In this document: one piece after another, positions 1 through 64,000 of the stretch | Position numbering within the stretch: position 1 is the first letter of the stretch | How the letters are laid out: each line of letters opens with the position of its first letter | Assembly: GCA_963798085.1 (NCBI GenBank) | Contig: CAWCRS010000008.1 | Coordinates: 160,001 to 224,000 of the forward strand | Reading direction: 5' to 3' | DNA length: 64,000 nucleotides | Source of the DNA: an uncultured Gemmatimonadales bacterium | Lineage (GTDB): Bacteria; Gemmatimonadota; Gemmatimonadetes; Longimicrobiales; RSA9 | Translations under genes and position numbers: made by a program | Notes under the pieces: generated by a model | The model's input: only the letters and a program-made list of their open reading frames with translations | Databases searched by the model: none | Told to the model about the DNA's origin: nothing

Positions 1-82
1 GGGGTGGCTTGCCGAGACTGATACGACAGGATCTTGCCGGCAGGAGCGCTGGCACGAGGTCCATTCTGACATCAGGCAGCGC

Positions 83-3547
<3,465 letters not shown>

Positions 3548-3621
3548 GTACCGGCAACCGTAGCGCACCCCCCTGCATCACAGCTAGCATAAAGCGAAAC
3601 ATCTTCTGGCAGGGGGGACGA

Positions 3622-5031
3622 ATGCGCCTTTTCGCAGCGGGCACGGCTGCAATGGCCGGTGCCGGTGTACTGATCGCTGCATTGTCGGGTTGTGGTGGTG
3701 GTGCGCGCGCGGCGAGTCTGTCGGCGGAGATCGACAGCACGAATGGGGTACGTCACTTGAAGTATCCCGGCGATGGCGGTGCCTCGCTCGCGGTACGCAG
3801 TGACACCGTATTGCGCATTGGTGACGTGATGGGAGGCGACGACGCGTATCAGTTCGATCGCGTGCCTCCGACCGGCCTCGCCGGCGATGCCAGCGGTAAC
3901 ATCTTCGTGCTCGACATCGCGGGCGTACGCGTGCTCGAGTTCGATGCGCAGGGCAAACACAAGGCTACGTTCGGACGCAAGGGCGAGGGTCCGGGCGAGC
4001 TGGCACAGCCGTTCTCGATGGCCCTGGGCGCCGCGGATACGGTGTGGGTGCTGGATCCGCTGAACGGCCGCATCACGGGCTTCCCGCCTGCGGGCGATCC
4101 CCGTGTCGTCACGCTCACCGGCGTCAACGGGCTTCCCACGTCCAACTTCGCTGTTCTGCACGACGGGTTTCTGCTCCAGGTCAACGGCATGCTCAACATG
4201 GCCAGCGTCAAGGGCGGCCCTTCCTTCAGCGTTGCTGGTGGTGGCGCCAGAGTCGCGACGCGCGCGACGACGACAGCACCTGCGGTTGGTCGTGCGGGTG
4301 GCGGTGGTGGACCCGCTCCGGCGGGCGCGCGGCCGTCGATCAATCCTTTCGGTGGCGACGGCTCGATTCCCGTCTTCCGGCTCGGCTTCAATGGCGTGCC
4401 CGGCGACACACTGTGGCGGTCGACACCGCCGGTGGTGAAGCCGATTCAGATGGGTGGCGGCGGCAATTCCAGAACGATGACGATCCTGGCCGCACCGGAG
4501 CAGTTCCGGCCACTGCTGCGCTGGGCTGCCTTTTCCGATGGCAGCATTGTGACTGTGGACACGGATGCGTACGACGTCAACGTGGTGGGCCCGGACGGCA
4601 AGGTGCGCTTCGTGATCACGCGTGACATGGCGCCATGGCCGGTCACCGACAAGGAGAAGGAGTGGGCCCGCGACCAGGTGCGCAACCGCGACATAAGTCT
4701 TGGCGGCGGCACAGAGAGGTCCGCCGAAATCAAGCAGATGATGGAGCAGATGGCGCAGAGCATGACGTTCGCCGAGACGGTGCCGCGGATTGCGAAGGTG
4801 GCGGTGGACACGAAGGACCGCATCTGGGTGGGTGTCTCGCTGGCAACGCCCGGTGAAGTGGATCGCGTCGATCTGTACGAGAAGGACGGCCGCTTCATCG
4901 GCTCACTGAACGGCACGAAGATCCCGGACGCGTTCCTGCCCGACGGTCGCATGGCTTCGCTTGTGAAGGATCCGGACACGGACGTGCAGCGCGTGGCCGT
5001 GTATCGCATCACCGAGGGAACGGAGCGCTAG
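3622..5031 (+). CDS. 6-bladed beta-propeller (NHL-like) lipoprotein
   Basis: Lipobox-like LSGC; NHL-type motif FGRKGEGPGELAQP; Gly-rich insert; G-rich RBS upstream. Confidence 0.75.
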   Translation: MRLFAAGTAAMAGAGVLIAALSGCGGGARAASLSAEIDSTNGVRHLKYPGDGGASLAVRSDTVLRIGDVMGGDDAYQFDRVPPTGLAGDASGNIFVLDIAGVRVLEFDAQGKHKATFGRKGEGPGELAQPFSMALGAADTVWVLDPLNGRITGFPPAGDPRVVTLTGVNGLPTSNFAVLHDGFLLQVNGMLNMASVKGGPSFSVAGGGARVATRATTTAPAVGRAGGGGGPAPAGARPSINPFGGDGSIPVFRLGFNGVPGDTLWRSTPPVVKPIQMGGGGNSRTMTILAAPEQFRPLLRWAAFSDGSIVTVDTDAYDVNVVGPDGKVRFVITRDMAPWPVTDKEKEWARDQVRNRDISLGGGTERSAEIKQMMEQMAQSMTFAETVPRIAKVAVDTKDRIWVGVSLATPGEVDRVDLYEKDGRFIGSLNGTKIPDAFLPDGRMASLVKDPDTDVQRVAVYRITEGTER

Positions 5032-5243
5032 GGTTCGGCATTCTGCTCCCCGGCGCGCTCGCGCACCTCGTGTCCGGAAACGGCGCCTGGCAACGGGCGC
5101 CGTTTGTGCAAATGGCGGACAGCGCGGCGGGCGGAACCCGGGGATGGGGCCAGCGGTGTACCATGCACTTCAGCCCGGCCTGGCGCCTTCCGATCCGCAT
5201 TGCGTGGACGCGCCCCGATTACTGTGAACGTCGAGGACGACAA

Positions 5244-5891
5244 ATGAAGAACCGCGTGTTTGCACTGCTCGCGCTCCTGCCGTTGTGCGCCGCGCCGCTG
5301 GCGGCGCAGGGTGTGGCCATCGTCGGTCGCGCCAGCACGCTCGGCCTGGGCGGCGAGGTTTCGCTGGGTCTGGGACGGGCTCTGGGGCTGCGCGCCGGCA
5401 TCAACGCGCAGCCTGCCGATCCCAGTCACAAGATCGAGGGTGTGGACTACACGCTGCATCTCGGCTCGCCGTCGTACACGGCCATGCTCGATCTGTACGC
5501 CGGGCCGATCCGTCTGAGCGGCGGCCTGGTGAAGTTTGGCTCGGAACACAAGCTCACCGCGGAGCCGACGAAGGATGTGGAGATCGGCTCCCAGACGTAC
5601 ACGCCGCAGCAGGTGGGCAAGCTGACAGGCGTGTTCCAGACGAAGGACCTGGCGCCCTACGCGGGCATTGGCTTCGGCCGGCTCGGCGGCCGGCACGGCG
5701 TGGGTCTCACCTTCGATCTCGGTGTGGCCTACCAGGACTATCCCGACGTGCACCTCACGGTATCCGGTCCCATTGCCTCGCAGCCCGGCTTCGAGGCGGA
5801 CCTGGCCGATGAGGAAAGCAAGATCACGCACGACGTGCGCGCGTTCCGCTTCTACCCCGTGATCTCGCTGGGGCTGGTCATCGGTATATAA
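5244..5891 (+). CDS. Putative outer-membrane beta-barrel protein
   Basis: GAGGA RBS before ATG 5244; signal peptide MKNRVFALL...PLAAQ; amphipathic strands, APYAGIGFG, terminal YPVISLGLVIGI. Confidence 0.65.
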   Translation: MKNRVFALLALLPLCAAPLAAQGVAIVGRASTLGLGGEVSLGLGRALGLRAGINAQPADPSHKIEGVDYTLHLGSPSYTAMLDLYAGPIRLSGGLVKFGSEHKLTAEPTKDVEIGSQTYTPQQVGKLTGVFQTKDLAPYAGIGFGRLGGRHGVGLTFDLGVAYQDYPDVHLTVSGPIASQPGFEADLADEESKITHDVRAFRFYPVISLGLVIGI

Positions 5892-6030
5892 CTGGTGGTT
5901 ATAGCCGCCTGCGTCTGCCGCGCGAGCGCAATGCGAAGCAGGCTGTTTCGCCGGTTGCGGCGTGGACACGGGCTGGGGTCGAGGCAGAGGGGCAGGGAAT
6001 CGCGCTGCGTGGTTCCCGGCCCCGTTGTCG

Positions 6031-7554
6031 CTATCCGTGAGCCGGACCGATATCCACCACAATGTCCCGCCACTTGCCCTGGCGGAACCGCACGATGCTG
6101 AGCATGCAGCGCGTGAAGTGGCCGAGCACGATCGCAGTCCAGATGTCGACGGCGTGCAGGCCACGGGTCTGTTGCAGGAACACGCAGAGCCCGATGGGCA
6201 GCACGATCTGCGAGATGATCGAGATGTAGAGCGGGCTGCGCGTGTCGCCCGTCCCCTGCAGGCCACCGGTGTAGGCGAGCGCGACGGTGATGAAGAGGCC
6301 GGATACGCTGAGGTAACGCAGGAGCTGCACGCCCAGGGCGATGACACCGGGCTCGTGCATCCCGAACACACCCAGCAGCGCGCGTGGCACAGTGAGGAAA
6401 AGCAGGCCGATGAAAGCCGCAACCGCGAGACCAATGCGTGAGGCGACGTGCACCGCGTGGGCGGCACGCTCCGGCCGTTTCGCACCGAGGCTCTGTCCCA
6501 CCACCGCGGCCGTGGCGCCCATCAGGCCCACGGATGTCCACGTGATGAAGGAGAACAGCTCGGTATAGCCCACCGCGTAGACCGCCTGCGCTTCCGCGCT
6601 CTGCTGCAGTGAACCGATGAAGCGCAGCAGCATCACGCCGGCCACGTTCATGGCCACACCCTGCAGCCCGGTGGGCAGACCGAAGCGGAACAGTGAACGG
6701 ATGACGCCCCAGTCGGGACGCAGCCGCATCCCGCGCGGGAACCCGACGACCCAGCCGCCTCGCACGAGGCGGTAGAGCGCGTAGATGCTGGCCGAGCCGG
6801 TGGCCAGCACGGTGCCCATGGCGGCGCCCGCCGTGCCGTACGCGGGAATCGGACCCAGCCCGCGAATCAGGATGATGTTGAGCACGATGTTCAGCACCGT
6901 GATCACCATGCCGTAACGCAGCGGTGTTTTCGCATCGCCTGCAGAGCGCAATGCGCCGCTCAGCATGAAGAAGAACAGCATGCCGAAGCTGTACAGGAAC
7001 ATGATGCGCAGATAGGGCAGCGCCTGCAGTTTCACTTCGGGGGCCGCGTGCACGATGTCGAGCAGCATGGGTGACAGCAGATACCCGATGGGAGCCAGCA
7101 CGCCAATGGACAGCGCGACCGACGTGATAAAGGCCTGATAGACCGTACGATTGACCTTGTCGTCATGGCCCGCGCCCGCGAAACGCGAGACCAGCACACC
7201 CATGCCTGTGTACAGCGATGAAATGAAGACGATGACGACGAGGAACACCTGCCAGCTCACACCGATGGCGGCGTTGCCGGTGTAGCCCACGTAGTGCCCG
7301 ACCATCACGTGATCGATGATGCCCTGCAGGCCGCCAATCATGTTCTGCAGCATGGTCGGCCACGCGATTTTCCAGACCGCGCGCACCACAGGTCCTTCGA
7401 CGATGGAGCGGTCGAAGCGGGTCGAGGCTCGCGCGGCTGGCGGCGGCGCGTCCGCGGGCGGGTTCGTGGTGGGCGAAGGTGCTGCCAGACCATCAGCAAA
7501 CGCGGCATCAGCGACTTCCGCATCGCGCAGAGACTCGGGCTGGCTGGGACTCAT
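6031..7554 (-). CDS. MATE family efflux transporter
   Basis: About 12 TM helices; IIDHVMVGHYVG, LRSAGDAKTPL and LQGTGDTRSPL duplicated MATE motifs. Start approximate. Confidence 0.9.
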   Translation of the reverse strand: MSPSQPESLRDAEVADAAFADGLAAPSPTTNPPADAPPPAARASTRFDRSIVEGPVVRAVWKIAWPTMLQNMIGGLQGIIDHVMVGHYVGYTGNAAIGVSWQVFLVVIVFISSLYTGMGVLVSRFAGAGHDDKVNRTVYQAFITSVALSIGVLAPIGYLLSPMLLDIVHAAPEVKLQALPYLRIMFLYSFGMLFFFMLSGALRSAGDAKTPLRYGMVITVLNIVLNIILIRGLGPIPAYGTAGAAMGTVLATGSASIYALYRLVRGGWVVGFPRGMRLRPDWGVIRSLFRFGLPTGLQGVAMNVAGVMLLRFIGSLQQSAEAQAVYAVGYTELFSFITWTSVGLMGATAAVVGQSLGAKRPERAAHAVHVASRIGLAVAAFIGLLFLTVPRALLGVFGMHEPGVIALGVQLLRYLSVSGLFITVALAYTGGLQGTGDTRSPLYISIISQIVLPIGLCVFLQQTRGLHAVDIWTAIVLGHFTRCMLSIVRFRQGKWRDIVVDIGPAHG

Positions 7555-7726
7555 GCCCTGAGGCTGGCGCAACGGGCCCGCCTGCGCAAGGTGGCGCCGG
7601 CTCCAGTGATCACGTCCGGAGGGCCGCCCGTCACGCCGCAGACACCAGCACGTCTCGAAACTGTGTGCCCGGACGCGATCCGGAGATCTGTGGCACCGTG
7701 GGCGTGGCGCCCGCTTCGTCTGCAGC

Positions 7727-8531
7727 CTAACCGCCGCGATTGGCCTGACGCCGCAGCTCGTGCCAGTGGCTGCGCGCCACGCGGATGCGCTGGCCATTGC
7801 GCAGGCGCAGCGCGTAACGCCCGCCGGGCGCATCAAACAGCTCGGCGACGCGATCGACGTTGACGATCGCGGAACGGTGCACGCGCAGGAAGTGTGCGGG
7901 ATCGAGCTGCGACTCCAGCGCGCTCAGGGTTTCGCGCACGAGATGCGTCGCATCGCCCACGTGCAGGCGGATGTAATAGTCGGCAGCCTCGATCCAGTCG
8001 ACATCCGCGGCGGGGATGCGCAATGCGCGCTCGCGCGTCTGCACGATGAAGTGTGTGCGCAGCCGGGCCGCGGCAGTGTCTGTGGCTGAAGCTGCGGAAG
8101 CAGCCGGGCCAGCACTGACCAGGTGCAGCAGTCTCTGCCCGAGGTCGCGATATTCGCGGTTTTCGATGGCCTGGCGCGCGCGTTCGAGGGCCGTGCGCAG
8201 GCGGGCGTCCGTGAAGGGCTTGAGCACGTAGTCCAGCGCATTCACATCGAAGGCGCGCAGCGCGAACTGATCATACGCGGTGATGAAGACGATGAAGGGC
8301 GAGCGCTCCGGTCCGATCTCGCGCACCACGTCCAGCCCGCTCATGCCCGGCATTCTGCACATCCAGCAGCACGAGATCGGGCGCCAGCTGGCGTATGCTG
8401 CGCACGGCTTCGCCGCCACTGCCGGCTTCTCCCGCCACTTCGAAGCCGGCGATTCTCTCGAGCAGGCGGCGGATGCCGGCGCGGGCGTGCGGCTCGTCGT
8501 CCACGATCAGTGTGCGCACGGGCCGGCTCAT
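7727..8531 (-). CDS. LytTR family response regulator (one +1 frameshift at about 8353, probably a sequence error)
   Basis: REC (LIVDDE...VLLDVQ) in ORF 8271-8531 continues as MPGMSGL...TAYDQFAL and LytTR (DWIEAADYY, FLRVHRSAIVN) in ORF 7727-8419. Removing one A from CAGAATG restores the frame. Confidence 0.9.
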
Positions 8532-9629
8532 GCCGGGGCCGGCTGACGCAGGGGGAGTCGCACGATCACGGCAAAGCCGCCGCCCGCCGGTCGCGCGAAT
8601 GTTAAGGACGCGTTATCGCCGAACATCTGAGCCAGCCGCTCCGCGGTATTGCGCAGCCCGACGCCGGACGAGTTCTGCAGCGACCAGGTTTCGGGCGGGC
8701 CCTCACCGTCATCGCGTACCTCCAGGCGCAGCTGACCGTCGCTCGCCCCGGCGAGTACCCGAATGCGTACGCCGGCGGTGGTGCGGCCCGCGTGCCGCAC
8801 CGCGTTCTCCACCAGTGGCTGCAGCACGAGGGCCGGTACGCGCGCAGCATCGAGCTCAGGCGACACGTCGATCTTCACCTGCAGGCGCTCACCGAAGCGC
8901 ATTCTGCTCGACGCCCAGGTAGCGGCGCACGAACTCGATCTCCTCGCCCAGCGGGATCTCGTTCTCGGCCACGTCGCGCAGCAGCCGGCGCAGCAGCTCG
9001 CCCAGCTCGCACACGGTTTCGATGGCCTGCTCGTGCAGTCCCTCGCGAATCAGCATGGTCACCGTGTTCAGCGAGTTGAACAGGAAGTGCGGCTGCAGCT
9101 GGCCGCGCAGCGCGTGCAGCCTGGCCTCCGCCAGGCTGGCCTTCAGTTCCAGCGACGTCCGCTCGCGCCGCTGCAGCGTGCGATAGTATTCGAACGCCAG
9201 ATAACCACCGGTTATGGCCCAGTAGATGACGATGTTGGCGGCGAAATAGGCGGACAGCAGATTGAGCAGTCCGATCCAGTACGGGTAGGGATCGTGCCAG
9301 GTGAGCTGCAGCCAGGCGGCGAACAGGGCGAGGTGCAGGATGGAGAAGACGGCGCCGGCGATGCTGTGCACGGCGAGGGAGCGCAGGAACCGTGTGCCGC
9401 CGAAATCGAAGCGGCGCACCAGACGACCCACGAGCGGCGCCAGTGCCGCGCGGATGAGCCAGGGCGGCAGCACTCCCAGGAACACACCGCCGAACCCCGC
9501 CACATCTTCCCATGTGCGATGCGTGAGCACGCGCTCGGCGCTCTCCGTGGCCGCGAAGAGGAGGGCGGCGCCGGTCAGCAGGATCGCGGGGCGGATATCG
9601 AAGCGGCGCGAGGATGCGGAAGCGACCAT
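8528..9629 (-). CDS. LytS/YehU-type sensor histidine kinase (one +1 frameshift at about 8902)
   Basis: TM helices, LRGQLQPHFLFNSLN, then RFGERL...LQPLVENAVRH and GVGLRN after removing one A from CAGAATG. Overlaps the regulator start by 4 nt. Confidence 0.9.
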
Positions 9630-9669
9630 GCTCCCATTCTCGGGCGGGCGGCGAGCGGCCGCAATCACG

Positions 9670-10860
9670 TCAGTCGCGGATGGCGGGGAGAATGTCGGAA
9701 AACAGGTAGTTTACGGGCGCGACGAAGTCGGCGTACGCGTCCGAGTAGCCGTTGAACACGATCACCATGTCGTACTTCGGGATCACGTAGAGCCACTGGC
9801 CCAGCGCGCCCGAGCCCGTGATGACGATATTGCTGCCCGCGGGCGGCGCGCTGCCGGACAATGGCGTGAGCCAGAAGAGGTAGCCGTACCACCAGTTGTG
9901 ATTGCCCCAGGTCGCCGTGGTGGTGGTGCGCACGGATGTGGCCTTCTCGAGCCAGTCGGCATCGAGCAGGCGCTGGCCATCCCAGACGCCGCCGTGCAGG
10001 ACGAGCAGGCCGAGGCGCGCCAGGTCTGCGGCCTTGAGGTAGAGGCCGCCGCCCGTGTGGGGCACGCCTCCGGCGCCCGTGTACCACTGCACCGACCGGA
10101 TGCCGAGTGGCGTGAACAGATTGTCCTTCGCGAACGCCGTGAAGGACGCATTGACCGCGCGCGCCACGAACTGGCCCAGCAGGATCACACCGCCGCTGTT
10201 GTACTCGAATTGCTGGCCCGGCTGCAGCAGCATGGGCCAGTCGAGCACGAAACGGATCCAGTCGCAGGCGCATTCGTTCAGCTGCTTGAGCGGCGATGTC
10301 GCGTAGTTCGATTCACTCCAGTTCAGACCCGTGCGCATGGTGAGCAGGTCCTCGACCACGAGCGCACGTTTGCGCGCATCCGCGTTGATCACGCTGATGT
10401 AATCGGGGAAGCGCGGCAGTATGGAATCACGCACACCCATGCGACCCTGCCGGATGGCCACGCCCGTGGTCAGCGCGGTCACACTCTTGGTCACGGATTG
10501 CAGTGTGTGCAGCACATTGGGGCCGCTGCCGTTGAAGTACTCTTCGGTGACGAGATAGCCGTGACGCACGATGAGCAGGCTGCGCACGGCGTTCTGGCCA
10601 TCGCGGATGCGCTTCACGAGCGCGGTAATGGCCGTTTCATCCAGCCCCACCTGCGCCGGGGTGGCGCGCGTCCAGCTCGTGGTGGGATCGGGTGCCGGTC
10701 CGCCCAGCGGTGTGTCCTGCAGGCCGGTGGCGCTGCGGCAGCCCGCGTGCAGCGCCACGCCCACGAAGAGCGCGGGCCACACGCGCCGGTAGCGCAGCCG
10801 GCGCGCTGCCGCGGCGGCGCGCGACGCTTCACTCAGCAACGCGCGTCCACGTGGCGCCAT
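9670..10860 (-). CDS. Serine hydrolase, beta-lactamase/class C-like family, likely lipoprotein
   Basis: SxxK motif QSVTKS, LLTMRTGL, FEYNSG, GALGQ; lipobox-like HAGC. Start may be further downstream. Confidence 0.85.
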   Translation of the reverse strand: MAPRGRALLSEASRAAAAARRLRYRRVWPALFVGVALHAGCRSATGLQDTPLGGPAPDPTTSWTRATPAQVGLDETAITALVKRIRDGQNAVRSLLIVRHGYLVTEEYFNGSGPNVLHTLQSVTKSVTALTTGVAIRQGRMGVRDSILPRFPDYISVINADARKRALVVEDLLTMRTGLNWSESNYATSPLKQLNECACDWIRFVLDWPMLLQPGQQFEYNSGGVILLGQFVARAVNASFTAFAKDNLFTPLGIRSVQWYTGAGGVPHTGGGLYLKAADLARLGLLVLHGGVWDGQRLLDADWLEKATSVRTTTTATWGNHNWWYGYLFWLTPLSGSAPPAGSNIVITGSGALGQWLYVIPKYDMVIVFNGYSDAYADFVAPVNYLFSDILPAIRD

Positions 10861-11782
10861 TGAATTCCCACGTGTCCTTGAAGTATGTGTTGCCGTTCAC
10901 GGATTGACCACCGAAGAAGACGTAGCGCTGTCGCGTCGCATCCCATGCCCCGCTGGAGCCGGCCCGGCGGGCCGGCGACGTGCCGGAGACGGTCAGCACG
11001 TTCCATTGCTGGCCGTTCCAGCGTATTGGCGAAGATGAGTCGGCCAGGTCGAAGAGCACCAGATCGCCTGCTGCCGTTGCCCCCAGAAGCAGGCCGGGTG
11101 GCTCGATGGCGGGCGGGCTGCCCGGCACGACGGACCAGGCGCTGCCGTTCCATTCCCAGGCCTGCGCCGGCCGCGTGCCCCCGGTGTTCGCGCTGAAGTC
11201 GACGGCGACAGCGAGCAGTGTGTGGCGGAGCGGACTGTAGGTGAGGTTCGTGGGCAGGGCCAGCGGTCCCGGCACCGCGGTACTAACACGCTGCCAGGCG
11301 GCGCCATCCCACTCCCAGGTTTCGCCCAGCGTGATGCTGGTGGGGCCGCCCAGGACCACGAAACGGTCGCGGTCCGGATCGTAGCCGCCTCTCACGTGCT
11401 GCAACACCGGCCCGTTCGTGGACAGCTGCGTCCAGCTCTGCCCATTCCATGCCCAGAGGTCGCGTGCGCCCGTGAAGTTTCCGTCGAGTCCGCCGAACAG
11501 CAGCATGCGGCTGCGTTTGGAATCGAAGGCGAGGACCGGCTCGATACGCGGCCCGGGGCCGGTCGCCTCGATCCGGCTCCACTTCGTGCCGTTCCAGGAC
11601 CAGAACTCCGCGCTGGGCGTGCCCGTATTGCCACCGTACATCACTACCTGCTGCTGCGGCGGGAAATAGAGCAGCGAGTGAAAGAGCCGGCCGGCGGGTT
11701 GTTCGTCTGTCGGGGTCGTGACCTTGTCCGACTTGCAGCCTGGCAGCAGGATGGCCGCGACCAGGCACAGCGCTCTGACCAT
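10829..11782 (-). CDS. Kelch/galactose-oxidase-like beta-propeller lipoprotein
   Basis: Lipobox LPGC; repeated LLFGG...(T)WEWDG/WNG blades; GGAGG RBS upstream. Confidence 0.8.
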   Translation of the reverse strand: MVRALCLVAAILLPGCKSDKVTTPTDEQPAGRLFHSLLYFPPQQQVVMYGGNTGTPSAEFWSWNGTKWSRIEATGPGPRIEPVLAFDSKRSRMLLFGGLDGNFTGARDLWAWNGQSWTQLSTNGPVLQHVRGGYDPDRDRFVVLGGPTSITLGETWEWDGAAWQRVSTAVPGPLALPTNLTYSPLRHTLLAVAVDFSANTGGTRPAQAWEWNGSAWSVVPGSPPAIEPPGLLLGATAAGDLVLFDLADSSSPIRWNGQQWNVLTVSGTSPARRAGSSGAWDATRQRYVFFGGQSVNGNTYFKDTWEFNGATWTRVAE

Positions 11783-11929
11783 GATTCCTCCGTCGCGTGG
11801 ATGTGCCAGGGCACTGTAGGTGCAACCCGTTCGCCGGCAACCGTGCTGCAGCGGGGCTGCCGCCTGATGCTGCCGATGCCACTCGCTGCACCGGGTTTCA
11901 CGGGACGACCTCGCCGGATAGCTTCGAGC

Positions 11930-12916
11930 ATGCCGCCGCCGAGCCGGTGCCTGCACACGAGCCTGCCGCTGCTTGCGAGCCTGCTGTTAGCGGGAGCGCA
12001 GGCGGGGCGGGCGCACGCGCAGGCGCCCCCGCTCCCCGTGGCGGCGCGGCCTGACACGACATTGCACCTGGCGCTGCCGCACCCGCCGGCCTGGCCGCGC
12101 GGGCAGGGCCCGCTGCTGCTGTTCGACGAGGCGCACCACAACTATCATCGCACGGACGGCCCCTACTTCGCCTTCCTCGAGCTGCTGCGACAGGATGGTT
12201 ATCGGGTGCAGCCGCTGCGCCAGCACTGGTCGCAGGCGGCGCTGCGGAACGGCAATGTGCTGGTTGTGGCGAATCCGGTGAGCGACACGAACGCGGTGAA
12301 CCTGTGGATGCCCATCACGTCCGCGTTCAATGCGCGCGAGTTGAAGGCGATGCGTGACTTCGTGCGCGGCGGCGGCGCGCTGTTCGTGATCACAGACCAC
12401 ATGCCCTGGGCCGGCGCGGACGACGCGCTGCTCGCCTGGTTCGGCATCGCCATCGAGAATGGCTATGCGCTGGCGGACACGTCCGACCGCAGCGGCGAGC
12501 TGCAATTCCGCCGATCCGATGGCGGTCTGCGCGACCATCCGATCACGCGCGGTCGCAATCCAGAGGAGCGCGTCGATTCCGTGCGGACGTTCGGTGGCAG
12601 CGCGTTCCGCGCGCGCGGGCGCGGCGTGGAGCCACTGCTCGTGCTGCCGGCCGCGGCGGTGTCGCTCGACCCCAAGGTCATGGGACTCTTCGACGAGTAC
12701 ACGAAACGCGTGCCGGTGGGCGGCTGGATGCAGGGCGCAGCGCTCGCGTATGGCAGCGGCCGCGTGGTGGTACTCGCGGAAGCGGGTCTGTTCGCGGCGC
12801 CCGAGCCACGCCCGGAGCAGGCCGCCATGGGCTTGCGCGCTGCGGGCGCCGCGCAAAACGCGCAATTCGGTCTCAACATCCTCCACTGGCTGACCGGCCT
12901 CCTGCCTGCCCGCTGA
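11930..12916 (+). CDS. Secreted class I glutamine-amidotransferase-like fold protein (DUF4350-like)
   Basis: Signal peptide; FDEAHHNYH, FVRGGGALFVITDH, GSGRVVV, NAQFGLNILHWL motifs. Confidence 0.65.
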   Translation: MPPPSRCLHTSLPLLASLLLAGAQAGRAHAQAPPLPVAARPDTTLHLALPHPPAWPRGQGPLLLFDEAHHNYHRTDGPYFAFLELLRQDGYRVQPLRQHWSQAALRNGNVLVVANPVSDTNAVNLWMPITSAFNARELKAMRDFVRGGGALFVITDHMPWAGADDALLAWFGIAIENGYALADTSDRSGELQFRRSDGGLRDHPITRGRNPEERVDSVRTFGGSAFRARGRGVEPLLVLPAAAVSLDPKVMGLFDEYTKRVPVGGWMQGAALAYGSGRVVVLAEAGLFAAPEPRPEQAAMGLRAAGAAQNAQFGLNILHWLTGLLPAR

Positions 12917-13027
12917 CCGGCCGGCCCCGCATCAGGGTACCCTCCGCACTCGGGTGTCTCCCTCAACGACAGCGCGTGCGCCCGTGCGACGCGCGCCATC
13001 GGGTTGCAGGTCGCTCAGGAGTCGACG

Positions 13028-13717
13028 ATGCGGAGTCTGCTGGCTTGTGGACTGGTGCTCACGGCGTTCGCCACGCTGCCGCGGCAGGGTGCCGCACAGA
13101 AGGAGACGCCCGACAAGCAGGGCGTGGTGGGAGAATGGACGTTCAACGCCCGGAAGAGCGACGATGTCAGCAAGAAGCTGAGCGGCGGGTATCGGCCGCC
13201 GGGGAATCGCGGCGGTGAAGGTCGTGGCGGCTTTGGTGGTGGTTTCGGCGGTGGCTACGGGGGTCGTGGTGGCGGGCGAGGTGGTGGTGGCCGTGGCGGT
13301 GGTGGTCGTCCGCCCATCGAAGGCGGCAGCGGTGGCGGCCGTGAGGGCGGGCGCGATGTCGCGCGCTCGCGCATCAGCATGCTCCGCCTGCTGCGCGCGC
13401 CCGAAACGCTGACCATCGAGCGCTCGGATTCGGCGACGCTGCTGCGCCGTGATACCGCCGCGGCCCTCGTGCTTTACCGTGATGGCCGGCCCTTCACCGT
13501 GCTGGGCGAAAACGATGAGGACCAGCTCACCTACACGGCCACGTGGAAGGACGAGAAGCTGATCGTCAACGAACAGAGCGCGAGCGGTACGTCGATCGAA
13601 GAGACGTACGAGGTGAAGGGCAAGCCGGCGCAGCTGCAGGTACAGGTGAAGCTGAAGAGCGAGAATCCGCCGCGCGACATCAAGTTCAAGCGCGTATACG
13701 ACATCGCCAGTCATTGA
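13028..13717 (+). CDS. Secreted hypothetical protein with Gly/Arg-rich insert (lipocalin-like barrel possible)
   Basis: CAGGAG RBS; signal peptide; GEWTFNARKSD start; GGRGGGRGG tract; C-terminal KRVYD. Confidence 0.65.
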   Translation: MRSLLACGLVLTAFATLPRQGAAQKETPDKQGVVGEWTFNARKSDDVSKKLSGGYRPPGNRGGEGRGGFGGGFGGGYGGRGGGRGGGGRGGGGRPPIEGGSGGGREGGRDVARSRISMLRLLRAPETLTIERSDSATLLRRDTAAALVLYRDGRPFTVLGENDEDQLTYTATWKDEKLIVNEQSASGTSIEETYEVKGKPAQLQVQVKLKSENPPRDIKFKRVYDIASH

Positions 13718-13840
13718 GGCCCGCGCGCCGGCCGGCGGGCGGGACGGACCGCTCACGGGCAGCTGCGCACTTGCGGCTCAATGCATGCGTCGGGCCGGGC
13801 AGGTGGGGACGACAGCAGGACTCAGGGAGCCGTACGACGT

Positions 13841-15620
13841 ATGCATATCGCGAATCGGAAAACAGCCCGGCCAGCCAGGGCGGGCGCCAAACACGCCGTT
13901 TACCGTGCCATCAGCGCGGCAGTACTGACAGCGAGCGCGCTGCTGGCGGGCGCGTGCAGCGGCGACAAGTCACCCACATCGCCCAACAGCACGAACGACA
14001 CGCCCTGCGGCGGCGGCGCCGTTGTGAGTCTGGGCGTGCTCCAGGGCACGACCATCGACTGCAGTGCCGGCAACGTCATTGATGTGGCGGGCAACGGCGC
14101 GACCTACCTGGTCGTGCCGCAGTTCGCGGTGGGTGACGTAGCCAATCGCACGACTTCGTTCACGATCGGGCCCGCGACCGCGCGCGCGGTTTCCACGAGC
14201 TCCGCTTTGTCCGCACTGACGCAGCAGAGCACGGCGCGATCCAGTGCGCAGGCCCGGTTCGAATGCCGCCATGCTGAACCGCTCGCGCACGGAGGTTGCG
14301 GCTGGACGCTGGCGCGCGCAGGCGCCCCTTGCCGGCGCATTCAGCGTGCAGCCGGCCGCGGCGCCGGTGCTGCACAGCGTGCGTGGCTTCCGCGTGGCCG
14401 CGTCGCTCAGCGCGACGAGCCCTTCGTACAAGACGGTGAACGCGCGGCTCGAGTACATCGGCCAGCACCTGCTCATTTACGTCGACTCGCTGGCGCCCTC
14501 ATCCGGCGCCACCACGCTCGACCTGCAGGTCATCGGCCCGCTGTTCGATCAGACGCTCTTCACGCTCGACACCAACACCTTCGGCCAGCCATCCGACCTG
14601 GATGGGAACAACGCGGTCATCATGCTGATGACGCCGGTGGTGAATTCACTGACGCCGGCCGCAACCTGCCGGACCGATGGCTACGTGGCCGGCTTCTTCG
14701 ATGGTGTGGACCTGGGCGCGCTGTCCGATCCCAACTCGAACAGCGGCGAAGTGTTCTACACGATCGTGCCCGACCCGGCCGCGGTCGCCAGCTGTACGCA
14801 CACGCTCGATGATTTCCTCGCCACTGTGCCGGCCACGTTCCTGCACGAGCTGCAGCACCTCATCAACTTCTCGCAGCACGTGCTCGTGCATAACAGCGAT
14901 GAGGAAGAAGGCTGGCTCGATGAGGGACTCAGCCGCATCGCGGAGGAGCTCGGCTCCGTGCACTACGAGCAGCTGTTCCCGCCGCCCACAGGTCGTACGG
15001 ACACGCGCCAGCTCTTCCCGGATTCCGCGGAAGGCTACATCACCGGTTTGCTGACCACGTCGTATTCGTATCTGCTCGATCCGGGGGCGGAGACACTGAC
15101 ACTGCATTCCGACGCGGATGGCGGGCTGGAATGGCGAGGCGGCGTGTGGCTGCTGCTGCGCTGGCTGGGCGACCGCTTCGGTCCGGGCATCTTCAAGCAG
15201 CTGGTGCAGACCGGCGCAACCGGCACAACGAACATCGCGGCCGCCACCGGCACCACATTCCCGTCTGTTTTCGGCGACTTCAGCCTGGCGCTCTACACCG
15301 ACAGCATTCCGGGCATTGCGCGCAGCTCGATTCCTGCGCAGTACCGCTTCCAGACGCGCAATCTGCGCACCATGTTCGCGGCCCTGTACCGTGTGGCCGG
15401 GCCGAGTTCGGATTTCCCGCTGCAGTTTCCCATCACGGTCACGTCGCTCAACGCCAGCAATGCGTTGAGTGACGCGATGCCGGCGGGCGCCATGGCCTTC
15501 TACGCACTTACCACCAGCAGCGGACAGGCGACTGTGCGCATTCGCTTCGCCTCGCCTGGCGGTGGACTGCTGCCCGCCGCGCTGCACCCGCAGGTCAGCC
15601 TGTTCCGTCTGCCTGACTGA
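13841..15620 (+). CDS. Zinc metallopeptidase-like lipoprotein, M30/gluzincin-like (one +1 frameshift at about 14262)
   Basis: Lipobox AGAC; FLHELQHLINF with downstream WLDEGLS. Removing one A from TTCGAATGCC joins ORFs 13781-14812 and 14244-15620. Confidence 0.75.
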
Positions 15621-15673
15621 TCGCGGGAATCGTCTGCCGCCCGAGGTTGGCTGCCGCGCAAGCCGCTGAACAA

Positions 15674-15707
15674 AGAGCCCCGCACCGCAGAAGCGGCGCG
15701 GGGCTCT
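15674..15707 (-). terminator. Intrinsic terminator hairpin between convergent genes
   Basis: 15-bp arms AGAGCCCCGCACCGC / GCGGCGCGGGGCTCT (one mismatch, a G-U pair on the minus strand), 4-nt loop, followed on the minus strand by TTGTTC. Confidence 0.7.
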
Positions 15708-15724
15708 CGCATCACGGAGGAACA

Positions 15725-18700
15725 CTACTTCGAAGCCGGCACCATCAGCGTGATGTCGTAGCGCTTCAGAGCCTGACTGACCGTCGTCGCCTGGCCCAGG
15801 AATGCGCTGGCATCGGACACTGCCCGGGGCAGCGCGCTCTTCAACTCGTTGTACTGGCGCAGCAGCGCATCACTGGGGACTTCCCAGATGGCCAGGATCT
15901 GCGTCTTGAGCGCGGAGGTGCGCGCCAGCACGTTCTCCGGATCGATGGCGCCGCCCCGGCCGCCACCGCCGCCGAAGCCGCGGCCGCCAGCCTGCTGGAT
16001 GGGCACGCCGAACTTCACGCGCACGGCATCGAACTGCTTCTGCAGCGCATCGAACTGCGCCTTCACGTCGGCGGGCACATTGGTGGCATCCTTCAGTTTG
16101 CTCGCGGCTTCCGTCATCTGCGGATAGAGCGTGTTGAGCGCACCGGCGGTCTCCGTGCCTCGCCGCTGCAATTCGTGCAGATCCGCTGCTACCTCGTTGT
16201 AGCGCTTGCGCTGCGCGTCCGTCAGCTGCACCGCCGGATCCATGATGATGTGCAGCGGCTTCGTGTCGAGCGTCTTGCCATCGACAACCAGTGCGACGTT
16301 GTAGCTGGCGGGCAGCACCATGGGCCCCGGACTGCCGCCGCCGCCGAACCCGCCGAACCCGCCGCCACCGCCAGCCGCCCACCGGGCCCGCCGGCCCGGC
16401 CTGGCTCGCCTGAGCTGCACGGGTCCTCGGGCTTATAACCGGCTGTTGGGACGGGCGTGGGCACGCCCGGTATGTTGGCCTGAGGCGCGCCGCCCCGCCC
16501 GCCGCCGCCGCCGCCGCCGCCGCCGCGGCCACCCCGACCCGCGCCGCCGCCGCCTGCTTCGGGCGGCACCGGCTCGACGCGCATGTCCCAGCACATCGTC
16601 TGGATGCCGGGCGTCTTGCGGTTCGCCGGACCCTCGACTTCGCGCACCAGCCTGCCCGAGCCATCCGTGATGCGCAGCGCCAGCTGCTTCGCGGGCTTTT
16701 TCATGTCGAACTGCACCACGGCTTCCGTCGGTGGGTTCTCGCCCACGAAATAGGCATGGCCCCAGAACTCGTCGTTGCGATCGTCCTTGCCCTTCCACTG
16801 GAGCGCGGTCGGAATGGTGAACAGCTTCGCATCGCTGTTCGCGGCCTGCATCGCCGTGTACTCCTGGATGGGCTCGAGATGATCGAGCACCCAGAGCGCG
16901 CGGCCGTGCGTCGCGACCAGCATGGCATTGTCGCGCGGGTGCAGCGTGATTTCGTCCACGCGCACGGTGGGCAGGTTGGCCTTGAGCCGGCGCCAGCTGC
17001 GGGCCGCGGTCGAGGGACAGCACAATGCCGGACTCCGTGCCCACGTAGAGCACATCGGGATTGCGCTGGTCCTCGGTCAGTGTGCGCGCCACTTCACCCT
17101 GCAGGTTGCCATTGAGCGAGCGGAATGTGGCGCCGAAATCGTTGCTCACCCACATGTGGGTCTCGAAATCGTTCTGCCGGTGGTTGTCCACCGTGATGTA
17201 GACGGTGCCCGCGTCGTAGCGCGAGGGCACCACCTCGGAGACGAATGCGCCGGCCGGGAAGCCGGACAGCCGGCTGGTAATGTTCTGCCAGGTCCTCCCG
17301 CCATCGCGCGACATGCTGACCACGCCGTCATCCGTGCCCGTGTAGTAGAGGCCCGGCTGCTTCATGGACTCGGCCAGTGCCACGATCGCGGGCCAGGCGG
17401 AAATGCCGTCGTTGCGCGAGATCGTGGTCTCGCTGTTCTTCAGGCCCATGGTGACGATCTCGTTGCGATCGGCATTGGTCGTGAGGTCGGGACTGATCGC
17501 GGTCCAGGAATCGCCGCGGTCGGTGGACTTGAATACCCTGTTAGCCGCGACCAGCAGCACGCCCGGGTCATTCGGCGAGAGGATCATGGGCGTGTCCCAG
17601 TGGAAGCGGAACGTCTCGCCCTGCGGCGGCGGGGGGAACACATTGGCGGGCGTGGGCCGGATGCTCTTCGACTCGCCCGTGATCTTGTTCTTGCGCGTGA
17701 TGTTGCCGTCCTGCGTCTCGGTGTAGACGATGCGCGAGTCGCGCAGGTCGGGAATGGCGACGAAGCCGTCGCCGCCCTGGATCTGGAACCAGTCGTAGTT
17801 CATGATCCCGCGCTCGTGGCGCGAGGCCGACGGACCGCACCAGTCGTAGTTGTCCTGCATGCCGCCGCAGATGTTGTACGGCGTCTCCATGTCGTAGCCC
17901 ACGTGGTAGAAGAGACCCACGGGCAGGTTGGGCATGAACGTCCAGGTGCGGCTCATGTCGTACGACACCGAGATGCCGCCGTCATTGCCGATCATGAGGT
18001 GATCGGAATTGGCGGGATCGATCCAGATCGCGTGGATGTCATCGTGCGTGGCCAGTGCCGCATCCGTAGCGAAGCTGTGGCCGCCATCAATGGTCATCTG
18101 CAGGCCCACGCCGCCCATGTACACACGGTCCGGATTGTTGGGATCGATGCGCACCTGGCTGAAATAGAGAGGGCGCGGGTTGTTGCTGCTGACCTTCTGC
18201 CAGCTGCGCCCGCCGTCATCGGAGCGATAGAGCCCGGTTGCGCCCGCGTCCTGCCCGCCGCCGCCACCACCACCACCGCCGCCGCGTCCACCGCGTCCGC
18301 CACGACCGCCGCGGCCGGCCTCCGCGGCGGAGTCCGGGTTCTCTTCGCCGCCGCCGAAGCCGCCGCGGCCGCCGCCCGGTCCCTCGATCGAGGCATACAC
18401 GATGCTGGAGTTCTTGCGATAGATGTCGATGCCGATGCGGCCCAGCGAACCGTCGGGCAGACCGTTGCCGGTGAGGCGGTTCCACGTTGCGCCGCCATCG
18501 GTCGACTTCCAGATGCCGCTGCCCGGGCCGCCGCCGTTCACGCAGCAGTTCGTGCGCCGGCGCTGGTACGTGGATGCGAAGAGGATCTGCGGATCCGTCG
18601 TCGCCATCACGAGGTCGTTGGCGCCCGTGTCATCATCGCCTTTCAGCACCTGTTTCCAGGTGTGGCCGCCATCGCGCGTCTGATAGATGCCGCGATCGCC

Positions 18701-19228
18701 GCCCGGTCCGAACAGCGGGCCGGTGGCTGCCACCGTCACGATGTCATCATTGGCGGGATCGATGACGATGCGATTGATGTGCTTCGATTGCGCGAGCCCC
18801 ATCAGCTGGAAGGTCTTGCCGCCATCGGTGGACTTGAACACGCCACCACCCCAGGAGGTGCTCTGGCGATTGTTGGACTCGCCGGCGCCCACCCAGAGCA
18901 GATCCGGGTTCTTCTGCGAGATCGTCACATCGCCGATCGAGATGAGGCCCTCATCCTGGAACAGCGGCGTGTACATGGCGCCGTTGCTCGTGGTCTTCCA
19001 CACACCGCCGTGCGCCGTGCCCACGTAGTAGATGGCGGGGTTGGCCTCGTACACCGCGAAATCCGAGATGCGACCCGACATGGTGGCGGGGCCGATGGAG
19101 CGGAAGTGCAGCTTGTCGAACTCCTGCGCCACGGGCAGCGACGGATTCGACTGCGCCTGCAGTGCTGCGCTGTGCAGCCCCAGCAGCAGGGCCGTCCCGA
19201 TGGTGCGATGGCGAAATGTGCGCGGCAT
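15725..19228 (-). CDS. VPS10/BNR (Asp-box) beta-propeller protein, copy 1 (frameshifts at about 17002 and about 16379)
   Basis: Signal peptide, FRSIGPATMSGRI, many S/T-x-D-G-G-x-T/S-W Asp boxes, GGMQDN, ISPDLT. Three ORF pieces join by single-base changes in G/C runs. Confidence 0.85.
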
Positions 19229-19287
19229 CGAGCCCCCAGGGAGGCAGAGTGAGAGTGCGGTCATGATAACCCTGTGTCAGTGCGCGA

Positions 19288-21727
19288 TCATCGACCCGGC
19301 GCCTCCGGGCCGCCGGGCCCGCCGCCCCGCCCGAACTGCGGCGTGTGCACTTCGTATTCCTTCGGCGGTTCGGCATTGAGCAGCCAGCGCACGAAGTAGT
19401 CCCAGCGGCGGCGCATCATGTAATTGGATTCGGCGCCGTAGCCGTGCGCCTGGTTGGGCAGCAGCAGCAGGTCGAAGTCCTTGTTGGCCTTGATCAGCGC
19501 GTCCACCACGAGCAGCGTGTTATAAGGCGGCACGTTGTTGTCCATGGTGCCGTGCGCGAGCAGCAGATGGCCCTTCAGGTTCTTCGCCAGGTTCTGGTTG
19601 GCCTCGACATCGTAGCTGTCGCTGCCGTCCGCGGTCCTGACGTCGAGGCCCTGATAGCGCTCGCCCCAGTCATCCTCGTACTCGCGCTGGTCGTGATTGC
19701 CCGACTCGGAGATGCCGACCTTGAAGAAATCGGGATAGCGGAACATGGCGTCCGCCGTGATGAAGCCGCCGCCTGAGTGACCGTCAGATGCCGGCGCGGT
19801 CGATGTCGATCCATGCGTACTTCTGCGCCAGCTCCTTCATGCCCGCCACCTGATCGGGCAGCGTGTTGTCGCGGCCCATGGCGCCGTAGTACGCGTCGTG
19901 GAAGGACTTCGAGCGATCCGGCGTGCCCATGCCGTCGATGGTCACCACCACGAAGCCCAGCTCCGCCAGCGCCTGCCGGTCGCTGCGCGCCGCAGTGAAC
20001 GCGCGCCCGCCCACGCTGCCCGTCTGCGGGCCGGGATAGGGATTGTTGATGATAGGATACTTCTGCGCTGGATCGAAGTTCGTGGGCCGGAACATCAGCC
20101 CGTAGATGTCCGTCTTGCCATCCCTTGCCTTCATGGTAATGGGAATGGGCGGCTTCCAGCCCGTGGCCAGCAGCTTCGTGATGTCCGCCTTTTCCAATGG
20201 CATCACTAACTTGCCGTTCGCATCGCGCACGGCCACGACGGGTGGCACATCCGGCTTCGAGTACGTGTCCACCAGGAAGCGGCCGTCAGGCGCCAGCTGC
20301 ATGTCGTGTGTGCCGTCATCGGGTGTGAGCGATACGGCCGGGCCCTTGCCATCGAGCCCGATGCGGTAGTAGTGCCGGAAGTAGGGATCCTGTCCGGCCT
20401 CGCGGCCGTTGGCGGCGTACCACAGCGTGCGCGTCTTGTCGTCGAGCTGCGCGATCTGCGTCACCGGCCCTGCGCCCGATGTGATCTTGTTCTTCAGCTG
20501 GCCCGTGGTCAGGTCGTAAAGGTAGAGCTGGCCCCAGTCATCGCGCTGCGAGTACCAGACCACCTCGTTGCTGGGCCAGAGTACGCGCCAGCCGGTGCGC
20601 GACTCGAACTGCGTGGGCACAGTCTCCTCGAACACCGTGCGCACATCGCCGGTGGCCGCATCGGCCACGCGGAAAACGGCCTGTTTGTGATCGCGCGATG
20701 TCGAGACCAGCGCCAGCCTGGTGGCGTCCGGGCTCCACTCGAGGTCGTTCATGCTCAGGTTGTCACCCAGCGTGGAGCGGTGGAAGTCGGGCGCCATCTT
20801 CAGGCGAACGACACTGCCGGCATTCACGTCGATGACGACGCGCTGGATCATGGCCACCACACTGTCGCCGGGCAGCGGATACTTCCACGCGCGCAGCGTG
20901 GGGTGGCCCACCTTCGTCTCGACCAGGTACATGTCGCCGACATTGCGCTCGTCCTGCTGCTGCGTCGCGATCTTCTTCGAGTCCGGTGACCAGAGCAGAA
21001 TGGGCCGGTCGCTGCCTGCCCAGCCCGCATTGTCAGTGGCGTAGCCGAAGTCCTTCGCGCCATCCCGGGTGAGCTGGTGCTCGACGCCCGAGTCGACGTC
21101 GCGCACCCACAGGTTCCAGTCGCGGATGAAGGCGGCGCTCTTTCCGTCGGGTGATAGCACGGCGTTACCAAACGCGCCGCCCCGTCCGCCGCCGCCGCCC
21201 CGGCCGCCGCGGCCGCCGCCGCGCCCGCCTCGCCCGGCGCCGCGGCCCGTGGCTTCGCCCGCGGCCACGCACTTCGTGCCGCCCGTATCGCAGGAGTAGC
21301 GCCGCGCGCCCACGTCGAATGCGATGCTCTTCATGTCCGCGGAATAGTCGATCTCCTGGAACGGCAGCTGTGTCGCGCTGTACGTCGCGCCCGCGGCCGT
21401 GGAGAGCGCAGCCGCCAGCTTCGCGTGATCGAATGCCGGCGCGCGCGACTTCTTCGACGGATCGACCATGATGAACTCGAAGCCGTTCGCCGTCTGGCTG
21501 CGATACCAGAAGCGATCACCGGGCAGCCAGTTCGCCGCGACGTTGCCGCCCACCACGAGACCGTTGAGGTTCTGCGCGAGGAAGCGGGCCGCGTGATCGT
21601 AGTCGGCGGTGGTGAATACCTTGCGCGTCTGCGCGCGCACCGGCGACGCCAGAGCGGGGGCCAGCAGCAGTGCGAGCGCCAGTGCTGGCGCACGCTGCAG
21701 CAGGGAACGGGTCACAGTCGAAGACAT
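19288..21727 (-). CDS. S9 family dipeptidyl-peptidase IV-like peptidase, copy 1 (one +1 frameshift at about 19785)
   Basis: DPP-IV N-terminal propeller. Removing one base gives GIYGHSGGG (catalytic Ser); HGTMDNNV (Asp) and NQAHGY (His) follow. Confidence 0.9.
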
Positions 21728-21765
21728 GTCGCTTCTCCACAGAGCGGGTCGTTGAATGGACAGGT

Positions 21766-24700
21766 TTACGATACGACCTTCGGCCCGACCGTCACCGGCT
21801 CGAGGCCAAGGCGCTTCAGCTCGTTGTTCAGCCGTGCCAGATCCACGGTCAGCACCTGCTGCAGCCGGTCGGTCTGGACTTTCAGCTCGGCCGTGAGGTC
21901 CGTGAAGATCGGATACACGCTGGCCGTGGGCCGGCCATCGCCGCGGTCCACGACGCCCAGCAGTGACGCCAGCCGGTTGTTCAGCTTGATGGGGAAGTTG
22001 AGCGGGTCCTGGCCGCTCTGATTGCGCACCTGGTAGATATCCTCTTCGATGGCGCTCAGCTTCGTGGTCAGCGTGTCCGCCGCCGACTTGAGCGCGGCAT
22101 CCAATGACTTCGTGAGGCGCTCACCCGTCTGCTGTTTCACATCGCGCATCTGGATAACAGCATTGTTTGCTTCGCTGACCTTGTCGCGAATGCGGATGGC
22201 GAGCGCGAACTGCGCTTCCAGGTCGGCCTGCGTCACATCACCGTACAGCGGGTTCTTGCGTACCGTCAGCGGCTGGGTCTGCGCGTGGCCGTCGGCCGTG
22301 AGGCGCACCTGGTAGGGGCCGGGCACCGCGAGCGGCCCGTTCGTGCTCGCGCCCCACAGGATCATGCCCGGGAACGTGGTGGGGCCGGGATACTGCAGGT
22401 CCCAGATCATCGTGTTCAGACCGGCGGTCATGGGCGGACTCACGGCGCCACCCCGCCCGCGTCCGCCGCCGCCGCCACCCTGGTCAGCGGCATCGCCGCC
22501 CCGCCCGCGGCCGCCTCGCCCGCCGCGACCGCTGCTGCCCGTGTAGGTGCGCACCACCTGACCACGCGCATCCAGGATGTCGATGGTCAGGCTCTGCGCC
22601 GGTTGCTTGAGCCAGTAACGCAGTGTTGCGCCGCCGCCGGAGCGGATGGCGTCGGCGGGCTTGAAGAGGTACGCGTCGGCAGCTGCAACCGTGGGTGTGT
22701 ACTGCCGGATCGGGCCAATGTCGTCGAGAATGTAGAAGCCGCGGCCGTGCGTCGAGATCGCCAGGTCCCTCGCCTCGACCGCAATGTCCGAGACCGGTGC
22801 ATCGGGCAGATTCAGCGACAGCGACTCCCAGTGGTCGCCATCATCGTACGAGATGTACATGCCGTGCTGCGTGCCCGCGTAGAGCAGGCCTCGCCGCGTC
22901 GGGTCTTCACGCACCGCGTGCACGTAGTCGCTGGCGCCGATGCCGTTCACGATCTTCGTCCACGTCTTCCCGTAATCGTGTGTGCGGAAAATGCAGGGTG
23001 CGTTGTCGTCCAGCAGCGGCCGTTTCACGGCCACGTACGCGCTGGCCACATCGAATGCGGACGCGTCAATGATGCTCACGCGGCCGAAGTCCGGCATGTC
23101 CTTCGGCGTGACGTTGCTCCACGTCTTCCCGCCATCGCGCGTCACATGGATCAGGCCGTCGTCGGAGCCGGCCCAGAGCGTGTTCACGTCGCGCTTCGAC
23201 GGACCGAGCGCGAAGACGACGGCGTAGACTTCGGGGCCGTTCATGTCGCCCGTGATGGGGCCGCCCGAATGGCCCATCGTCCTGGGATCATGACGCGTGA
23301 GGTCGGGACTGATCTGCGTCCAGCTCTGCCCGCCGTTGATCGTCTTCCAGACGTGCTGCGACGAGGCGTAGAGCACGTTCGGGTCGACGGGCGAGAAGAC
23401 AATGGGGTACGTCCACTGCCAGCGTTCCTTCAGTGCCGAGGACGGCTCGCCCGAGAACATGCGCGGGTACGCGCCCACTTCGCGGTTCTCGCCCGTGCGC
23501 CGGTTGATGCGCGTCAGGAAGGAGCCGTTGTTGCCACCGGCGAAAAAGATGTCCGGATCCTTCGGGTCGGGCGCGATGTAGCCCGGCTCGGCGCCGCCCG
23601 CGCTGTAGGTCTGAGGCGCGCCGCCGCCGCGGCCGAAGCCGCCGCCCCGCCCGCCGAAGCCGGCCTCGCTCGGTACGCAGACGGTGCTCGCATCCTGCTG
23701 TGCGCCGCACACATGGTAGGGCACGTGCGACGTGGTAATGACGTGATAGAACTGGCCGGTCGGATAGTCGCGGCTGCTCCACGTTCGGTCTTCGGCATCC
23801 GCGTTGTACGTGATGGCGCCGCCTCCATCCAATGCGTGCATGATATGCTGCGTGTTATCAGGGTCGATCCACAGGTCGTGTGAATCGCCGCCCGCAAAGT
23901 TCACCAGTGTCTTGCCGCCATCCGTGGACTTGAACGTGCCCACGTTCTGCACGTAGACCACGTCGCGGTGGATCGGGTCGGCGGTGACATGGCTGTAGTA
24001 GAAGGCGCGCTGCCGGATGTTGCGACCCGCATTGATCAGCTTCCACGTGGCGCCCGCATCATCGGAGCTGAACAGGCCGCCATTGTCGTTTTCGACAATG
24101 GCGTAGACGCGCTCGGAGTCCGCGCCGGAAACGGAGACGCCGATCTTGCCATCCGTGCCCGCGGGGAGACCCTGATTGCGCGTGATCTCCGTCCACGTCT
24201 CGCCGCCGTCGGTGGACTTGAAGAGACCGCTGCCCGGTCCGCCGCTGGACATTGTGTACTCGAGCCGGAACGCCTCCCACAAGGCCGCATAAATGACCTT
24301 CGGGTTGTTGCGGTCGATCGAGAATGTCGACGCCGCCGGTCTTGTTATCGCGGAACAGCACGCGGCGCCACGTCTTGCCACCATCCGTGCTCTTGTAAAT
24401 GCCGCGCTCGTCGTTCTGGCCGCTCATGTTGCCCATTGCGGCGACGAACACGATGTCCGGGTTTTGCGGATCGATGCGGATCTTCGCAATGGTCTGTTTG
24501 TCGCCGAAGCCCACGTGCGACCAGGTCTTGCCCGCATCCGCCGATTTGTAGACGCCGTCACCGGCCATGATGTTGCCACGGATACAGGCTTCGCCCATGC
24601 CGATGAAGACAATGTCGGGATTGGTCTCGGAGACCGCGACCGCGCCCACGGACGCGCTGTGGATCTGGCCATCCGTCACGGGCGCCCAGGTGGTGCCGCC

Positions 24701-25015
24701 GTCGGTCGTTTTCCAGAGGCCGCCGCCAGTGGCGCCGAAGTAGCCCTCCTGCGGATGGCCGCGCACGCCGGCCACCGTGAGTGAGCGGCCGCCGCGATCC
24801 GGCCCGATCGAGCGCCAGTGGTACGACTTCAGGATCATCGAATCGAGCGTTGCGGCGGGGATCGCGCCGGCATCGCGGGCAGCACCGGGCGAGCCGGAAC
24901 GACCCCGTTGCGCGGGTCCGCCCGCGCCCTGCTGCGGGGACAGGTTGCGCGTTGCGGCCAGACCGAGCGCGAGCGCGGCCGCGGGCACGCCGATTCGAGC
25001 GAACAGACGGCGCAT
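21766..25015 (-). CDS. VPS10/BNR (Asp-box) beta-propeller protein, copy 2 (one +1 frameshift at about 24324)
   Basis: CAGGAGG RBS, signal peptide, WRSIGPDRGGRS, Asp boxes, GAQQD, ISPDLT. GACATTCTCG -> GACATCTCG restores DISIDRNNPK. Confidence 0.88.
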
Positions 25016-25223
25016 GAGCAGACCTCCTGGGGTTTCTGAACGGAAGAGAGTGTAGCGCGCTCGCTGCCGGGTTGAAAGACGTGGCGGCCACCGATTTCGC
25101 CGATCCTCGTCCACGTGGAAGGCCCGGCGGCGAGCGGCCGACACTCCAAAGTGGCACTCACGCCGCCGCTGCCACGTACAGGTGGCTGTGAGCACACGGA
25201 TCCTCGGGAAGGTCGGGCGGAAC

Positions 25224-26300
25224 ATGCTGGCGAAGATCTGGCGCTGCGTCCCGCTGCTGCTGGTGCTGGCAGGCTGCAAGGCGAAAGACGGCACCGGACC
25301 CACACAGGATGGAGCCGCCCGCACCTACCTCATGGGCTGGGCGCCGGGCGCGCCACGCGCCAATGTCTCGCTCGTGCTCGCACTGATGGACTCCATGGCG
25401 AAAGTCTCCGACATCGCGATCATGCAGCAGCCCGTGCCGTTCCCCGAGCTGCTTGCGGGTGCGTCCATCGACAGCCTGGTCGAAGACCGCAACGGCGTGG
25501 CCTCGTACCTGCGCGCGCGCGGGATGAAGATCATCTTCCTGGTCGACCCGCTCAATGGCCTGGACCGGCGCAAGGAAGATCCCGGCCTGGTGCGGACCGG
25601 GCACAGCATCCGCGAGCCGCAGATCCTTGCCCTGCACGAGGACTGGGTGCGCCGCATTGCGCAGCGCATCCACCCCGAGTACCTCGGCCTCGCCTCCGAG
25701 ATCAACACGCTGGCCGCGCGCGGTGATCCCGCGCTCTACGCCGTCATCCGCGGCATGATCAACACACTGGCGCCGCAGGTGCGGCAGCTGAGCCCCGGCA
25801 CGAAGGTGTTCGTGTCGTTCCAGGCAGACGAGGCTAACGGCGCGTTTGGGCAGGATCCGGTCGACAACTTCTCCCTCATCAGCGATTTCGACATCAATGC
25901 GCTGGGCCTATCCTCCTACCCGGTCTTCGTGTTCGACTCGCCTGACAAGGTGCCCGACAACTGGTTCGCCAACTTCGCCGCCGCCACGAACCTGCCGCTG
26001 ATCATGGTCGAGGGCGGCTGGAGCTCGGCCGCGACCGCGTGGGGCAACGGCACGCCCCAGGAGCAGGTGGACTTCATCAAGCGCTACGAACAGCTGCTGG
26101 ACGGCGTGAAGGCCGAAGCGTGGGTCATGCTCACGTTCACCGACCTGGACGTCAACGCACTCGGCCTCGACCCCGACCGCGCGCTCGAGCTGTCCAACTT
26201 CGCCCACATGGGCGTGCTCGACGCACAGCTGCACCGCAAGCCTGCCTACGCCGAATGGCAGCGCGTCTTCGACCGACCGCTGGTGCCACCCGGCCGTTGA
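25224..26300 (+). CDS. Glycoside hydrolase-like TIM-barrel lipoprotein (clan GH-A-like)
   Basis: Lipobox LAGC; LASEIN and IMVEGGW match the acid/base and nucleophile Glu positions; GLSSYP, RKPAYAEW. Confidence 0.6.
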   Translation: MLAKIWRCVPLLLVLAGCKAKDGTGPTQDGAARTYLMGWAPGAPRANVSLVLALMDSMAKVSDIAIMQQPVPFPELLAGASIDSLVEDRNGVASYLRARGMKIIFLVDPLNGLDRRKEDPGLVRTGHSIREPQILALHEDWVRRIAQRIHPEYLGLASEINTLAARGDPALYAVIRGMINTLAPQVRQLSPGTKVFVSFQADEANGAFGQDPVDNFSLISDFDINALGLSSYPVFVFDSPDKVPDNWFANFAAATNLPLIMVEGGWSSAATAWGNGTPQEQVDFIKRYEQLLDGVKAEAWVMLTFTDLDVNALGLDPDRALELSNFAHMGVLDAQLHRKPAYAEWQRVFDRPLVPPGR

Positions 26301-26397
26301 CGCGGCCCGCCACAGGCGCGCCCGGTTCCGCACGCTCGGCGGCCACCCTATTCTCAGGCGGCCGCCGCTCGAAAACCCCGTACCTCAGGAGCCGCTC

Positions 26398-28246
26398 ATG
26401 CCGCACCGGGGGCGCTTGCGCTTTCCCAACTCCGTCATGCTCGCCATCCCATGTCTCGTTCTCACCGGCTGTGAGCACGCGGCAACGGATCACGGATCGT
26501 ATGCGACGCTTCCCGTCACGGTCCGTGCCGCTGTCGCCATGGACACGTCGCTGCCGCTGGTCGCGCGCGCACGCACGCGTGTTGCTTTGCCCTGTGCGCG
26601 CGAGGCTGATCTCTGCCGCGGTCGCAGTGCCGGTGCGGATGCCAATGCACCTCTGCTGCCCGCAGCCGTGCGCGAAATGCATCACGGACTCTCGCCTGAA
26701 AGGGATGCCTCCGTAGAGGAAGAAGCGGGGGCGGCCATGGCGTCGCCGGCGTCTGCACGCAACACGCGTGCGGACCGCGATCGCGGTGACGGTGACAAGC
26801 GACGCGCACACGCTCGCGCCGGCGGCGGCATTGAGCAGCTTGCGCAGGGCACGCGGCCGCCCGTGCCCATCGTTGCCAGCTTCGACGGCCTGGGCGCCGG
26901 CTTCACCGGGCCGCAGGGCAGCGCCACGCTGCGCAATCCATCCGACAACGCGCTCGCGGTGGGTCCCAACCACATTGTGCAGATCGTGAATTCGCGGATG
27001 GCCATCTTCACGAAAAAGGGCGCTGTCTACGACACGACCGGCCGCGTGCTCTCCGGGCCCGTGCCCACCAACGCGATCTTTGCCGGCTTCCCCGGCCGCT
27101 GCGAGCCCCGGCCCAACGGCGACGCCGTCGTGCGCTACGACCAGCTGGCCGGCCGCTGGCTCATTGTCATGCCCATATTCCGCCGCGACTCGAGCGATGC
27201 GAAGGAACCCTGGTCAATGTGCTACGCCGTGAGCGCCGGCGCCGACCCGCTGGGTCCGTATTACCGCTACGAGTTCAAGCGGGCGCTCTTCCCCGATTAT
27301 CCGCGCCCCGCCGTCTGGCCCGATGGCTGGTATGTGCCCAGCAGCACCGGCGACGAGGTCATCCAGAAGCACGCCTGCGTGGCCGACCGCACCCGCATGC
27401 TGCAGGGCCTGCCCGCCACGGAACAGTGCGTTATCATCGACGGCGTCAACTTCCTGAACAATGCCGACATCGATGGCCAGGAGCTGCCGCCCCCGGGCGC
27501 GCCCAACATCATCATGGCCACGGGTGGCACGCAGCTGCACCAGCAGTTCGAGGACGATGGCATCTACTGGTGGACGTTCCACGTGGACTGGACGGACCCC
27601 GCGAACACGCGTGTCAGCGGACCGCTGAAGCTGCCGGTCGCGCCCTACCACTATCTGTGCGACGGCCAGCTGACCAGCTGTGTGCCCCAGCCCGACACCA
27701 CCCGCCGCCTGGACGCACAGGGCGACAAGCTCATGCAGCGACTCGTGTACCGGCGCTGGGCCGGCCACGAATCCATCGTCGCCTTGCACTCCGTGAACAC
27801 ATCCGGCGGGTGGGGGCGGTGTGCGCTGGTACGAGTTCCGGCTGAATCAGAAACGCGAGCCCGTCCTCTACCAGCAGAGCACATTCGCGCCCGACAGCTT
27901 CTATCGCTGGATGGGCAGCATCGGCATGGACCGCATGGGCAACATCGGCATGGGCTACTCCTTCGGTGGTACGCCCCACTACGCCGGCCAGCGCTTCGCC
28001 GCCCGCCTTGCCGGGGACACGCCGGGCGTGCTCGCGTTCCACGAGACCGTGCTGGCCGAAGGCGAGGCGGCGCAGAAGAACACACTGCGCTGGGAGGACT
28101 ACACCACGCTGGCCATGGACCCCAGCGACGACTGCACCTTCTGGTATGTCGGCGATTACCTGCGCGCAGGCGAGAGCAACTACTCGACGCGCATCGGCGG
28201 CTTCAGGATTCCGGGGTGCCGGGAGGGCAGGGAGCCGGGGAGCTAA
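26398..28246 (+). CDS. Conserved hypothetical secreted/lipoprotein (one +1 frameshift at about 27804)
   Basis: Lipobox LTGC; PSDNALAVGPNHIVQIVN, FPDYPR, then GVRWYEFR...RWMGSIGMD...RWEDY...DPSDDCTFWY after the shift. Confidence 0.7.
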
Positions 28247-29772
28247 CCCAATCCCAGCTTCTTCGCCAGCCCGATGCGCTGCAGCTTGCCCGTCGCGCCG
28301 ACCGGGATCTCCTTCAGGATCAGGATGCGACGGGGCACCTTGAAGTCGGCGAGGCGCGTGGCGGCGAACTGGCGCAGCTCGCGGTCATCGCAGCTGGCGC
28401 CCTCACGCAGCACCACCGCCGCGGCGACATCTTCGCCCAGCATGTCGTGCGGCATGCCGAAGGTCACGCACTGGTGTACGGCCGGGTGCTCCATGATGAT
28501 CTCATCGACCTCGCGTGGGGAGATCTTCTCGCCGCCCCGGTTGATGATCTCCTTCAGCCGCCCTGTGATGCTGAGATAGCCGTCGTCATCCATGACACCC
28601 TGGTCGCCCGTGCGGAACCAGCCGTCGATGAACGCATCCGCATTGGCGCCGGGATTGTTCTCGTAGGCGAGCATCACGTTCTCGCCGCGGATGACGATCT
28701 CGCCCGTGCCACCGGCAGGCGACGTCTGGCCGTGCTCGTCGACGACGCGCACCTCGGGACCCGCAGCCGGACCGACCGTGCCCGGCTTGCGCTCGTGCGG
28801 CGGCAGCGGGTTGCTCGCCATCTGGTGCGCCGCCTCGGTCATGCCGTAGGCCTCGATGACGGGTGCGCGGAACACGCTCTCCAGCTCGCTGATCACGCGC
28901 ATGGGCATGGCCGACGATGAGGAGCGCACAAAGCGCAGCCTGCTGGCCGCTACGATGTCCGCGTTCTTCGATGCGCGCGACAGAATCGCCTGGTGCATGG
29001 TGGGCACGGCCGTGTACCACGTGGGCTGCACTTCCGCGACCCAGGAGAAGAAGCGCAGCGCATTGAAGCCCGGCGAGCAGCAGACGGCGCCGCCCGCGGA
29101 GAGCGGCGCGAGCAGTGCTGCCATGAGACCGTGGATGTGGAAGAGCGGCATGATGGAGAGACCGCGATCCTCGGGCGTGAGCGCAAGCGTGCCCACGATG
29201 TTGCGCGCCGATGCGCAGACGTTGCGCTGTGCCAGCGGCACGATCTTGGGCCGCGACGTGGTGCCCGACGTGTGCAGCACGAGCGCGATGTCGGCCGGGC
29301 CCGCCAAGCGCGCGTCACTGACACGCTGTCTGGGGGCTCGGCACGGGAACGCCAGCGCGAAGCTGCCCGCGCCCCGCTCCGGATGCGGTACCAGGCGGGC
29401 GATCGGCACACCCAGCCGCGTCGCCACCTCGACCGCCGGCGAATCCCGCCCCTCGCCCACGACCAGCAGCTTCGCGCGCAGGTCGGTCAGGTAGAACTCG
29501 TATTCCTCCGCCCGATACGACGGATTCAGCGGAGCCGCCGTCGCTGCTGCCGCGATGGCGAGGAACGCCGTCGCCATTTCCGGCCCGTTGTCGAGCACGA
29601 TCGCGACCCGGTCATTCAGGCCAACGCCCTGCGCATTGAGCGCCTGCACCGTCTCCGCGACCAGCTCGCGCAATGCCGCATACGTGAGCGGCACCCCACC
29701 CGGCGAGGTCAGTGCCGTGGCAGAAGCGTCACCGTTCTCGAGCAACTCCGCGATTGTGCCTGCAGTCGCCAT
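28243..29772 (-). CDS. Acyl-CoA ligase, oxalate--CoA ligase-like (AAE3/Pcs60/Oxs type)
   Basis: LHTSGTTSRPK P-loop, PLFHIHGL, YGMTEAAHQMASNPLP, RTGD, ATGKLQR; adjacent to oxlT and a panE-like gene. Confidence 0.8.
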   Translation of the reverse strand: MATAGTIAELLENGDASATALTSPGGVPLTYAALRELVAETVQALNAQGVGLNDRVAIVLDNGPEMATAFLAIAAAATAAPLNPSYRAEEYEFYLTDLRAKLLVVGEGRDSPAVEVATRLGVPIARLVPHPERGAGSFALAFPCRAPRQRVSDARLAGPADIALVLHTSGTTSRPKIVPLAQRNVCASARNIVGTLALTPEDRGLSIMPLFHIHGLMAALLAPLSAGGAVCCSPGFNALRFFSWVAEVQPTWYTAVPTMHQAILSRASKNADIVAASRLRFVRSSSSAMPMRVISELESVFRAPVIEAYGMTEAAHQMASNPLPPHERKPGTVGPAAGPEVRVVDEHGQTSPAGGTGEIVIRGENVMLAYENNPGANADAFIDGWFRTGDQGVMDDDGYLSITGRLKEIINRGGEKISPREVDEIIMEHPAVHQCVTFGMPHDMLGEDVAAAVVLREGASCDDRELRQFAATRLADFKVPRRILILKEIPVGATGKLQRIGLAKKLGLG

Positions 29773-29803
29773 TTGGTCATCCCCTGTAGTACTACGGAAA
29801 GGC

Positions 29804-29986
29804 GGGCTGGGGCTCGGGCTCGGGCTGGGAAACACCGTGAGAGCGTCACGCCGCCGCGCACGACAATTCACAGCAATCAGCGCGACATCGTTGGCAAGCG
29901 ACTCCGTTCCCCAGCAACCAGCCCCAGCAACGTCGTCGATCCGTTGACGCAGTTGATCCGTCAACCCCAGCCCCAGCCCCAGCCCC
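29804..29986. repeat. Inverted G-rich/C-rich hexamer tracts flanking an about 135-bp spacer
   Basis: GGGCTGGGGCTCGGGCTCGGGCTGGG at 29804-29829 and CCCCAGCCCCAGCCCCAGCCCC at 29965-29986. Confidence 0.7.
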
Positions 29987-29991
29987 GCTGT

Positions 29992-30996
29992 TCAAGACCG
30001 TATTTCCAGCCGCCCATGCTGTGCGGCCAGAGTACCGGCCAGCAAACTCGCCACCGCATAGATGGCGTCAATGTGCGGCGTGGCAGTGCCCGTGAGGCGC
30101 CCAAGCTCGACGACTGCGCCGACGAGGGCTTCCAGCTCGATGGGCTTGCCCTGCTCGATGTCCTGCAGCATGGACGTCTTGTGTGAGCCCACCTTCTCGG
30201 CACCCGCAATGCGCCGCTCGATGCTGACACGGAATGTAATACCGAGTTTGTAGGCAATGGTCTCGGCCTCGCGCATCATTTCCGCGCTCAGCTCGCGGGT
30301 GAGCGGATACCGGCACAGCTCTGCGAGCGTGGCGTGCGTCAGCGCACTGATCGGGTTGAAGCTGAGGCTGCCCCAGAGCTTGAGCCAGATCTCGCTGCGG
30401 ATGTCGGCAGTGATGGGCGCCTTGAAGCCGGCGCGCGTCAGGCTGGCCGCAATGGCCTCGAGGCGCGGCGTCGTGGCGCCATCCAGCTCGCCCAGCGTGA
30501 AACGCCGGCCTTCGACCACGACCACCTCTCCCGGCGCCACCAGGTTGGCCGCGGGATAAACGACACTGCCGATGATGCGCGCGGGATCGATGTGCTGCGC
30601 GATGCAGCCATCGGGATCGGCCGCGCGCACCGGCGTGCCCTCGTACTCGCCGCCATGACGCTGGAAATACCACCACGGGATCCCGTTCTGCATGGTGACA
30701 ATGGCCGTGTCCGCGTGGCAGAGGTGGTGCAGCGCGGGCGCGACGGCCGCCACCTGGTGCGCCTTCACCGTCAGCAGCACGACATCGTGTGCGCCCGCCT
30801 CGGCCATGTCGGCGAAGGCGCGCGCATTGCCGGCAATGACTTCGCGGCCATCCTCGAGCGTCACCTTCATGCCGCGGCTGCGGATGGCAGCGAGATTCGC
30901 ACCGCGCGCAATGAAGGTCACGTCGTCGCCAGCAGCAGACAGCAGGGCGCCCAGGTACCCGCCAATCGAGCCGGCGCCGACGATCGCGATCTTCAC
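29992..30996 (-). CDS. panE: 2-dehydropantoate 2-reductase family (PanE/ApbA); by context a putative oxalyl-CoA reductase
   Basis: GAGSIGG Rossmann motif, TMQNGIPWWYF, IWLKLWG, KTSMLQD, ELEAL; GTG start. Confidence 0.85.
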   Translation of the reverse strand: MKIAIVGAGSIGGYLGALLSAAGDDVTFIARGANLAAIRSRGMKVTLEDGREVIAGNARAFADMAEAGAHDVVLLTVKAHQVAAVAPALHHLCHADTAIVTMQNGIPWWYFQRHGGEYEGTPVRAADPDGCIAQHIDPARIIGSVVYPAANLVAPGEVVVVEGRRFTLGELDGATTPRLEAIAASLTRAGFKAPITADIRSEIWLKLWGSLSFNPISALTHATLAELCRYPLTRELSAEMMREAETIAYKLGITFRVSIERRIAGAEKVGSHKTSMLQDIEQGKPIELEALVGAVVELGRLTGTATPHIDAIYAVASLLAGTLAAQHGRLEIRS

Positions 30997-31063
30997 GGCG
31001 ACACCAGGCGTGCAACGGCCGTGTCTGCCTGCATTCGCGAGATACGGCCCTTGGGCGCGCGCG

Positions 31064-32377
31064 TCATGGCAGCGACGTGCTGGGCACAGGGACCGCCACG
31101 GGCGAGGGTGCGCGGCGCATGCGATTGCGCAGTGGCTTGAGCACGAGCAGCGCGCACGAGGCGGCCGCGAAGTTGAGCACGCTGGCCATGACGAAGACGG
31201 TGTGCCAGCCGCTGCTCGACCCCGCGATGACGCTGGTGAGGGGCACCATCAGCGAGGCGGTGCCCTTGGCCGTGTAGAGCAGGCCGGCATTGGCGGCGGC
31301 GAACTTCACGCCGTACGTGTCGGCGACGGTGGCGGGGAAGAGGCTGTAGATCTCGCCCCATGCGAAGAAGACCAGGCCGGTGAGCAGCACGAACGCGGTG
31401 GGGTCGCGGCCCAGGCGGCTGAGCAGCAGAATGCCGAACCCCTCCAGCGCGAACGCACCAAACATGGTGTTTTCCCTGCCAATATGGTCGCTGATCCAGC
31501 CGAAGAAGGGGCGGGTCAGGCCGTTCAGCACGCGGTCGAAGGAGAGCGCGAAGGTGAGCGCGGGCAGGGTCAGGCCGATCAGCGTCACCGGGATCTTCTC
31601 GACACCGTAGTCGCGCGCAATGGGTCCGACCTGCGCCGTCGCCATCAGTCCGCCCACCGCCATGAGCACGAACATCGCATACATCACCCAGAACACGGGT
31701 GTTCGCACGATCTGGGTGGGCGTCTTGTCCGGTGCGGGCGCGGTGTTCACCATCCAGCGCGCGCCCATCGCGGGGAATCCGGTGGGCGCCTTCTTCAGGA
31801 GCCACCCGAGCACGAAGACAGTGGCGCCCTGGAGCAGGCCGAAATGGAGAAACGTCGCCTGATATCCGCTGTCCCGGATCGAGTTGGCGATGGGGATGAT
31901 GGTGAGCGCGGAGCCGGCGCCGAAACCCATCGCGGTGAGACCGGCCGCAAGGCCGCGCCGGTCGGGGAACCACTTGAGCGCGTTGCCCACACAGGTGCCG
32001 TACACCGCGCCCGCGCCAATACCGCCCAGGATCGCGCCCGCGTACAGCAGCGGCAGTGTGTTGGCGATGGAGTTGAGCACCCACGCGGCGGTCACCAGTA
32101 ACGCGGCTGTTACGACGACGACGCGCGGACCGAAGCGGTCGACGAGGTAGCCTTCAATGGGCACGAGCCAGGTCTCGGTGAGCACGAAGAGCGTGAACGC
32201 GACCTGGATCGCGGGGCGGCCCCAGTGCCAGGTGTCGTTGATGGGGTTCACGAACAGCGTCCAGCCGTACTGCAGGTTGGCGATCATCGACATGCAGATG
32301 ACGCCCACCAGCAGCTGCAGCCAGCGGCCGCGTGGCACTGTGCGCGTCGCGCTGCCGGATGCGGCGGATCCGTTCAT
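31064..32377 (-). CDS. oxlT: Oxalate/formate MFS antiporter
   Basis: ANLQYGWTLFV, GNALKWFPDRRGLAAG, NGLTRPFFGWISDHIGRE, WGEIYSLFP, LYTAKG. Confidence 0.9.
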   Translation of the reverse strand: MNGSAASGSATRTVPRGRWLQLLVGVICMSMIANLQYGWTLFVNPINDTWHWGRPAIQVAFTLFVLTETWLVPIEGYLVDRFGPRVVVVTAALLVTAAWVLNSIANTLPLLYAGAILGGIGAGAVYGTCVGNALKWFPDRRGLAAGLTAMGFGAGSALTIIPIANSIRDSGYQATFLHFGLLQGATVFVLGWLLKKAPTGFPAMGARWMVNTAPAPDKTPTQIVRTPVFWVMYAMFVLMAVGGLMATAQVGPIARDYGVEKIPVTLIGLTLPALTFALSFDRVLNGLTRPFFGWISDHIGRENTMFGAFALEGFGILLLSRLGRDPTAFVLLTGLVFFAWGEIYSLFPATVADTYGVKFAAANAGLLYTAKGTASLMVPLTSVIAGSSSGWHTVFVMASVLNFAAASCALLVLKPLRNRMRRAPSPVAVPVPSTSLP

Positions 32378-32486
32378 GACGCGGGGCTCCCGTGCTTTGA
32401 GGTGGGGCGCAAAGTGGCGAGCCCGGCACGCGGCGGCAAGGCGGCCTTCGCCGCGGCATGCCGCACGTGCAGCGCGCGCGAACGGA

Positions 32487-34925
32487 TCACTCCATGCGTA
32501 GTGTCTCGACGGGCGAGATCCGGCTGGCCCGGCGCACGGGCAACCACGCGGCCGCAAGGCCAGCGACGAGCAGGAGCGCGGCGGCGGCTGCAAGCGAAAG
32601 CGGATCGATCGGCCGCACGTCGAACAGCTGCGACGCCAGCACGTGCCCGCCGATGACAGCGCCCAGCACGCCGGCCAGCGCGCCCGCACCCAGCACGCGC
32701 AGGGCATCGCCCAGCACCAGGCGACGCACGTTGCGCGCGGTCGCGCCCAGCGCCATGCGCACGCCGATGTCGCGCGCCTGCTGGCGCACACTCGACGACA
32801 GCACGCCGTAGAGGCCGATCACGGAGAGCAGCAGGGACACCGCGCTGACGCCGGTCATCAGCAGCGCGCTCATGCGCGGTCGCGCGAGCGGCGCCTCCAG
32901 CAGCTGATCCATGGTCTGCGTGCGCCAGATCAGCAGGTCGGGATTCACCTCGCGGGTGGCGGCGCGCAGGGCCGGCAGCATGGCGGCCGGCGGCCTCGTC
33001 GTGCGCACGACTAACAGACCGTTCCAGAAGGGATCGATCTGATCCCAGTCGAAGTACACGACCGGTCCGACGGCCTTCAGCTCGCGGAAGCGGGTGTCGC
33101 GCGCCACACCGGCGACCGTCCATGTGTCGCTCCGCATTGCCGGCTGCTCGTTCACCAGTTGTTTGCCAATCGGACTCTCACCGGGCCAGAGCTGTCGTGC
33201 GAGCGTCTCATTGATCACGACGACTCTCCCGGAACTCCTGGTGTCTGCCGTGGTGAAGCCGCGCCCCTGAACGATGGGGATGCGCAAGGTGCGGAAGTAA
33301 TCCGGCCCCACGAACTCGAAGGGGACGAACGGCACGTTCTCGCGCTGTGTCGACGGCTGGTCCGCACGCGTCAGCTTCATGATGTAGAACGATTGACCCT
33401 GGAACGGCATCTGCTCGATGGGCGTGACTGCCACGACGTCGGGTGTGGCCTCGAGGCGAGCGACCAGTGCCTTCGCCACTTCGTGGATCCGCGGATCGTC
33501 CGGGAGCACGCTCTGCGGAGCAGTGAACGAGAGAACCCAGAGGTGATCGGGCTGGTAGCCGAGGTCCATGAACTCGAGGTGCGCCAGCGTACGGACCAGC
33601 AGGCCGGCGCCGGTGAGCATCACCACTGCGAGCGCGATCTGCGTCGCGACCAGCCAGCGCCGCGCACGTCGGCGGAAACGGCTTTCCATTCCGGTCCGCG
33701 AATCGCTGCGCAATGCGGCGTACGAATTGATGCGCGACGCGATCACGCTGGGCAGCACGCCGAACAGCACCATGCCCAGTCCTGTGACCGTCGCCGCCAG
33801 CGCCAGAGGCGTGCTCATGGCGCCGAGCGCGTCACTGCGCGGCAGTCCGGGTGGCGCGGCCGCGCGGATCACGCGCAGCAGCACGAGTGCGGCGAGCAAT
33901 CCGAGTGCGCCGCCGATGGCACCGAGCACTGCGTTCTCGACCACGAACAGCCGGCCGACATTGCCTGCGGTAGCGCCCAGTGCACGGCGCACGACAATGT
34001 CGCGCGTGCGGCCGAGCAACCGCACCAGCATGAGGTTGCCAATGTTGAAGCAGGCGATGAGCAGCAGCAGCCCGACCGCGAGCGTGAGTGCAATGAGGAC
34101 CGGCCGCGAACTGCCCAGCACGGTTTCCGCAAACGACTCTGCCGCTACGCCCGCCACCACGAACGTCTGTGGCGAAACATTCTGGCCCGGTCGCGTGCTG
34201 GTGAACGGATTCACGCGCTGCGTCAGCGCGAACAGTCGTGACCTCGCGGATTCCATGGTCACGCCGGTTGCGAGACGGGCGATGATGTCGACCTGGCCGG
34301 TGAAGTCCGGCGGAATCGGCAGCCACGCAGCGACGCCCGCCGGGTACTCGAATCCTGCGGGCGCCACCCCCACGATTTGTGCGCGCTGCCGTGTGTAGGG
34401 CATGGTGAGCGAACGGCCGATGACACCAGGATCGCCTCCGAAGCTTCGGCGCCACGCGACATTGCTCAATACAATCACCGGCGGTGCGCCCGCGGCGCCA
34501 TCCTCCGGCCGGAAGAACCGCCCCACCACGGGTCGCATGCCGAGCACATTGAAGAAGTTCGCGGTAGCGTTCACCAGCCCCAGCTCGACCGACACATCTC
34601 CATTCAGCAGTGGTGCCGGCTGTGTGCCCAGGTGGTACACGCCGGCAACGCCCTGAAACACGCCACTGTCGCGGCCAATCTCCGGCAGGTACGCGAAGGG
34701 CGCATCCAGGTGCGTTCCCTTGCTGTCGAGCGGGTGCATGATGGCGACGCGGTCCTGCGCCGCGACCGGCAGCCGGTCCAGTAACACGGTCTTGCAGACC
34801 GTGAACATCACTGTAGACACGCCAATCGCGAGGGCGAGGATGAGGATGGTGGTGAGTGCGAAGGCGGGGGCGCGGCGCAGTGCGCGCAATGCGAGTCGGA
34901 GGTCTCCGGGAATCGTCGCCATCAT
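32487..34925 (-). CDS. ABC transporter permease with duplicated MacB/FtsX domains (ADOP-like)
   Basis: DLRLALRALRRAPAF, LLLLIACFNIGNL...RRALGA, LVATQIALAVV, IGVRMALGA, RRASRISP. Confidence 0.88.
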   Translation of the reverse strand: MMATIPGDLRLALRALRRAPAFALTTILILALAIGVSTVMFTVCKTVLLDRLPVAAQDRVAIMHPLDSKGTHLDAPFAYLPEIGRDSGVFQGVAGVYHLGTQPAPLLNGDVSVELGLVNATANFFNVLGMRPVVGRFFRPEDGAAGAPPVIVLSNVAWRRSFGGDPGVIGRSLTMPYTRQRAQIVGVAPAGFEYPAGVAAWLPIPPDFTGQVDIIARLATGVTMESARSRLFALTQRVNPFTSTRPGQNVSPQTFVVAGVAAESFAETVLGSSRPVLIALTLAVGLLLLIACFNIGNLMLVRLLGRTRDIVVRRALGATAGNVGRLFVVENAVLGAIGGALGLLAALVLLRVIRAAAPPGLPRSDALGAMSTPLALAATVTGLGMVLFGVLPSVIASRINSYAALRSDSRTGMESRFRRRARRWLVATQIALAVVMLTGAGLLVRTLAHLEFMDLGYQPDHLWVLSFTAPQSVLPDDPRIHEVAKALVARLEATPDVVAVTPIEQMPFQGQSFYIMKLTRADQPSTQRENVPFVPFEFVGPDYFRTLRIPIVQGRGFTTADTRSSGRVVVINETLARQLWPGESPIGKQLVNEQPAMRSDTWTVAGVARDTRFRELKAVGPVVYFDWDQIDPFWNGLLVVRTTRPPAAMLPALRAATREVNPDLLIWRTQTMDQLLEAPLARPRMSALLMTGVSAVSLLLSVIGLYGVLSSSVRQQARDIGVRMALGATARNVRRLVLGDALRVLGAGALAGVLGAVIGGHVLASQLFDVRPIDPLSLAAAAALLLVAGLAAAWLPVRRASRISPVETLRME

Positions 34926-35184
34926 TCCATAGTGCCGAGTGTTACGGGCGGCGGCAACCCGGGTAACGGCGGCGCGATCTGCATCTTTCCGACAGGCGCT
35001 TCGATAACCTTTCGTTGGGGGCGCCAGACGGCGAGCCATTGTCCCGGGTACAGCGTGCCACTATCATCAGCGGTGGCTGGTCCTACCCAGATCGACCTTC
35101 CGCAACCGACTCCGCCTCACGATCCGTGACCAGCGTCAGTAGGCTGCACCGCTCTGGCGCACCAACGGAACACGGGGGGGAATC

Positions 35185-37410
35185 ATGCCGGTCGACGTTC
35201 GATCCATCATCAAGGAATCCATCCGTGAGGCGCTGCTCGAATCGAACGTGCGGGTCGTTCGGCTCGCGATCGACGGCGTCGAAGTAACACAGGCGATCCA
35301 GTACTACCATGCGGACCAGCACCTGACGGATCCCGCGGACCGGGGCCCGGACAACTCGGTCGCACTGGTGGCGGACAAGCCGGCCTATGTCCGGGTTTAC
35401 GTGCGCGGCCTCGTCGGGCGGATCAACGACGTGGTGGCAACGGTGATGCTGCAGCGACCCCGCAGTGGCACGTGGCGGGATGACGTCGTGCTCATGAAAG
35501 CGTGGCCCTACGGCGTGGATGCGCAGGTTGCGCCGGGCTACGATGCCGAGCGAGGCAGTGTCGCCAGCACGCTGAACTTCCTGATCCCGGCGGCGGCGAT
35601 GCGCGGCCACATGCGCCTGCACGTCAAGGTCGCTGTGGCAGGGAGTGGCGCATTCGCGACCGAGACCGATGTCGAGATCCACGCGCTGCTTCTGCAGACG
35701 CTGCGCATTCGCGGCATTCCGGTGCAGTACAGCGGCGACGATGGTGCGGGCAATCTGCTGACCCTGCCGGCAACGAATCTGGCGGATTTCCAGCGGACGG
35801 TGGCGACGACGCTCAGGATGTATCCGGTGTCAAAGACGCCGGACATCAGTCTCGCCGGACTCACCACCATCGGGACTCCACTGACGGGCAGCATGGCGAA
35901 CGGCGTTTGCCCTGCCAGCTGGGGCGAGCTGCTCGTGTGGCTGTCGATCGCGAAGTACTTCGACGGGAACCGGACGGACCGCCTGTATTTCGCGCTGTTG
36001 CCCAACGGGATTCCGATCGGCGACACGGGCGGTTGTGGAGGCGGTGGCGCCGTCGGCTCGACGTTCGTCGACCAGGGCATGGGCATGGCCCACGAGCTGG
36101 GTCACGTGCTGGGGCTGTCGCATGCGCCGGGCTGTCTTCCCCGGGACGATCGAACCTTCGACCCCGACTACCCCCGCTATGAGCCCTACGACAGGTTCCT
36201 CACGCGCATGGCGTTGATCGGCGAGTACGGCACGGATGCCACCGACAGTACGATCTACCCTCCGCGCTTCACCAGCGACTTCATGTCGTACTGCAGCAGC
36301 CGCTGGATCTCGCTGTACAACTATCAGAAGCTGCTGATGCACCCCGCACTCGATCCGCAGTGGGTATCGGATCCTAACAGCAAGTTTCCATTGTATCTCG
36401 ACGACAGCGTGCGTGACCCGTTCCGGCCGAAGAGCCCGGAGCCGACAGCGCCCTGGATGGGACGATCGGTTCACCTCCTGGCGGACCCCGATCCGGTGCC
36501 GCTCATCGTGCTGCTGGGCCGTGTCCAGGACGGTGTCATTGACATGCAGCGCGTACTGCGCCTCGAGACCCGTTCCACCGCGACCGGCCAGCGACTGCAG
36601 GGTGCGATCGCCGAAGCGATCGACAGCGACGGCCGCATTGTCGCCCGCGCGCCCGTCCGCTGGCACTCGGCGCAGGCTTGCGGGAGTTGCTCCTGCGGCG
36701 GAGGCGAGGATGACGGTCCTCCCACGGGCTTCGTCGAAGCGATCCTCCCCGAGAGCGCGGATTGTACGCTTGTCAGGATCACGCGCGACGGCGACACCGT
36801 CTGGTCACGACCTGCCACCTCGTTCCCGCCGACCGTCGCCATCGTCTCGACCGACGTCACGGACGATCAGCTCACGGTCCGGTGGGATGTGGCGTCGTCC
36901 GGAGAGTACCCGATAGAGAGCGTTCTGCGCTGGACCCCCGACGCGCAGCCGACGAACTGGCAGGTTCTCGCGGTGTCGCTGCTCCAGAACGAAGCTGTCG
37001 TACCGATCGAGATGCTCGCGTCCGGCACGGTACTGCTGCAGGTGCATGTATCGGACGGATTCTACGGCGTCGAATCCGAGCCCGTCCCGGTCGACATTCC
37101 GGTGCGCGATCCACGGCCCACCATCCTCGCGCCGGCTCAGGATTCGGCCGTCCGCGCAGGCTCGCTGCTCCGACTCTGGGGCACGGCTACCGGGAGCGAC
37201 GGGCATACCCTGCCGTCTTCCGCCATGCAATGGGAGCTCGATGGCGAACCGGTCGGCGACGGTGCCGAGGTCTGGATCGAGCTCGCGGAATGGGACGGTG
37301 AGCATCGCGCAACCCTGCGCGTCACGGAAGGCGATCGTTCGGCCTCCACCGCCGTCATCTTCCTCGCCAACTGCAGCGGCCGGCTCCCCTATCGCCTGCC
37401 GCGCGAATGA
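35185..37410 (+). CDS. Metzincin-type zinc metalloprotease with C-terminal beta-sandwich domains
   Basis: HELGHVLGLSH (HExxHxxGxxH), Met-turn DFMSYC; G-rich RBS; no evident signal peptide. Confidence 0.75.
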   Translation: MPVDVRSIIKESIREALLESNVRVVRLAIDGVEVTQAIQYYHADQHLTDPADRGPDNSVALVADKPAYVRVYVRGLVGRINDVVATVMLQRPRSGTWRDDVVLMKAWPYGVDAQVAPGYDAERGSVASTLNFLIPAAAMRGHMRLHVKVAVAGSGAFATETDVEIHALLLQTLRIRGIPVQYSGDDGAGNLLTLPATNLADFQRTVATTLRMYPVSKTPDISLAGLTTIGTPLTGSMANGVCPASWGELLVWLSIAKYFDGNRTDRLYFALLPNGIPIGDTGGCGGGGAVGSTFVDQGMGMAHELGHVLGLSHAPGCLPRDDRTFDPDYPRYEPYDRFLTRMALIGEYGTDATDSTIYPPRFTSDFMSYCSSRWISLYNYQKLLMHPALDPQWVSDPNSKFPLYLDDSVRDPFRPKSPEPTAPWMGRSVHLLADPDPVPLIVLLGRVQDGVIDMQRVLRLETRSTATGQRLQGAIAEAIDSDGRIVARAPVRWHSAQACGSCSCGGGEDDGPPTGFVEAILPESADCTLVRITRDGDTVWSRPATSFPPTVAIVSTDVTDDQLTVRWDVASSGEYPIESVLRWTPDAQPTNWQVLAVSLLQNEAVVPIEMLASGTVLLQVHVSDGFYGVESEPVPVDIPVRDPRPTILAPAQDSAVRAGSLLRLWGTATGSDGHTLPSSAMQWELDGEPVGDGAEVWIELAEWDGEHRATLRVTEGDRSASTAVIFLANCSGRLPYRLPRE

Positions 37411-37720
37411 GCCGGCGGCGATCGAGCTGCTGCGCCCACACTGACACCCCTCTGCAAGGATGTCGCCAATGCCAACCATACCCTGGATCTGTTCGGCAAC
37501 GTTGATGGCGGCACATTCCGGCCAGTTCACGGGCACGGAGCACGTGAACGAGAACGATTTCACGGGCTTTCCGGTCACGGGCAGCTGGGCCAGTGGCCGC
37601 ATCAGCTTCACGGTCCAGCGCTGTGCGGGCAACGTCAAGTACACAGCCGACATGCCCACCGATGACCTCGACGACCTGACCTTCAGCTCCAGTGCGGGCC
37701 CGCTTCACATCCACAAACAG
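37411..37720 (+). pseudogene. N-terminally truncated remnant of a small beta-strand-rich protein
   Basis: Removing one T at ACATTC (37513-37518) gives continuous KDVANANHTLDLFGNVDGGTSGQFTGTEHVN...GRISFTVQR...GPLHIHK with typical codon usage. There is no start codon or signal peptide. Confidence 0.4.
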
Positions 37721-37857
37721 CGGAGTGCGCCGTTCATGCCGGCGCTCGCGGGCCGGCGCGCCGGCGCACTAACGCTTCGTCAGGCGTGCTGCTGCGCGTC
37801 CGAACCGTCGTGTCGGCTGCAGCGGCGGCGGCAACCCGGGCGCGAGGGCAGCGCATT

Positions 37858-40580
<2,723 letters not shown>

Positions 40581-40622
40581 GCATGACCCGACGCATCACG
40601 GAACGCGTGGTTAGTGCCCGGC

Positions 40623-43600
40623 TCACGAAATCACGTTCACCAGTCCGCCCAGACCGCGACGGCGCAGAAGCTCGTTGAAGGCGGCGACATCGCCGCGGAT
40701 GGCCTGCTGATAGCGCCCCGACACGGAGAGTAGATGCGTGTGCAGCACGCGCGCAACTTCGCGCTGCTGCGTGGTGGGCGAAAAGTCGGAGCTGCCCACG
40801 TCATTGGCCAGGTAGCCGAGCTGCGCGCCCAGCATCATGGGCCAGCGGATCACGTCCTGGCCGCGTCCCGTCTGCTTCAGCTGTGTCAGCTCGGCCTCGA
40901 CCGCAGCGAGCTTTCTGTCCAGCGAATCCGCGCTCGCGCGCAGATCCGCATTGGTGCCACCGGCGGCCGCACCGGCCGCCGAATCCGCGGCCAGCGTGCG
41001 TTGCAGTGACTGCAATTGCGCGCGCACCAGCTCCAGCCGGTTCACCATGTCGACGACGCCATCCAGATCATCGCGCAGCGACGTCAGCAGCGGCTGCTGC
41101 TGCGCAATGTCCTGCATTGTGCCTGTCGAGTTGGGATCCTTCAGCACCTCGAGCGGCTGCGTGTACTCGCGACCGGCCAGCGTCACGTGCACCGTGTACG
41201 TGCCGGGCGGCACCAGCAGTGACACCGGCGCAATGTCCGGCGAAGCACGCGTGCCGTCGCCGCCCACGCGCACCTCGGGCGCGTCCTCCGGCGCTGTGCG
41301 CATCTTGACGCTCTTCGACGCATCCGCGGCCAGGTCCCACCACACGCGATTGATGCCCGCCTTCGCCGGGCCCGTCAGCTTGCGCACGAGCTTGCCGCTG
41401 GCATCGGTGATGCGGATCTCCAGCGTCGAATCAGGCTTCGCCGCGCCGATCTGTGTGCTGTCGACAACGGTGTCAGCAGGCGACGACGCACTTCCCGCAT
41501 TCGCTGCGCGCGTCTGTGTTCTCGTCGCAGTCTGTGCTCCCCGGGCGGGCGTGGTTGCGCTCGTATCGCCCGGCGCACGCTTCAGCCAGTAGTGCAGGGA
41601 AGCGCCGTAGGTTGGATTCTGGCCCACCGTAGGATCGGCATCCGGCACGAACGGCGACTCGACACCGCGGAAGCGATAGGCCGACCGCGGCGCGAACAGG
41701 TGTCCATCGGCGGCCAGCGCATCCGGTGTCGCCTGCTCCAGTGCGGTGATGTCATCGAGGATCCAGAAGCCACGGCCGTAGGTCGCAATCACCAGGTCGT
41801 GGAAGTGCGGCTGGACCACGATCCAGTAGACGGGCGCGTGCGGCAGGTTCATCTGCAGCGGCTGCCAGTGGCCGCCGTCATCGAAGGAAACGTACATGCC
41901 GTTTTCCGTGCCGGCGTACAGCATGCCGCGGCGGACCGGGTCCTCGCGCACGATGTGCGTGTAGCTGAGCGGACTCTTCGGGATGCCGTCGACGATGAGT
42001 TTCCAGGTGTGGCCGAAATCACTCGTGCGATAGATCCAGGGATCGAAGTTGCCGGTCTGGTGCGCGTCCACGCTCAGGTACGCCGTGCCCGCATCCCAGC
42101 GCGAGGGCTCGATGTTGTCGATCGTGCCCCACTCCGGCAGGCCGGGCAGGTTCGCGCTCAGGTTGTCCCAGCTCTGGCCGCCGTTGCGCGTGACCTGCAC
42201 GCGGCCATCATTGGTCCCCGCCCAGATCAGCCCCGCCTGTACCGGTGATTCCGCAATGGCGAACACGACGCCGCTGTATTCGACGCCGATGTTGTCGGGC
42301 GTGAGCCCGCCCGAGCTGCCCATGCGCGTGGTGTCGTTGCGCGTGAGGTCCGGACTGATCACACGCCAGCTGTTGCCGCCATCCGTGGTCACGTGCACGT
42401 ACTGGCTGCCCACATACACGGTGTTATGGTCGTGCGGCGAGATGGTGAGCGGGAAGTTCCAGACGAAGCGGTACTTCACCGCCTTCGCCGGCCGGCCGAT
42501 GCTGGGCTCGGGCCAGACCTCGACTGCGTGCACCTGCTGCGTGCGCCGGCTGTAGCGCGTGACGATGCCGGACACGCTGCCGAAACCGCTGGCGCTCGAC
42601 CACACGACGTCGTCATCCACCGTATCCGGCGTGGCCCAGCCGCTCTCGCCGCCACCCACCGTGGTCCACGCGCCGCGCGAAATCTCGCCGCCATTGCGTG
42701 TGTTGCTCGTTCCCATCGCCGACGGACCATCCTGCCGGTTGCCGTAGACGCGGTAGGGCACGGCGTTGTCCACCTCGACGTGGTACACCTGCGCGATGGG
42801 CAGCTGCACGCGCAGCCATGTGCGGCCGCGATTCTCGCTGATCGACACTCCGCCATCGTGGCTCACGAACATGCGGTTGCCGTTCGTCGGATCGATCCAG
42901 ATGTCGTGGTGGTCGCCGCCCGGCGTCTCCGCGAAAGGTGGATCAATGACATGCTCGCCACCATCCAGCGTCTTCGACCACGACGCGGCCAGGAAGTACG
43001 CCTCGTTCTCGTCGTCGGGCATCACCGCCATGCGCGTGTAGTACGCGCCGCGGCCCGTGAGATTGCGATCCGTCGTCGTCATCTGCCACGTTGCGCCCGC
43101 GTCATCGGAGCGCCACAGCTCACCCGTGTCGGTGTCCTGCCCGTTCCAGGGCACGCCATCGCCGGTCTCGATCAGCGCATACACGCGGTTGGGATTGGAA
43201 CGCGCCACCGCCAGCCCGATCTTGCCCATGGCGTGTGTGGGAAGGCCATGGCCCTCGAGCCGCTTCCACGTGGTGCCGCCATCCGTCGACTTCCAGATGC
43301 CGCTGCCCGCGCCGCCACTCTGGCGACCCCACGTGTGGATCTCCAGCTGCCACGTGGCCGCGTACAGGATGCGCGCATTGGAAGGATCCATGACCACATC
43401 GATGGCGCCCGTGCTGTCGTTCACGAACAGCACGCGCTCCCACGTACGGCCGCCATCGCGCGTGCGGTAGACACCACGCGCCGGTTGCGGTCCGTAGCTG
43501 TGGCCCTGTGCGGCCACGAACACGATGTCAGGGTTGCCCGGATCGATGGCAATGCGCGCAATGCGGCCCGTGTTCTCGAGTCCCATGCGGCTCCACGTCC

Positions 43601-44014
43601 GGCCGGCATCGGTGCTGCGATAGACGCCGTTGCCCATCGAGATGTGGCTGCGGATGAAGGGCTCGCCCGTGCCCGCCCAGACGATGTTCGCATCCGAAGG
43701 CGCCACGGCGAGCGCGCCAATGGATTGCGCGGTCTGGTCATCGAAGATGGGCGACCAGTGGACGCCCGCCATCCGTCGTCTTCCAGATGCCGCCGGAGGC
43801 CGCGCCCGCGTAGTACGTGGTGCGGTCGCCGGGCACACCCAGCGACCGAGGACACGCGGTTGCCCTCCGGGCCGATGTAGCGCCAGCGCAGCTGCGCATA
43901 CGCTGCCGTATCAGGCGAGACGGCTGGGGGCGCCGGCGCGGGCGCGCGCCGCTGCGCCTGCAGCAGCGCCGGTGTCAACAGCAATGTCAGCAGCAGGGAA
44001 GAGAAGCGTGTCAT
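40623..44014 (-). CDS. VPS10/BNR (Asp-box) beta-propeller protein, copy 3 (two +1 frameshifts at about 43839 and about 43766)
   Basis: Signal peptide, WRYIGPEGNRV, Asp boxes, GNRQD, ISPDLT; extra G in two short G runs. Confidence 0.88.
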
Positions 44015-44078
44015 GGAACCACTCCGTGTGGTGGCCGCAGGGGCCGCGGCCTCGTCGAATTTCGCTTGCAGCTCTTTC

Positions 44079-46484
44079 TCAGCGCCCGGGCGGGATCGTC
44101 CGGATCTCGTAGCCATCAGGTGGCTGCTCGTCGCGCAGCCAGCGCACGAAATAATCCCAGCGTCGTCGCATCATGTAGTTGGATGCCGCACCGTAGCCAT
44201 GATTCGAGTTGGGAATCATGAGCAGGTCGAAGTCCTTGTTCGCCTTGATGAGCGCATCGGCCACAAGCATGGTCTGGTAGGGCGGCACGTTGGTGTCCAT
44301 GGTGCCGTGCGCGAGCAGCAGATGGCCCTTCAGGTTCTGCGCGAAGTTCTGGTTCGCCTCCGCCTCGTAGCTGTCGCTGCCATCCGCATTGCGGACGACG
44401 AGTCCCTGATAGCGCTCGCCCCAGTCGTCTTCGTTCTCGCGCTGGTCATGGTTGCCGGACTCGGCAATGCCCACCTTGAAGAAGTCGGGAAACCGGAACA
44501 TCGCAGTGGTGGTGGCGAAGCCACCGCCCGAGTGGCCCCAGATGCCCGCGCGCTGAATGTCGATCCAGCGATAACGCGCTGCCAGCTCGAACATGCCGGC
44601 GATCTGATCGGGAATCGTGTTGTCGCGGCCCATGGCGCCGTAGTACGCATCCTGGAACGCCTTCGAGCGGCCCGGTGTGCCCGTGCCATCGATGGTCACG
44701 ACAATGAAGCCCAGATCGGCCAGGGCCTGGCGATCGCCGCGCGCGGCCGTGAACGAACGGCTGCCGGTGCTGCCCGTCTGCGGGCCGGGATAGACGTTGT
44801 TCACGATCGGGTACTTCTTCGTGGAATCGAAATCAGTGGGCCGGAACAGCAGGCCGTAGATGTCGGTGCTGCCGTCGTGCGCCTTCATGCGGATCGGCAG
44901 GGGCGGCTTCCAGCCGGTGGCGAGCAGACGCGAGATGTCCGCCTGCTCCAGCGGCATCACTAACCGGCCATTCGCATCGCGCACTACCGCCACCGGCGGC
45001 ACATCCGGCTGCGAATACGTGTCCACCAGATAGCGGCCGTCCGGCGCGAGCTGCATGTCGTGGTTACCCACGCCGGGCGTGAGCGGCGTGTAGCCCTTCC
45101 CGTCCAGGCCAATGCGGTAGAAGTGCCGGAAGTACGGATCTTCGCCCGGCTCGCGGCCCTGTGCGCCGAACCACACCGTGCGCGTTGCCTCGTCCAGGCG
45201 AGCCATGGTCATGACCGGGCCCTCACCCAATGTGATGCGGTTCTTCAGCTGGCCGGTCGTGAGATCATACAGGTAGAGGTGCCCCCAGTTGTCGCGCTCC
45301 GAGTACCACACGAATTCGTTGCTGCCCCACAGCACTTTCCAGCCCGTGCGCGATTCGTACTGCGTGGGCACCGTCTCTTCGTAGACCTTGCGCACTTCAC
45401 CGGTTGCCGCGTCCGCCACACTCAGCCACGCGCGCTTGTGGTCCCGCGAGACGGAAGCGATGGCCAGCCGGGTCGCATCCGGACTCCAGTCGTAGTCGCT
45501 CATGCGGATGTCATCGCCCAGCGTGCCGCAATGGTAATCAGGCGGCATCCTCAGGCGCAGGACCGTGCCCGCGTCGACATCGATGATCACGCGGTGCAAC
45601 ATGGCCATGACGCTGTCGCCGGGCAGCGGGAACTTCGCGATGCGCAGGGCCGGGTGGCCCACGGGCTGTACGGGCGTGCTCACCAGGTACATCTCGCCCA
45701 CGCGGCGCTCGTCCTGCTGCTGGGTGGCGAGCTTCCGCGAGTCCGGTGACCACGCGACCATGGCGCGGTCGCTGCTGCTCCAGCCCGCGTTGTCCGTCGC
45801 GTAGCCGAAATACGCCTCGCCGTCCGTCGTGAGTGCGCGGTCCTGGCCTGTCGCCAGGTCGCGCACCCGCAGGTTCCAGTCGCGGATGTAAACCGCGTGT
45901 TTGCCATCGGGCGACACGTCGAGCGGCGGCTCGCCGGCGTTCCCGCCGGCCGCGCGTCCACCGCCTCGGCCGCCGCGTCCGCCCGCGCCGCCGCGGCCAC
46001 GTCCGCCCGCACCGCCCGGTCCCGCGGCAGCGCCAATGTTCGTGCACTTCGTGCCCATGACGTCGCAGGACCAGCGCCGCGCCCCGAGATCGAACGACAC
46101 AGCCTTCATGTCCGCCGCGACGTCGATCCCCTGGAAGGGCAGCTGCGTCGCGCTGTAATTCGCGCCGGTCCCGGCGGAGAGTGCGGCCGCGAGCTTCGCG
46201 TGATCGAACGCGGGCACGCGCGTTTTCCGTGCCGGATCGACCAGCATGAACGTGTACCCGTCCGCAGTCTGGCTGCGATACCAGAAGCGATCGCCGGGCA
46301 GCCAGTTCGCGTTGACCACGCCGCCCACCACGGTCCCGGCGAGGCTGGGCGCGAGAAAGCGTGCGGCGCGATCGTAGTCGGCCGCGGTGAGATGACGCTG
46401 CTGCGCGCCCCCCGCCCGGACGGCGACGGACGGGGCGAGACACGCCGCGACAATGAAGACAATGTGTCGGCTGCTCAATGACAT
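44079..46484 (-). CDS. S9 family dipeptidyl-peptidase IV-like peptidase, copy 2 (intact)
   Basis: Signal peptide; GIWGHSGGG, HGTMDTNV, NSNHGY catalytic triad. Confidence 0.93.
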   Translation of the reverse strand: MSLSSRHIVFIVAACLAPSVAVRAGGAQQRHLTAADYDRAARFLAPSLAGTVVGGVVNANWLPGDRFWYRSQTADGYTFMLVDPARKTRVPAFDHAKLAAALSAGTGANYSATQLPFQGIDVAADMKAVSFDLGARRWSCDVMGTKCTNIGAAAGPGGAGGRGRGGAGGRGGRGGGRAAGGNAGEPPLDVSPDGKHAVYIRDWNLRVRDLATGQDRALTTDGEAYFGYATDNAGWSSSDRAMVAWSPDSRKLATQQQDERRVGEMYLVSTPVQPVGHPALRIAKFPLPGDSVMAMLHRVIIDVDAGTVLRLRMPPDYHCGTLGDDIRMSDYDWSPDATRLAIASVSRDHKRAWLSVADAATGEVRKVYEETVPTQYESRTGWKVLWGSNEFVWYSERDNWGHLYLYDLTTGQLKNRITLGEGPVMTMARLDEATRTVWFGAQGREPGEDPYFRHFYRIGLDGKGYTPLTPGVGNHDMQLAPDGRYLVDTYSQPDVPPVAVVRDANGRLVMPLEQADISRLLATGWKPPLPIRMKAHDGSTDIYGLLFRPTDFDSTKKYPIVNNVYPGPQTGSTGSRSFTAARGDRQALADLGFIVVTIDGTGTPGRSKAFQDAYYGAMGRDNTIPDQIAGMFELAARYRWIDIQRAGIWGHSGGGFATTTAMFRFPDFFKVGIAESGNHDQRENEDDWGERYQGLVVRNADGSDSYEAEANQNFAQNLKGHLLLAHGTMDTNVPPYQTMLVADALIKANKDFDLLMIPNSNHGYGAASNYMMRRRWDYFVRWLRDEQPPDGYEIRTIPPGR

Positions 46485-46764
46485 GGCGCCTCCATGCAGT
46501 TCTGTCCGGCAACCCGCTGATGATAGGGTGCCGCAACCGGCGGAGCGAGCGGGCGCGGTGAGAATGGATCGCGCTGCCGCGCGTCACTCATGCGGGCTCG
46601 CCTTCAAGGGAGCGGACCACGCGCACGCGCGGCGGTTCGCCCCGGAATCACGGGCCATCAACCACTGCTCCCTTGCCGCAGCTCATGCGAGGCACCAGGT
46701 GACGTTCGCAGGACGCACGATCGGCACAAACCGACTCGCCCGGCATTTCCGCTGGGCGATCCGG

Positions 46765-48693
46765 ATGCCGGCAATCGCGCTGACGGTGCCATCACTGCTG
46801 GCGTACGGCTGCAGCGATGCGCCCACCGAGGTTGCGCAGGCGGTGGAAGACAGCGCGTACCTCGAGCCACGCGACACGCTGATCACCGCGCTCGGCGACA
46901 CGTTTCGTGTGCGCGCCAGCGCCGTGACCGCTGGCAGGGTCGCCGACCGCCGCATCGCGGTCCGTCTGACCTCGCTGGACGAGAGCATTGTCGCCGTCGA
47001 CATCACCGGCGTGGCGGTCGCCCTGCGCAATGGCGAGGCCCGCATCGTGGCCACGCAGCCGCAGGGAATCGACACGGTGCACGTCACGGTGAAGCAGACG
47101 GCAGCACTTCTGCGCATCACGCCTCGCACCGACACACTGCGCGCGCTCGGACCGGCCCCGCTGCGTCGCATTCTGCTCGAGGATGCGCGCGGTAATGCGC
47201 TCGCGGGCGCGGCAGAAGTGACATGGTCGAGCCTCGATCCGTCGATCGTCGGGCTCAGCGCAACCGGCCAGCCCTGGGCGATGGGTCCGGGTACGGCGAG
47301 GATCCGCGCGGCCAGCGGCAGCACCGCGGATACCGCGACGATTGTCGTCCGGCCCGTCGCGGTCTCGCTTACCATTGTTGCGCCCGGCGACACCTTCACG
47401 CCCGGGAGCACGGTCACACTTGCCGCCGCCGCCGCTGATAGCAACGGCTTCCCGGTGGACGGCGGCGCACCCATTGCCTGGAGCTCCTCCTCGCCCGGCA
47501 TTGCCAGCATTGATGGTAGCGGCCTGCTCACCGCGCATCAGCCCGGTGCCGCCACCATTACCGCAACGCAGAGCGGACTGCTGCCCGCCACCCTGAATGT
47601 GGTCGTCGTGGGCGGCATTGTCGCCATCACCGCGGGTGACGAGCACAGCTGTCTGCTGCAGGACGGCGGCGTGGCGTATTGCTGGGGCCTCGGCGACGAC
47701 GGTCAGCTGGGTGATGGCACGACGCAGTCCCGTCCGGAGCCGGCGCGCGTCGCGTCCAACACTGCATTTGCGACGGTCCGTTCGGGCGGCTTCCACACCT
47801 GCGGCCTGAGCGCGGCGGGTGCGCTCCTGTGCTGGGGGCGAGGTGGCAACGGCCAGCTCGGTACCGGCGCGTACGATCCGGTGAGCACGCCCATCCCGGT
47901 CAACGCGGCCCCGCCTCTCACCCTGCTTGCGCCCGGGGAAGCGCATACCTGCGGCCTGACGGCGGCGGGCACCGCCTGGTGCTGGGGCAGCAACACCAGC
48001 GGGCAGCTGGGCATCGCCAGCGCCACCGCGCTTCTTCCACTACCACAGTCCGTGACCGGTAATGTCGTGTTTGCCGACCTGTCGGCCGGCGATGCCCATA
48101 CCTGCGGCCGTACTGCGGCCGGCGCCGTATGGTGCTGGGGCGCCAACAACGCCGGTCAGCTGGGCGTGGCCACTGCACCACAGACCTGCGGTATATCCAA
48201 CTGCAGCCGCGCGCCCGTCCTGGTCAGTGGCAACCATGTGTTTGTGCAGCTGAGCGCGCGCGGCAGTCATGTGTGTGCCCTGACTGCTGCCGGCGAGACC
48301 TGGTGCTGGGGTGACAACGCGTGGGGCGCGCTGGGCGACGGCAGCACGAGTAATCGCAGTGCTCCGGTTGCCGTGAGCGGCGGCCTGGCCTTCACGCAGA
48401 TCACGGCCGGCACCAACCACACCTGCGGCCTGACCGCTGCCGGAGCCGCGTATTGCTGGGGCGACAATGCCGCGGGCCAGCTGGGCGACGGCACGCGCAC
48501 GCAACGGACCGCCCCGGCACCGGTTACGGGCGGGCTGCACTTCCGTGCGCTCAGCGCGGGCAATCATCACAGCTGCGGCCTCACAACCGCGGGTGAAGCG
48601 TGGTGCTGGGGCGCGAACGACCATGGCGAGCTGGGCAATGGCACCTGGGGCAGCGTGCCGGCACCGCTGCGCGTAACCGCCCCGGCGCACTAA
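46765..48693 (+). CDS. Lipoprotein with Ig-like (Big_2) domains and RCC1 repeats
   Basis: Lipobox AYGC; WSSLDPSIV and WSSSSPGIASID Ig motifs; about seven AGxxHTCGLT...CWGxNxxGQLG repeats. The start could be GTG 46699. Confidence 0.85.
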   Translation: MPAIALTVPSLLAYGCSDAPTEVAQAVEDSAYLEPRDTLITALGDTFRVRASAVTAGRVADRRIAVRLTSLDESIVAVDITGVAVALRNGEARIVATQPQGIDTVHVTVKQTAALLRITPRTDTLRALGPAPLRRILLEDARGNALAGAAEVTWSSLDPSIVGLSATGQPWAMGPGTARIRAASGSTADTATIVVRPVAVSLTIVAPGDTFTPGSTVTLAAAAADSNGFPVDGGAPIAWSSSSPGIASIDGSGLLTAHQPGAATITATQSGLLPATLNVVVVGGIVAITAGDEHSCLLQDGGVAYCWGLGDDGQLGDGTTQSRPEPARVASNTAFATVRSGGFHTCGLSAAGALLCWGRGGNGQLGTGAYDPVSTPIPVNAAPPLTLLAPGEAHTCGLTAAGTAWCWGSNTSGQLGIASATALLPLPQSVTGNVVFADLSAGDAHTCGRTAAGAVWCWGANNAGQLGVATAPQTCGISNCSRAPVLVSGNHVFVQLSARGSHVCALTAAGETWCWGDNAWGALGDGSTSNRSAPVAVSGGLAFTQITAGTNHTCGLTAAGAAYCWGDNAAGQLGDGTRTQRTAPAPVTGGLHFRALSAGNHHSCGLTTAGEAWCWGANDHGELGNGTWGSVPAPLRVTAPAH

Positions 48694-48741
48694 CACACGA
48701 TTCTGGGTTGACTGCGACGCCCTGCACGACGCGAGGAATGG

Positions 48742-50332
48742 ATGATGGAAACGGAAACGCGCGCCACCGGATTGCCGCGGCAGGTACGGCCGGGCCTCCG
48801 GCTGGCGTCGCTGCTCTTCATTGTGACCTCGGGGCCATGCACGCTCTGCAACGGGGACAACCTCGTCTCTACGGACGGCGGCACCTACATCCAGGGTACC
48901 GTGCTGGACGCGCGCACCAGCCAGCCGGTCGCGGGCGTGGCCATCAGCAGTGATGATGCCAGTGTGCAGGGCGATACGATCACGGATACCGGCGGCAATT
49001 TCCGGCTGTACTTCAGCGCTGAAGCCGCCGTCGTGTACGTCTATCTCGATCTGCCCCAGGGCTATCGCATCAGCGACGCGGGAGAATACAGAAACGCCTC
49101 GTCGGTGGTCCGGCTGCCCATCAATGTGAGCCTCGTACAGACCGGCAACGGCAACACCCGCTGGATGGGCGTGATGGACACGCATTGCCAGACGCTGGGC
49201 TGCCCCCACGCAACCTTCCTGGTTCAGCCGTACACACCCGCCACGCTGGTGGAGCGCGTGGTCGACCCGCAGGGGCGGGGTGTGCCGGGCATGCAGATCC
49301 AGACCCGGTGTTCGAACTTCGCCTGCCGGGCGCAGGCGGCGGTTACCGACAGCCGCGGCGAAATCGTAATGCTCGATCAGCTGCCCGGCACGCGATTCGC
49401 CAGTTTCATGCCCACGTCCGGCTACCAGCCCGCCCCCGGCTTCATGGCGGATCAGACCCTCGAGCTGCTCGATGCTGCGCAGGACACGTTGCAATGGCAG
49501 GTCGTCACGAACCCCGGGGCCGGTTACATCTCGGGGCAACGTCCGCGACGTCTCGCCACACTTCGACCCGGGCATTGTCGCCGGTGTGACCGTGACCATC
49601 ACCGGACCGGCGGGCAGCGATCCGGTGAGCAATGGGCATGGACAGTACATCTCGAGCCCGCTGCCGTTCGGACAATACACGGTCAGCGCCATGGCGCCGC
49701 CCGGCTATTTCGTCGTCAGCAATCCCACCGTGCAGCTCAATGCCGCACACGATGCACAGCGCGTTGACGTGCAGATCCGCGCGGCCGCTTTCGCCGAGAT
49801 CGATGTGGCCATTGTCGATAACTACAATCTGGGCATTCGGGGTGCGCTCGTTGACCTCGCCGGACCGTCCGCCAGCGGCGTCAGCACGGATGCGCAGGGC
49901 AACATCAGGTTCACGGACCTCTATGCGGGGATGTACACGGCCACACTCCGCATGCCCGCCGGCTATACGTTCCTGCGTCCCGATCTGCTGGCCAAGTCCG
50001 TCGTCGCGCTGGACGGTGTCGCCAGTCGCGTGACCTGGCAGCTCATCGGCAACGGCACCGCGTCCGGGTCCGTCATCGACGAATACGGACAGGGCGTGCC
50101 GGGCGCCGGCATCAGGCTCGATGCCACCGCGGTCAGCCACGGCACCAGCTTTGTTCTCACGCGTACCGACGGCAGCTGGTCATTCAGCGGCCTGCCGCCC
50201 GCAGGGTACCGCGTGACCCTGGCGCCACCGCAGGGCTGGTCACTGACCGGGCAGCAGGGAACCGACATTGCCTTCACCGTTCACGCCGGCGAACACGTGC
50301 AGATCGACACCTGGCAGCTGCGCGAGAATTGA
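48742..50332 (+). CDS. Surface protein with tandem carboxypeptidase-regulatory-like (CnaB/SdrD-type) beta-sandwich domains (one +1 frameshift at about 49533)
   Basis: Repeated GTVLD...PVAGV, TDxxGxF/Y and PxGY motifs; ORFs 48742-49767 and 49472-50332 join at YIS/GNVRD. Confidence 0.7.
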
Positions 50333-51915
50333 AGCCTTCTAACGGACTATTTCAGACGACCGGCGACACACCGCTCCGGCCCCGACCGCCTGCCACGCCG
50401 CGCTGCAGGCGCTCGACAGGGACGCCCAGCCGCTGGCGTGCCAGGCCTTTCCTGAGCCTGCTGCTGCTGGTAACGGGCTGCAAGAATGCCGGGATGTCAG
50501 GACCGAACTCACAGAACGTCACGGGCCCGTTCGACTGGACTTTTGTCTTTGACTACGGGCCGCCGGCGCGCGCGCGTTTCTATGCCAACGCGCAGGTGGA
50601 TCGGTCGGATAATCCGGACATTGATCCGAACTGTCCGCGCACGACGGTCACCACGCTGCTGGGCGACGCCCAGATTCTGACGTCGCGTGTTACGCCGGAG
50701 CCACTGCACGCACGGATCGAGGGATCGTTCAAGACGGGCGTCTGCACGAACATGTCGATCACGTTTCTGGTCGACGGCGGCGGCACCATCACATTGACGG
50801 GCCCGCTGCGGCAGGACGAACTCTGGATCCACGACGATTCGGCGGGCACTGTGTTCGCCGTGTGGGATCCCGCCGTGCAGGATGTCGTCAATGCCTACGG
50901 CTCTCACCCCGGCGGCGATGCCGCCAATCTGTTCTCGGGTCGATGGGTGACCAATAATCAGGCAATCGGCGGCTTCTTCCACGTGCGCGACAGACTGTTC
51001 TCCTACCATCCTGACACGTGGCTGCGGTTCAGCGTCGACAACCGCACCAGCATGCAGTTCGACAGTGCGCACCTCGCCGTACTCGGGCATGCGCGGCTGT
51101 ATGACACAACCCCAGCCTTCAACAACCTGCCCGGCAACTTCGAGGTGCACGGTGGCCTGCGGCGCGTGGACAGCGCGCAGGCGGTCCTCGGCGGGACGGC
51201 CAAAGGCCCGCTGCCGTACCAGTTCGATTTCTACAGGAATGGGCAGATCCAGTCATCCGCACGCTGCACCATTTCCGCCGAAACTCCCGACTCGGTGGTG
51301 GTGCGTGTGCTGACGACCGGACCATTCGGCGCCGTGTGCGACCGCTGGCAACCAGCGACCACCACGCCGCGCACTGTGTTCTTCGATGACTTCAACAGTG
51401 GCGACACCTCGCTCTGGTCGGCGACGGAGATCATCACGCCGCAAGCGATTCCTTCCATTTCACAGGGCTGGTACAATCCCATCGTGGGCGGCAATCCGGG
51501 TGGATTCCGCCGCATGGTGCACCACTTTACGGCTGCCACGGCGCCCGATTTCTACACGATCGCCGTCTATCACCTGTTCAACGCGGCTTACAATCCCGCG
51601 ACCGACGGCTCCCTCCAGAGCATCGTGTACACCGAGGACCGCAGGCGCATCAGCGCGAACGGCGATGTGGGTACGGCCGCGCTCATCTATCAGGGTAACG
51701 TCTACCACGTGGCGCTGCTCAGTAACGGGGTGTTCAACAACCCGGACTGGCAGACGCTCACCGTCACGCTGCACGCCAGCGACTTCCTGCCACCCGTGGA
51801 CTTCTCAGCCGGCGGCGGGCCCATGAAGTTCGGCTACGTCCGCTCCAACTCCTCGCGTTTTCCCATCGATATCGAGCACGGCATCGACAACTGGGGCGTG
51901 CGCGTCGTGCGTTGA
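50329..51915 (+). CDS. Hypothetical lipoprotein with C-terminal beta-sandwich domain
   Basis: TTG start overlapping the previous stop; lipobox VTGC; C-terminal GNPGGFR...DFSAGGGPMKFGY...HGIDNW. Confidence 0.6.
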   Translation: MKPSNGLFQTTGDTPLRPRPPATPRCRRSTGTPSRWRARPFLSLLLLVTGCKNAGMSGPNSQNVTGPFDWTFVFDYGPPARARFYANAQVDRSDNPDIDPNCPRTTVTTLLGDAQILTSRVTPEPLHARIEGSFKTGVCTNMSITFLVDGGGTITLTGPLRQDELWIHDDSAGTVFAVWDPAVQDVVNAYGSHPGGDAANLFSGRWVTNNQAIGGFFHVRDRLFSYHPDTWLRFSVDNRTSMQFDSAHLAVLGHARLYDTTPAFNNLPGNFEVHGGLRRVDSAQAVLGGTAKGPLPYQFDFYRNGQIQSSARCTISAETPDSVVVRVLTTGPFGAVCDRWQPATTTPRTVFFDDFNSGDTSLWSATEIITPQAIPSISQGWYNPIVGGNPGGFRRMVHHFTAATAPDFYTIAVYHLFNAAYNPATDGSLQSIVYTEDRRRISANGDVGTAALIYQGNVYHVALLSNGVFNNPDWQTLTVTLHASDFLPPVDFSAGGGPMKFGYVRSNSSRFPIDIEHGIDNWGVRVVR

Positions 51916-51966
51916 GAAACCGATCTGCGTCGGCAAAGTCCGGTCGAGTCTGCCCTGCACTGCCGA

Positions 51967-54840
51967 TCATCCGCTCGCACGCGCGCGCCGCCGCCGAAGC
52001 CCGAGGCCCATGAGCACGACGAGCAGCAGCGCCAATGGCACCAGCAAGGGCAGGGGCGAGAATGGCGCACGCAGGTTCAGCGTGACCAGCGGATCGCCGA
52101 CCAGCGTGAACGCGGCCCATTCGTGCGGAGCCGCACCACGCCGGATGGCACGCAGCTGTGCGCCGCGCAGGGCATCGGCCACATTGCTGTGTCTGGCCAG
52201 TCCACGGTACACGTCCTCGACGAAGCGTGCGGCCGCGGCATCACCCACCGCCCACTGACTGGCCAGCACTGCACGGGCGCCGGCCGCGAGCAGCGGTGCC
52301 GTCAGACCCTGCACCCCCTCGCCGCGCACGATGGCGCCGCCCGCCGTGCGACAGCCGGACAGCACCACCAGATCCGCCGCCAGCTGCAGACCGGCCAGCT
52401 CCGCGGGCGTGACAAACCCGTCGTTAGAAGAGTCCGGCGCCAGCACCAGGGCCGTGCGCTCCGCACTGCGATCATCGACCTGTGCGTGCGTCGCGAAGTG
52501 CAGCACGGCGAACTGCGCAGCCTGCTGGTCCAGCGCGGACTCCGAAGCGGCCGAGCCGGTACGCACATCGGACCGCGGGAAGTAGCGCGCCACGGCCCGC
52601 ACCTCGTCGCGCGACGCGGGCAGCCGCGCGAGGCCCGCCGATTCCGCGAACATGCGGGGCACACCCACGGAATCGGGCATGCGGCCGGGCGAGGGATCGG
52701 TGGGATCACCGAACGCGAGCAGGGAGGGCGGCTGCGACGCGTTGCGGCTCGCCAGCAGTGCGCTGGCCAGCGCTGCCGAGGGCGCGAGCGCGATGGCGTA
52801 ACGCTCGATCAGGTAGTGGCCATCTCGGTCCAGCAGCGCAGCGAACGGCAGACGATGAAGTACGTCGTCAGGAATCAGAATCAGCCGCGTCACACCGGAA
52901 GGCAGTGTGGCCAGCGCCGTATCCAGCAACGCGCGTCCCAGCTCCCGTGCCGGCGCGCGCAGTGCAGTCGAATTATCCAGCAGCGCGAGCAGCGCATCGA
53001 TGCGCGGGGCCAGTGAGTCGATCGCTGGCAGTGTGAATGCGCTTGCGCTCGAGCGTGTGACGAGGAAGAGCGTCGTCGCTTCACCACCGCGACCGGTCAC
53101 GTATTCCAGCAATGCGGTGGCATCGTCCAGGGACTGCTGCACGGAGTTGAGCGTGGTCCGGCTCTCGGGAATGCGCGCGTGCGCGGCGGTGCTGGTGTCG
53201 CCACGCATGCGGCCCGCGCGGTAGCGGTCGTACAACGCGCGCGCCCGCCGCTGCTCGGCGTAACGGAAAGCCGCACTGATGCGGCCCGCGGCAACGAAGC
53301 GCTCGAGGATGGTCGCGAAACCGAGATCCGGATCGGCCGGACTGTACCCCATCTGATAGGAGAGCAGGCGCAGGTCGGCGTCGTGCAGCGTGCCGCGCCA
53401 CTGGTCCAGCCGGTCCGCCGCTTCCCGCAGCGCCCCATCCGCGCCATCGAGATCACCCGACCTCGCCAGCAGCTCCGCACGCATGATCTCGAGCTGGTAG
53501 TGACGCACCGGCTGTTCCGGACGGTTGAATGCGGAATCGAGCGCGCTCCCCGCCCCCGCGAGATCACCGGAGCGCATGAGTGCGATCGCGAATTCGGGCG
53601 TGAGCGCTGCGCCATCGCCCGCGGAGCCGGTGGCGCGCGCGACCGCACGCGCGGAATCGAGATAGGCGAGCGCCGCGGCCGGCCGGTTCTCGCGCAGCAG
53701 CAGGTCCGCCCAGCGGCGATACTGCCGCAGACGGAAGGATGGGTCCTCCGCTGTCCGGCCCCGGGCTTCCAGTTCGGTCAGCCGCGCACGCACATCGGCC
53801 AGCGCGCCGATCTGCAGTGCAACGACCGCCAGATTCTCGTCCGCATTGAGCACGCGCGCGTCATCGCCGATCGCCTCGAACAGCGCGCGCGCTCTCTCCG
53901 ACTCCTCCTGCGCAGCCGCAATGTCGAACGTGGCGATGGCATCCCAGCCGAGCGCCAGGCGCGTCATGGCCAGCGCCCAGTCATTGCCGGACGCAGCAGC
54001 CTCGCGCAGCGCCTCCGTCAGATAACGCCGTGCAAGGGTGTGGTTGTCCACCGAGGTGAGGATGCTGCCACCCAGCTGCAGCGCCACAGCCAGTGCGGCG
54101 CGGTCGTGCGCGGCTCGTGAGAGGGCGACGGCGCGCAGAATGCTCTGGCCCGCGGCGGGCACGTTGCCGGCGGCGAAGTCGAGATTCGCGAGCGCCAGCA
54201 GACAGCGTGACTCGACACGCGGCTCCGCCATGGCGCGGGCCAGTTGTGCTCCCCGTGTCGCGTCCGCACGTGCCTGCTCGCGATGCGCCGTCCTCGCGCT
54301 CGAGTAGGAGGCCCGTGCGCAGAGGACGCGCGCGCGCAGTCCGGGATCGCCGCCCAGCGAGCGTCGCGCGAGCCGCTCGAACAGCGTGTCAGCCGAGCGC
54401 GCATCGGCGCCGAACCGCGCTGCCGCCACACCCAGCAGCGCCTCGGTCTCGCCGGCATCGTCGTGCAGCACCCGCGCCGTCGTCATGGCCGCGAGCGCGC
54501 GGTCCGCGGCATTGCGCCAGCGCGCGCGCACCAGCAGCGCCTCGGTCTGACCCAGCAGTGCCCACACCGTCCACGGGTCGACCGCGCCGCTCTCCGTGGT
54601 CAGGCGGGCGTACAGCGCTTCGGCGGCGGTGTAGTCGTAGCGAAGACGGGCCAGTGAGGCGAGGCCTAACACGGCAGCACGATCGGCGGAATCGCGCGCC
54701 AGCGCGGCATGCCAGCGCGCCTCGAGCGGCGCAACGCTGTCCGCCTCCACCGCGTGCAGCGCCTGCCGCACCACAGCCCGAGGGTCCGCCGGGCCCGCCT
54801 GCGCCAGCAGCCAGCCTGCGACCAGAAACGCGATCGGCAT
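51967..54840 (-). CDS. TPR-CHAT (caspase-like) protease with N-terminal signal and C-terminal membrane anchor
   Basis: Helical TPR-like region; LIPDDVLHRLPF, catalytic HFATH and LSGC, SQWAVGD, WAAFTLVGD; terminal LLVPLALLLVVLMGLGLRRRR. Confidence 0.9.
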   Translation of the reverse strand: MPIAFLVAGWLLAQAGPADPRAVVRQALHAVEADSVAPLEARWHAALARDSADRAAVLGLASLARLRYDYTAAEALYARLTTESGAVDPWTVWALLGQTEALLVRARWRNAADRALAAMTTARVLHDDAGETEALLGVAAARFGADARSADTLFERLARRSLGGDPGLRARVLCARASYSSARTAHREQARADATRGAQLARAMAEPRVESRCLLALANLDFAAGNVPAAGQSILRAVALSRAAHDRAALAVALQLGGSILTSVDNHTLARRYLTEALREAAASGNDWALAMTRLALGWDAIATFDIAAAQEESERARALFEAIGDDARVLNADENLAVVALQIGALADVRARLTELEARGRTAEDPSFRLRQYRRWADLLLRENRPAAALAYLDSARAVARATGSAGDGAALTPEFAIALMRSGDLAGAGSALDSAFNRPEQPVRHYQLEIMRAELLARSGDLDGADGALREAADRLDQWRGTLHDADLRLLSYQMGYSPADPDLGFATILERFVAAGRISAAFRYAEQRRARALYDRYRAGRMRGDTSTAAHARIPESRTTLNSVQQSLDDATALLEYVTGRGGEATTLFLVTRSSASAFTLPAIDSLAPRIDALLALLDNSTALRAPARELGRALLDTALATLPSGVTRLILIPDDVLHRLPFAALLDRDGHYLIERYAIALAPSAALASALLASRNASQPPSLLAFGDPTDPSPGRMPDSVGVPRMFAESAGLARLPASRDEVRAVARYFPRSDVRTGSAASESALDQQAAQFAVLHFATHAQVDDRSAERTALVLAPDSSNDGFVTPAELAGLQLAADLVVLSGCRTAGGAIVRGEGVQGLTAPLLAAGARAVLASQWAVGDAAAARFVEDVYRGLARHSNVADALRGAQLRAIRRGAAPHEWAAFTLVGDPLVTLNLRAPFSPLPLLVPLALLLVVLMGLGLRRRRARASG

Positions 54841-54963
54841 GCAGGAGGTTACGCACGCCGCCGCGAAAGGCAACTATCCGGACCATGGGTGGACCATCCG
54901 CAGCGCGCCTGGCAGCCGTCGCTGACCGGTGGGTTCCCGGGCGATGCGGCCAGCGGACTGCGG

Positions 54964-55639
54964 TCAGGGCGTCCTGACGCGGAAGTTGCGCACGGGGGAA
55001 CGGATCTCCGCGCCGGTCTTCGTGAGTGCGCTCACGAACCAGTTGTAGGCGACGTCGCCGCCCAGCCCTTGCGTCGCGCCCACGGTCAACGCCGTGTCCG
55101 TCGTCGCGGTGGCAAAGGCGCGCGTTCCGCCGGCCGCGAGTACCGTGACCCGATACTCGAGGGCGCCCGGCAGCGCGTGCCACACCAGCTGCACGGGGAG
55201 CGCAACCGTCGCGCCCGCCGCCGGACCCACGATCGCCATGGTTGCGGTGGCGCCGCGCAGCGTGTCGGACGCAGTGCCGCTGGCGCCGCACCAGCTCGGT
55301 CGTGATGCCGAGCACGACGAGTGCCGCCAGCGCGAGGGCGGGCCGGCGCCAGGAAGAGAAGCGTCGCCTGCCCGAAGCAGAAAGGACTTCCATGAAGCCC
55401 GACCTGCGCTCCGCCTGGCCCGCCCGCGCAATGCCATCGGCCAGCAGGAATTCGTGGTGGCACTCCGGGCAGGCCATGACGTGATCGAGTGTGGCGAGCC
55501 GCGCGTCTTCACCAACCGTGCGTTCGACCAGTGCCACGATCGCTTCGGGCGCCACGCAGCCGGCGCGCGTGGCCGGCCTCACACTAACGGCGTGGTAGGC
55601 CGCACGCAGCCGTGCGTCGGACACGTTCGGCTCGCTCAT
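54964..55639 (-). CDS. Zinc-finger (zf-HC2/ZAS) transmembrane anti-sigma factor (one +1 frameshift at about 55283)
   Basis: HVMACPEC (HxxxCxxC), TM helix PALALAALVVLG, then TLRG and an FN3-like extracytoplasmic domain (LVWHALPGALEYRV...YNWFVSA). Overlaps the sigma stop by 4 nt. Confidence 0.8.
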
Positions 55640-56186
55640 CCCGCAACTCCCGGACCGATACCCATGCGTTGCAGTTCCTCCCTCAGTTCGGCCAGCCCGC
55701 GATAGAGCAGGTTGCGGGTCTTCGCTTCCGTCCAGCCCATGAGCCGCGCGATCTCCTGCCGGTCATGCCCGCGCAGGTACATGCGCACCACCGGTCGCCT
55801 GGTGTCGTGAATCCTGGCAATGGCGCCGTCGATCACACGCTCCAGTTCCTTCTGCTCCAGCTCGCTCTCAGGCGAGGCCGCCGCTGCAGGCGGGTCCGCC
55901 ACGCGCTCGCCCGGCTGCGACGCGACGCCTTCAGCGAAGCGCGCCCGCCGCCGCCGCATGAAGTCGATCGCGGCACTCATGGCTGTCCGGTATATGTAAG
56001 ACGCAGGCGAGGCTTCGATCTGCTCACCCCCGTGCTTCGCGTGCCACAGCCGGATACGCACTTCCTGAACAGCTCGTCGACATCGTCCCCGGCCAGTCCG
56101 TGCTGCGCCGCGACATGCCCGAGCAGCCGGGCATACCGGTCGAGCACAGCCTCCAGCGCTGCCGAGAGACGGTCGGGTGAGGTCAT
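55636..56186 (-). CDS. ECF sigma-70 family RNA polymerase sigma factor (one missing base at about 56068)
   Basis: Region 2 DVDEL/QEVRIRLW...SYIYRTAMSAAIDFMRR; region 4 EIARLMGWTEAKTRNLLYRGLAELR. Confidence 0.88.
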
Positions 56187-56322
56187 GCGTCACGGTCGCA
56201 CGCAGGGAGCCAGCGAACAAGTCCGCTGGCGGGTCAGCAGTCCGTTCTGTGCAGGAGTACGTGAGGAGGTCCAGCCCCGGGAACGCCAGCCGAACACGCG
56301 TGGAGACAGCCGCGAATGGCAT

Positions 56323-56676
56323 TCACGGCAGGTCGTCCAATGATTTCAGGACGGCAGCGGGAAACGATCCGGCCGGCGCACTTTCCAGCAGAACCCGTTC
56401 GAATCGCCGGAACGCATCGCTGCGCGCGACACGATCGGATCGGACCCGGCGTGTCACGACGCCGCCGAAGGCAGCGTACTCGACATCGTCAGCCGTGAGT
56501 GTGCATCCGCGGTAGCCGAGCGGCGGCGCAGCGGGTGGCGACCCGTGGAACGCATCCAGCGTCTGCCAGATCGCCTCGAGATCGCGCACGACACTCGCGT
56601 CGACATTCCACGCGGGATCCGGTCTGCCGGAAAAGACGCTTGCGCCCGCTCGTCCGCTGCGCCCGCGTTCAGCCAA
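56323..56676 (-). CDS. Small hypothetical protein homologous to the N-terminal domain of the upstream gene
   Basis: TTG start overlapping the upstream stop by 8 nt; VFSGRPDP...PPLGYRG...FE motifs shared with 56669-57583. Confidence 0.65.
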   Translation of the reverse strand: MAERGRSGRAGASVFSGRPDPAWNVDASVVRDLEAIWQTLDAFHGSPPAAPPLGYRGCTLTADDVEYAAFGGVVTRRVRSDRVARSDAFRRFERVLLESAPAGSFPAAVLKSLDDLP

Positions 56677-57583
56677 TCTTGATGTGCCCGTGCATGACGA
56701 TCATGAACGTGCAGAAATCGGTGTACCAGCCGCGGTCTGCGGTCCTGGGATCGGAGATCGTGTTGCCGGAGTTGTCCACGTTGGTGACTGCAGTGCCGCC
56801 CGGCTTGTGCGTCCACATGCCGTCGCGGCCCTTGCGATACCAGTGGAAATCCCATCCGGGCCCCACGACCAGGGCAACGAGGTGGCCTTCCTCGGGGCAC
56901 TTGTTGTCTGCGCCCGGACTGTCGATGAGCTGATCGCGAATGGCGGCCGCCCTGACTTCGGGGCAGGTGATGCTGTGGTACTGGTCGCCGGCCGCACGCC
57001 CGGGTTGTGCGAACGTGTCCGTCCGATAATTGGTGCCGTAGTTGTAGCAGTTGTTGTGAGGTTGCCGCGCCGGCACGTTCCACCACCCGGGCTCGTACAG
57101 CGGCGCGCACTTGCATCGGTTCCTGTGCTTGTGCCGGCATTTCGCCGGCGGGTCGCAGTGGCGCTCGTCCCAGTGGTAGGTGCGCCAGTGGTCCGCCAGC
57201 TTGCGGAACTCGCCGACCGCTTCCGTCAGTCGCTCAGCGGGCAGGTCTCCGCGTACGCTGCCCGTGACGAATTCCTCGAACCCGTCGTCCGCGATCCGGC
57301 TGGCGGACTCCGGTCCCAGCGCGAAACCGTCGGCGACGCGAAACGCGCGTGGCAATCCGGGGATCGGCATGCCGAACTGCTCGACCAGAAGTCCACGATA
57401 TCCCAGCGTCGGCACGGGTGGTAATGCGACGTCGCTCCTGCCGCGGCTTTCGACCGGCGTCAGACGTTCGACGATGCCACCGAGTTGCGCACCGCTGAAC
57501 TCGACCACCGGATTCTCCCTGCCGCTGAAGACGTCGATCGTGATCCGCAGCCGGTCCGCTGCCTTCCGTCGTGCTTGTGCCAT
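56669..57583 (-). CDS. Putative Cys-His (papain/transglutaminase-like) enzyme with N-terminal FSGRxxP/LGYRG domain
   Basis: GGAGG RBS; NNCYNY, FAQPG, DFHWYR, WTHKPG motifs; no signal peptide. The fold assignment is inferred. Confidence 0.6.
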   Translation of the reverse strand: MAQARRKAADRLRITIDVFSGRENPVVEFSGAQLGGIVERLTPVESRGRSDVALPPVPTLGYRGLLVEQFGMPIPGLPRAFRVADGFALGPESASRIADDGFEEFVTGSVRGDLPAERLTEAVGEFRKLADHWRTYHWDERHCDPPAKCRHKHRNRCKCAPLYEPGWWNVPARQPHNNCYNYGTNYRTDTFAQPGRAAGDQYHSITCPEVRAAAIRDQLIDSPGADNKCPEEGHLVALVVGPGWDFHWYRKGRDGMWTHKPGGTAVTNVDNSGNTISDPRTADRGWYTDFCTFMIVMHGHIKIG

Positions 57584-58027
57584 GATCCACCTTCCTCCGT
57601 TGCGCTCTCTCAGCCCTTCCGCCACCGCCGCTGCCATCTCTCGATGGCGTCGCCGTGATCGGGCGAAGGCCATCCCGCGACACAGCCGCGCCGGATCCGC
57701 CCGCCAATGAGCCGATGCGCGCCGCGACGCCGCCTCCATGGGTCGACCAATGTCACGACACCCATGGAACCGTGTTGTCCCCAACTCGACACCGTGAGGC
57801 CCTGCGACGTCGACACCACCCAACCGCATTCGTCGATCAGCAGACTGTCTGCCGCTACACGAAGGATCGCCGCGCGGTCGATCACGTCCTCGCAGGGATC
57901 CTTGAAGGAGGTCTGGAAGCTGAGCGCGGCGCCGTCACGTCCAGGGATCGCGGTTCGACTTGCCCGAGCCGGTCTCGAGAGGGACTTTACCTGGCAACGT
58001 GTCCGAAAAAAAGAGTGAGCGAAATCA

Positions 58028-58402
58028 ATGGTGCGTGTGCTGGCTGCCGTCATACGGCGCAACGGGCGAATGCTGTTGTGTCGGCGGCCGACGCACAAGC
58101 GGCACGGCGGTCTCTGGGAGTTTCCCGGAGGGAAGATCGAGCCTGGCGAGTCCGATCTCGAGGCGGCGCGGCGAGAATTGCGGGAGGAGCTGGGCGTGTA
58201 CGCCACCGGCGCTGGCCGCGTGGAAATGACCGTGGCAGACGCTGGATCGGACTTTGTGATCGAGTTCATTCCGGTGAACATTGAAGGCGAACCGGCGTGC
58301 CTGGAGCACAGCGAGCTGGCGTGGCTCACACCGCCCGAGATACTCGCGCTGCCGCTCGCGCCCAGCGATCGCACGTTCGCCGAAACTCTACCAGTCCGGT
58401 AA
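58028..58402 (+). CDS. NUDIX hydrolase, MutT/NudG-like (deoxy)nucleoside triphosphate pyrophosphohydrolase
   Basis: Complete Nudix box WEFPGGKIEPGESDLEAARRELREELG. Confidence 0.93.
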   Translation: MVRVLAAVIRRNGRMLLCRRPTHKRHGGLWEFPGGKIEPGESDLEAARRELREELGVYATGAGRVEMTVADAGSDFVIEFIPVNIEGEPACLEHSELAWLTPPEILALPLAPSDRTFAETLPVR

Positions 58403-58413
58403 CCCGGGCGATC

Positions 58414-58944
58414 ATGAGCGGAACTCGGTCCTTACTGCCAGTGCGACTGCAGCGGCAGCTGGAACGCTGGAGCGAACTCTGGCACGTGCAGGGCATGGCG
58501 GAAGCGCTGGAGATCCGGAGCAGCCACAGGCTCAAGCAGTCGCTGGCTCGCTGCAGACCGGAGGAAAGCAGCATCACACTTCGCGCCGATCTGCTCGCGT
58601 CCCGATCACGCCGTCTGGAAGAAGTACTCTGCCATGAAGCCGCACACGTCGCGGTCCACCGACTTTACGGGAAACGTACACAACCTCACGGCGATGAGTG
58701 GCGCAGCCTGGTGCGCCAGGCCGGATTCGATCCGCGCGTGAAGGCGGAACCGGAGTCTGCGGGGCCGCGCGGTCTGAAGAACGTCAGCAGGCTGGAGTAT
58801 GAGCACCGCTGCCCGGTGTGCCAGAGTGTGCGGTACGCGCGGCGGCCCGTGAGTCGCTGGCGTTGCGCGGATTGCCTCAATGCGGGCCTGGAAGGTTGCC
58901 TGATCATTACACGGCATTCCGGTCGACGCGCAGCGGAGTCGTAA
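58414..58944 (+). CDS. SprT-like zinc metalloprotease with C-terminal zinc ribbon
   Basis: VLCHEAAH...PHGDEW; CPVC...WRCADC. Confidence 0.85.
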   Translation: MSGTRSLLPVRLQRQLERWSELWHVQGMAEALEIRSSHRLKQSLARCRPEESSITLRADLLASRSRRLEEVLCHEAAHVAVHRLYGKRTQPHGDEWRSLVRQAGFDPRVKAEPESAGPRGLKNVSRLEYEHRCPVCQSVRYARRPVSRWRCADCLNAGLEGCLIITRHSGRRAAES

Positions 58945-58947
58945 GCG

Positions 58948-61900
58948 ATGGCCTGCCCCTACTGCGACGTCGCACGCGATCGCTGCTTCTACACGGGCGA
59001 GCTCGTCGTTGGATTCTGGCATGAGAACGGTGCTGGCGGTTCTGATCCGATGGCTCTGGTGGTCACTCGCCGGCATGTCGCAAGCTGGTTCGACGCGAGC
59101 ATGCCGGAACAGGCAGAGCTGGCTCGAGCTCTGGCAGTGGCACGCATGGAGCTTGCGCGCATCCACGCCTTCCCGGGCTTCCGCATTTCCATAGACATTG
59201 GCGTCGCCGCAGGTCAGGCAGTTCCGCACCTCGCCGTTCAGCTCCGACCGTATCGCGCACGCGACGGGCTATCCGGTGTTGACGCTGACTCGCCGAACGA
59301 CGCTCGCCTGGCGGGCGTGCGTTCGCAGACGTCAGCGGATGTGCCGCATGCGCGCGCCCTCGTGCGTGGCGGCGAAGACGATCCACTGCTGCCGCACCTG
59401 CTCGCCTGTCTCGATGGCGCTCGCAACGTCGATATTGCGGTTGCCTTCACCATGGAGAGTGGTGTGCGCGCGCTGGACGAGCATCTGCGCGACGTGCTCG
59501 ATGGCGGCGGACGAGTCCGCATTGTGACCGGGGACTATCTCGGCATTACGGAACCCCGCGCATTGCTGCGACTCCTCGATCTGCAGGGGGACTTGCAGCT
59601 GCGTGCCTTCGAGAGCGGCGGCCTCAGTTTCCATCCGAAGGCATACATCGTAACCGACCGCGCTGGGGCAGGCACGGCCTTTGTTGGCAGCTCCAACCTC
59701 AGCGAAACCGCGCTGCGCGGCGGCGTGGAATGGAACTACCGTGTCATCACGTCGCGGGACCGGGCCGGGTTTGGCGACGTGGTGGATGCATTCGACAGAC
59801 TCTTCTCGGATCCGCGCTGCGCTCGCGTTGATGCGGCGTGGGTGCGCCGCTACGAAGCGCGCCGTACGCCGCCGCTGCCCGATCGCACCGGCATCGCCGT
59901 CGAGCCACTATTGCCACCGCCCGAGCCGCACCCGATTCAGCGGCAGGCGCTCGCTGCGCTCGAGGCGACACGCGCCGAGGGAAACAGTGCCGGCCTCGTT
60001 GTGCTCGCAACCGGTCTGGGCAAGACGTGGCTGAGCGCATTCGACAGCCAGCGTCCGGAGTATCCCCGTGTACTCTTCGTGGCGCACCGCGAAGAGATTC
60101 TGGCCCAGGCGATGAACACGTTTCGGCGGATCCGGCCGGCTGCCACACTCGGCTACTACACCGGCAGGGAGAAGACGGCTGACGCCGATGTGCTGTTTGC
60201 GTCCATCCAGACACTGGCACGAAGCGAGCACCTGCAGCGTTTCGGCCGGCGTCAGTTCGACTACGTCATTGTCGACGAGTTTCACCACGCCGCAGCGAGT
60301 TCGTACCGCAAGCTGATCAACTACCTCGAACCGAAGTTCCTGCTCGGACTGACCGCGACGCCGGAGCGCACGGATGGCGGCGACCTGCTTTCGCTGTGTG
60401 GCGACAACCTGGTGTACCGCTGCGATGTGGCGGAAGGCATCCGCCAGGGGTTGCTCTCCCCGTTCGCCTACTTCGGTGTTCCGGACGATGTGGACTACGA
60501 GAACATTCCCTGGCGCAGCAACCGCTTCGACGAGACCGAGCTGACCAACGCACTCGCCACGGAGAAGCGGGCCGGCAATGCACTCGAGCAGTTGCAGCGC
60601 CACGGCGGGCGGCGCGCTCTTGCCTTCTGCGCCTCGCAGCGACACGCGGATTTCATGGCGCGCTTCTTCAACGGTGCGGGCCTTCGCGCGGCTGCCGTCC
60701 ACGCTGGAGCAGACTCGGCACCGCGTGCCCGTTCGCTGGAGCGCCTTGAGGCCGGCGACCTCGACGTGGTGTGCGCCGTCGACATGTTCAACGAGGGCGT
60801 CGACCTGCCCAGGGTCGACACCGTTCTCATGCTGCGGCCTACGGAATCGCGCATCGTGTGGCTGCAGCAATTCGGTCGCGGTCTGCGCTACGTTCCCGAC
60901 AAGCAGCTCAAGGTTATCGACTACATCGGGAACCATCGCGTCTTCCTGACGAAGACGCGAGCACTGCTCAACCTCGGTGACTCGAATCGCGATGTCGCCT
61001 ACGCTCTCGACCAGCTGGAGAAAGGCACGCTCGAGTTGCCGCCCGGCTGCGCCGTAACCTACGACCTCGATGTAGTGAGGATACTGCGGGCGCTCGTTCA
61101 GCCCGCGCAGGTGCACCAGCTGCTGGAGACGTTCTATCGCGAATTCCGGGAACGCCTCGGCCGCCGGCCACTCGCGCTGGAATTGTTCAACGAGGGTCTC
61201 GATCCGAAGAGCGTGCGGAAGCACCATGGTTCCTGGCTCGATTTCGTTCGCAACATGGGCGATTTCGATGCGCAGCAGGAGCAGGTGTGGAACGGGCTGC
61301 GCGATTTCCTGCGCGAACTCGAGGTCATGCCGCTCGTGCGTGCGGACCGGATGCTCGTGTTCCTGGCACTCGTCGGCATGGATGCGTTTCCGGGACATGC
61401 CGGGCTGGCTGCGGTCGCCGAGCGCGTCGCTGAGCTCGCGAAGCGCTGGGCGGTCGTACGTAACGAGATCGGCAACGCTGTGAACGATCGTACTGCGCTG
61501 CGAACGCTGCTGAACGGCGCTGTTGCGGAACTCACTCGCGACGGGAGGGCCGGTGGCGCATGGTTCACCTCTGACGGCGAATCACTGGCGAGTTCACCGG
61601 ATCTCGATGTGCCGCCCCATCTGCGGGAGACGATCCAGGACCTGGTGGGCGAAATCGCGGACTGGCGGATCGCCCAGTACGTACGGCGCACGTCGGCGTC
61701 AACGGCAGACCGCATCATCTGCAGCGTGAGCCACAGCGCCGGCCGTCCCATTCTGTTGCTGCCGTCGCGCGAGCGGCACGAGGGGATCCCCGAAGGCTGG
61801 CGCGATGTGGTCATCGAAGACAAACCGCACCAGGCGAATTTCGCCAGGATCGCCATTGGCGCCGTAACGGCACCGGAATCAGAGGAGAACATTCTGCCGG

Positions 61901-62487
61901 CGCTGCTTCAGAAGTGGTTCGGCCCGGACGCAGGAAAGCCGGGGCGTACGGATCGCGTGCTCTTCCGGCGTGCCGGCAATGAGTACGTGATGTCGCCGAT
62001 GGGCGACGACGAGGGGGGACGTCGGCCCGAGTTGTGGCAGCGCTACGCGCGGCGCGAGTTGCCCGCGCTACTAGGCTTTGAGTTTCAGAGCGGCGAGAAT
62101 CGGGACGGGGTGATCTACAGGGAGGACTTGATCATTCTGTTTGTGAATCTCGAGAAAGCGGACGCACCTGACACTCAGCGGTACGCCGATTATTTCGTTT
62201 CGCCAACGGAGTTCCATTGGCAGAGCCAAAGTACTACCTCTCGACGACACAAACGCGGCCGTCCGCTGGGCGAAAGCCGTGAAAAGGGAATCAAAGTGCA
62301 CCTATTCGTGCGCAGGTGGAAGAAGATTTCAAAGAACACGCAGCCATTCATTTACTGCGGCCCGGTCGAGTTCCTCCGCTGGGAAGGCGACAAGCCAATC
62401 AACGTCTGGTGGCAGCTGCGCGAGCCCGTTCCGGAGAACCTCTGGGTGGAACTGCAGATCCGGAGCCTGGATCCGCCGCCCACCTGA
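58948..62487 (+). CDS. Degenerate HIT + PLD nuclease + SF2 (DExH) helicase + DUF3427-like domain; SauUSI-like type IV restriction candidate
   Basis: CPYC...RRHVASWF...AAGQAVPHL (HIT-like); FHPKAY...GSSNLS...EWN (PLD); ATGLGKT, DEFHH, TATPER, MFNEGVD, QQFGRGLR (helicase); YADYF...FHWQSQS...VHLFVR...FIYCG...KPINVWWQL (DUF3427-like). Confidence 0.88.
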   Translation: MACPYCDVARDRCFYTGELVVGFWHENGAGGSDPMALVVTRRHVASWFDASMPEQAELARALAVARMELARIHAFPGFRISIDIGVAAGQAVPHLAVQLRPYRARDGLSGVDADSPNDARLAGVRSQTSADVPHARALVRGGEDDPLLPHLLACLDGARNVDIAVAFTMESGVRALDEHLRDVLDGGGRVRIVTGDYLGITEPRALLRLLDLQGDLQLRAFESGGLSFHPKAYIVTDRAGAGTAFVGSSNLSETALRGGVEWNYRVITSRDRAGFGDVVDAFDRLFSDPRCARVDAAWVRRYEARRTPPLPDRTGIAVEPLLPPPEPHPIQRQALAALEATRAEGNSAGLVVLATGLGKTWLSAFDSQRPEYPRVLFVAHREEILAQAMNTFRRIRPAATLGYYTGREKTADADVLFASIQTLARSEHLQRFGRRQFDYVIVDEFHHAAASSYRKLINYLEPKFLLGLTATPERTDGGDLLSLCGDNLVYRCDVAEGIRQGLLSPFAYFGVPDDVDYENIPWRSNRFDETELTNALATEKRAGNALEQLQRHGGRRALAFCASQRHADFMARFFNGAGLRAAAVHAGADSAPRARSLERLEAGDLDVVCAVDMFNEGVDLPRVDTVLMLRPTESRIVWLQQFGRGLRYVPDKQLKVIDYIGNHRVFLTKTRALLNLGDSNRDVAYALDQLEKGTLELPPGCAVTYDLDVVRILRALVQPAQVHQLLETFYREFRERLGRRPLALELFNEGLDPKSVRKHHGSWLDFVRNMGDFDAQQEQVWNGLRDFLRELEVMPLVRADRMLVFLALVGMDAFPGHAGLAAVAERVAELAKRWAVVRNEIGNAVNDRTALRTLLNGAVAELTRDGRAGGAWFTSDGESLASSPDLDVPPHLRETIQDLVGEIADWRIAQYVRRTSASTADRIICSVSHSAGRPILLLPSRERHEGIPEGWRDVVIEDKPHQANFARIAIGAVTAPESEENILPALLQKWFGPDAGKPGRTDRVLFRRAGNEYVMSPMGDDEGGRRPELWQRYARRELPALLGFEFQSGENRDGVIYREDLIILFVNLEKADAPDTQRYADYFVSPTEFHWQSQSTTSRRHKRGRPLGESREKGIKVHLFVRRWKKISKNTQPFIYCGPVEFLRWEGDKPINVWWQLREPVPENLWVELQIRSLDPPPT

Positions 62488-62683
62488 CCCGCTTGCCGGC
62501 GGAACCGACACCGGCCGCCCGGTCCCGCCGGTCTCACGGTCCGTCCCGCTGTCGTCAGCACCACCGCATTGACCGGCCGCCAGGAAATGCACAGTATTGC
62601 GCCGGCAGCACCCGCGACTGGCAGGACCATGCGCGCTCACGAAGCGCGCCCGAACCTACTAACACGATGTCAGGAGAATACGC

Positions 62684-63808
62684 ATGCCGAAGGCCACTGC
62701 CGGAATCGACGCCCGTAAAGGCAATGTCATCGTGATGATCGGCACCACCAAGGGCGCGTTCCTGCTCCATTCCGACGCCGCACGGAAAAGCTGGCGCATG
62801 GAAGGGCCGCACTTCGCCGGCGAGGAAGTCTACGCCGTCGCGCTGGACCAGCGGGGCGGCCGGCGCACGCTCTGGGCCGCGCCCGGCAATCCGTTCTTCG
62901 GCTGCACACTGCGCCGTTCCAATGACATGGGCGCAACCTGGTCGGGCAAGGAGGAGCGGCCGGTGCGCTTTCCGGAGGGCTCCGGTCTATCGCTCAAACG
63001 CATCTGGCAGATCCGGCCGGGCCATGAGGATCAGCCGGAGCACATGCTGATCGGTGTGGAGCCCACCTGCCTGTTCGAGAGTCACGACAGCGGCGACTCG
63101 TGGCAGCCGGTTGACGGACTCCTCAACCACGAGCACCGCCCGCGCTGGACACCGGGCGCCGGCGGCATGTGTCTGCACACGATCCTCCAGGACCCGGCGT
63201 CGCGCGAGCGCACCGTCATCGCCATGTCGACGGGCGGCGTCTACCGCACCGACAATGGCGGCCGCACGTGGCGCGCGCGCAATCAGGGTGTGCGCGCGCA
63301 GTTCCTGCCCGACAAGTATCCGGAGTTCGGACAGTGCGTGCACAAGATCGCGCAGCACCCGGCGAGGCCGGAACGGCTCTTCCTGCAGAATCACTGGGGG
63401 CTCTACCGCAGCACGGACTGGGGCGACACCTGGCAGGACATCGCCAATGGCGTGCCTTCCGACTTCGGCTTCGGCATGGCCATGCACCCGCACGATCCGG
63501 ACAGCGTGTACATCGTGCCGCTGGAGTCGGACATGTTCCGCTGCGTGCCCGAGGCCAAACTCCGTGTGTACCGGACGCGCAACGCAGGCGATTCCTGGGA
63601 GCCGGCATACGCCGGCATGCCGCAGCAGGATGCCTACGAGACCGTGCTGCGCGACAGCCTGACCACGGACACTCTCGATCCCGCGGGCATCTACTTCGGC
63701 ACGCGCAGCGGCAAGGTGTGGGGCTCTGCCAGCGAGGGCGAGGATTGGACGCTGATTCGCGAATCGCTGCCGTCCGTGACCTGCGTGAAGAGCGCGGTCA
63801 TCGCATGA
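62684..63808 (+). CDS. Cytoplasmic BNR/Asp-box (sialidase-like) beta-propeller protein
   Basis: CAGGAG RBS; IGTTKGAF, SNDMGATW, SHDSGDSW, TDNGGRTW, GQCVHKI, LQNHWGLYRS, PSDFGF. Confidence 0.85.
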   Translation: MPKATAGIDARKGNVIVMIGTTKGAFLLHSDAARKSWRMEGPHFAGEEVYAVALDQRGGRRTLWAAPGNPFFGCTLRRSNDMGATWSGKEERPVRFPEGSGLSLKRIWQIRPGHEDQPEHMLIGVEPTCLFESHDSGDSWQPVDGLLNHEHRPRWTPGAGGMCLHTILQDPASRERTVIAMSTGGVYRTDNGGRTWRARNQGVRAQFLPDKYPEFGQCVHKIAQHPARPERLFLQNHWGLYRSTDWGDTWQDIANGVPSDFGFGMAMHPHDPDSVYIVPLESDMFRCVPEAKLRVYRTRNAGDSWEPAYAGMPQQDAYETVLRDSLTTDTLDPAGIYFGTRSGKVWGSASEGEDWTLIRESLPSVTCVKSAVIA

Positions 63809-64000
63809 GCATCACGCTCCGCCTGCCGGCACCGCTGCGCGAGCTGGCCAGGGGCAGAGGCGAGCTGACGCTGCCGGCGCCTGCTGACAACGGTGTCATC
63901 ACCGTGGGCGATGCGTTCGCCGCGCTGCGCCGTGACTACCGTGCGGTCTATGATCGCATCATGACCGAGCAGGGCGAGCTGCGCCCGCACATCAATGTGT
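63805..64000 (+). CDS. MoaD/ThiS family ubiquitin-like protein (truncated by the window end)
   Basis: ATGA overlap with the previous stop; MSITLRLPAPLRELARG...TVGDAFAAL...IMTEQGELRPHINV. Confidence 0.75.
   Translation, partial: MSITLRLPAPLRELARGRGELTLPAPADNGVITVGDAFAALRRDYRAVYDRIMTEQGELRPHINV

What the first reader, a model, noticed from the sequence alone, without database searches (positions are those of the whole stretch)
58028..62487. Candidate anti-phage operon: NUDIX + SprT protease + HIT/PLD/SF2 helicase/DUF3427
Seen: three co-oriented genes with gaps of only 11 and 3 nt, and intact Nudix, HExxH, PLD HxK and helicase motifs. Established: PLD nuclease + SF2 helicase + C-terminal recognition domain is the architecture of the modification-dependent (type IV) restriction enzyme SauUSI, and from recollection such genes often neighbour a MutT-like gene. 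SprT/Spartan proteins are DNA-dependent metalloproteases. The unusual part is a SprT protease inside the operon plus an N-terminal HIT-like fusion, with no methyltransferase nearby. Inference: a three-part defence module. The nuclease would cut modified phage DNA, the NUDIX would destroy modified dNTPs to prevent self-incorporation, and SprT would remove DNA-bound or covalently linked proteins or regulate the nuclease.
Basis: partly seen in the sequence, partly recalled or inferred. Interest (0 to 1): 0.78.

Follow-up and report, generated by a model that had tools for sequence, protein, structure and literature searches.

The report
Spartan-like protease paired with restriction nuclease
This is a real three-gene cassette whose conserved core, found in bacteria of many phyla, pairs a relative of a restriction enzyme that cuts chemically modified foreign DNA with a small protease resembling human Spartan; it likely defends against phages, and the protease is predicted to act on protein stuck on DNA, a partnership I found no paper on.

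Summary
The three genes and their 11- and 3-nt gaps are real. The Nudix, HExxH, PLD and helicase motifs are intact. The large gene is a SauUSI-type PLD-SF2-SRA enzyme (PDB 7clg, E 1.7e-90). (1) The conserved unit is two genes. SprT sits directly upstream in 37 of 49 scorable genome loci from at least 7 phyla, and 60 of 69 SprT-first loci continue into the HIT domain. NUDIX is present in only 5 of 33 and 11 of 57. (2) This copy's HIT domain has lost catalytic histidines that 45 of 45 full-length relatives keep. The SprT model's best match is human SPRTN. SprT co-diverges with the nuclease, is repeatedly lost, and is rarely kept without it. It is therefore an accessory, not an antitoxin or a chance insertion. 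Defence is likely but untested. 5mC specificity is uncertain: two reader-pocket residues differ, the host has a Dcm/EcoRII-like methylase, and carriers are not depleted of C5 methylases. My best guess is that SprT cleaves the nuclease when it is stalled on DNA. The scan noted this pair before in other genomes; I found no paper. New variant of a known kind.

The parts
58028..58402 (+). NUDIX hydrolase of the clade that accompanies SauUSI-like enzymes; optional third gene
   Evidence: Pfam NUDIX 5.4e-21; PADLOC PDC-S07 8.7e-30; PRK10546 98 bits, below cut-off 156; 55-58% identical to NUDIX genes beside HIT-less SauUSI-like genes L006 and L007, with no other tblastn hit in its own genome; fused to SprT in 4 of 268 SprT relatives
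58414..58944 (+). SprT/Spartan-like zinc metalloprotease: HExxH plus downstream His (H74, E75, H78, H92) and a basic 4-Cys zinc ribbon; conserved partner of the nuclease
   Evidence: Pfam SprT-like 1.7e-16; invariant residues in 86 relatives; model pLDDT 87.4; top match SPRTN 6mdx, Foldseek E 1.7e-5; VIA Z 10.2, rmsd 4.4, 131 aligned, tied with abylysin Z 10.1
58948..62487 (+). 1179-aa SauUSI-like enzyme: HIT - PLD nuclease - SF2 ATPase - helical coupler - extra beta-rich domain - SRA/DUF3427 reader
   Evidence: PADLOC mREase_IV 2.6e-116; 7clg E 1.7e-90 by sequence and 7e-43 by fold; model pLDDT 81.9
58948..59262 (+). N-terminal HIT domain (about residues 1-105), degenerate in this copy; zinc ligands C3, C6, H43 and H94 kept
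   Evidence: 40% mean identity to relatives against 59% among them, while the core is typical
59365..59817 (+). PLD (HxK) nuclease domain, about residues 140-290; H229/K231/N250/E261 equal SauUSI H119/K121/N139/E150
   Evidence: alignment; mutagenesis passage in PMC3141236
59923..60930 (+). SF2 helicase-like ATPase, about residues 326-661
   Evidence: Pfam ResIII and Helicase_C; motifs invariant
61696..62010 (+). Extra ~105-aa beta-rich domain that SauUSI lacks; cleanly deleted in 6 of 45 full-length relatives; identity unknown
   Evidence: no PDB-sequence or Pfam match
62029..62457 (+). SRA/DUF3427 modified-base reader; D858, W868 and F841 equivalents kept, Y831 is V and M829 is D
   Evidence: Pfam DUF3427 6.7e-27; alignment read with PMC7913695 passages; family tally

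Best explanation
The locus is a SauUSI-like nuclease gene with a conserved Spartan-like protease gene and an optional NUDIX gene, likely a horizontally acquired anti-phage cassette in which the nuclease would cut DNA carrying modified cytosines and the protease is predicted to cleave the nuclease itself when it is stalled or trapped on DNA. Shown here: gene content, intact catalytic residues, two-gene conservation, co-divergence, repeated SprT loss, patchy distribution. Inferred from SauUSI: the SRA domain flips out a modified C, this switches on ATP-driven translocation, and the PLD dimer cuts (about 0.8 that it is a modification-dependent defence nuclease; about 0.5 that plain 5mC is the target). 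Inferred from SPRTN: the basic zinc ribbon binds nicked or single-/double-strand junction DNA and turns on proteolysis of protein held there. Guessed (about 0.45 given the above): the substrate is the partner nuclease, which limits self-damage or frees stalled enzyme. HIT and NUDIX would be accessory nucleotide hydrolases that keep modified nucleotides out of host DNA; here NUDIX is intact and HIT is decayed.
For: SauUSI is the top match by sequence and fold, and all four PLD catalytic residues are kept. SprT is upstream in 37 of 49 scorable loci; 60 of 69 SprT-first loci run into HIT and 40 of 44 into the PLD/helicase part. Two orphan SprT loci still carry a truncated HIT start (L107, L178). 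SprT and nuclease core co-diverge (Mantel rho 0.37, p 0.001, 56 pairs including near-duplicates). SprT-less loci are scattered inside the SprT clade (6 changes; weak remnant in L033), so SprT depends on the nuclease but not the reverse. A sister clade with the same core has a LexA-type S24 peptidase tail and no SprT in 3 of 3 scorable loci, a precedent for proteolytic control of this enzyme. 20 of 38 flanked loci have a defence/TA/nuclease-type Pfam neighbour within 2.5 kb (my classification). The large gene has the lowest GC3 of 23 window genes over 200 aa, and the same-genus genome lacks it.
Against: There is no activity data. The HIT-PLD linker is variable and shows no conserved cut site. 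S24 replaces the SRA reader in the sister clade, so it may stand in for the sensor and not for SprT. SprT is lost without visible harm in at least 7 SRA-bearing loci. C5 methylases are not depleted in carriers: 12 of 47 against 4 of 36, 4 of 61, 8 of 61 and 33 of 61 in lineage controls. The host itself has a Dcm/EcoRII-like methylase, which argues against SauUSI's exact S5mCNGS specificity. In this window the cassette stands alone, not in a defence island.
Confidence: 0.4

Rival explanations
1. Same defence nuclease, but SprT acts on phage proteins. It would strip DNA-coating, terminal or restriction-inhibitor proteins from invading DNA so that the translocating nuclease can reach and cut it (counter-counter-defence).
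For: SPRTN cleaves varied DNA-bound proteins in unstructured basic regions near DNA junctions (PMC9240642 passages). An accessory that is easily lost and diverges faster than the core (38% against 64% mean identity) fits an arms-race role.
Against: It does not by itself explain why SprT almost never partners other nucleases or stands alone. No phage substrate was identified.
Confidence: 0.3
2. SprT works here as a DNA-binding or nucleotide/base-modification hydrolase accessory, not as a protease, in line with its HIT, NUDIX and MazG-like companions.
For: It is fused to NUDIX in 4 of 268 relatives. MazG-like genes occur nearby in some loci. The zincin fold also serves non-proteases such as YbeY (Z 7.2).
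Against: The best fold matches are proteases, and only the SPRTN match extends over the zinc ribbon. The HExxH plus third His is invariant.
Confidence: 0.1
3. A DNA-protein crosslink or DNA-end repair module (SPRTN-like protease, aprataxin-like HIT, TDP1-like PLD, helicase), unrelated to defence.
For: Each domain family has a repair member (established knowledge), and the SprT model's top match is SPRTN.
Against: The PLD is the single-HxK SauUSI type joined to an SRA reader. Distribution is patchy: 1 close orthologue in 60 relatives and 3 strong SprT hits in 401 phylum genomes. Neighbours are defence-type, and the HIT is decayed here.
Confidence: 0.08
4. An obligate three-gene system, in which NUDIX, SprT and nuclease are all needed.
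For: Tight spacing; the same order recurs in G010, G112, L024, L063, L065, L066 and L074; NUDIX-SprT fusions exist.
Against: NUDIX is in 5 of 33 and 11 of 57 loci. The nudix deletion beside sauUSI had no effect on restriction.
Confidence: 0.07
5. SprT is a functionless hitch-hiker carried along with a mobile nuclease.
For: It is lost repeatedly.
Against: Catalytic and zinc residues are kept in 268 of 268 and 265 of 268 relatives at about 40% identity, and its position is fixed across at least 7 phyla.
Confidence: 0.03

Closest known systems
SauUSI (S. aureus type IV modification-dependent restriction endonuclease; PDB 7clg; PMC3141236, PMC7913695)
   Same: PLD - SF2 ATPase - coupler - SRA/DUF3427 order; four PLD catalytic residues; SRA D858/W868/F841 equivalents; a linked NUDIX gene in some loci.
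   Different: An N-terminal HIT domain; an extra ~105-aa domain before the SRA; Y831 and M829 equivalents changed; a conserved SprT gene upstream; coexists with a Dcm/EcoRII-like methylase in this genome.
Human SPRTN/Spartan SprT domain (PDB 6mdx, 6mdw) and yeast Wss1
   Same: Zincin HExxH domain followed by a zinc-binding subdomain; best fold match; net basic charge (mean +15).
   Different: 176 aa with none of SPRTN's C-terminal extensions; 18-19% identity; encoded beside a restriction nuclease; DNA-activated proteolysis not shown.
Bacterial SprT family (NCBIfam PRK04860, PRK04351)
   Same: Pfam SprT-like domain.
   Different: Scores far below both cut-offs (42 against 175 bits; 20 against 113); a separate clade tied to this nuclease.
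CapP+CapH (bioRxiv 10.1101/2022.04.27.489752, abstract seen)
   Same: An ssDNA-stimulated metallopeptidase attached to immune operons.
   Different: CapP cleaves an HTH repressor; no conserved repressor gene was seen at these loci, and CapP is a weak fold match (E 0.9).
E. coli NudG/Orf135 and PADLOC candidate PDC-S07
   Same: Small Nudix hydrolase; best NCBIfam match PRK10546; PDC-S07 8.7e-30.
   Different: Below the PRK10546 cut-off; substrate untested; optional in the cassette.

Membership tests
SauUSI-like type IV restriction enzymes | PLD - SF2 ATPase - coupler - SRA/DUF3427 in one chain | tested here: met
SauUSI-like type IV restriction enzymes | PLD catalytic H-K-N-E (H119/K121/N139/E150) | tested here: met
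   H229/K231/N250/E261
SauUSI-like type IV restriction enzymes | Intact SF2 ATPase motifs | tested here: met
   K359, D443-E444, H447, Q641, R644 and R647 match 45 of 45 relatives
SauUSI-like type IV restriction enzymes | SRA 5mC pocket (M829, Y831, F841, I842, D858, W868) | tested here: inconclusive
   F, V, D and W kept or conservative; Y831 is V and M829 is D here; the family has F/Y/V/I at Y831
SauUSI-like type IV restriction enzymes | No cognate methyltransferase; incompatible with host S5mCNGS methylation | tested here: inconclusive
   None in the cassette, but the genome has a Dcm/EcoRII-like methylase of untested specificity, and carriers are not depleted of C5 methylases
SauUSI-like type IV restriction enzymes | ATP-dependent cleavage of 5mC/5hmC DNA | not testable with these tools
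   needs biochemistry
SprT/Spartan metalloproteases | HExxH plus third zinc ligand in a zincin fold | tested here: met
SprT/Spartan metalloproteases | C-terminal zinc-binding subdomain | tested here: met
   C133/C136/C151/C154 invariant; SPRTN alignment covers residues 9-155
SprT/Spartan metalloproteases | DNA-activated proteolysis | not testable with these tools
   needs biochemistry
Active HIT hydrolase (this copy) | H-x-H-x-H triad | tested here: not met
   H-L-A-V-Q here; intact in 45 of 45 full-length relatives
Nudix hydrolases | Nudix box G-x5-E-x7-REUxEExG | tested here: met
NudG equivalog (PRK10546) | Score above the curated cut-off | tested here: not met
   98 against 156 bits
Catalogued PADLOC systems with an SprT component | SprT matches a PADLOC 2.0.0 model | tested here: not met
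   85 of 86 family members have no match at E 0.01; one weak DruE hit at 0.0073

The most novel reading that the evidence does not exclude
A bacterial Spartan clade serves immunity. It is a DNA-structure-activated protease dedicated to a type IV restriction enzyme. It either destroys nuclease covalently trapped on DNA, with the fused HIT domain hydrolysing the residual phosphohistidine P-N link in a SPRTN/TDP1-like rescue, or strips covalently bound and shielding proteins from phage DNA. That would link eukaryotic DNA-protein crosslink proteolysis to a bacterial defence function.
Probability: 0.25. Interest if true: 0.82.

Novelty: new variant of a known kind. Interest (0 to 1): 0.58.

Why it matters
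I know of no assigned function for bacterial SprT proteins (recalled; my searches found none in this context). Here a distinct SprT clade is tied almost exclusively to one restriction-type nuclease across at least 7 phyla, which gives a small, directly testable system for asking what a bacterial Spartan homologue cleaves. If the enzyme tolerates host Dcm-type methylation, it may also read a cytosine modification or context that differs from SauUSI's. The nuclease core is a known kind, which caps the surprise.

Tried and rejected
Complex prediction of SprT with nuclease residues 1-815 gave no answer (score 0.00); it is not used either way, and the C-terminal part was not tested. Depletion of C5 methylases in carriers: a first search with one Dcm-like protein gave 2 of 47 and looked like depletion, but the family search gave 12 of 47 against lineage controls of 4/36, 4/61, 8/61 and 33/61 (the controls include a few carriers), so it was rejected. 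An empty insertion site in the same-genus genome was not found, because synteny around the downstream gene is broken. The idea that NUDIX replaces a dead HIT was rejected as a rule: NUDIX loci L024, L063, L065, L066 and L074 keep an intact HIT, and L027 has a dead HIT without NUDIX. The idea that SprT needs the extra domain was rejected: L038, L041 and L045 have SprT without it. A frameshift as cause of the HIT decay was rejected. This SprT clade was not found on plasmids; phages gave 4 motif-only hits and viral contigs 1. The extra domain remains unidentified; it was not folded alone, and the Atlas gave no result. No promoter-like site was found. No RNA holder was listed. CCWGG/CCNGG under-representation in the genome is mild (0.86-0.94) and uninformative. 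Literature searches that found no description of the pair; papers checked and not relevant.
Full report
OBSERVATION. Three co-oriented ORFs lie at 58028-58402, 58414-58944 and 58948-62487, with gaps of 11 and 3 nt. Pfam names them NUDIX, SprT-like, and HIT (weak) / PLDc_2 / ResIII / Helicase_C / DUF3427. PADLOC gives the large protein mREase_IV at 2.6e-116, the NUDIX PDC-S07, and SprT nothing; 85 of 86 SprT family members also have no PADLOC match. SauUSI (7clg) is the best solved relative by sequence (E 1.7e-90) and by fold (E 7e-43; model pLDDT 81.9). H229/K231/N250/E261 align with SauUSI's catalytic H119/K121/N139/E150 (PMC3141236 passages). These residues and the ATPase motifs match 45 of 45 full-length, non-duplicate relatives.

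CORRECTION ON HIT. The family HIT is intact: H35, H43, H94, H96 and H98 are invariant in 45 of 45 relatives. This copy has M35, A96 and Q98, has lost the following DPRGG motif, and no other frame restores it. Its HIT is 40% identical to relatives against 59% among them, while its core and SprT are typical. L027 shows a similar decay. The decay rests on one assembly: contigs of run X1 cover the SprT-nuclease junction (58762-58994, one difference) but not the triad.

WHAT IS CONSERVED. Nuclease first: a GTDB scan gave 68 loci; I dropped one duplicate (L034). SprT lies directly upstream in 37, is absent in 12, and 18 could not be scored; one of the 18, L088, does carry a frameshifted SprT. The SprT-positive loci come from 7 named phyla plus 2 loci without a phylum label. 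NUDIX is present in 5 of 33 SprT-positive loci with enough upstream DNA. 60 of 69 with at least 300 nt downstream run into HIT, 40 of 44 with at least 1200 nt run into the PLD/helicase part, and 11 of 57 have NUDIX upstream (not deduplicated, several pairs are identical). Among orphans, L107 and L178 keep a truncated HIT start, while others, such as L094, L095, L163 and G299 (a NUDIX-SprT fusion), have unrelated neighbours. The SprT clade is sizeable, with 396 representatives at E below 1e-30. HExxH is kept in 268 of 268 retrieved relatives, and 4 of 268 are NUDIX fusions. SprT and the nuclease core co-diverge (Mantel rho 0.37, p 0.001; 39 of 56 nearest-neighbour agreements; near-duplicates inflate this). 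On a FastTree of the core (54 rows; fragments and heavily frameshifted loci left out), SprT-less loci are scattered within the HIT+SRA clade, with 6 state changes, and L033 has a weak remnant (E 0.002). So SprT depends on the nuclease, the nuclease does not strictly depend on SprT, and NUDIX is optional. The last point agrees with S. aureus, where the gene is linked to sauUSI but its deletion did not relieve restriction (PMC3312211 passage).

MOBILITY AND CONTEXT. Among 60 relatives only G010 has a close orthologue, and the same-genus genome has none. Three of 401 phylum genomes have a strong full-length SprT hit. GC3 of the three genes is 0.71-0.76 against 0.79-0.86 for four neighbours, and the large gene is the lowest of 23 window genes over 200 aa. 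In relatives, 20 of 38 flanked loci have a neighbour within 2.5 kb that I class as defence, toxin-antitoxin or nuclease type: GmrSD, McrB-like AAA, HNH, AbiEi/Eii, AbiJ, Schlafen-g3, HEPN, PIN, RelE, BrnT (96 heuristic ORFs from 36 loci). The only control is this window, where none of the 28 other ORFs scanned is of that type. The cassette stands alone here, so defence is inferred from the family.

SPECIFICITY. SauUSI's reader pocket is M829, Y831, F841, I842, D858 and W868 (PMC7913695 passages). D and W are kept here and in 44 and 43 of 45 relatives. The methyl-contacting Y831 position is V here (F 28, Y 6, V 6, I 5 in relatives), and M829 is D. The genome carries an HTH-C5 methylase with Vsr and an EcoRII-C nuclease on an 8.6-kb contig. 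If it methylates CCWGG or CCNGG (inferred, untested; the contig could also be misbinned), SauUSI specificity would be self-destructive. Across carriers, C5 methylases occur in 12 of 47 genomes, against 4/36, 4/61, 8/61 and 33/61 in lineage controls: no depletion. A base-flipping reader of modified cytosine remains likely, but with another context or mark, or under control. PMC6765204 (passages) notes that DUF3427 enzymes can coexist with methylases of a different context.

THE PROTEASE. The model (pLDDT 87.4) matches human SPRTN best: Foldseek E 1.7e-5; VIA Z 10.2, rmsd 4.4, 131 residues including the zinc ribbon, tied with the minimal archaeal protease abylysin at Z 10.1 over the catalytic domain only. 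SPRTN is switched on by DNA junctions through its zinc-binding and basic regions and cuts flexible, basic segments (PMC9240642 passages). This clade is basic (mean net +15). A sister clade with the same HIT-PLD-helicase core ends in a LexA-type S24 peptidase with its Ser and Lys (L075, L076, L085, L091). It lacks the SRA domain and lacks SprT in 3 of 3 scorable loci; I took this lead from earlier finding e1-4649843 and checked it. DNA-stimulated metallopeptidases regulate other immune operons (CapP; abstract seen). Proteolysis of a restriction enzyme on self DNA is known for EcoKI (PMC11109961, search listing only).

MECHANISM. Most likely a mobile, modification-dependent restriction cassette: the SRA domain reads a modified C, the ATPase translocates, and the PLD dimer cuts (inferred from SauUSI). 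I commit to SprT being a DNA-activated protease that cleaves the partner nuclease when it is stalled or trapped on DNA (0.4 overall). This explains why SprT is useless alone, dispensable, and co-inherited. The close rival is that it removes phage proteins that shield DNA or inhibit the nuclease (0.3). PLD enzymes use a covalent phosphohistidine intermediate (reference title seen), and some HIT enzymes break P-N bonds (search listing). That allows a bolder SPRTN-plus-HIT rescue model, but the decayed HIT beside an intact SprT in this genome and in L027 shows the two are not strictly coupled.

NOVELTY. Eight searches found no paper on SprT with a SauUSI-like or HIT-fused enzyme. The library omits most subscription journals, and I did not read the supplements of PMC3141236 or PMC7913695, whose homologue tables may list HIT-fused members. 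Earlier notes of this scan describe the same pair in other genomes; they are not independent evidence. What this window adds is the NUDIX-bearing form, the decayed HIT, the two-way linkage counts and the negative methylase test. Verdict: real, a new variant of a known kind, interest 0.58.

Noticed in passing
L075, L076, L085, L091: Sister clade of the same helicase core whose SRA reader is replaced by a LexA-type S24 peptidase with its Ser and Lys; no SprT upstream in the three scorable loci.
   Followed up: partly
window 61696-62010: Unidentified ~105-aa beta-rich domain between coupler and SRA, deleted cleanly in 6 of 45 relatives; no Pfam or PDB-sequence match.
   Followed up: partly
G000:C11 (L183:1222-3982): HTH-fused Dcm-like C5 methylase, Vsr and an EcoRII-C nuclease on an 8.6-kb contig of the same genome; a possible conflict with a 5mC-reading enzyme.
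   Followed up: partly
L033:5603-12499: An SprT remnant upstream of the HIT-fused enzyme, and a second, HIT-less SauUSI-like gene in tandem downstream.
   Followed up: partly
L092-L093 (G010:C28): The closest relative has the same NUDIX-SprT-nuclease order, but the nuclease is frameshifted and partial duplicates lie downstream, with a McrBC-like pair upstream.
   Followed up: no
L177 / L194 (G299): NUDIX-SprT fusion ORF with no nuclease gene in the 20 kb fetched.
   Followed up: partly
window 51967-56322 (-): ECF sigma factor, a small unknown protein and a 968-aa TPR-CHAT (caspase-like) protease in a row.
   Followed up: no
window 56326-57580 (-): Two adjacent genes without Pfam match that share a similar N-terminal segment; the larger has a Cys/His-rich C-terminal part.
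   Followed up: no
L067:2109-2417: In an SprT-less locus a small gene that I recall as MazG-like takes the upstream position, which hints that nucleotide hydrolases are interchangeable partners (label from memory, not scanned).
   Followed up: no
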